The notes under the pieces were generated by a model that saw nothing but the letters and a program-made list of their open reading frames with translations, did not search any database and was not told where the DNA came from. Positions 1 to 64,000 of a stretch of DNA of 64,000 nucleotides are shown piece after piece. How positions within the stretch are numbered: the stretch's first letter is position 1; each line of letters begins with the position of its first letter. The translations under genes were made by a program, and so were the position numbers. Source of the DNA: Sphyrna mokarran (Eukaryota); assembly GCA_024679065.1 (NCBI GenBank), contig JAGIQG010000007.1, positions 76,942,001 to 77,006,000 of the forward strand, written 5' to 3'.

Positions 1-12540: not shown

Positions 12541-15258
12541 GTCAGGTTCAAGACCTGAAAATGGGCCCTCCATTTCAGCAGCGCCTAAAGCAGTAAGTTT
12601 TAACCTTTTGACTCTGTTTCTCACTCCACATGTGCTGCAAGGCTTGTTGAGTATTCCCATTTATTTTCCATTTTTATTTCCGATTTCCAGCAGTTTGTAG
12701 TTTTTATTTTTGAATTGTGGTAGGAGTTCTCCTCTGTCTCAAAAGTCAAACTGAGGCTATGCCCACAACAACTCCCCTCCAAACCTGGACCCCCATCTGC
12801 TCAACATACCTGCTGCCTTCAGTCTGCATTGAAACAGGCCAGTAGGCCAATTTCAGTCCCTCTTGTGACTAGTAAGTTGTCTCCACAGCCTTGGCTGGCT
12901 TGTAGACAGCATATCGATTTCACATCGTCCCATTACTGACCCCTTCAGGCGTAAGCTATGCCAGTGCTCCCGAATTGCACCCAAATTCGGCCGTGATGTG
13001 ACCGGTTTTGCAATGTTTGCATTAGGTAATGTTGTTTCAAGATGTATTTACAGTGATGAGGAAACAAAATTGCTTAACAAACACGCTCGGAACCTTTTGG
13101 GTATTTGACCATAAACTTTGGCAAGAGAAAGAAAACAGAAGTTCGGTGACTATTTGAAGTGTTTAGGCGTTGCTGCCAGTTATTAGTTCCAGTGCAATCA
13201 GGAGTATGGACTATAATCTAGTTGTTGTCTGCATTTCTAAATAGGTTTTTAGTGAGAAGTATAATCCAAGGGACAGGTTGTATTTTGAGGTATATAGATG
13301 AATGATGTTCAGCTGCACACAAGCAGAAAGACTGTTTCTTGTTTCTTTGACTGAACATCTGCTGAAGTTATGAGGACTACTATTAGACCACCATTTTATT
13401 TCCATCAATTCCTAGCTAGTTTGCAAGACATTGGCATGATATGATGCAACTCCACAAACTTAAGGCTTTGAACTAACTGGATTTATTTTAGCAAAGGATG
13501 TTAGCTTCTATTTGTTTCTCTGTAATTCCCTTTTGCCAAGTGCTCATCTAATTTCCTGTCCAGAGTCCACCAGGCTCATCAGCAGTGGAGGTAAACATAA
13601 AGCCTGTGAAGAATGTTGTGAGATTGATGAGGTTTAGATTTATGAAATATATACTGAGTGTCTGCTAGAAATAGTAAGTAGACACAAGCAGACGGAAGGA
13701 ATTTAAATGTTTGAGGCATCATTTGCTATTCCCTTAAATAAACTGCACAGTTCTCTGTGCATTGGGTTTGACTCTTTCTGAAACAAAGACTAATTCAGTA
13801 GCTAAACTGTGAGGCTTTGTGCAAAGTGTCATTTTAAACCAATCCACAGATCCAAAGAAGTCTGTCTTGTACATATACCAAGGGAGCAAGTTGATTTGAC
13901 TGAAATAAAACTCCAATAAGTCAATCAATGTGCTCAAGTTAGCAAAGATTTCAGCAGTTAATTAATTTATTTATCAGAAAAGACTTTTAAACAGAAGCTA
14001 CAATAATGTGATAAATCACACACAAATGAAGCTGAAAGGAAAATTTGAATGCTTTCTCCCTTTTTGATATTTCAGCTGACTGCTCATGATTGCAACAGTG
14101 ACACATTTAGTTTCCCAGTGGATTTTGGGTGGTGATCTTGTGGGGGGACAATGCAGACACAATACAGTTCCCCACAGGAAGCATGCGCTTCAGGTAATTT
14201 CAATGAAAATCTTGATTAAAATGTGTCATTCAGAAATCCAAACTGATGGTAGGAAGAACGAACAAGGGTTAGAATAAATAAAGGAAGTAGCAAGTGGTCA
14301 AATTAAACTTTAAAAGCAGCAGCCAACAGAGAAGAAAAGAACGACCAACTGTATACATGAAGTGGTCATTTTTAAAAATGTTTAAGGGGAGTAGATTTGT
14401 TAGCCCCAAAAACAAGCACAGAGATTAAGCTGCAAATTAAATGAGTGCAGTGTGCAGCCACCATTAACTGTACTGTTGAGGGACTCTATGCCTCAACAAT
14501 TGTCAGAGACTAGCTCCCTTAACACTAGCATACAATACTTTAAGCCAGGCTGCATCTCTTAAAATTGAGGTGTACTTTGGCTAGTGCAGATAGTGGAAGT
14601 AACTGGGGAACTCATTCTGACATGAAAAAGATGTAATAATGGTATAACGTGGGAGCATGGAGGCTGCAAGAAGCTTTGGCCACTGCACTGCATGCCTTGG
14701 TCAGAGAGGTACAGAGCAGAGATGAATTCTCTTTGCAGGGAAGGCCACTTGGTGAAAAATAATCTCAAGTCATTTCTATTCCTTCTACCAATTGCTTAAA
14801 TCTATAGCCTTGGTTATGGATCAATCTGGAGAAATAGATTTTCCCTATCCACTCCTTGTAAATTTCTTCTGTATCCTCTGTGATCATAATTTTATGCAGT
14901 GCATTGACCGGATCAGTATTCAGTTCTCCAGCTGCAGTCCAACTGGTGTTTTATGTTTTTTGGTGCAACATTTTTGCTCACCCTATGCCTTAGCCACTAA
15001 CGGAAATTGCCCCATCTGCCATGTGTAATGCTGTGGCTATCCTTATCAGCAAATGCATGTTGACTTTCTGATTAATCTGGGCCATACTAAATGACAATTT
15101 ATGCTGCCAGTCACTTTTTAAAAATAATTTTCCCACCACAAAAGTGAAACTAACCTGAAATTCCTCAAAGGTGCTAAATTCTTAATATTTCGCCTCTCGC
15201 TATGTTTGTCCATTTAAATATTTCTCGCTCCTTCTTAGCTACAACGTTGATATTTATT

Positions 15259-15289
15259 CCCCCCCCCCCCCCCCCGGCTTTTTTTTTTT
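15259..15289. repeat. C17-GGC-T11 homopolymer tract
   Basis: Directly visible. Confidence 0.95.
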
Positions 15290-15329
15290 GAAGACTGGTA
15301 CAAAGTATTCGTTAAGAACTATGCTCACA

Positions 15330-15830
15330 TCATTAGCCATCACAGGTTGGTGTTTGGTCTTGAATAGGCCCAAGTCTTTCCTGAGTCATTCTCTTGCTTT
15401 TTATGTACTTATAGAACACCTTTGTTTTACTTCTTGAAAAATACTTTTTCTGTTTTTTCCTGATTTCTTTTAGAATTGCACCCCTGAATTTTCTATACTC
15501 CCTAAACTTTCTGCAAGATTGAGTTCTTGGTATTAAACATCCCACAAGTTGTCTTATCCTATAGAACATAGAACATTACAGCACAGAACAGGCCCTTCGG
15601 CCTTCGATGTTGTGCCGACCAAAATAAAAAGCAATGCCCCTCCAAACTAAACCATTCCCTTCTCTTCCATATACTTATCAATTAACCTCTTAAACGCCAC
15701 AAACTTGGCGCATCTACAACAGCTGCAGGCAGGGCATTCCACTCCCTAATCACTCTTTGAGTAAAGAACCTACCTCTGATATCTGTCCTATAACTCATAC
15801 CCCTTAATTTAAAGCTGTGTCCCCTCGTGC
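15330..15830 (-). mobile_element. CR1 LINE fragments (ORF2 tether region and an adjacent 3' end)
   Basis: ORF 15333-15569 has KVFYKYIKSKRMTQERLGPIQDQ (CR1 ORF2 motif); 15560-15830 is a well-preserved CR1 3' end (ATAGAACATAGAACATTACAGCACAGAACAGGCCCTTCGGCC). Confidence 0.8.
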
Positions 15831-17399
15831 TAGCTATACTGTATAATTATTGTCAAATGTTGGGTGGGGAGGGGAAGTGTTTTGATTTCGAAGTTCCACC
15901 CTTACTGTTGGTGCAAACACATTTGTTCTGATTCCTTGCTATCTCTTCTTTGAATACTTTTCACTACCGTGACATTGATTTCCATTACAGTGCCTGTTTC
16001 TAATGCGCTTTTGCTAAATCACATCTCAGTTGAGTAAGATTAACCATTACCCAGTTGGAAATCTTTATCTTGGTTGATCTTTGGCCTATTCCATAATGAG
16101 CTAAATGTAACAGAATTATGATCATTACTGCAAAAATGTCCTTCTACTGATAGCCACTCCAACTATCTAGCCTCAATACCTAAAACTAAGTCCAGAGCTG
16201 CCGCTTTTCTTTCTGGGTTTTGAGAAAATTCCTGTGAATGAATTTGAAGAGTTCAGTTTCCTCTGTAACTTTTGCGTTGATCTCGTCCCAGTTAAAATTA
16301 GGATAGTTGAAATTCCCATTTGTAATGCTCTATTGTTTCTGCACTTCTCACTAACTTACCTCCGTATTTGCTCCCTTATCTCCCTAACCAATATTAGAAT
16401 AGTGTTTTTTAGTCCCTCCTTCCCCTATCCAAAACTATAGTTTTCTGCTCTGACATAACAGCATGGCTTTTATTGTAGGTGTGTGTGTGTGTTGCATACA
16501 GGAGTCATAAGCCATATCATTAGTAGGTGGTCACCCTTTGGATTGTGATGGATCAAATGGAGATGTTACAATGGGCCTGCATGATTTTCAGCTGGACATG
16601 GGAGGAATGAATCCTTTTCAGTTGCAATATGTCTCTCCATTAGTATGCAGGGCCCACAAAGCCACGTGATGCCCATGCAGCCAATGGCACCCAGCACCAC
16701 AGAAAGTTAGAAATCCTTGAAATCCACTTGCACACTCTGCCCCCTGTTCTCTGGCAAAGGAGATTGAAACATATGCGAGCATAAGTGACTTTTTATACTC
16801 TAGTGCTTAACAAACTGTAAGATGTTGCCGGTGAATTCATCTCCTGCTTGGAAGAAGCCCAACAGAGAGAGGTTCATAGTCCCACTCACACTGGGGATGA
16901 GATTTTCACACTGCTTGAGATTACAGTTAATACGGCAGCAGATGGTCAATTTCAGTGAGGGTATCTTTACAGATGTGTTTGTATATCTTTCCTTATTGAA
17001 ATCCATGAAGAAAAATTGCTTCATGAACATCCTGGGCAGATGTGGCCTTCTGGAACTCTATTCCCCTTTCATTCCCCTCTAGCAACTAGTCCTGCTCTAT
17101 ATGTCTTCTGCTCGTTCTCCTGATCATACCACACTGCTGAACACAAATCAGGCACATTTCAATATCTGCAACATCGTCATCCAAGAAATTTAACAATTTT
17201 AAAAAAAAAAAGAACTCTGGAAAACACAAAACACTGGAGTATTTGTAGCAACAACTATAGGAATCAATCAGCAACTAATAGCAAAGAATTTGATGATCCC
17301 ATTTATCAGAATTGGTGGGAGATCTGTTGTGCTGCTGAATGCATGCTCAGCCATATGTGATTAAGAGAGAACATTAGTTGGAGTCCTGATATTAATGCA

Positions 17400-17920
17400 T
17401 AACGAACTCAAAAGAGTATCTTAGAAGAGAGAGATGGAGAGGGTTAAGAAGGATATTATAGAGCTTGCAACTTTGACAGCTGAAGGTGGAGTGATTCAAA
17501 TTAGGGATTCTTGAAAGGCTAGAATTGAACCTGCACAGAGATCTTGGAGGTTTACGGAGAGGAAGAAGTTACAGAAATAGGATGGTTGAGGCCATGGAAA
17601 GAGTGGAAACCAGAATAAGAATTATAAAATTGAGCTGTCCCTGGAGCAAGAGCCAAGGTGAATAATTGATAGTTCAAATAAACTTTGTGCAGATTTAAGA
17701 TATGGTGGCATAGTTTGGATGAACTGAAGTTTAAATAGGGTGCAAGGTGTGATATTAACCAGGAGGTTATTTGAATCATCCAGACTAGAGGTAACAAAAT
17801 GGACAGAAAAGATTTCCAGCAGCAGAGGTGTGGATGCAATGTCCTAGCGGCAGAAGCAGATAGTCATGGTGAGGGAGAGAATATGGGGTTAGAAGCTCAG
17901 CTCACAAGGGTGCCAAATTT
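17400..17920 (-). mobile_element. L2 LINE fragment (continues at ~19380-19540 beyond a CR1 insertion)
   Basis: Minus strand resembles the L2 RT C-terminus (..SFHGLNHP.. cf. SLHGLAPPYL); ~19460-19500 gives SRSSLQLNIGKIKPI (cf. L2 NFLQLNxxKTE). Confidence 0.55.
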
Positions 17921-17924
17921 ACGA

Positions 17925-19375
17925 AGGCATTTGACAAAGTGTCGTACAAAGGCTGCATAAAATAAAGGTGCGTGGCATTACTGATAATGTATTATTATGC
18001 ATAGAGGATCGATTACTAACAAAGCAAAGAGTGAGGATAGTGGGAGCTTTCCTGTTTAGCGATCAGTGACAAGTGGTGTGCCTCAGGGATCAGTGTTGGA
18101 ACCGCAATTGTTTGCGATTTACATAGATGATTTGGAATTGAGGACCAAGCGTAGTGTGTCACAGTTCGATGAACTAAGATGAGTGGTAGAACAAAGTGTG
18201 TAGAGGACACTGTAAGGATACAAAGAGATGTAGATAGTCTAAGTGAGTAGGAAAGGATCTGACCAACAGAGTACAATGTTGGTAAATGTGAGGTCATCCA
18301 ATTTGATAGGAATAACAGCAAAATGGACTATTATTTAAATGGTAAAGAATTGCAGCATGCTGCCATGCAGACTGACTTGGGTGCCCTTATTCATGAATCA
18401 CAAAAAGTTGGTTTGCAGGTCCAGCAGGAAATTAAGAAGGCAAATAGAATTTTATCCTTCATTGCTAGAGAGATGGAGTTTAAAACAGGGTGGTTATGTT
18501 GCAGCTGTTTAAAGTGCTGGTGACTTCACAACTGGAGTACTGTGTACAGTTTTGGTCTCCTTATTTGAGAAGGGATACATTGGCATTGGAGTGGGTGCAG
18601 AGGAGATTCATTAGGTTGATTCCAGAGAGGAAAGGGTTGGCTTATGAGGAGGACCGAGTGGGCTGGGACTAATTGGAATTCAGAAGAATGAAGGGAGATC
18701 TTATAGAAACATCTAAAATTAGGAAGGGAATACATAAGATTGTTTGCACTGGTGGGTAAAACTGATACTACAGGACATAGCCTCAAAATGAGGGGACACA
18801 GATTTAGGAGTGAGTTAAGGAGGAACTTCTTCACCCAAAGGATTGTGAATCTGTGGACTTTCCTGTCTATTGAAGCAATTGAGGCTACCTCTTTGAATGT
18901 TTTTAAGGCAAAGATAGATTTTTGAACAGCAAAGGAATTAAGGGTTAGGGTAAGCGAGCAAGTAAGTGGAGCTGTGTCCACAAAAAGATCAGCCATCTCT
19001 TGAGAAAACCAAAGATTCACAGCACTGAGTGAAGAAATTTCTAATTTCCTATCCTGAGACTAGGATTTACCAAGTTTACCACAATGTTATCCAGTATGGA
19101 AGGAGAGATTGTGAGGAGAGATTGAATAAACTGGGATTGTTTTCCTTGGAAAGATAAAGGCTGAGGAGTGACCTGATAGAAGTTTATAAAATTATGAGGG
19201 GCACAGATAAGGTTTGACACTTTTTCCCAGGGCAGAAATGACGATTACAAGGGAGCACAAATTCAAGTTCGGGGAGGTGATGGAGGGCGGGGGGAGGTTC
19301 AGTAGAGATGATCTTATTGAATGATGGAGCAGGCTCGAGAGCCCAGATGGTGCACTCCTGCTCCTCATTCTAATG
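17925..19375 (+). mobile_element. CR1 LINE, RT domain to 3' end, frameshifted; carries a 313-bp templated insert
   Basis: VTSGVPQGSVLEPQLFAIYIDDL at ~18066-18135; ORFs FKVLVTSQLEYCVQFWSPYLRRD and RGHRFRSELRRNFFTQRIVNLW; the 3' UTR AGATCAGCCAT|GATCTTATTGAATG is interrupted at 18997-19309. Confidence 0.92.
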
Positions 19376-19554
19376 TCATTATAAATGGTTAGATTTATTT
19401 TTCAGTAGTAGTCAGAGAGAGGAATGTGGTCAGTGACTAGGAAACCAACTTTGTGATGGGTTTTATCTTCCCAATATTTAATTGAAGAGAACTTCTGCTA
19501 ATTTAGAACTGGATTTAAAAAAAAGCAAGTGAGGAAATTGTAAGAACGTGTGAT

Positions 19555-20720
19555 GATGAGCAGGTCTATGCCATTTAGCCCTCGAGCGATATTCAGTAAG
19601 ATAATAGTAAATCCTTGACCTCAACTTCACTTTCTGATCAGGTCTCTGTGTCCTTTGATTCCTTTAGAGTCTAAAAATATATCAACTCAACATTGAATAT
19701 TCTCAGAAACAGAGTATCCACAGAACTCTGGAGAAAACCAAAGACTCCCAACCCTGAGTGAAGAAATTTCTCGCTTCCTTTCCTGAGACTAAGATTTACC
19801 AAGTTGATCAGGATGTTGCCTGGTGTATTAGCTGTGAGGAGAGATTGAATAAATTGTGTGATTGTTCTCTCTGGAAAGATGAAAGCTGAGGGGTGACCTG
19901 ATAGAAGTTTTTAAAATTATGAGAAGCGTAGATAAGGGGAACAGTTTGACAATTCTTCCTGGGGCAGTAATATTAATTACAAGGGGGCACAAATTCAAGT
20001 TTCAGTGGAGACGTGTGGGGTATACATTTTATGCAGAAGGTGGTGGGACCTGGAATACACTGTCAATTGAGGTTAGTGACATTTAAGACATATCTGGATA
20101 GACACATGAACAAGCAGAGAATAAAGGGATACAGGCAGTTGGTCTGGATAGGACAACATGATCGGCGCAGGCTTGGTGGGCCAAAGAGCCTGTTTCTGTA
20201 CTGTAAAGTTCTTTGTTTTCTTTGATCCGAGTTCCTGATTCTTCAGCCATTCATCCCCTCAAACTCTTTATGTTTCAATGATCTCAATCTCACGTTTCAA
20301 AACTTCAGTAAGTATAGACCCACTCCACTCAATCTCTGTTCAAAGACAATCCCTTCATCCTAAGAATCAGAATAGTGAACCTTTGTTGCACTCATGCCAA
20401 GGCAGACATATCCTTTAGGTACAGACATGTAAACCATAGAGAATAGTCCAGATGTAAATCAGCAAACATCTGCATGTTTGCAGCAAGAAATTTTCTTGTA
20501 ACACTTAACCCCCTTGCAATAAAGGTCAATTTACCATTTGCCTTCCTAACTGCTTAATGTATCCACATGTTACCTTTGTCTTTTTTTAACAGATCTGTTT
20601 GAGCACTGACATTTGATAGCTTTCCATCATTTAAAAGGTATTCTTCTTATCTAAATGGACAGTCTCTCACTTCCCCATACAATACTCACTTCCTGCCCAT
20701 TTGTTTAACCTGCCTATAAT
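19555..20720 (-). mobile_element. CR1 LINE fragment (minus), interrupted by a plus-strand CR1 3' fragment at ~19790-20225
   Basis: CCCTGAGTGAAGAAATTTCT (reverse complement of the RNFFTQR motif) and resumption at ~20230; the insert reads ERLNKL...RGDLIEVFKIMR and ends GGGCCAAAGAGCCTGTTTCTGTACTGTA. Confidence 0.7.
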
Positions 20721-21239
20721 GATGCATGCTCACAGACTTTGACAGATATTTATTAATAAGGAAAAACTACACAAAGGCTGGCAGTTCTTTGGGGCCCTGG
20801 GGCAGCCCACTGGCTGCGCTAGTCCCTAGATGTCTTCTGCTGCAGATAGAACTCCATCACCAGGGTGATCACCCATGTTCCCAATTGGATCCTCAAATCA
20901 GGTGATCCTCTTCTGCTGTGTTGTCCTTAAAGGGATAATCATCAGTGTTCATATATTTTAATTGCAACTTCTTTTTATACTTTTCACAGTTCACATTTTT
21001 CCCTGGCTTTATATCATCAGCAAAGTTGGATACGTTACAAACGGTCCTCTATCTAAGTCATAAATAGCTACAGTACCTTCACTCATTCTTGTGGCACTTC
21101 ACTAATAACAACCTGCCAACTTAAAAATTACCCTTTTATTTCTATTTTTTTTACATCCTTGAAGTAAATCTCTTTCCACAATAATATATTAACTCCAACC
21201 CCATTAATTTTGTGAAACAACCTTTTTTGTGGCTCCTTA

Positions 21240-21603
21240 GAACCATAGAATCCCCACAATGTGGAAAGAGGCCATTTAGCCCACCAAGTCTGTACCAACC
21301 CTCTGAAAGAGCATTCCATCCAAATCCTCTATTTGGCCTAATCTTTGTAACACAGTGCATACAGCATGACTAATCCACCTAATTTAGCCACCTTTCCCTG
21401 ACAGTAAGGGGCAATTTAGCTTGGTCAATCCATCTAACCTGCACATCTTTGGAGTGTGGGAGGAAACCGGACCACTCAAGAGGAAGCACATGGAGACATG
21501 GGGTGAATGTGCAAACTGCACGCAGTTACTCAAGACTGGAATTGAATTCAAATCCCTGGCGATATGAGGTGGCAGTGCTAATTACTGTGCCACCATACCA
21601 TCC
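21240..21603 (-). mobile_element. V-SINE, CR1-type tail A
   Basis: GGGCAATTTAGCTTGGTCAATCCATCTAACCTGCACATCTTTGGAGTGTGGGAGGAAACCGG...GCAGTGCTAATTACTGTGCCACC. Confidence 0.85.
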
Positions 21604-21804
21604 TTCCTCAAAATCCACATGTTTTACACCCATGTTTTCCTTTATCCAAACTGCTGGTTACATCCTCAAAATACTTCAGATTCATCAAAATTTCTGTTTC
21701 GTGAAACTGTGTTCACTCTGTCTCCTCGTATTAGATTTTCTGATCACACTGTTAATACTACTCTAGGTTCCAGCATTTTGCTGATATCTGTCAACTGAAC
21801 TGGC

Positions 21805-21905
21805 ATAAAGCAGAGAATGCTGGAAAATCTCAGCAGGTCTGACAACATCTGTGGAGACAGAATAGAGTCAATGTTTCAAGTCTGGATAACCCTTTGTCAG
21901 AGCTA
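21805..21905 (-). mobile_element. Fold-back family 2 arm with degenerate hammerhead-like motif
   Basis: Minus strand: CTCTGACAAAGGGTTATCCAGACTTGAAACATTGACTCT followed by CTCCACAGATGTTGTCAGACCTGCTGAG. Confidence 0.55.
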
Positions 21906-22883
21906 AGGGCAAAGAAAATCAGGAAAGATTTAGGGGGTGAATCCTGATCCACAGTAATTTGCTTTAGACTGAGCTGGCTTATTGTTTCCTGTTTATTCTC
22001 TTCCCTATTTCTTGAGGATGGTGTTGCACTTCTTACATTCTCATCCAGTGGGACCTAGGAAATTCTGTAAGATTGCAACCAATCTTTCCACTCTCTCGTC
22101 AGGCACCTGTTTAAAAACCGTGGCATATAGGCTATCAGGTCCGGGGGATTTGTCAGCTATTGTTCCCATGAATTTCTCTGGAATTTTTTCTTAACTAACA
22201 TAAATTACTTTTCAAGTTCCTCTTCTTTTAATCTAATAACCCTTAGTCACCAGTGAAAACAAATTCGAGCTCCCTAGATGATGAAAGAGATGGAGATTAA
22301 GAGGAGAAAAGAAATCTATGTTTATGACAGGTATCAGGTGGATAATACAACTGACGATACATGTTGATTATACATGTTCAATGGCAAAGTGTAAAATCAA
22401 ATAAGATAAGCAAAGGAAGAGGCAAAAGGGAATCCTGAAGTCTTCTAGCTTATAAATAATAAAAGGCTGGTTAAAAAACAACTGTTAAGGTCCAAAAAAG
22501 GAATTTATGCTTAGAGGCAGAGGACATAGCCTAGCTATTAAATGAATATTCTGCATCCATTTTACAAAGAAAAAAGTACTGCTTAGCTCACGGTGAAAAA
22601 AGAGGCAGTTCAGACATTTGGAGTGTTTAACACTGATTAGGAGAAGGCTTTGGAAATGCTATCTGTAATTAAATTGGTGAGGCACCCAGAACCAGGTAGG
22701 ATATAGTCAAGAATACTGAAGAAAATGAGACCGGAAACTGTGGAGGCTTCCAGACTTGCTTACACTTGGGGTGGAGGTGAAGGGGGATGCTGCTGGAATA
22801 CTGCAAATGTCCTGCCAATGTCAATGGCAATTTGCATGGCTCATCCATCCTGCCACAGGAAACCTGTGGAAGGGGTTGCCTTA

Positions 22884-23015
22884 GTAAGAAATCTCAACAC
22901 CAGGTTAAAGTCCAACCAGTTTATTTGACTATCAGATAGTCTGTTTGAACTTTAACCTGGTGTTGTGAGACTTTTTGCTGTATCTACCCAAGTCCAACGC
23001 CGGCATCTCCTCATC
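22884..23015 (+). mobile_element. Fold-back mini-element family 1, copy A (centre deleted), 13-bp TSD
   Basis: Inverted arms CAACACCAGGTTAAAGT / ACTTTAACCTGGTGTTG, tail ACCCAAGTCCAACGCCGGCATCTCCTCATC; flanks AGGGGTTGCCTTA (22871-22883) and AGGGGTTGACTTA (23016-23028). Confidence 0.85.
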
Positions 23016-23548
23016 AGGGGTTGACTTATGCAGGACTGAAAGATCCTGCCAGTGGAAAATATCAAAGTCCTTGTGCAGCCAACCTGTGCTTTGTTTGTAG
23101 GGCCATAGAGTACAAGAACAAGGAGATTATGTTAAGTTTGGATAAAACATTTGTTAAGCCTCAAATTGAGTATTGCGTTGATTTCTAGGCTGTGCATTTT
23201 AGGAAAGATGTGAAGGAATTAGGATCAGTTCAAAAAAGATGCAAAAGAATCATTCCAGGGATGGGGGTCTTAGTTATGTTGACGGATTGGAGAAAATTGA
23301 GGAAAGATTTGACAGACATTTTCAAAATCACGAGGGGGCCTGAATAGAGTAGAAAAGAACAACAGTTCCCATTGGTGCAAGGATTGAGAATTAAAGTACA
23401 CAAATTTTAGGCAATTGGGGAAAAAAAAATGAAGACATGCAGAGAAATTTCTTCCTGCAGCCAGAGGAATGCACTGCCTCAATGTAAGAAGTCAGTAAGA
23501 ATTTAGCAACACCAATTTTAAATCCAACCGATTTATTTGGTAGTAAAA

Positions 23549-23588
23549 TTGCGAGCTTTCAACACTCTGTCGTGTCTTCGTCAGGCAA
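23549..23588 (-). ncRNA. Minimal type I hammerhead ribozyme motif (mirror copy)
   Basis: Exact reverse complement of 23602-23641. Confidence 0.65.
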
Positions 23589-23601
23589 ATGCACACTGCA
23601 T

Positions 23602-23641
23602 TTGCCTGACGAAGACACGACAGAGTGTTGAAAGCTCGCAA
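23602..23641 (+). ncRNA. Minimal type I hammerhead ribozyme motif
   Basis: TTGC-CTGACGA-A-GACAC(GACAGA)GTGTT-GAAA-GCT-C-GCAA: CUGANGA and GAAA core, stem II GACAC/GTGTT, stem I TTGC/GCAA, self-complementary AGCT in place of stem III; predicted cleavage after C23637. Confidence 0.7.
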
Positions 23642-24299
23642 TTTTACTATCAAATAAATCGGTTGGATTTAAAATTGGTGTTGCTAAATTCTTACTGAGT
23701 TCTTACTACCCCAGTCCAACACCGGCATCTTTACATCCTGCCTCAATGTGGCAGAGGCAGGTTTAACTGCGATATTCAATTGTAACATTATCTGAAGAGA
23801 GAGAATGGGCAATGTTACGGGGTGTGGAAGTTAGGGAATGGCACCATATACTTTGCATATTTAGAGAATCAACACACACAATGGGTCAAATGACCTCCTG
23901 CTATGCTATAACAATTCTGGCAATGAATCACTTTTCCAGTGGAGCTATTATTTATCAATGGATTATACATTCAGAATTATGAAACATTTATTCAACTAGT
24001 TGCCATTGCCTTTTAATCTAAGTTTCAAATCTATCTTAGTCAACTCACCTCTTATGAAATTAGCTTTATTTGCATTTAAGACCCTAGTTTTTGGACTTCA
24101 TTACATTATTCTGAACTCAGTGTAAAATCCAATCATAGATGATCATGCTTCCTCAGCCTATCCCTACCATGATATAACCACTTAACTGTCTCATTGCATA
24201 GAATTATCAGAAATGTCCTAGTGCCTCTGCACTAAATTACCACTCTTGCCAAATTCTGAACTTTCAAAGTCTGTTTATTCATATATGCTGCTCAGCCAC

Positions 24300-24735
24300 T
24301 CTGTGGGTGCTTGTAGATGCTTTAATCGTGGTCTTTCGAAATTTTCTTGATTCAAGAGTAGGATTGGAAAAATGTCAACATTTTACCATTACAGTAAAAG
24401 GATGGGAGAGGTTAACCATGAAATAAAATCTGATGGGTGAAAAAGTTTCTGGAAGCTATCATTGACATACAAAGTATTAAGTGCTTTGTGCTCATGAACT
24501 AATCGCAGAGAGTGGATGTGAATTTATATAGATAAAGTCAAATTGAAACAACTTTGTTGCATTTTTTAAGCAGTTCACTAATATTGATAGATAAAGTATG
24601 AACCATAGATGTTATTTATGTGGCCTTTTAGAAGGCATTTAATAAGTTGCCGTACAAGAGATTACCAACAAAAATGAAAACCCATGGAATTGGAGGCAAT
24701 CTTTTGGTCTAGACGGGAATTGTTTAGATGGTAGA
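24300..24735 (+). mobile_element. Old CR1 RT fragment
   Basis: DVIYVAF*KAFNKLPYKRLPTKMKTHGIGG at ~24608-24697 (cf. DVVYLDFQKAFDKVPHxRL). Confidence 0.7.
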
Positions 24736-25884
24736 AGGTAAAACTCCAGCATGTTCTCTTTATGAACAGTCAAAGTCACAGCATTTACACATATTCCTAA
24801 CAAATAGGATTGATGTGGCAGGCAGAGAACTTAAAAACTAAGATCGCACATTAGCCTGTGAAACCAACTACAGGGCAATTGATTGCATAAACTAAGACAT
24901 TATTTTATTTTGAAAAAAAATGTTCTCGTTATTGTGGGGCATCCCTCCAACCACAAACTACATCTGTGGCTTCAATTCCCCCCTGTCTTGGACATGAGAA
25001 GTACCCTGTCTAAAACAAAATGCCAGGGACTAAGCCACCAAAGTGGAAGGCTCATAGATTGCTGCTTAATTAGATTCCATTTAAAAAAAAATTAGAAGGT
25101 TTTTTTGCAGATGATAATGACATAGTTGAATAGGACTTTCAGAAATCCATCTCGTCATCTGTATTATCTGTAATATCCTCAATGATGTTGAGGAGATTTA
25201 ACAGACAAGGTTTTCCTTGTCCAAATAAATGTTGGCTGTTATTTTATATGGTCATAGAAATATTTTTATTGTATTAATTAATCTGCCTGACTATACAAAT
25301 TGCAAAAATCTTGGCTATATCAGAGCATAGTAAAGCTAGCTCCAGACTCTTTCAGCTTTTGTCAGCGTCTTATGCCATCATTAAGAAAGTCCTGATCAGA
25401 TTACTTCTATTTGTCTATCACTCATCTATATCAGTGCCTGCTGGAGCAACACAAATGTACAAGTTGAGTTTTTCATTCTGTTGCAGCAACATTTTCAAAA
25501 ACTGGAACTGATTGTATATGGTTCTTATGGATGTACTTTTTAACAAGGAAGAATCTAGTGCCTTCCCCTATGGCGAATATGATGAATAGGGTGGCATTAA
25601 TCAAGCTAGAGGGTGACATGGCGGTTGGGAAGAATACCACTTTGCTATTTCCACCCTGATTGAAACCCTTGGCTTGAAAGCCCCTGGACATCCTTTCCAC
25701 TCCATCACTAATTGAGCCCCTTAAGTGGGGCAGCTAATGCCCAATCAAGGGCCTCACCCCACCATCATTGATAGAGGTGGTAGGGTCATGACGGGACATG
25801 GCATGGTGACACTGTACCATTACACGTGTTTCTGGGCTCTCCTCGATCTGACACCTCAAGTGGGTGCAGAATCAGCAGCAATCG

Positions 25885-26092
25885 GCATGGGTTTCCTCCA
25901 GGTGTTCCAGATTCCTTCCACACTCTAAAGATGTGAAGTTTAGGTGGAATGGCCGTGCTAAATTGCCCCTTAGTGTCAGAAAGCTCACAGGGTAAATATG
26001 TGGGTTTATAGGGATAGGCCTGGGTGGGATTGCTGTCGGTGTTGGTTCGATGGGCCAAATGGCCTCCTTCTGCATTGTAGGAATTCTGTAGT
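25885..26092 (+). mobile_element. V-SINE 3' half, tail A
   Basis: GGGTTTCCTCCAGGTGTTCC...GCTAAATTGCCCCTTAGTGTC...GGGCCAAATGGCCTCCTTCTGCATTGTAGG. Confidence 0.85.
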
Positions 26093-26711
26093 GGTTTTGT
26101 CAAATCTCCAGCTGGTGACCCAGACCAATGAGTTTGTCCAACATCTTTTTAACCAGCGTTAAATTATAAAGTCTGTTATAACGGAAGGAAAAGTAGTATT
26201 TAATTTAAAACTATCACACATCAAGCGTTGCCTGAATCTGAAATATTTGATATTTGGCATATTGTGCTCTGTGCTGCTAAAGTTTCCTCGACATTGACCC
26301 TCTCATAACCCTATAATCTGGGTGCAAACAAATTGCATTGTTTAAAACACCATGGAATTTGTAGTATAAGTGAGCTCATGCATGAAAGTCATCCTTTCAA
26401 CATTTTACATCTGCCCATCTCTCTCCTAAATTGTGTCCTCCCACTGATCTGGCCCAACCGTTATCATGAAAAGATGAGAAGACTGTTTAAACTGAAGTGT
26501 AGCTCTAATTTAAAGGGAGCTATTCTCTCCAGGAAATAGTCAGGTGCATTACAGAACCACTAAATGACACCATGTTGGATAACACTGAAGGGCTAGTTTG
26601 AAAGAAGTGGACAAGTGCTTTTCAATGTCATATCTGTTTTATTTAAAAAAAAGAAAAGTGTTTAACATTTATTTGTTACAATTGAAACTGATGCAATGTG
26701 CTGCTTGCTCA

Positions 26712-27000
26712 AGTCTCAGCCTTTGCTCAATGGTAACACATTGGCCTCTTAGTTAGAAGGTCGTGAGTTCAAGTTCCACTCCAGAGAGATGAGCATATAA
26801 TCCCAGCTGACTCTTCAGTGCCGCACTGCTGAAATTCCTGTCTTTTGGATGACACGTTTAATTGAGGCCCCATCTGTCCTCTCTGGTAAATATATAAGAT
26901 CACATTGATCTATTTGCTGAAGAACAGAGAGGTTTTGTTGATGTCTTGAGCAATTAACATTTATCCCTCAACCAACATCATTAAAAAGAAATACTGGCCA
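26712..27000 (+). mobile_element. Deu-domain SINE (SacSINE1-like), 5' part; 3' part at 30370-30505
   Basis: tRNA head GCTCAATGGTAACAC...GAGTTCAAGTTCCACTCCAGAGA and Deu-like core CCTGTCTTTTGGATGACACGTTTAATTGAGGCCCCATCTG...ATTTATCCCTCAACCAACATCA. Confidence 0.7.
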
Positions 27001-28480
27001 CAGAATTCCGTTTGGGTTGCAAGATGGCAGCCAGATCTCGTGCACAGATCTCGTGTGGGCAATGCTCAGTAGCTTTTTGTTGAGGGTGTCAGCACAAGCA
27101 CAGGGGGCATGACCTGGGGTATATAGAGCAGGCAGATCATGACATCAGTCAGCGGGTAATGCTGATTTGACTGTTGCAGAGTCATTTTCAATTTCAACAC
27201 TCCAGCTAACATCCTCTTTTAACCTTTCACAGCTGAACATGCGTTTAGCGTCAGGAACAGTTCCCCCCACCACTCCTCCAGCACTATTTAAAGGGATCAT
27301 CAGCTTCTTGCAGATTAGTTGCTGATTGATTTCTACAGGCTGCTGCTGAGTTAGTGGAAGTGTTTGATGGTTTGCACTGTAATTTGAAGTTAGTGAAGTC
27401 TGCCGGGCATGGAAGTTACACGTGGTGAAGGCTTTGGTTCTTATTTCAAGGGTTTCTTGCCAAAATCGTGCCTGGGTGGTGTCTTTCCCATCCCCCTTGG
27501 CCTTCAGTATGACAGGGCAGTGAGCAAAGGCAACAAAGAGAGCAAGTTGCTTGAAAAGGAAGTAGAAGAAAGGGGAAGAAGAGCTCTCAGTAGGAGGCTA
27601 AATCCCAGCCACAGGATGGAATTTAATGCCTGCCCCTGTGATGAGTTTTATGGCAGGGGAACATTTAAACAGATGAGTAGGTGGCATTTGGGTCTGTGTC
27701 ACCTTCCTTCCTCCGCACTGATTAAATCTGTGGAAGAACAGCCCATTAACTGCCTTCCCACCCTGCTGCCAGTTGAGGCCCTTAAGGAGGCAATTAGTGC
27801 CAGTCAAGAGTCTCTTCCCATCACTATCACTAATATTCAGTGGCAGGTGAGGGACTTGCCATGAGGCATGCAGGACATGCAAACACTAACACGTTTTCTT
27901 GTGGGCATCCAGGGTGGGGGAAGAGTCTATTGTTCAAAGGCACTCTGGGCATGATTGAGTACCTCAGCACTGGGAAGGGGGCAACCCACTGAGAGCCACC
28001 CCCTACTCTTTCTGCTGACCCCACCCCTGTGAGCCTCCTCTCCCTCCACTCAATTGTGGCCTGGAATCCAACACTAATTCTAAGCCTCAGGTGGATGTTA
28101 TGCCTCCCTGGTGACACACTCCTGTTCAGTAGAGCTGCTAGCCTCTGATTGGCTGTTCTCAGTCTCTCGGGTCCTCGATTCCACTCAAGGCTGATAAATA
28201 CCCGAGTGTCATTTAATTTGACAAGTATTCTCGAAAAGAAGCAGGGGCTGCCATCAACTGGAGAGCCAGTGGGCGAGACTCACATCACCTGCAGCCCATG
28301 GTCTTCAAGAAGCAATTTACCTATTAATCTCCATGAGGAACAGAATAAGCAAAATCTTGTTTTGAGAAATAGGCGCTGGCTGACTGATATGAGTAACCTG
28401 TTGTTGGCAGTACTGCACCCTCAGAGCAGCATGAGGATAGCCCTGCAGTGGCTGTACAGGTTTTCAATGTCCTCAAATCG

Positions 28481-28748
28481 AATGGTTAGCACTGCTGCCT
28501 CACAGCACCAAAGACCTGGGTTCGATTCCCAGCTTGGATCACTGTTTGTGCAGAGTCTGCACATTCTCCCATTTCTGTTTGGGTTTCCTCCTACAGTCTG
28601 AAAGATGTGCTGGTTAGGTGCACTGGCCATGCTAAATTCTCCCTCAGTGTATCCAACAGGTGCCTGAGTGTGGCGACTCGGGGATTTTCACAGTAACTTC
28701 ATTGCAGTGTTAATGTATGCCTACTTGTGATGCTAATAAATAAACTTT
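28481..28748 (+). mobile_element. V-SINE, tail type B
   Basis: TGGTTAGCACTGCTGCCTCACAGC..GGGTTCGATTCCC head; tail GGGATTTTCACAGTAACTTCATTGCAGTGTTAATG...AATAAATAAAC. Confidence 0.88.
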
Positions 28749-29267
28749 AAAACATGAGGAGGCAAACAATGCAAACAACATCTCCAAGTTTTGACAGTCT
28801 GCAATGCACTGCTGTGTAGAGGAAGCCACTGTCGCATGTATACCCGAAAAAGAATACATTGTGTTCTTTATTTCCAGCAAAAAGCAAACAGAGTGTGCAC
28901 GTGCAGGTTGCCATTGACTGCACACATGTTGCTTTGCAGATGCTGTATCTAAATGCGAAATTATAATGCAGTCTCAAAAGATTTGACTCCCTGAATGTAC
29001 AGTGGATATGTGACTATGCTCAGCACAGCATGCCACTGAATATCCAATATCCTGACAGCAATTGTGAGGCTTTCATTCTGTGCCAGTCCACTGACTACTG
29101 AGTGGCAAGAGCTTTCTAAGGACTATGTTTCATAACTCCACTGTGTAACCCAAGCACGCATGGACAACACATCAATAAGAAGAGCCATGCTGCCCCATGA
29201 AATGTCATTGAACAGTTCCATCGTTGGCTTAAGCAGCAATTCCATTGCCTGGGCTAGTTTGGAGAAA

Positions 29268-29501
29268 AGCAGAAAGAAATCCCACAACACCAGTTTAAAG
29301 TCCAAACAGGTTTATCTGTAGCAAAAGCTCCAAACTTTTGAGGCTGGGAGTTCTCAATTCCTAGCCATCTAACGAAGGGACACAGGCTGTCCCGAAAGCT
29401 TGGGGCTTTTGCTACAAATAAACCAGTTTGGACTTTAAACTGGTGTTGTGGGATTTCTTTCTGTTTTACCCCAGTCTAATGCCGGCATCTCCACATCATG
29501 A
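29268..29501 (+). mobile_element. Fold-back mini-element family 1, copy C, 14-bp TSD, hammerhead-like motif with a core mutation
   Basis: ~75-bp inverted arms (~29265-29340 / 29393-29467); CTAACGA-A-GGGACA(CAGGC)TGTCCC-GAAA-GCT-T at 29369-29401; tail ACCCCAGTCTAATGCCGGCATCTCCACATC; CTAGTTTGGAGAAA at 29254-29267 and 29502-29515. Confidence 0.9.
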
Positions 29502-30212
29502 CTAGTTTGGAGAAACACTGCAATACTTGTCAGAGTGCATGTCGTAACTCATTGTGGATTGCTGTGTCCTGCATAACCTTTATCATGAAGGCACACCCTT
29601 TGTACCAGGCCTACGACATGGAGATGAGGGAATCAGAAACAGAGAGGGAGAAAGCAAACATCACACCCCTTTCAGGCTAAGCTGTTCACGTCTAACACAT
29701 CTGATAGGAATACATGTGAAAACAACCCTAATTTCCCATTCAGTAACAGTTCCCACACCTGGTCTTCCTTTTCTTACCGACCATCATACAGTCCTCCTGA
29801 CCATAATATCTCCACAAAACAGACATTCCAAACCTGGAGGCGGGTGGGGGGCGGAGGTGGGCAATGTTCCTGTCAGACTTAAAGTTTTGCCTAGGTCCAA
29901 GTGCTGCCAGATGCTTCCCAGTCGAAGGGCTCCTCCAGGGTGGCTGTTTATTTTTTTTTATTTAAAATTTCAAAATATTTGCATTGGTGGTGTGAGGGTG
30001 TTTCTTATGCTAAAATGCCATCTCAATTATTTGCCATATCTGTTCAAACTGGGAAGCCTCTGCTGCACTTTTACGATGTCCAGCTTTGAGTGCCTTGGAC
30101 AGGAAACCTGCCTCCATGCCAGTTCAGTGGATTCCTTGGTGAAAATCCTGAAAAGTAGCTATCCCTCTGGGACATGTTCAGAACAATTCCTGTTCCCTGT
30201 CTCTGGAGAGAA

Positions 30213-30324
30213 ATGTGGAGGTGCCGGTGTTGGACTGGGGTAGATACGGTAAGAAATCTCACGAAGGAACAGTCGGTTCTGAAAGCTAGTGGCATTTGCT
30301 GCAAATAAACACATTGGACTTTAA
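30213..30324 (-). mobile_element. Fold-back mini-element family 1, copy D (inverted, internally deleted)
   Basis: ATGTGGAGGTGCCGGTGTTGGACTGGGGT is the reverse complement of the family tail; joined to ACGA-A-GGAAC(AGTCG)GTTCT-GAAAGCTAGTG...CAAATAAAC..TTGGACTTTAA. Confidence 0.8.
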
Positions 30325-30369
30325 TTTGAAAAGAATTCCAGCTCTTGATGTCCATTGTCCAGGTGGCCT

Positions 30370-30505
30370 GTTAGAGTTGTGTGCAAGTTGCCTCTGGTGT
30401 TACAACAATGAATGTACTGCAAAAGTACATTATGATCTGTGACATTGGCGTTTTAGGAAGTCCTAAGATCGGGAAAGAAACTATATCAATCCAAGTTCTA
30501 TTCTA
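30370..30505 (+). mobile_element. 3' part of the Deu-domain SINE
   Basis: TTACAACAATGAATGTACTGCAAAAGTAC...GTCCTAAGATCGGGAAAGAAACTATATCAATCCAAGTTCT resembles the L2-type tail of DeuSINEs. Confidence 0.55.
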
Positions 30506-30587
30506 CTGAATTATTATGAAGAATATATGGTTTCTAAAACTGCTCTTTTTGTGTTGCATCATTAAAGAACTGCTCTAAGTGGAGAGT

Positions 30588-30920
30588 GGGTGGCACGGTA
30601 GCAAAGTGGTTAGCACTGCTGCTTCACAGCTCCAGGGTCCTGGGTTCGATTCCTGACTCAGATCACTGTTTGTGTGGAGTTTGCACATTCTCCTCATGTC
30701 TGTGTGGATTTCCTCCAGGTACTCCGGTTTCTTCCCACAGTCCAAAGATTGCGGGTTAAGTTGATTGGCCATGCTGAGCAATTGCCCCTTAGTGTTCAGG
30801 GATGTGTAGGTTAGAGGAATTAGTGGATATGGGGGTAGGACCTGGATGGGATTGTGTTCGGTGCAGACTCGATGGGCTGAAGGAACTCTTTCTGCACTGT
30901 AGAGTTCTATGAATCTATGA
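30588..30920 (+). mobile_element. Full-length V-SINE (HE1-like), CR1-type tail A
   Basis: GGCACGGTAGCAAAGTGGTTAGCACTGCTGC (A box), GGGTTCGATTCC (B box), V core, tail TCTGCACTGTAGAGTTCTATGAATCTATGA. Confidence 0.92.
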
Positions 30921-31774
30921 TACCCTCTGAGAAAAAGAAAGTGTTTAGTGTTGTTCCGGTCTACTTGTGGACAATACTGGTTTCAAAAATAATGGCATAT
31001 TAAGTTAGCAATTGACTTGAAAACTTACTCTGTAATAGGCATCATTGCCAACAATGTTAATGTTGATTTTAGTGGTTCACTGCCTCTCTGCTACACTAAA
31101 GCTAAAGTTTAACATACTTAATGCACTATATGAGACGAACACAGCAGCAGTGGCTGTTGTAATTGTATAATCACAACAGCAATGAACATGCATTGTACTG
31201 CTGAGCTTTCACAGGGCCAACAAACTGTAAGGATAAGAGCAGGACAAGCAGGGGATCACTGGATCATATTTAGGAGAAATAAGAATTAAAAAACAAAACA
31301 ATTAAAGACAAAAAATGTTAACCAAGAGCACACTAATCCATCACAGAGGAAGAGACTATCAGAATAAATATAGGAGCCACAGTTCATTAGCTTGTCCTAA
31401 TGGCTACTTTAACTACATCTGTTCAAAGCATTCATTAACTATGTTTTAAAACAGTTTGTAAGATAAGTACAAAGATAATTTGAACACAGTAGCTACTTTC
31501 AATCTGTCTTTTTTCTTCCTTTTTCTCTTGAAGGTGCTTTTTCGGGCTGGAATTTGGTTCCATAAGTTGATCATCCTAAATCTTTTTCTCTTTTTTTCAC
31601 CTTTCCTTCCCTTGCTTCCCTTCTTGATATCTTCTGATTCCACTGGCATTATGGGCCTTCTGATAGCTCTGCATGACTGTTCTTCATCTGTAAGCTGAAA
31701 TAATGAATGATGACTAGCCGTACAACCAGGGGAGCAAACCCAAACTATCCTCACCAGACACTCTAAACGTACAC

Positions 31775-31985
31775 AGTGAGATTCTGCAGCCTTTCAGCTG
31801 TGTGTTTCCCACTGGCGAGAGGTAGTGTGTTGCTTGCAAACAGTGGGATTCTCAGACCCAGCTGCTATCAAAGGTTATTCCCACTGATGTCACCCCACGC
31901 CGGCAGGAAACCTGTGGGCAGGGGCACACTGCGGACGGGACTGGAGAATCCCACCAGCATGCATGGCTGGAGAGTTCCAGCCACA
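31775..31985. mobile_element. Short non-autonomous element (MITE-like)
   Basis: Imperfect inverted ends (GAGATTCTGCAGCC / GGCTGGAGAGTTC); the internal CAGGAAACCTGTGG is shared with the element at ~22755-23075. Confidence 0.45.
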
Positions 31986-32814
31986 CTTTCAATTGAGGTC
32001 ACTAACAATAATCAAAAGTAGAAACCCTGGCCAACGTGAATTGGAGATTCAGGTGGTTGAAACTATTACTGTAAGTTTACACAGGACAATTAGAATGTGC
32101 AGTCAGATTCATAGATCTACTCTTTAATTCAAAAAAATTGTTTTTCTTTTTCTTTAAGAATGGTATATGGCATGTTCACTGATGCACTTTGGAATAACTA
32201 TTCAAAGCATCTCAAATAGTATATTGAATGATGCCAAGTAGAGGAGAAATTTATATTATCTTTCTTAGACAAGATGATTTTCTATCCCTGTTTCAGTGGA
32301 GCTCCCTAAGAAAGTTTTCAGAAATTTCTTTATTCTGTTAAACACTGTCTATAAATGTCGCTGGAAGGTTGTTTTTGTCTTCCATGTAAATTGGGAACTT
32401 TTACGATGTCCAGCCAGAATTGCATCAGCTATAGCCATTGTGTGGCTAACATTTTTCCTCCATGATGAATTACAGACTGACATTGTTTCTGAAGGCTTTG
32501 CAATATGGTGTGATATATTGTTGAAACCCTTCACGCCAGCCAGTATTTTTCATTTTCGGGCCCAGCTGCTGTACTGCAGTGTTCAAAAAAAGCTACTGAG
32601 CTGATTGCTTTGGTTGGTTGATGCTCTTGAATAGCATAAGAGCAGAGGAAAATGGCTTTTGCCAACATTTTATAGAACTTATTCTGCAGGCAATTAAATA
32701 TTAAGCGTCAAGTGAAAATACCTAAAATTGCTAAAGCCTGGAGAACTGTGCACTGTTTTGGGCTCCATATCTAAGAAAGGATACAGTTGCATTGAAGGGA
32801 GTCTAACAAAAGGA

Positions 32815-33140
32815 TTGCACTGTGGCACAGTCATTAGCATTGGTGCCTCACAACTCCAATGACCCGGGTTCAATTTTAACTTTGGATGACTATCTTTGTG
32901 AAATTTGCACATTCTTCCTGTGTCTGCATGGGTTTCCTCCGGGTGCTCCGGTTTCCTCTCTCACTCCAAAGATGTGCAGATTAGATTAGATTGGCTGTGC
33001 TAAACTGCCCATTAGTGTCAAGGGGATTAACAGGATAAATATGTGGTGTTAATGGGGATAGAGTCCAGGAAGAATTATTGTTGGTGCAGACTTGATGGGC
33101 CAGATTGCCTCCTTCTGCACTGTAGGGATTCTGTGATTCA
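32815..33140 (+). mobile_element. Full-length V-SINE, tail A, inserted in a CR1 fragment
   Basis: Head, GGGTTTCCTCCGGGTGCTCCGGTTTCCTC core and CR1-type tail; the flanks (32740-32812, 33141-33215) read as contiguous CR1 RT. Confidence 0.9.
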
Positions 33141-33289
33141 CTACATTGGTTCCTGAGATAAGAGAATAAGTAAATGGGTCCATGCTCTCTGGCATTTAGA
33201 AGAATAAGAGATAATTGGACGAAATGGATGGGTAATTTGTACATTGAAAAATCATCATGATAGCAGGTATTGTGATGTTGACTCAGCAT

Positions 33290-34250
33290 CTGTCATAAGG
33301 AAAATGCTGGAATCTATTGCTAAGAGGATATAGCTGGCAGTCAGGAAATTTCAATGCAATCAGACATGGTTTTGTGAAAGAGAAACTGTACTTGACTAAT
33401 ATATTAGAATTCTTTGAGGAAGTAACAAGTAATATGGATAAAAATACACCATCAGTGGATGTGGTGTACTTTGATTTTCAGAAAGAGTGACAGAGTGCCA
33501 CATCAAAGGTTACTACACAACAGAAGAGCTTGTTGTGTAGATGGTAACATATTAACACAGATGGAAGATTGGTGTGCTAACTGGAAGTAGAGAGTATAAA
33601 TGGGTCACTTTCAGATCGGCAAGATATAATGAGTGGAGTTCTAGATGGATCAGTGCTCAAGGCTCGTGTTTACAATCTATATCAATGATTTGGATGAAAG
33701 GACTGGATGTATAATTGTGAAATATGCTGATGACACAAAAGTAGGAGAGTAGATTGTGAAGAGGACATAAAGAATCTGTAACAGAAAATGGAAAGGTTAA
33801 ATGAATGAGCAAACATTTTGCAGATGGAGTATAATTGGGAAAATATGAACTTCTCCGCTTAGAAGAATCAAAGATGATCTTATTGAAACATAAGAGGTCC
33901 TGAATGATCTTGACAGGGTGGGTGCTAATCGGATGTTTCCCCTTGCAGGAGAGACCAGACCTAGGACACACAGTTTATGAATAAGGGCCTCCCATTTAAG
34001 ACAGAATTCAGGAGAATTTTCTTTTCTCCTAGAGTCGTAAGTCCATGGAAATATCTTCCTAGAGAGAGGTAGAGGCAGGGTTGTTGAATATTTTTAAGGC
34101 CGAGATAGATTGCTTTTGTTGGTCACGAATCTATTGGAGGTAGATGGGAAGGTGGCATTAGGGCTACAATCTGATCAACCTTGATCTTAACGAATGGTGG
34201 AGCAGGCCTAAGGGGCTAAATGGCCTACTTTGGTTACTAATTCATATGCT
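33290..34250 (+). mobile_element. CR1 LINE RT to 3' end, decayed
   Basis: HGFVK..LTNILEFFEEVT, VDVVYFDFQK, FTIYINDLD..KYADDTKVG, then the CR1 3' UTR ending AATGGCCTACT. Confidence 0.88.
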
Positions 34251-35369
34251 CACATGTCCATGTGTTCATATGTACAAATAAAACAAGTAATCATATTTCA
34301 TGGCATGGAAGGGCATTGGAAGTCTCAGTTGCCTGCTGAAGAACTGGTGAGGGACTCCCATTGCCTTTTTTTGGGAAACACTGCAGTAATAGTTAGTTAA
34401 GTAGTTGAACTGTCACTGATGGGCCATTCACAGCATCAGAAATATGGGGAAAGGAAATTCTGCCTGTCCATTGGCCTACTGCCCAATCAGATGATGGCAG
34501 TCCTCTTGCTCAACATCATCACTGGGGAGGTGGCGGTGGTTGCTGCGGGACTTTGACTGGAGGCCCAGGGTCATGGAGTGACTCAGGCCAGAGGTAAGAC
34601 TTCTCATGAGGCTCACTCAGGAGGTGGGTGTAAGCTGGTGGTCAGCAGCAAGGGCACGGGGTTACCTCTGAATTGGGAAACCACTCTCCCTCTCCCAATA
34701 GGTCTCTTGTTCAGGCAGTGAGTACCTTTGAACAAGAGACAGCAACCCATAGGAAATGATGAGCAACTTGCACAAATTTTCCTGTCTTGCTCCCCATCTG
34801 ATATAGACTGACCTGCCACTGTGTTTTCCCAGCAGTGTGGAAAGAGATCTTCAATTGAGTATTAATTACGCAGTTAAGGACAACAATTGGCAATTGGGTA
34901 GGAAAACCATCCACTGGCATTTCCACCATGCACTTACTTGGGGTGGAATCACCACCCCATCTAATAAAATGCCCATTCTGCCTCCAAACATGTCACCAGG
35001 TAGAACGTGAAATATCACCCATATTATGGGCAATCATTAAAGTAAAAATAAACTATAAAATAAAAAGATTGCACAATTATAATCATCTCATCATAAAAAT
35101 AATTACAATATGTTGCAAATTCATGTCTCCCTAATTTACAGAATAGGAATGAAAGGTCTACTGCACTTTGCATTTTTATTAAAGTCCATAGATCACATGT
35201 TGTCAGATTAAGTTCATTGAATTCCCAATCATTTGCATACTCTGAGTTTTATTAAGTAGGGGATTAGGCAGTCTCACAGTCTGTTTTTTTTCTCTTTTTG
35301 CAATGGCTTTTTTTTCAAGAGGGAAAGGCAATGGGAGATGGGATACATAAGTTTTCTAGCAAAGCCTAC

Positions 35370-35945
35370 TCAGAGCTTTCTCCACCTTACAGCAAGGGAA
35401 CAGCAATTCACTTGTTTAGTGTTAGCATAGTTTTGGTGCACGTTATTTTGGATAAGTGTCAGTGCTTGTTTCTGAATGTTTTCGAGCTTGTTCATGTGCT
35501 CTTTGGTAAGTCCAGCATTCCAAACAAGCACAGCTGATTCAACAATGGGTCTTATGTAACTGTTAACCACAGTGAATAGGCCAGTTGAAGCAATGTTGTA
35601 TTGCTGGAGACGATGTAGCATATGGAGTCTTCCATTTCCTCCTTAAACATTTCACACACACGGTAATTCAATTTGAGATCACTTTGAACATAAATTCCTA
35701 ATAGTTTAACGTACACTTGATGTGCAATCTCGGCATTGTCTCACTTGATCAGAGATGAATCGGGGGTTGGGGGAGGCGCAGGGTGTTTGTTGCACACGAA
35801 ACACAATTCCATAGTGTTGCACTTTTGGTAGTTTAGGCTCATGTGATTCCTCATTGCCAATTCACCTGAGATGCCCAACCTTCAATATGGCACTCCAAGA
35901 GGGTCAGTACATGCAATGAATCAGGATGATGATATCAATACGTGC
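35370..35945 (-). mobile_element. Ancient L2-group (Crack/Daphne-type) LINE RT fragment
   Basis: Minus strand: NHMSLNYQKCNTMELCF, VKLLGIYVQSDLKLN, then the ORF LHRLQQY...SYIRPIVESAVLVWNAGLTKEHMNKLENIQKQALTLI. Confidence 0.7.
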
Positions 35946-36099
35946 ATTGTTTTAGATACCTAAAAATATAAACGGCTGAATATAATGAACTGAATTTGGT
36001 TCCTTGTTGAACCTAGTGTCTGGCATTATCTAACTTGAAGTACTTGATTTGTATCAAGTATGTTGTTGAGTGTTTTGAAAGATTGAGATCCTGTGTTGA

Positions 36100-48330: not shown

Positions 48331-51300
48331 CTTCCTGTTGGACTTTGACTGCATCCATAGAAGAACCCCATTGCTTCAGCCAAGCTTGTGAGAATGGTTT
48401 GCAGTCTTGTCAATGTGTATAAGTTGGTCCTCTCGGTGTGTTTGTATTGTATTTATAATTTGCTTTAACTGTATGCATGAATCCAAGTTGGTGTCCTTAA
48501 ATGACCCTCAGACTATACCCATGGTACAACATTATTATACTTCATTCTACCCGATAGCCAAGCCTTATTTAGGAATGATTCAACAAGTATATCCATTGGA
48601 ATTGGCATTTGGAATTTTTTTTTGATCGGTTTTTCTTTTTGTTCTGTGATTACTGTTTGTGTTCTAAGCTGATTGAAAAGAAGGCTGAGCTGAATATTAG
48701 TATTGTTTGAGGTATCAGAAGGCCGCGTGTTTGTATTCTGTAATTGCTGCAAATATGTAGAGAACTGTGAGTGGACTTTTACTGTTGCCTCAGGAACCAG
48801 AGTCCAGTCTCGCATTGCAACTGAAAGATTTCAAGAAAATTACATGTTGGCATCTCAGAGATTCTGTACAAAGGATGGTATTGAATTATGTAATTGCCGC
48901 AAGTATGTACATTTTCATTCTTTTTTTTGTATCTTGCATTAAATATCAGTGCATGTTTCATAAATCTGCTGCTTGTGGCTAATGGTTCTTTTTACCCAAA
49001 TAATGAGGCTAAATGTTCGTCAGGATTCGGAAGATGTTTCAGGGCACACTTTGTTTTTTGTGAAGGAAATCTAATTTTTCCAACCCCATGTCATCTTCTG
49101 GGGTCAGGGCTGCAGGTCAAGAATGGCTAGTGTGCCAAATGCAATCTACCCTGTCATTGAGGTATGACTGCACATTATAAACTGGAGGCAGAAATTAGAT
49201 TTTCTCTAGCACACCATTTTGATCTAATTGTGCTGGGCTTGGAAGTATAGCAGGTTCGCAGGTTCATGAAAAAAATGCCAGCTTGAGGAATTTGAAACAT
49301 TCTAAAAGTAAAGTGTAAAGCATTTTCACATCTATTAGATGCTGTATTTTAACGTAGACATGTTTTTCATGCAATATGGATAATCATCATATGGATCTGT
49401 TTTTAAAGGTAAATTGACTCTTACATTGACCAGTCTTGTGTACTTCTTCACATGCATTACAGTACTTTTTCAATGGCAAAAGACAGCATGGTGCAATGAA
49501 AAATATATTAAAGTTACCTGTCTGAGTCTGCTATCATCTTTTCTACTGTGATTTAAACTGCTCTGAATTTTTTTGTTTGAAAAACCTGGTTTTGACAATT
49601 GGAAAAATAAATCTAACTATCTGTTTCTTGACATTAATTAATAGGCACTCCACTTTGAAACTGAAATGAGCACCTGCTGTTTTTTTTCCTCCCCAGAGAG
49701 TAGTCTATTGTTTAGACAGCTGTGGCCATTATCAATGCTTGACTGAGTTTCAAGCCTGAATGAGTTCCAGCACAATAGGTATTCCATTCATCTGAGAATG
49801 AATGCCAAAGTTGAGAAGTTTTAATAACAGATTTTGTCTTTGATATGTTTTCTGGTTTGTTAACAAGCTAATAGGATTACAAGTTTTGCAATGTTTTTGT
49901 TCATGTGTCAAATATATGTTTTCTCTTAATATCAATGATATGAAGTTTTTATTAGAAGTGAGAGATTATTTTTGAAGGAATGAAATATTTTCAATTGATA
50001 TTGCATGGCAAGGAGAATGCATATAGAACATATTGGGTGAATGGTTAAGGAGGCTACACTGGGAGGCACGGAATAGGATAGGTTATCTGAGGTGGGCTAG
50101 TGGGTGGCCCAATGATCTGTGTTGGCATGACTGATGTAGGGGGACATGGTTTGCATTGCTGTTAGGTAAAGGCCTGGTTTTAGAGGTCTTAAAAAAGGGT
50201 CTTTAGAGGTCTTTAAACACTACTGGAAGCCAGGATACTGAGTTAGAGAACCAAGGCTGCCCTTATAACTGGGCCACCTTCATAGCCACACTGCTCCTCA
50301 TTGCTTCACAGCTCCCACATTGCACTGCAAACCTGACTCTGGTGTAAAAAGACAAAAATAACATGCAAAGTGCTACATGGGTCAGGGATGTAGTTTGCAA
50401 GCCATGGAAGTGCATAGATTGGGTTTTCCTGAGCTCATTGGAGGGTTTGACACAGAGAACTGATGAGAACCAACACGAGGCAAATTAAAGATACACCCTA
50501 TAGTATAGATAATGAGGCTCTTAATTGGAGAAGCCCTTAAGGATTAAGTGAAGAGTCCATTTGAAAAATTAGAAAACGTGCAAATCTTGAGATGTAAGCT
50601 TTTTAATGTTTACATCTTATTAAATAGTGTTCACAACAAAATACTTCACAAATTCCTACAGGAATGTTTCCTGTCATTGCAAGAAACAATTATATTCATC
50701 ATTTGTATCCACTGTTAAATGGATTTTTGAAAGGTAAACTCATAGCTATGCATATTCTAGGAGACACATCTCAAACTCCAAAAATAATTCAGTACTGAAA
50801 GGATAATCCAAAATGTTCTTTTAAATAAGCCATTGTCCAAATGTTATACAGAATACCTCTGAAGCAGTGAATGCAATTATTCTTGTTTTCACTAGGATAG
50901 AAATGCATATTGCATTAGACTGTCCAGTCACATGCTGAGCATCTTGCAAAGATTATCACATGCCAGTCACAGTAAGCCTCAGTGGTGCCGCTCTGTATCA
51001 TTATTTTCAGCATCAATTAATACTCCCCTGACCTGATCTTTTGAAAAACTTACAGAGAATTATCAGTGCATCTTTTTCAGCCTGTTGTGAAGGCATTAGG
51101 ACGGTGTATGATTGAAAAATGGTAGACCAAACAACATACTTTTCCATCTGCAAAGTTTTTAAGGCTTTTCCACAAGCCTTGGGGACAAATAAAAGGGAAG
51201 ACTGAATAATCCAGGTGGTAAAGATAGACTAACTGAGGAATAATGGCAGGTTAACATTCCAGATGGAATACGTTAGATCAACAGCAGCTGAAAATGGTGA

Positions 51301-51961
51301 TCCCACTATGTGTGCAAACAGAAGAAAAATGTCCAAACTGTCATGATCCTCTGATTAAAGGATCTGCTGTGTACACTGGTCAACCTTTATCCTGAACCCT
51401 TATTAGACTTCATTTCTTTTCTTCCACATAGCATTCAAAATCACTGAAAGGGTCATGCATTTGCAGTTAACTCTTTGCAAGCTCTTGGGCCGTTGTTGCT
51501 TTCACATTACAGATATATTTTCATTCATACGTAGATAAAAATGATTTTTGGCAAATTCCATTCTCTGGAAAACAGCACAGTTCTACAGAATAGTGCTTAG
51601 TTAATATTTTTGGGATTAACAAATGCATTTAGTTGTGATTATTTTTGAATGTTGTGTTAAATAACAATGCAGCATTCTAAAGATTCATTCTTAAGGCACT
51701 GAAAGGTCCAACTTGTCCCCCAAATCAGCTAGTATATTTTTAGATTTTCAGCTCACACACCATATTCTGTATAAGACATTTCTTTTTAAAAGCTAGCCAA
51801 ATATGTTTGAAGGTAGGATTATACAAATAAATATTAGAACTAATTTTAAATAAAATCAATTTTAAAAAAGAAGCTTTTGGATTCATTGGTTCTGTTTTTC
51901 TCTATTTTTGATTCTTTGCCAACCATTCTCCAACATTTATTATTTAAATGAATTTGCATAA

Positions 51962-52247
51962 TCGTTAGCACGATTATGCCTCACAGCGCCAGGGACCGGG
52001 GCTCGATTCCTAGCTTGGATCACTGTCTGTGCGGAGTCTGCACGTTATCCTTGTGTCTGCATGTGTTTCCTCCAGGTGCTCTGGTTTCCTCCCACAGTCC
52101 AAAAAACATGACGGTTATGTGCATTGGCCATGCTAAATTCTCCTTCAGTGTACTCAAACAAGCACTAGAATGTGGCAACTCAGGGATTTTCAAAGTAACT
52201 TCATTGCAGTGTTAATGGAATCCTATTTGTGACACTAATAAATAAAT
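51962..52247 (+). mobile_element. V-SINE, tail B
   Basis: GCCTCACAGCGCCAGGGACCGGGGCTCGATTCC...AAGTAACTTCATTGCAGTGTTAATG...GTGACACTAATAAATAAA. Confidence 0.9.
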
Positions 52248-53736
52248 TTCTACCTATAATATTTTCTTCTGATGGGCCTGTAGTTTTTTTTTAAAAAAAC
52301 TAGTGTGTGGTAATAAAGTTTCAAATAGAGCAAGGTAAGACGCAGCGTGGCAGCATGTTAAGAGAGCCACACAGGGCCTAAGGCTAAAGTTTAGAACTTC
52401 AATGGATAAATCTGGGTTTTTGGATAGTATTTTTACACATGATGCATTTGTTTTTTGAAGCAGCGCAGTTAATAACTGTTACTCATGTTCCACTGCTACT
52501 CTTCTAACCTGGTATGCTTCAACTAAATCCAGCATCCCTCCCTTGCTTTCTTTGTCGAAGTCCCTGCTTTAGCTCTGCTTTGAAGTAGGCATGTTGTTGC
52601 TGACCAGAACAAAATGCATTTTCAGATTTATTCTGTGTAAAAGAAATTATTAATGCATAATTGTTTGATTAAATGTCAGCTTCTTTACTCGAATAACCAG
52701 AGGCCCTGTAGGTTTCTGGCAGTGAGGTAGTTGCGTTGACTATCAGTACCAGGGCTGGGAATTCATTCCTAAGGCATTCTCCAACTAAAACATTAATGTT
52801 AGACTTTTGGCTTGGATTGTAATAGTCATTGAAGTGGAGTAGCTATTTATTAGTTGAGATCCAGACAACAGCTGCTGATATTTTTAATAAAAGGCACTTG
52901 TGAGTTGAAAAGAAAGCTGCTCCCAGCAATGGATGAAGTGATCAGGAGAAACACCATCAAGAACTTTGGAAAAATCCCATTGGGTGCATGAGAAAATATA
53001 GTTCGCACCAAAATGTTATTCATTGGAATTTATTCTGCCATTGTGTCTTAGTACTACCCCTGCATGTGGTGTAATATTATACCACGAATATGGAAAGGGA
53101 CCAATTGTTTTCACTTCACATTACCTTGGAACTGTCCGGTATTTTTGATTCAAAACTGTGTTGGGAGCTGTGAAAAAGAGTAGAACACAAATGACAAATC
53201 AGGAGTAATATTGTCTAAAATCTGCGTGTTAATTTATTCAAATATAACATAGTTTCAGGGAAAGCTTAGTCTTCTCGGTGGCAGGTCAGGGCATGTCAAA
53301 TTAGCAGAATAGACCTCTTAAGTTTTGCCACCAAAACAGTGAAAATATATTTAAAATCTACAAAGTCAGGATGTAGTGAAATTAGGATTATTGTTGTCGC
53401 TTGTCAGTCCTTAACATATATTAACGTCAGACTGCAGTGTGACTGAATTTGGAAGCCAGTGACATTCACCCAAGCAGGACAAAAATAAATGCCCTGTTTG
53501 ATTAAAAAAAAACAGACAATTTATATATACCCTGAAGAGTTAACAGCTAGTGAGCCATTCCTGTGGGTCAAGTGCTGCATTTGCATTTTGATGGGATGTT
53601 ATCAAGTAATTAATGCACCAGTCAGAATTTATTACCTCAGGAGTGAATTGAAAGGTTCATTACAAAATCGGTTTCAGTGGAAGATAGGCATTTCCTCAGA
53701 GTTAGCTTTTGACATGTTGTTCCTCGCATACTCTGC

Positions 53737-53908
53737 NNNNNNNNNNNNNNNNNNNNNNNNNNNNNNNNNNNNNNNNNNNNNNNNNNNNNNNNNNNNNNNN
53801 NNNNNNNNNNNNNNNNNNNNNNNNNNNNNNNNNNNNNNNNNNNNNNNNNNNNNNNNNNNNNNNNNNNNNNNNNNNNNNNNNNNNNNNNNNNNNNNNNNNN
53901 NNNNNNNN
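53737..53908. other. Assembly gap (N run)
   Basis: Run of N. Confidence 1.
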
Positions 53909-56249
53909 ATGAATAATTTAAAGATCAGCAAACTTCACATTTAATAAGCTGTATCAGATTATTAAACTTAAGTGCACTGTTTAGAGAAAACATGCAAAAC
54001 ACTTTTGGCTCTTCATTAAGTTAAGGCAAAAGGAGGGAGCAAGTTACTGTAGCATTTGTGTTTCAGCAAGAACAGCTGTTTTTCTCACTCTTGTAGCCTA
54101 TTTCTTATGTAGTGAAGGCCACTGCACAAAGGCATAATGGGAAATTTGAGCAGCAATCAAATTATAGCTATAAAATGAAACAGCAGACAGTTGTGGAAAC
54201 ACAGTGTAGAATGTACTATCCTTCCTTCACGACAGCTTGAAACACTACTAGATAGCCATGTATTTCTGAATTTTTAGTTAAAGATGAATGTAGCTTTTGT
54301 CTGGCAGTTCACTTTATGTTGGAATAGTCAATAATAAAAGCTTTACATTTTGTAACATGAAATGAATATTATTGTATTTAATGGAGGTTAAGATTTGTAA
54401 CTGTTGTGTTGCATGTTTTATATCATGTTATATTCTGTCGATTCATGCTAAATAAATAATCCAGCTTCCACTAAATTTTGTATCTGACATGTAGCAGGAA
54501 AGCTTGCTTTTCAGAAATTCAAGAAATACATCTGGTATGCAAAGTTGATTTGCAATAAACAAAAATAGATTCATCAAATGAAAAATCTATTGTGTACTTT
54601 AATTTTTAACAAGCTACATTTAGATGGAATAGACAAAAAGGAACTTTTTTTGTCATTATCTGAGCTTTCAAACCAAGGTTAGTTTTATAGAGCTTTTAAA
54701 ACACTATCATTCTGCAAAACATCAGTTTCATCAGACCTCAGAAATGTTGAATTTTTTATATATCTAATGGCTCTACAAATGTAAATGGTCCTGTAACTGT
54801 TATATACCACTGCTGTTTCATTGCAATAAATATAAATATTTTTTTAAAAAAGCGTGAAGTTAATGGTAAGCTTGTCGTTGTTTGATTTGGGATGGGTTTA
54901 AACTATAGCGGACAAGCCTCTAAAATGGCCAGCGAGTTACCTATTTGAAGTATAATTTTTGGATTGATTGAAATGGTTTTTGTTTTTTTGGGGGAGGGTG
55001 GGGGGTGGGGTGGAAGAAATCTACCAGCGAGCATGTGCTATTTAACCTGTACTCCAACCTGCCACAGTAGACAGCCCAGCTGAGTTCTTTGTTCTTCCTC
55101 GGGTTAATGGAGATTGAGAAGATGGGCAGGGAAGAAGCAGTGTAATTTTCTGCTATTTAAGCTTGGCGAAATGGCACTCTTCAGGAAGGAGCAGAAGTAT
55201 GAAACTGTAATAGGCATTTTAAAAGTGGGAGTCCATATAGATGCTTCAGGGATTCTCAGATTTAGGCATGCATAGAATTTGGAATGAGATAATCAGCATT
55301 GTGAAATTGAAACCTGTCTGCTGCCTGCTGCTGTTACTCTTCTCACTGCAGAATGATTTGTAACACTCATCTTCTTGAAGCAATGCAACCTTCAAGATTA
55401 TCCAGCACTGTCAATAGTAATTGTGAAAGTATTTTTTTACTGACAGAAATCAAGGATATTTATAACCAACAGAGATTCCGTTTCAACGTTTGGCTGTGAA
55501 AGAAAAAGAGAATCTTTCTTTGGAATATGCAGCTACTCCTAATCTTTTTAACGTGATGATTGTATGACGGTTGCCTAGGTTATTTTAAACTGAATCTGGA
55601 ATGAAAACACTGTCTCTTAAGAATTCACTGGAAAATTGTGAAGCTGTTTAATAGGATTCTTGGACCATTTCTTTTCAGCTTATAAACGTTCATGATAGCA
55701 TCTTTGTTAATTAAGCATGCTTTTTGCTAAGGTATTTAATTCGGGCATTAAAAATGCAAGGTTATATTTAAAAACTGAAAATAATCTCAGTCCACACAAT
55801 GGAAGCTGTCAACATGTTTTAATTCCTCAAAATGTGCTCAAACCCTTTGTTGAATTTAAGAAAATGAATGGCCAATAACAGAAGTGTTACTGCACTTCCC
55901 TTTTGACTAGAGGTCAAAGCATCTATTAGATGCCCGTATCTACCCCCTTCAACCAGAAAAGCTTTAATTGGGTTCAGGCATGCCACTAGATGGAGTGTCA
56001 CACAAAAGGAAGCTTTTCAGAGGGTGGGGGATGGGGAAGGAAGGAAGACAATCTGAGAACGTACAGTTTAATTGTTGGAATTAAAACTCCTGATTAGTGA
56101 TTGCTGAGCAGTCGACAGCCTAGACCTTCATTGTGCTACAGCTGGAGGACAAGTCATGGTGATGCTCGACGTTACATTATTCTATTCCAGCTCAATGGTG
56201 AGCAGATTGAACCCAGAGGCAATGCACAGTGACTAGTCAGAACCAATGA

Positions 56250-56500
56250 GCTGGTCCAAGATGTGTGATATTGCATTTGTGTCCCAGCTAGACAATGAGG
56301 TGTGACGTTGCATTATCAGTGTCCTAGATAGAGAATGGTATGTGATACTGCATTGTAGCAAAGAGATAGAGAATCATGCATAATGTTCCATTTCAGTTTC
56401 CCAGCTACAGTGATTGTAGCCATAGTGTGATGGTTGAAGCATAACATTCCAGCTGAACAATGACTTATGGTATATCACCATATTACAGACAGGGAATGAG
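56250..56500. repeat. Degenerate minisatellite (~38-40 bp unit)
   Basis: Units like TGTGATATTGCATT..GTGTCCCAGCTAGACAATG repeated about 5-6 times with decay. Confidence 0.6.
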
Positions 56501-56504
56501 CATT

Positions 56505-58020
56505 AATACAAAAAAAAGTGCTGCAGACGCTAGAAATCTGAAAGGTGGGGGGGGAAGTAGTACATACTAGAAATACTCAGCAGACCTAGTTCTATAGGTA
56601 GAGAGAGAAATGGAACAACATTTTAGGTGGCTGAGGGGGAGAGGTGAAAAGTGAGGGTGTTGGTAGTGAGGGATGGGATGGAATTGTGCCTGCTGGCCCT
56701 CTGAACAGATTAGTAGCAGCCAAGTGCTGAGGCAGGCTGTTTAAAACTCCCATTTTGGTTCTCTGCAATTTCATCCCAATTGATTGCTTAGATTTTCTGC
56801 TTGCTATCCCTCAGCCTTTATATCCACATCCATTCTAATGCCAACTCATCACCTCCACCCACCCCAACAGCCCTTCATAACCTCCACGCCAAAAAAATCG
56901 TTCATTGATATATTTTAAAAATGACAGCTGTTGCTATAACTCTATAAAAGTGTCAATCAACCAAATACTTAAAGTATCAATCACAGAAGTTATAAACATT
57001 TGACATCCCTTTATCTTTCGCAAATAAACATTGAACATGCTGGACACACAAAATATAATGAATTATAACAATCTTTCGCTGATGGTCCAAACACAAATTA
57101 AAGGTCTGTCTTTGACTCAGCAGAGAAGAAAGGAAATGTTACCTGATTGACAGATTTGTGATATATGAAACTATTTTTGCCATGATGCCTATTGTTACTA
57201 GCTCACTCTATATTGCGCAGCAAGAGGTGTCGATTCCTTTTGCTTCTGTTATTGAGTAGCAACAGCAGTTTTCTAAAAGAAAACGATGAATGGATTTTTT
57301 TAAGTAGTTTCACATGTGCAGTTGTTGCTAATGGGCTCATTTTTTTAAATAGAATGAATAGGCATGGAAATGCGGTAGGATTGACACGGAGTGGGTATGA
57401 GGCACCACTGGAGGTGAATGGGAGATATGAGTTGGCACAGAGTATGAGGGGCCATGGGAATGGGTAAGGACTGGAAGAGACATGGAGGGAACGTGGGGTG
57501 AGAAAGGACAGGCGTGGATAGGGGGATATTAACCTTATCTTTCAAAAGATATGCATGTCCAGGCTGTGGGTAAGATTTTCTAGCTTTTCCTGCCAAACTC
57601 CCTCATGGCAGGTTCCATGGTGAGATGCGTGAGCCATGCAAAATGGCATAGACTTTGGAGGGACAGAAGATCCCACCCGTGACCTATGGCTCACTGCATC
57701 TGCCATGGGAAAACACTGGCTCCAACTCCTCTGAGATCTTTGAATCACACATCATGGAAAATCTGTCTTGTCTCCAAGAAAATTGGGGGAAGCAGGGTTC
57801 AGCGAGGAGTTGCTTGCCCACAATGGAGTCAGTCAGGTTGTGAGTGCAGGGTGAGGGCTCACCACCCACAGCACTGGAAATTGGAGTGTCAGGAATGAGA
57901 ATGGGAATCCATGAATTGGATCCATCCTGCCAAGCTGGGACAATAAATTTTGTTACTTTCTTCACTGAAGCTGCCAGACCTATTTAGTATTTTTAGCACT
58001 TGTTGTATTTTATTTCAGAA
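56505..58020. mobile_element. Fold-back family 2 arms (~56505-56620, ~57940-58020) flanking a ~1.3-kb non-autonomous insertion
   Basis: CTAGAAATACTCAGCAGACCTAG vs GCTGCCAGACCTATTTAGTATTTTTAGCAC..TTTTATTTCAGA; the insert has internal inverted repeats (TGCCAACTCAT ~56839 / ATGAGTTGGCA ~57427). Confidence 0.5.
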
Positions 58021-61000
58021 AATAAGCATGTCAGGCTGCAGGAAAAGAGCTAGAAAAATTATCTTCAGCTACAAATAACATTGAGTCTTAGTAATTATAG
58101 ATTTCTAGGAGGGTATTTTCAAAAAAATAATCTTGTTTCCTTAATGTTTCTCCTCGGCTGGATTACAACCCATGGAGCTATTCATTAAATATGGGCTGAA
58201 ATGATGATAGTCAGCAAGTTCTTAAGTGTATTGGTTCTAAATCTGATCTCCTCCACGTCCTCAAATCTGCATATGGCCACTTGCAGCAAGTATTTCTGGG
58301 GTCTGTGAGGAATAGACCAGTTATCAGATATAGCAACTCTCAACTACCTAAACTGAGACTAGCAATATACCACAAACCCAGAGTCTTCCTACTGCACTTC
58401 ACAATATATTTATTCACTGTGCTTTCAGGAGGATTCACATTTCTTGCTTTTAAAAATAAAAGCTAATTGTCTCTTGAGTAGAAGAATAGGATGACCCAGG
58501 GAAACTTTACAGGCGATTACAGCCTTTCCAGATTTCTTGGCCAGGCATGGACGTATAATCACAGGAAAATCTCTTCCCCTTGCAAGGATGCAGTGTACCT
58601 GAAAACCTGTGTAAGATTAGCATCCGCTATCCTGCAGGAACTCAGGAACAAGTGTTGACCGTATCAACGGAGATTTGAAACTATCTATTTTATGGATGCT
58701 TTGTTAAGAGTATTACACTGCTCAGCTACTTGTGTTCGTTTTGGGGGAAGATTGCAATGGTGAAGGTTGACCTGCTTATTGTCAGTGCACAACTCTGGGT
58801 CGAGTGTTGCACCATTCACCTCTCAGAAACAGCAAAACTATATTTGCAGAAAGATGCGCATAATGATCTTCTGCCGAAGTGTGAGCACAGTGAACTGTCC
58901 CATTTCTATGTTACTCACTATAGTAAATCGAAGTGAAGCTCAATAACGTTAAACCAATGCCTGTTTGAAAGATTTGTTTTACAAAACCTTTAAAACTGCT
59001 TTGGATGTACATACATTGATTTTGTTCTGATCTCCTGAGCTTTGGTGGGAAAGCAAATTCCATAGATTCCGCATGCACATGACCCCCTCCCCCTTCCTCC
59101 CATTCACTTCCATAAATGCAAAAAGATTAAGGACTTTTATCATGATCCTGAAATAATCAGTGGCATAGGGTAATAATCTTGGCCTTGAGCCAGTGTTATT
59201 GTTTTCTTAGGTCACACAATCAGTTCAAACAATTCTTATTGACTTTCACTTGCTGCATTCTGCCATTACGCAAAGTTTGTGTTATTAATCAAAACCATAT
59301 GCTGCAAATTGCCATCGAAAACTAAATTCATTGCCTCTGCCATATATATGGAATAATTGAATATTCATTTCACAAACTGGGAAAGTCTTTTTTGCAATAC
59401 TTCAATGAAAGCTTAATAAATAATGAGTTGAAGATGTTAGAACACCAATACCTTCCCTAGGTTGGGTTCAAACATCCTACAGCCATTAACTCATTATGGT
59501 ACACAGATGTTATGGAGCAATGTATGTTGACAGCAAGAAGTAAATAGTATATTTTTAGCAGATTTAACCTTGGTTAGCCTGGTATATTAGTCAGACTGAA
59601 TGCAGCATTTGTAGCTCAGTGTGAGCTGCTCGTATTTTTCACTACTATATGATTGAGGATTAATGTATAAAAGCATATTGCCTCCAAGAAAATAGGCAGA
59701 TATTATTCCAAGGCTGTGTAACTACTAAAGCGAACACCAGTCATTGAATATTATATTTATGTGGTGCTCTCATTTCTTTGGCAATGAAATAAACATTTTT
59801 GTATGGCTCATTTATTACTACTGAAATAAGCATTGGAAAAATATTTATTTTCAGCAGGCAATATGCAGATAAGGTCTTTTACAATAATTCCATTGTGTGG
59901 CCCATGATCCATGCAGGATATGAGTCGAGCAGCTGGGAGCTTGCTAATTATTTGTTACAGATAATGCAGTATGGACACAGTATACATAATTTAATAAACT
60001 GCATTAGGGTTTTAACATGCTACGCCCTCGAGTGTTAGAATTAGAATTTTTGCTCCACAATTCTCCTTGAAGCTGGCCCCCAAACTCAACAGTGTTTTCA
60101 AGGAGGAGGCATCAAGTTGAAATCTTTCTCTTCTCCGCAGACACAGGGAAAATAGCAAAATGAGTAAGCTCAGTGACCAGCTACTACTGGGCAGCTGGCT
60201 CAGGAGCACTGAGATGGCTCGAGATTTTTAACTGCTGTTTTCTTCAGAGTTTTTTTTGGCAATGGCGTATGTTCATGGATTGTATTTAAAAACAAAGTGA
60301 ATGCGAACAGGTTTACAAAGAAAGACCACAAGTTGGAAGCACTGAACATTGTGTATTAAAGCCAGACGAGTTATTTTAAAATCTGTCACAACCAGTCTGT
60401 TTCAAATAGAAACAATAAAGATCTGTTGTCTCATCTCAGGCCCATTAACCAGGATGATTGGACAGTTGAACCATTTGCTATCTCTTCTCCATATGTCAAA
60501 CAAATATTAATGCTCAGTCTATTTATTTGGGCATGGCAGGATTTTCTCCTGGAATTGGTTTCACTGGCAAATCTCAACAATGGAAGGCATCAGCAAGATA
60601 CTGCAGTCCTACTTCCTGCGATCAAACGCAGGAGGAAATAAAGGAAAACTCATGTTCAAGTGGCTGGACAAAGAACTGAGACATTGGGCTTGAACCTACT
60701 TGGGGTGGTAACAGAGCTGGGGTGGAGCATGGAAAGTGAATGATAAACTGGCATGAGTGTCTGCTGGGATTTTGCCTCATGAGACGTTTTCTTATTCAGT
60801 GGGAATCACTGGCCAATGATCACCAGTTTGAGGAGCAAGAGATCATCCCTGCAATAGTCAGGTAAATTTCTAGGTGGAGAATCCTGATTGGGGAAGAGGG
60901 AAAGCAGGGACAAGGGAGGCCTAAGGTTCTTTTGTGATGCATGGAGGACAACGTGTGGCCTGGTGAGAAATAATCCAGTATCCCTGCCTCAATTCAAAAC

Positions 61001-63494
61001 TATCTCTGCCAGGCATTAATCAACTAAGTCAAAACCAAGACCATTGTTCTAGGGCCTTGCAGCTGGAGGCTAAAATAAAGACAACTAAATTTTTCAGCTG
61101 GAAGTTGACAAGGAAGGAAGGGTATCAGTCTTGTGAATGAGACAGGATCTGTAGTTTATTATTTTTCTCCCATCTTTGGAGGAAAGACTGAGAAGTGGAA
61201 TTTTTAAGACATTAATTGATTTACGGTCTTGAAATAAAGTTCCCTGAGGTTACACATCTGCCTCATTCTATCCCAAATTTCTGTCTGTCTTTCAAAAGAT
61301 TGGGGACTGTGCACGGGAAAGACCTGGTAGTCCAATATAAATCACAGAGGTCTTACTGTTACATTAATTAGGTATTGAATAATATGGGCACAGTCCTAAA
61401 TGTAAGATTCTCAGGCTACTCTTAGGAGGGACTAATACTGCAACACACAAGAGAACATCTGAGTTCAGTCTAAACTTATTGCAGTGGTCTGGGAGCTGGC
61501 CTTTATCCCTGCTTTAAAATGGGGCACAAAAAAACTGTTCAGACACAGCATCAAGAGGATAAGTCAAGCTGAATTGTCCCATCTTGCCCGCAATGGGTTT
61601 GGTGGAGGGTGGGAGTGGAAAACCTTGCAGGAATCAAAAAGTCAAAAGCCTCCCGGTGCACAAATTACTTTGCAATTCTCCCAATGGCAGATTAGTAGTG
61701 GGTTGATCTTCTCACTGGTTCATTGTGCAAATGCCATTGGCATTCATTTGTATCCCATGAATGCTCATGAAGACGGCTGCCTACCAGTATCCTATCAGCT
61801 TTCCCACTTTGCATCACACCTACGTGAAATTATGTGGGGCTAAAATCCATATTCATCATGAGTGGCATACGCAAGATGGCCCTCATTGCAACAAAGCCTT
61901 TCTACCATGGTACTGCACCACTCCTGATGTGCTGTTCACCACTCTACTGGGCAAACTGGTTCCTGCCTTCATCCCATGCTGAGCTTTATGGACAAACCAT
62001 GCTGCTGGCTTCGTGGACCTTCCTGTATCCCCATCTCAGATCAGTATTGCATCTGGGCAGTACAGGGGTCTCCTTTCCCTGCACCCATCACTTCTTCCTC
62101 CTGGTGCGACACACCACTGTCTATCTGGGCAGCATTGCTGCTGGACCCATGGACCCTCCTGTAGAACAAAAGGTGTAATGTGGAAGGGAGTCTGTACCAG
62201 GTAGGCGGGATGGGAGAAAGTTGAGGGCTCACAATGGTAGGCAGAGGGACAAACAATGGAAGGCAGAGAGAAAACTAAGCAGGGGAGGGAATCTGGATCC
62301 CAACAGGTTCACAAAAACAGGATCAATGTTATTTACTGGAAAGACTCCAGATGCAGTGGGTCATGGTCCAAACAAGGCATAGGGCTTCAAAGGTGATGGG
62401 CTCGAAGGGAGGGTAGTTTGAATCAAAAAACAGGCATCCTTTTGAGATTGTTAGCCTTTTTCTTCTGGATTGTTATCACGTTGCATGGTCTGGTGACGAA
62501 CGGTGGGCTAGAGAGATTGGTACAAGTGTAGTGGACTGGTGCTTAAATATAGTGCTGGGATCTTTCATCCTACCAGCTGATAAATAGATGAATCAGCTGC
62601 CAGCCCACCTGCAGGTTCGGAAGGAACGTGCTTGGTCATAATTAATGAGGTTCCAAAAGCAGAATCTGGCATGGGAATGGAGCCACTAGATTAACCCAGC
62701 CGGTACCACATTTGGCCTCAAAATGGAGAGTTCTGCCCATCATTGGAGCACCTCCAGTGACCAGAAGTTCATTTGTTTGTTTTGGGTGAACTAAAATAGA
62801 ACTAAACAATATGAAAAATCTGCCTGCAATTTCAAATGTTGTCTGTTATATTTGCCAATAAGTAGTCATGTGGTCCAAATAGTTACAAAACCCAATTTCG
62901 GATTTATTTGGCAAAAGCGGATTTCGCTCAGATTGAATCAATTTGAAGCTTGGACAACAGACAGTGGCCAGATCTTGCCAGGACAAATTTGCATGTTGAA
63001 ACGCAGGTGATGAGATTCCAAAATAGCCTCAAATAGAGAAAATTAATAAAGGAATGTAAGAAATATTCAGGCCAAACTGCTGTTCACCCAGATGTTACTA
63101 TTTCTCTTCTCATCCATTGCAGTCTACAAACAGGTTAACTCAGAAGTCGCCAAATAGATTGTAATTGGCAAGATTTGGATTTTTTTAAAAAGATTTAAAT
63201 ATTTAATTAGGATTAAATTTATGCATGGAAGTAGAAAGCATTGATTATGTTTAGCGAGTTAGCTATTGGCCATTTACATCACTTATTATTGTATAGTGAA
63301 TGAACTTACTTTCCTGTTGCACTTAGCTGTTTAATCTACCTGCAGCTACACTCTGAAAAAGATGTCTTTAAATAACTTCTCATATATGCCAGTTAAATAT
63401 CTTGCAAGGCAGCTTATCAGCAGTTTCATTGTGACATTAATATGAGAAAATTTAGGATGATAACTTGTTGAGTAACTATCTAATTTTAAATAGT

Positions 63495-63752
63495 TTAAAT
63501 TTATTTATTAATGTCACAAGTAGGCTTACATTAACTCTGCCACACTTCAGCACCTACATTTAGGGAGAATTTAGCATGGCTAATGCACCTAACCAGCACA
63601 TTTTTTGAATTGTGGGAGGAAACCGGAGCACCCAGAGGAAACCCTGCAGAGAGAGGGAGAACATGCAGACTTCACACAAACGGTGACAAAAGTCAGGAAT
63701 CAATCTGAGTCTCCAGCACTGTGAGGCAGCAGTGTTAACCATTGTGCTGTCC
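63495..63752 (-). mobile_element. V-SINE, tail B (internally deleted)
   Basis: TTTATTTATTAATGTCACAAGTAGGCTTACATTAAC...GGGAGGAAACCGGAGCACCCAGAGGAAACCC...GTGAGGCAGCAGTGTTAACCA. Confidence 0.88.
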
Positions 63753-63789
63753 ATATTGATTTATTAATTTTGTCCAGTGAATAGTTGAG

Positions 63790-63960
63790 CCTTACAAACT
63801 CAAAGTCTCAGATCATGCTGGTCTGATTGAACCTAACTGGGGTTTTTTGCCTCAGTAACCCAATGTCTAAGAGGGCCCTGCCTTCAGCATTCACTATCAC
63901 AGCTTTGCAGTGAATGCTTGTAATAGTCAATGAAGACAGGATCAAGTGTGGCTGCAATGT
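63790..63960 (+). mobile_element. Possible LF-SINE-like fragment
   Basis: TTGCCTCAGTAACCC...TGAAGACAGGATCAAGTGTGGCTGCAATG resembles the LF-SINE core (TGGCCTCAGCGCCCC...GAGGACAGGATCGGGCTCGGCTGTGATG) as I recall it. Confidence 0.4.
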
Positions 63961-64000
63961 GGAAGTGGTAGGATAGAAGCCAACACTAACTATAAAGGCT

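What the first reader, a model, noticed from the sequence alone, without database searches (positions are those of the whole stretch)
22871..30324. Family of tiny non-coding fold-back retro-insertions carrying a covarying hammerhead ribozyme motif
Seen: four related 110-255 bp elements (A 22884-23015, B 23484-23737, C 29268-29501, D 30213-30324) share the layout [inverted arm][arm with AATAAA][30-nt tail ACCCCAGTCCAACGCCGGCATCTCCACATC]; AATAAA is lost from A's right arm. A, B and C have direct flanking repeats of 13, 12 and 14 bp. Between ACGA-A and GAAAGCT each of B, C and D has a different but pairing stem: GACAC/GTGTT, GGGACA/TGTCCC, GGAAC/GTTCT. Established: Penelope-like retroelements have pseudo-LTRs that are often inverted and contain minimal type I hammerheads with a palindromic, dimer-forming stem III. 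Inference: these are ORF-less pLTR-only insertions (retrozyme/SINE-like) mobilised in trans or extremely truncated, from several subfamilies in which the ribozyme fold was under selection. I cannot tell whether this family is already catalogued.
Basis: partly seen in the sequence, partly recalled or inferred. Interest (0 to 1): 0.85.

Follow-up and report, generated by a model that had tools for sequence, protein, structure and literature searches.

The report
Truncated Penelope retrotransposon ends with ribozyme
Four short hairpin-like inserts in this fish-like vertebrate DNA are most likely the cut-short ends of a known kind of jumping gene (Penelope), whose ends are already known to carry a small self-cutting RNA motif, so the finding is real but largely ordinary.

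Summary
The four elements are real, related and non-random. A, B and C are fold-backs with a one-sided 30-nt tail and 13-, 12- and 14-bp target-site duplications. D is not a fold-back: it lies on the minus strand and looks like a twin-priming inversion joined by microhomology. Only B has an intact minimal type I hammerhead (on both strands); C has G5>A, D is broken at its junction, A has none. Stem II pairs in 15 of 15 cells with 2 of 5 pairs changed on both sides, weak support with three sequences. Every feature (minimal hammerhead with bulged base, inverted 5'-truncated copy, 30-40-bp tail on one side, variable TSD) is published for Penelope-like elements (PLEs). The copies do not share a fold-back junction and B is only 61% identical to C, so they are independent, dead-on-arrival PLE 3'-end insertions from at least two subfamilies, not copies of one non-autonomous master. 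They are not tandem, so not retrozymes. In a transcript B's hairpin buries its own ribozyme. No link to an RT/GIY-YIG ORF could be shown, and Dfam/Repbase could not be checked. New member of a known kind; interest 0.22.

The parts
22871..22883 (+). A: left target-site duplication copy (13 bp, 1 mismatch to right copy)
22884..22928 (-). A: inverted arm (45 nt; holds AATAAA on the minus strand; no hammerhead)
   Evidence: 37 of 45 identical to right arm
22932..22985 (+). A: direct arm after a 3-nt loop; AATAAA decayed
22986..23015 (+). A: 30-nt one-sided tail
23016..23028 (+). A: right target-site duplication copy
23474..23485 (+). B: left target-site duplication copy (12 bp, exact; last 2 nt shared with the inverted arm)
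23484..23593 (-). B: inverted arm (110 nt) with an intact minimal hammerhead on the minus strand (about 23549-23588)
   Evidence: 108 of 110 identical to right arm
23597..23707 (+). B: direct arm after a 3-nt loop
23602..23641 (+). B: intact minimal type I hammerhead: stem I 23602-05/23638-41, core 23606-12, bulged A 23613, stem II 23614-18/23625-29, GAAA, palindromic AGCT, predicted cleavage after C23637
   Evidence: published consensus
23653..23658 (+). B: AATAAA
23708..23737 (+). B: 30-nt one-sided tail
23738..23749 (+). B: right target-site duplication copy
29254..29267 (+). C: left target-site duplication copy (14 bp exact; 16 bp with 1 mismatch)
29268..29350 (-). C: inverted arm with a 25-nt deletion that removes hammerhead core and stem II
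   Evidence: 74 of 83 aligned positions identical
29358..29467 (+). C: direct arm after a 7-nt loop; AATAAA at 29417
29364..29406 (+). C: decayed hammerhead (G5>A at 29371, A.G mismatch in stem I; stem II 29377-82/29388-93 intact)
   Evidence: (not found by descriptor)
29468..29501 (+). C: tail, ending at or next to an ATG (last 1-2 nt may belong to the TSD)
29502..29515 (+). C: right target-site duplication copy
30202..30212 (+). D: possible degenerate 11-bp TSD, partner 30325-30335 (8 of 11, three transitions); uncertain
   Evidence: chance 0.4% at fixed register, 6% with +-3 nt slack
30213..30261 (-). D: short direct part plus tail (element on the minus strand)
30256..30262 (.). D: inversion junction, microhomology (6 of 7 nt) between the direct part and the hammerhead core; destroys G5
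   Evidence: junction set beside A left arm and C core
30262..30324 (+). D: inverted part holding the 3' portion of the hammerhead (stem II 30266-70/30276-80) and AATAAA

Best explanation
The four elements are independent, severely 5'-truncated insertions of the 3' end (pseudo-LTR plus tail) of endonuclease-bearing Penelope-like retrotransposons, from at least two subfamilies (B; A/C/D), in an intron of a ZFHX4 gene of a non-mammalian vertebrate, probably a cartilaginous fish. Likely mechanism: the element's RT/GIY-YIG protein nicks both target strands 11-16 nt apart (giving the TSD). One 3' end primes reverse transcription at the far end of the tail. The inverted arm, which always begins just upstream of the tail, is made either by the second target end priming at the upstream start site on the same RNA (twin priming) or by the first cDNA folding back on itself. 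When both copies reach the same point the product is a hairpin with a 3-7-nt loop and a one-sided tail (A, B, C). When the first cDNA stops early the two cDNAs join by microhomology and the product is an inversion with a small deletion (D). The hammerhead is a passenger from the parent's pLTR; its stems were kept under selection in the active parents, and it was not cleaved in the templates of B, C and D. The copies themselves are inert: no ORF, no same-strand ribozyme partner, and in B the ribozyme is buried in the hairpin. Shown here: anatomy, TSDs, hammerhead state, folding. From papers: that these are PLE hallmarks. Inferred: parentage and the priming steps.
For: One-sided 30-nt tail, inverted 5'-truncated copy and variable TSDs match PLE structure as described in PMC8557442 and PMC3846280 (inverted pLTR, 31-bp tail, 8-10-bp TSDs, palindromes at the inverted junction). 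B fits the published PLE min-HHR consensus including the bulged base between 9 and 10.1 and a GC palindrome at 15.2/16.2; PMC4209133 reports min-HHR pairs on opposite strands 100-700 bp apart and most motifs as single truncated PLE copies. PMC11167929 shows a PLE protein nicking and extending both strands, two RT start sites with the tail between them, about 85-92 nt from the cleavage site, and uncleaved RNA as the main template; here the tail lies 71-100 nt downstream of the cleavage site. Inverted arms of A, B, C start within about 1-9 nt upstream of the tail. D's geometry and junction match twin priming as defined for L1 in PMC2837659. Arms are more alike within an element than between B and the others (98% vs 54-69%), and apex sequences differ. 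B's helices have probability 0.0000 in the whole element; forcing them costs 75 kcal/mol.
Against: No copy attached to an RT or GIY-YIG ORF was seen: none of 144 frames of 45 aa or more at 19-34 kb and 134 frames of 65 aa or more elsewhere matched such a Pfam family, though that scan also missed a decayed LINE-like stretch seen, so it is insensitive. No relatives from other genomes could be fetched. The apices of B and C lie 9 and 11 nt upstream of the core and D stops in the core, which hints at a preferred RNA 5' end or stop rather than random truncation. Covariation rests on three sequences (26 of 500 shuffles reach it). D's TSD is uncertain (6% by chance with slack). Targets are not plainly AT-rich, unlike the preference reported for the anole element. 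The host lineage rests on recall of the SINE and on ZFHX4 distances, not on a direct match.
Confidence: 0.8

Rival explanations
1. A non-autonomous, SINE-like family: a short non-coding RNA that starts just upstream of the hammerhead (own promoter or processed pLTR transcript) is mobilised in trans by PLE proteins, giving hairpins of a preferred length.
For: B and C, only 61% identical, fold back 9 and 11 nt upstream of the core, and D stops in the core; 4 of 4 copies are under 260 bp with no ORF sequence; PMC3846280 shows pLTRs suffice in cis for mobilisation in trans; the 2026 preprint 10.64898/2026.07.22.740005 derives non-autonomous hammerhead repeats from pLTRs.
Against: No two copies share an apex sequence; A stops about 12 nt downstream of the cleavage site; D has another geometry; heavy 5' truncation is the norm for PLEs; four copies cannot show a length mode.
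Confidence: 0.15
2. Non-LTR retrozyme: a tandem hammerhead repeat that makes circular RNA by double self-cleavage and is re-inserted.
For: Type I hammerhead, 110-255-bp non-coding size, likely PLE partner; one chondrichthyan genome is reported to hold retrozymes.
Against: Retrozymes are defined by direct tandem units each with a hammerhead; here copies are single, B's two motifs are on opposite strands, ends do not map to the cleavage site, and only 1 of 4 has an intact core.
Confidence: 0.03
3. MITE or foldback DNA transposon with a chance hammerhead-like stretch.
For: Short, non-coding, palindromic, flanked by direct repeats.
Against: The two termini are not inverted copies of each other (the tail lies outside the inverted repeat on one side only); TSD length varies (12, 13, 14); arm length varies from 45 to 110; D is no palindrome; the hammerhead descriptor gives 0 hits in 40 simulated windows; no transposase family in 278 frames scanned.
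Confidence: 0.015
4. Assembly or library artefact (fold-back chimeric reads).
For: B is a near-perfect palindrome with a 3-nt loop.
Against: TSDs flank A, B and C; arms differ within each element (2 of 110, 8 of 45, 9 of 83 plus a 25-nt deletion), as expected of ageing insertions.
Confidence: 0.005

Closest known systems
Endonuclease-positive Penelope-like elements (Penelope/Poseidon, Neptune), truncated tandem/inverted insertions with tail (PMC8557442, PMC3846280, PMC2377424)
   Same: Inverted 5'-truncated copy next to the direct copy, 30-40-bp tail on one side only, variable TSD, palindromic junction, tail next to the ORF start
   Different: No ORF sequence at all in these four; clade not assignable without protein; TSDs here 12-14 bp versus 8-10 bp in the rotifer examples
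Minimal type I hammerheads of PLE pLTRs (PMC4209133)
   Same: CUGANGA core, bulged base after A9, G10.1, 5-6-bp stem II, no loop III with palindromic 15.2/16.2, short stem I, AU-rich sequence downstream, variable stems between subfamilies, opposite-strand pairs
   Different: No cartilaginous fish among the 40 species in the searched supplement; only B is intact; activity untested
Poseidon_Ac (PAc) of the green anole (PMC11167929)
   Same: Hammerhead about 70-100 nt upstream of the tail; uncleaved RNA used as template; both target strands used
   Different: In PAc the ORF starts in stem II; here indels between copies break the frame before the tail, so that part looks non-coding; targets here not plainly AT-rich
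Non-LTR retrozymes (PMC7229834; bioRxiv 10.64898/2026.07.22.740005)
   Same: Short, non-coding, type I hammerhead, PLE-related
   Different: Retrozymes are direct tandem repeats, mostly with canonical hammerheads, and yield circular RNA; these are single inverted insertions
L1 twin-priming insertions (PMC2837659)
   Same: D: inverted and direct fragments of one RNA with a small internal deletion and junction microhomology
   Different: No poly(A) tail; different element class; A-C show duplication (fold-back) instead of deletion

Membership tests
Penelope-like element (EN+), truncated copy | Derived from an element with one ORF encoding RT plus GIY-YIG endonuclease | tested here: inconclusive
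   No such Pfam match in 144 + 134 frames of the window; no relatives fetched; no eukaryote genome collection, Dfam or Repbase available
Penelope-like element (EN+), truncated copy | Inverted 5'-truncated copy adjacent to the 5' end | tested here: met
   A, B, C fold-backs; D inversion; described in PMC8557442
Penelope-like element (EN+), truncated copy | 30-40-bp tail at one end only | tested here: met
   4 of 4 elements, 30-34 nt
Penelope-like element (EN+), truncated copy | Target-site duplication of variable length | tested here: met
   3 of 4 clear (13, 12, 14 bp), D uncertain
Penelope-like element (EN+), truncated copy | Minimal type I hammerhead in the pLTR | tested here: met
   Intact in B, remnants in C and D, absent from A, which is too short
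Minimal type I hammerhead (PLE type) | Core CUGANGA, bulged base, G10.1 stem II, GAAA, palindromic 15.2/16.2, UH, stem I | tested here: met
   B only: 1 of 4 elements (against the consensus)
Minimal type I hammerhead (PLE type) | Compensatory changes in the helices | tested here: inconclusive
   Stem II 15 of 15 cells paired, 2 of 5 pairs changed on both sides, 26 of 500 shuffles as high, slid controls 20-53%; three sequences only
Minimal type I hammerhead (PLE type) | Self-cleavage (weak, dimer- or protein-dependent) | not testable with these tools
   Needs in vitro assay; folding predicts sequestration in whole B
Non-LTR retrozyme | Two or more direct tandem units, each with a complete hammerhead | tested here: not met
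   Single copies; B's two motifs on opposite strands
Non-LTR retrozyme | Circular RNA with ends at the cleavage site | not testable with these tools
   No RNA data; genomic ends do not map to the cleavage site
MITE / TIR transposon | Inverted repeats at both termini | tested here: not met
   Tail lies outside the inverted repeat
MITE / TIR transposon | Fixed TSD length | tested here: not met
   12, 13, 14 bp
SINE-like non-autonomous family | Many copies sharing one master sequence with the same ends | tested here: inconclusive
   No shared junction among 4 copies; B and C end close to one another; genome-wide counts not possible

The most novel reading that the evidence does not exclude
In this lineage a short non-coding pLTR RNA that begins at the hammerhead's 5' edge is the routine substrate of Penelope proteins, both target ends are primed on that one RNA at two fixed sites, and the standard product is a tiny perfect hairpin that switches off its own ribozyme. 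That would be an undescribed non-autonomous class, a genome-wide in vivo record of how PLEs make their second strand, and a large source of intronic double-stranded RNA for ADAR or Dicer.
Probability: 0.15. Interest if true: 0.55.

Novelty: new member of a known kind. Interest (0 to 1): 0.22.

Why it matters
As it stands it adds one more host, probably a shark or ray, to a known pattern: PLE ends with minimal hammerheads, inverted truncations and tails. Its modest value is mechanistic. How PLEs finish integration is open (PMC11167929 leaves the later steps unvalidated; PMC3846280 proposes self-priming on an antisense template). These very short copies keep both junctions readable, and D versus A-C suggests that twin priming and fold-back are two outcomes of one reaction; a genome-wide tally of such junctions would test that. 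Such hairpins are also easily mis-annotated as MITEs or microRNA precursors (one search gives sub-threshold microRNA matches) and, in a transcribed intron, are likely dsRNA editing targets (inference; PMC5625713 reports Penelope as a massively edited repeat in a lizard).

Tried and rejected
Rfam: 0 matches at gathering scores in the whole window; at E <= 10 over 22700-31000, 20 matches, all below gathering score, mostly generic hairpins, none a hammerhead family. Further copies in the window: none (nhmmer; covariance model with filters off: 4 strong hits and C's deleted left arm at E 0.09, the other 5 of 10 at E 0.7-3). PLE or transposase ORF: none in 278 frames; three weak matches below cut-off; frames shorter than 45 aa (near) or 65 aa (far) and frames with N were not scanned. 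Relatives elsewhere: 0 exact tail matches in bacterial/archaeal genomes, no match in plasmids or phages, no protein sharing words with a 49-aa frame over D; a full protein scan with a 31-aa frame gave 1 unnamed hit, which was not examined. These collections are not where a vertebrate repeat is expected, so the blanks say little. Empty-site test against paralogous repeats in the window: no convincing spanning match (one at E 0.19 for C). Discarded own errors: one search used wrong columns; B stem II values and the 86 kcal/mol figure were mis-indexed and were redone; one search counts B twice (33 of 36 cells paired, 0 of 500 shuffles) and overstates covariation, so one search is used. A two-copy cofold of B's motif did not form the intermolecular stem III in the minimum-energy structure. 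The sequence-only consensus pattern has 0.15 expected chance matches and its two hits are one event, so it is not strong evidence alone. Literature: ten searches found no paper describing this family; a 16-nt piece of the tail occurs in 0 papers; none of the 25 listed of 2,231 papers held 'hammerhead ribozyme'. Rejected: MITE, retrozyme, artefact (see rivals); hammerhead cleavage as the source of the 5' ends (B, C, D reach 40, 43 and about 26 nt upstream of the site).


Full report
Setting. The window is vertebrate DNA of about 40% GC with two N runs, both far from the finding. An exon at about 2348-2590 (+) is a ZFHX4 exon: 69-80% identity to six named bird, fish and primate proteins, three of them labelled zinc finger homeobox protein 4. 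Five of those proteins find no other exon in the window, so the elements probably lie in a long intron, sense to the + strand (inference). The window is rich in a roughly 350-bp repeat with A- and B-box-like motifs (15 further matches to one copy). I recall this repeat, and the tail itself, as typical of shark genomes; that is recall, not a test. PMC2911107 (passages) says only that HE1 tRNA-SINEs occur in elasmobranchs and zebrafish. The host lineage is therefore 'non-mammalian vertebrate, probably cartilaginous fish'.

Observation. The tail occurs at exactly 4 places for each of three queries, and a profile of the arms gives 8 hits with E <= 5e-11, all within A-D, then nothing better than E 0.32. 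A covariance model of the hammerhead region adds no new copy. TSDs of 13 (1 mismatch), 12 and 14 bp flank A, B, C; 0 of 295 random positions score as well. A, B and C are fold-backs with loops of 3, 3 and 7 nt and arm identities of 37/45, 108/110 and 74/83. C's left arm lacks 25 nt that cover the core and stem II, which hid its true apex. D differs: minus strand, a 63-nt inverted part and a 49-nt direct part that do not overlap, about 11 nt missing between them, and a junction where the direct part and the hammerhead core share 6 of 7 nt. An 11-bp direct repeat with three transitions abuts both ends of D; chance is 0.4% at fixed register and 6% with slack, so it is only suggestive.

The ribozyme. 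A structure descriptor finds one intact minimal type I hammerhead, in B, on both strands; 40 simulated windows give none. C and D are not found even with one core mismatch allowed. B matches the published consensus for PLE hammerheads, which I read in the supplement of PMC4209133: bulged base after A9, G10.1, short stem I, no loop III with a palindromic 15.2/16.2 pair. The GC version, U or A at position 17 and G-U at 10.1-11.1 all occur among the 56 motifs listed there, and the turtle motif is followed by the same AATAAA context. Stem II is paired in 15 of 15 cells across B, C and D, 2 of 5 pairs change on both sides, slid controls give 20-53%, but 26 of 500 shuffles reach the value. Stem I also changes in concert between B and C (two double-sided changes). 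The signal is real-looking but thin. Rfam holds no matching family.

What the ribozyme can do here. In B's right arm alone stem II forms with probability 0.86-0.91 and stem I with 0.44-0.62; in the whole element both are 0.0000 and forcing them costs 75 kcal/mol (whole-element fold -191 kcal/mol, z -34). PMC4209133 (main text parts 1-2) found no cleavage by a monomer and low cleavage by dimers; PMC11167929 (main text parts 1-2) found cleavage only with the element's protein and that uncleaved RNA is the main template. B, C and D reach 40, 43 and about 26 nt upstream of the cleavage site, so their templates were uncleaved (and sequence). The motif is a passenger in these copies.

What it is. 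PMC8557442 (passages) describes PLE insertions as heavily 5'-truncated, often with an inverted 5'-truncated copy at the 5' end and a 30-40-bp tail at one end. PMC3846280 (passages) shows inverted pLTRs, a 31-bp tail, 8-10-bp TSDs, palindromes at the junction, solo pLTRs and mobilisation in trans. PMC4209133 reports opposite-strand hammerhead pairs 100-700 bp apart and most motifs as single, probably truncated PLEs. [quoted passage not shown] All four elements fit this. B is 54-69% identical to the others, while A, C and D are mostly 78-87% alike (two short comparisons 67-69%), so at least two subfamilies inserted, B recently. The missing test is the link to an RT + GIY-YIG ORF: none was seen in 278 frames, and no tool here reaches eukaryote genomes, Dfam or Repbase (blank).

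How it most likely arose. The anole PLE protein nicks and extends both target strands and starts reverse transcription at two sites that bracket the tail. Here the direct arm always ends at the tail's far end and, in A-C, the inverted arm starts within about 1-9 nt upstream of the tail; B and C show 2-3 nt shared between TSD and arm start (read from the sequence). The simplest reading is that both target ends prime on the pLTR RNA. If both cDNAs reach the same point a hairpin results; if the first stops early, the two anneal by microhomology and give D, the geometry defined as twin priming for L1 in PMC2837659 (passages). Fold-back of the first cDNA on itself gives the same A-C product (small-hairpin self-annealing is described for L1 ends in bioRxiv 10.1101/2024.12.14.628481, passages), and PMC3846280 proposes self-priming on an antisense template. 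These cannot be told apart with four copies; all are inferred.

Non-LTR retrozymes are direct tandem repeats with a hammerhead in each unit (PMC7229834, passages; bioRxiv 10.64898/2026.07.22.740005, main text parts 1-3); this feature was tested and not met. A SINE-like master would give shared ends; the four apices differ in sequence. I give that reading 0.15. MITE and artefact readings fail on asymmetric ends, variable TSDs and arm divergence.

Novelty. The kind is known in every feature. Ten literature searches found no description of this family; the library lacks most subscription papers, and repeat databases were not available. Penelope elements are listed for the whale shark genome (PMC8455134, one passage), retrozymes for one chondrichthyan (supplements not seen), and the searched supplement of PMC4209133 names no shark (its file 1 was not searchable; three text files of the PMC11167929 supplement gave no hit). 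PMC12910113 and PMC6155905 (passages) added nothing specific. The family may well be catalogued already. Verdict: new member of a known kind, interest 0.22; most novel reading 0.15 likely, 0.55 if true.

Noticed in passing
window 2348-2590 (+): ZFHX4 exon with acceptor- and donor-like flanks; no other ZFHX exon found in the window, so the elements are probably intronic.
   Followed up: yes
window 29451-29470 (+), and the same place in A, B, D: The tail begins with a pyrimidine tract plus CAG, like a 3' splice site (C: 15 of 17 pyrimidines, top 0.7% of YAG sites; A and D top 5%, B top 11%; A has lost the C), and C's tail ends at or next to an ATG. May mark a 5'-UTR intron end and the ORF start of the parent; inference.
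   Followed up: partly
window 29268-29350: C's inverted arm has a 25-nt deletion that removes just the hammerhead core and stem II; RT skipping a hairpin or later deletion in the palindrome.
   Followed up: partly
window 22884-30324: All four copies fall within 7.4 kb of the 64 kb (P about 0.006 for uniform placement, post hoc); A-B are 470 bp apart and C-D 710 bp apart.
   Followed up: no
window 23100-23770: B sits inside a decayed LINE 3' remnant whose translation recalls CR1/L2 ORF2 (family label from recall, no Pfam match).
   Followed up: partly
window 30585-30940 and 15 further matches (e.g. 32817-33139, 51956-52134, 21395-21603): Abundant tRNA-like SINE family with A- and B-box-like motifs, 68-85% identical pieces; recalled as HE1-like.
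   Followed up: partly
window 18997-19269 and 19726-20001: A 275-bp direct repeat pair, 78% identical, 730 bp apart.
   Followed up: no
window 23484-23706: 110-bp near-perfect hairpin in a probable intron; gives sub-threshold microRNA-precursor matches and is a candidate dsRNA editing target.
   Followed up: no

What the first reader, a model, noticed from the sequence alone, without database searches (positions are those of the whole stretch)
23484..23706. 110-bp near-perfect hairpin with an intact hammerhead core on both strands, masked by its own antisense arm
Seen: arms 23484-23593 and 23597-23706 differ at 2 positions around a 3-nt loop. The right arm holds TTGC-CTGACGA-A-GACAC-GACAGA-GTGTT-GAAA-GCT-C-GCAA. 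By symmetry a transcript from either strand contains the motif, always preceded by its perfect antisense. Inference: in ZFHX4 pre-mRNA the motif would be sequestered in long dsRNA, a built-in off switch that could explain tolerance in an intron. The hairpin is also a candidate ADAR/Dicer substrate and DNA cruciform.
Basis: partly seen in the sequence, partly recalled or inferred. Interest (0 to 1): 0.75.

Follow-up and report, generated by a model that had tools for sequence, protein, structure and literature searches.

The report
Penelope retrotransposon hairpin with dormant hammerhead
This hairpin is an ordinary young insertion of a Penelope-like retrotransposon: two head-to-head copies of its ribozyme-bearing end, likely made when both cut DNA strands were extended on one RNA, and the ribozyme is predicted to be inactive with or without its antisense arm.

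Summary
The hairpin is real: 110-bp arms, 2 mismatches, 3-nt loop, and a hammerhead core on both strands. It is a 252-bp insertion (23486-23737) with a 12-bp target-site duplication, made of the 3' end of a young Penelope-like retroelement (PLE) family. The family has 1763 exact tail matches in this genome, and long copies encode RT plus a GIY-YIG endonuclease. The shape is routine: 44 of 89 sampled copies carry an inverted arm, 39 of these lacking the last 26-42 nt; 17 have both arms of this length. The hammerhead is the known minimal type I PLE motif. It has no helix III and a G10.1-U11.1 wobble, so it is predicted to need a dimer, and no antisense off-switch is needed. The site appears empty in relatives. 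One extra is a lead. The tail ends exactly at the ORF's ATG, and 5' ends pile up 130-155 nt upstream (34 of 89), just before the ribozyme, not at its cleavage site. This suggests run-off copies of the mRNA's 5' UTR. Verdict: new member of a known kind, low to modest interest.

The parts
23474..23485 (+). Left copy of the 12-bp target-site duplication
   Evidence: (D15): 100% identical to 23738-23749
23486..23593 (-). Inverted, tail-less arm: antisense copy of the PLE 5' UTR / pLTR end from about -141 to -33 relative to the tail end (-31 if the two TSD bases 23484-85 that also pair are counted). It carries both mismatches as private changes against sister copies.
23549..23588 (-). Minimal type I hammerhead motif, minus-strand copy
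23594..23596 (+). Loop CAC. It is parent sense sequence, so the sense arm starts about 145 nt before the tail end, with 1 nt of microhomology at 23593.
   Evidence: sister copies read ...GAACAC-TGCATTTG
23594..23737 (+). Sense, tail-bearing arm: the last ~145 nt of the PLE pLTR, which in tandem copies is the 5' UTR
23602..23641 (+). Minimal type I hammerhead: helix I 23602-05/23638-41; CUGACGA 23606-12; extra A 23613; helix II 23614-18/23625-29 (closing G-U); GAAA 23630-33; palindromic AGCU 23633-36; C17 23637; predicted cut 23637^23638
   Evidence: motif definition from PMC4209133
23707..23737 (+). 31-nt unpaired PLE 'tail'. In tandem copies its last base directly precedes the ORF's ATG.
   Evidence: 14 of 29 ORF-5' loci show the tail-ATG junction; tail described in PMC8557442
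23738..23749 (+). Right copy of the 12-bp target-site duplication
   Evidence: D15

Best explanation
The hairpin is a 252-bp, non-coding insertion of a young endonuclease-positive Penelope-like retroelement, likely made by priming on both strands of a staggered target cut, and its hammerhead is a passenger predicted to be inactive here. [quoted passage not shown] Inferred: the PLE endonuclease made a 12-nt staggered cut. One 3' end primed reverse transcription at the start codon (tail end) and the other about 33 nt upstream, on the same RNA. Both cDNAs passed through the uncleaved hammerhead and stopped at -145 and -141, most likely at the 5' end of the pLTR-initiated mRNA. The two cDNA ends were then joined head to head. 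The hairpin and the antisense masking are by-products of this route, not a selected switch.
For: Family. 50 matches at 95-100% (40 of 826 candidates scored). 86 exact sites for the 36-nt core of this subfamily and 1763 for the 30-nt tail pattern, controls 0. Long copies carry RVT_1 (E 2.5e-8, above cut-off) and GIY-YIG (E 2e-4, 22.0 bits against a cut-off of 22.6). Architecture, in the first 90 tail sites of contig C1 less one segmental duplicate (n=89): 44 have an adjacent tail-less inverted arm; 39 of 44 lack 26-42 nt of tail; 40 of 44 have an 11-18 nt TSD; 36 of 89 are short hairpins; 17 of 44 have both arms ending at -130..-155 like this one. One template: the two arms of a copy differ by an indel in 3 of 25 pairs, against 73% of 600 cross pairs. 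Two primings: the tail-less arm reaches further 5' in 14 of 44, the tail arm in 10. In vitro, a PLE protein cuts and extends both strands, starts RT at two internal sites that bound the tail, and uses uncleaved RNA (PMC11167929). Pile-up: 34 of 89 tail arms end at -130..-155, against 10 and 3 in the flanking 26-nt bins; it holds for 10 of 36 copies without an inverted arm and is not explained by microhomology potential. No pile-up at the cleavage position: 0 tail arms and 3 inverted arms at -98..-102. Penelope's start site lies inside the pLTR (PMC2377424). Young and not conserved: contigs of relatives about 7% diverged join the right flank at 23744 and run on about 460 nt without the tail.
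Against: No transcription start was mapped, so a reverse-transcriptase stall or processing site on long RNA would give the same pile-up. No extra non-templated G (cap signature) was evident by eye at the junctions printed. The pile-up bin was chosen after seeing the data, so its p-values (4e-4, 1e-7) are optimistic, and ends are BLAST ends, uncertain by a few nt. Fold-back followed by asymmetric central deletion can also give arms of either length. The in vitro precedent is a Poseidon element whose ORF starts inside the hammerhead and whose RT starts lie within the ORF, whereas here the tail ends at the ATG. The empty site in relatives is inferred from contig coordinates; the letters were not shown. 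No contig spans the hairpin centre, and X1 contigs reach only 16 and 27 nt into the insertion, below the tool's 31-nt rule for bridging.
Confidence: 0.8

Rival explanations
1. Same PLE origin, but one cDNA folded back and primed on itself, stopping near the tail. Unequal arms in other copies come from later deletions at the unstable centre.
For: The arms share subfamily variants (3 of 25 pairs differ by an indel). 20 of 44 pairs end within 5 nt of each other. This copy has a 3-nt loop of parent sequence, as fold-back predicts.
Against: In 14 of 44 the tail-less arm reaches further 5' than the tail arm, by about 1 kb in L036 and L038, which a tail-primed fold-back cannot give directly. The fixed 26-42 nt offset matches the two RT start sites reported in vitro.
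Confidence: 0.15
2. The short hairpins come from a strong reverse-transcriptase stop on long transcripts, or from a short non-autonomous master, rather than from the mRNA's 5' end.
For: A small stem (TGCAG/CTGCA) lies at about -156..-138 in the parent (sequence). No cap G was evident. Ends spread over 25 nt.
Against: Junctions differ from copy to copy, which argues against one hairpin master. Density falls from 1.3 per nt to 0.12 and then 0.025 per nt beyond -155. A pLTR-internal start is known in Penelope.
Confidence: 0.3
3. One reading: the antisense arm is a functional off-switch that lets an active ribozyme be tolerated in the host intron, or the dsRNA feeds ADAR or Dicer with an effect on the gene.
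For: Masking is thermodynamically complete. The site is intronic and both strands hold the motif. A 110-bp duplex is long enough for ADAR or Dicer (own knowledge).
Against: No helix III. Single minimal PLE hammerheads showed no cleavage. Pair 10.1-11.1 is G-U. About half of all sampled copies are inverted. The copy is lineage-specific. Two older PLE hairpins in the same intron have lost or broken the core.
Confidence: 0.04
4. Assembly fold-back artefact.
For: No laid contig spans the centre.
Against: 12-bp TSD, asymmetric tail, 2 arm mismatches, and dozens of sister loci with the same plan and different junctions. X1 contigs match both flanks into the insertion with 0 differences (may be the same sample).
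Confidence: 0.01

Closest known systems
EN+ Penelope-like elements with an inverted 5'-truncated copy and a 30-40 bp tail (Craig et al. 2021, PMC8557442; passages read)
   Same: RT plus C-terminal GIY-YIG, hammerhead in the pLTR, partial tandems, inverted 5' copy, tail at one end only.
   Different: This copy is reduced to the two short arms with no ORF. The passages read do not describe a pile-up of 5' ends next to the hammerhead.
Minimal type I hammerheads of metazoan PLEs (Cervera and de la Pena 2014, PMC4209133; first 2 of 4 parts read)
   Same: Core, extra nucleotide before helix II, 4-bp helix I, palindromic stub instead of helix III. The paper also reports dual motifs about 100-700 bp apart on opposite strands and many single motifs from truncated PLEs.
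   Different: G10.1-U11.1 instead of the conserved G-C; helix II of 5 bp; the two cores here are only about 20 nt apart.
Poseidon element PAc of the green anole (Frangieh et al. 2024, PMC11167929; first 2 of 4 parts read)
   Same: Tail bounded by two RT start sites, both strands cut and extended, hammerhead not needed for insertion.
   Different: In PAc the ORF starts within the hammerhead and the RT starts lie inside the ORF. Here the tail ends at the ATG and the protein has a Neptune-type linker.
L1 twin priming (recalled)
   Same: Both nicked strands prime on one RNA, giving an inversion with a TSD.
   Different: L1 inversions join non-overlapping parts of the RNA. Here both arms copy the same stretch, which gives a palindrome.
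Non-LTR retrozymes (bioRxiv 10.64898/2026.07.22.740005; part 1 of 5 and passages read)
   Same: Short non-coding hammerhead-bearing derivatives of PLE pLTRs.
   Different: Retrozymes are direct tandem repeats that can form dimeric ribozymes; this is an inverted pair.

Membership tests
EN+ Penelope-like element | Single ORF with RT followed by GIY-YIG in the parent family | tested here: met
   RVT_1 E 2.5e-8 above cut-off; GIY-YIG E 2e-4, 0.6 bit under cut-off, C-terminal
EN+ Penelope-like element | Partial tandem (pLTR-ORF-pLTR) arrangement | tested here: met
   14 of 29 ORF-5' loci have the tail directly before the ATG
EN+ Penelope-like element | 30-40 bp tail at one end only | tested here: met
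   31-33 nt here; 39 of 44 inverted arms lack 26-42 nt
EN+ Penelope-like element | Inverted 5'-truncated copy abutting the 5' end | tested here: met
   this copy; 44 of 89 sampled
EN+ Penelope-like element | Hammerhead motif in the pLTR | tested here: met
Neptune clade of PLEs | CX2-5CxxC linker between RT and endonuclease | tested here: met
   C-X4-C-X2-C before the GIY-YIG in copies; definition (Nematis also has such a linker)
Neptune clade of PLEs | RT phylogeny groups with Neptune references | not tested
   no named reference proteins were fetched
Minimal type I PLE hammerhead | CUGANGA, GAAA and UH core, with an extra nucleotide before helix II | tested here: met
   23606-13, 23630-33, 23636-37
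Minimal type I PLE hammerhead | Palindromic stub in place of helix III | tested here: met
   AGCU at 23633-36; monomer pair probability 0.000; a cofold of two copies pairs the stubs
Minimal type I PLE hammerhead | Highly conserved (not invariant) G10.1-C11.1 pair | tested here: not met
   G-U here and in the 86-site subfamily; the wider family has CG 44, TG 15, CA 10 in tail arms
Minimal type I PLE hammerhead | Self-cleavage as a dimer or with protein | not testable with these tools
   needs a bench assay; no pile-up of copy ends at the cut site
Non-LTR retrozyme | Direct tandem units, each with a hammerhead | tested here: not met
   inverted pair; no second same-strand core in 184 kb
MITE / DNA transposon | Fixed termini with terminal inverted repeats and a fixed TSD length | tested here: not met
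   asymmetric tail, variable arms and junctions, TSD 11-18 nt, RT-encoding parent
Known microRNA or other Rfam family | Score at the family's gathering threshold | tested here: not met
   best match is generic hairpin similarity, 48 bits against 90

The most novel reading that the evidence does not exclude
Short hammerhead hairpins of this kind are the genomic footprint of PLE reverse transcriptase priming twice near the start codon of its own mRNA and running off the 5' end. Their junctions would then map the element's transcription start (130-155 nt before the ATG, just 5' of the ribozyme) and show in vivo that the uncleaved, even core-mutant, RNA is the template.
Probability: 0.45. Interest if true: 0.5.

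Novelty: new member of a known kind. Interest (0 to 1): 0.27.

Why it matters
As a single locus it matters little: it is one of hundreds of such insertions. It warns that hammerhead hairpins in vertebrate introns can be PLE debris that mimic MITEs, pre-miRNAs or RNA switches. The family statistics are more useful. PLE transposition is poorly understood, and a young family with many TSD-bounded inversions gives in vivo tests of two-site priming, of where the template ends, and of whether the ribozyme is needed.

Tried and rejected
Rfam: no hit at gathering score in the window; only generic hairpin matches up to E 10. Sequencing runs: no RNA holder listed, so expression, editing and small RNAs were not assessed. 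A>G rows come from pooled family copies in contigs and are not evidence of editing. One search used a helix I register that was off by one; one search replaces its helix I and energy figures. The first look at truncation points was biased because loci were chosen by an intact core; it was redone on tail-chosen loci. Hammerhead cleavage as the source of short templates: not supported. Microhomology as the cause of the pile-up: not supported. A cap-derived G: not evident by eye, not counted. BLAST of the two flanks against fetched loci for a continuous LINE copy: no hits. The protein atlas did not hold the exon peptide, and the PDB search did not separate ZFHX3 from ZFHX4. Earlier findings of this scan: none. 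Three look-ups for two papers found nothing held. Literature searches for a described 5'-end pile-up or run-off origin showed none in their listings. The library lacks most subscription journals, and supplements of PMC11167929 (Fig. S2) were not read and may bear on this.

Full report
Observation. The arms 23484-23593 and 23597-23706 are 110 nt and differ at two positions around the loop CAC. The fold is far beyond chance (z -31). The hammerhead-like string is at 23602-23641 (+) and 23549-23588 (-). A minimal-hammerhead descriptor finds only these two sites in 184 kb, and none in 20 shuffles of the window. The site lies between + strand exons of a ZFH-family gene. The name ZFHX4 is plausible by recall; no call separated it from ZFHX3.

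What it is. The right arm plus tail matched 50 places at 95-100% (40 of 826 candidates scored). The 36-nt core occurs exactly at 86 sites and the 30-nt tail pattern at 1763, with reversed controls at 0. [quoted passage not shown] This is an endonuclease-positive Penelope-like element with a Neptune-type linker; no phylogeny was run. In 14 of 29 loci chosen by the ORF's 5' part, the tail's last base is followed by the ATG. So the hairpin's arms are the element's pLTR end, which is also its 5' UTR.

How common the shape is. Loci picked by an intact core are biased, so I took the first 90 of 1763 tail sites, all on contig C1, and dropped one segmental duplicate. Of 89, 44 have an adjacent inverted arm without the tail, 9 have another inverted piece, and 36 have none by the script's rule, a few of which show tiny inversions by eye. 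Of the 44, 39 lack 26-42 nt of tail, 40 have an 11-18 nt TSD, and 17 have both arms ending 130-155 nt from the tail end, as here (-145 and -141). Two older hairpins of related families lie in the same intron. The plan is in print: an inverted 5'-truncated copy with a 30-40 bp tail at one end (PMC8557442, passages), and pairs of minimal hammerheads on opposite strands 100-700 bp apart (PMC4209133).

The ribozyme. The isolated arm forms helix I (pair probabilities 0.46-0.66) and helix II (0.87-0.92) but no helix III. The AGCU stub can pair between two copies. This is the minimal type I PLE motif, except that pair 10.1-11.1 is G-U. A single motif of this kind showed no cleavage and dimers little, and the anole PLE motif needed protein. 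In the full hairpin the fold costs about 76 kcal/mol, so masking is predicted, but it masks a motif that is expected to be dormant anyway. Copy ends do not gather at the cut site: 0 of 89 tail arms and 3 of 44 inverted arms end at -98..-102. Many arms carry a G8A core.

Mechanism. Shown: TSD, tail asymmetry, variable junctions, and shared variants between the two arms of one copy (indel in 3 of 25 pairs against 73% of 600 cross pairs). Either arm can be the longer: tail-less in 14, tailed in 10, within 5 nt in 20 of 44. Inferred: a staggered cut, priming on both strands at two RNA sites about 33 nt apart, and end joining. This follows the in vitro behaviour of a PLE protein. Fold-back with later deletion remains possible.

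The pile-up. 34 of 89 tail arms end at -130..-155, against 10 and 3 in the neighbouring bins. So do 23 of 44 inverted arms and 10 of 36 copies with no inverted arm. Microhomology potential does not peak there. Since the tail ends at the ATG and Penelope starts transcription inside its pLTR (PMC2377424, passages), the simplest reading is run-off at the mRNA's 5' end. Against it: the bin was chosen after the fact, no start site was mapped, no cap G was evident, and an RT stall would look alike. The listings of five searches showed no paper on this, within a library that lacks most subscription journals; unread supplements may bear on it.

Age and reality. Both arm mismatches are private changes in the left arm against sister copies. 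Contigs of run X1 match both flanks with no difference and enter the insertion by 16 and 27 nt. That is below the tool's bridging rule and may be the same sample, and no contig spans the centre. In runs X4, X7 (one study) and X16 (another), a contig about 7% diverged joins at 23744 and runs on without the tail: 460 nt in X16, and 456 or 555 nt in X4 and X7 depending on how minus-strand coordinates read. X15 had no contig there. An empty site would place a 460-nt end at about 23020, next to the older repeat that ends at 23015. This points to an empty orthologous site, though the letters were not shown. No RNA holder was listed, so editing and small RNAs are untested.

Verdict. Observation confirmed; interpretation partly supported; new member of a known kind. 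Interest 0.27. The most novel reading left open, run-off copying of the 5' UTR that maps the start site, has probability about 0.45 and would deserve about 0.5.

Noticed in passing
window 22884-23015: Older PLE hairpin of a related family (77-nt palindrome at 81%, tail, 13-bp TSD with 1 mismatch); it has no hammerhead between the arms.
   Followed up: partly
window 29268-29501: Third PLE hairpin (80% arm identity, 14-bp TSD) with a decayed core (CTAACGA) and a longer helix II.
   Followed up: partly
window 30213-30260 (-): Solo PLE tail fragment.
   Followed up: no
window about 23050-23830: The insertion sits in a decayed LINE RT fragment (frames); the CR1/L2 label is recalled.
   Followed up: no
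L099-L128, L159-L218: The core CpG reads CA in 41 arms and TG in 4, while two other CpG sites are near symmetric (12:10, 9:8) and one is mixed. Both arms carry CA in 9 of 25 hairpins. This suggests source elements with a G8A, probably dead, ribozyme kept transposing.
   Followed up: partly
window 2348-2593 (+); L223:6363-6722; L224:2216-7752; L226:3906-5399: Exon-bearing frames of a ZFH-family zinc-finger homeobox gene flank the site; three paralogue matches exist in G000.
   Followed up: partly
L100/L102 and L032/L035: Pairs of PLE loci that share flanks, that is, local segmental duplications.
   Followed up: no
window 46697-46727: A 30-nt self-complementary stretch, not inspected.
   Followed up: no
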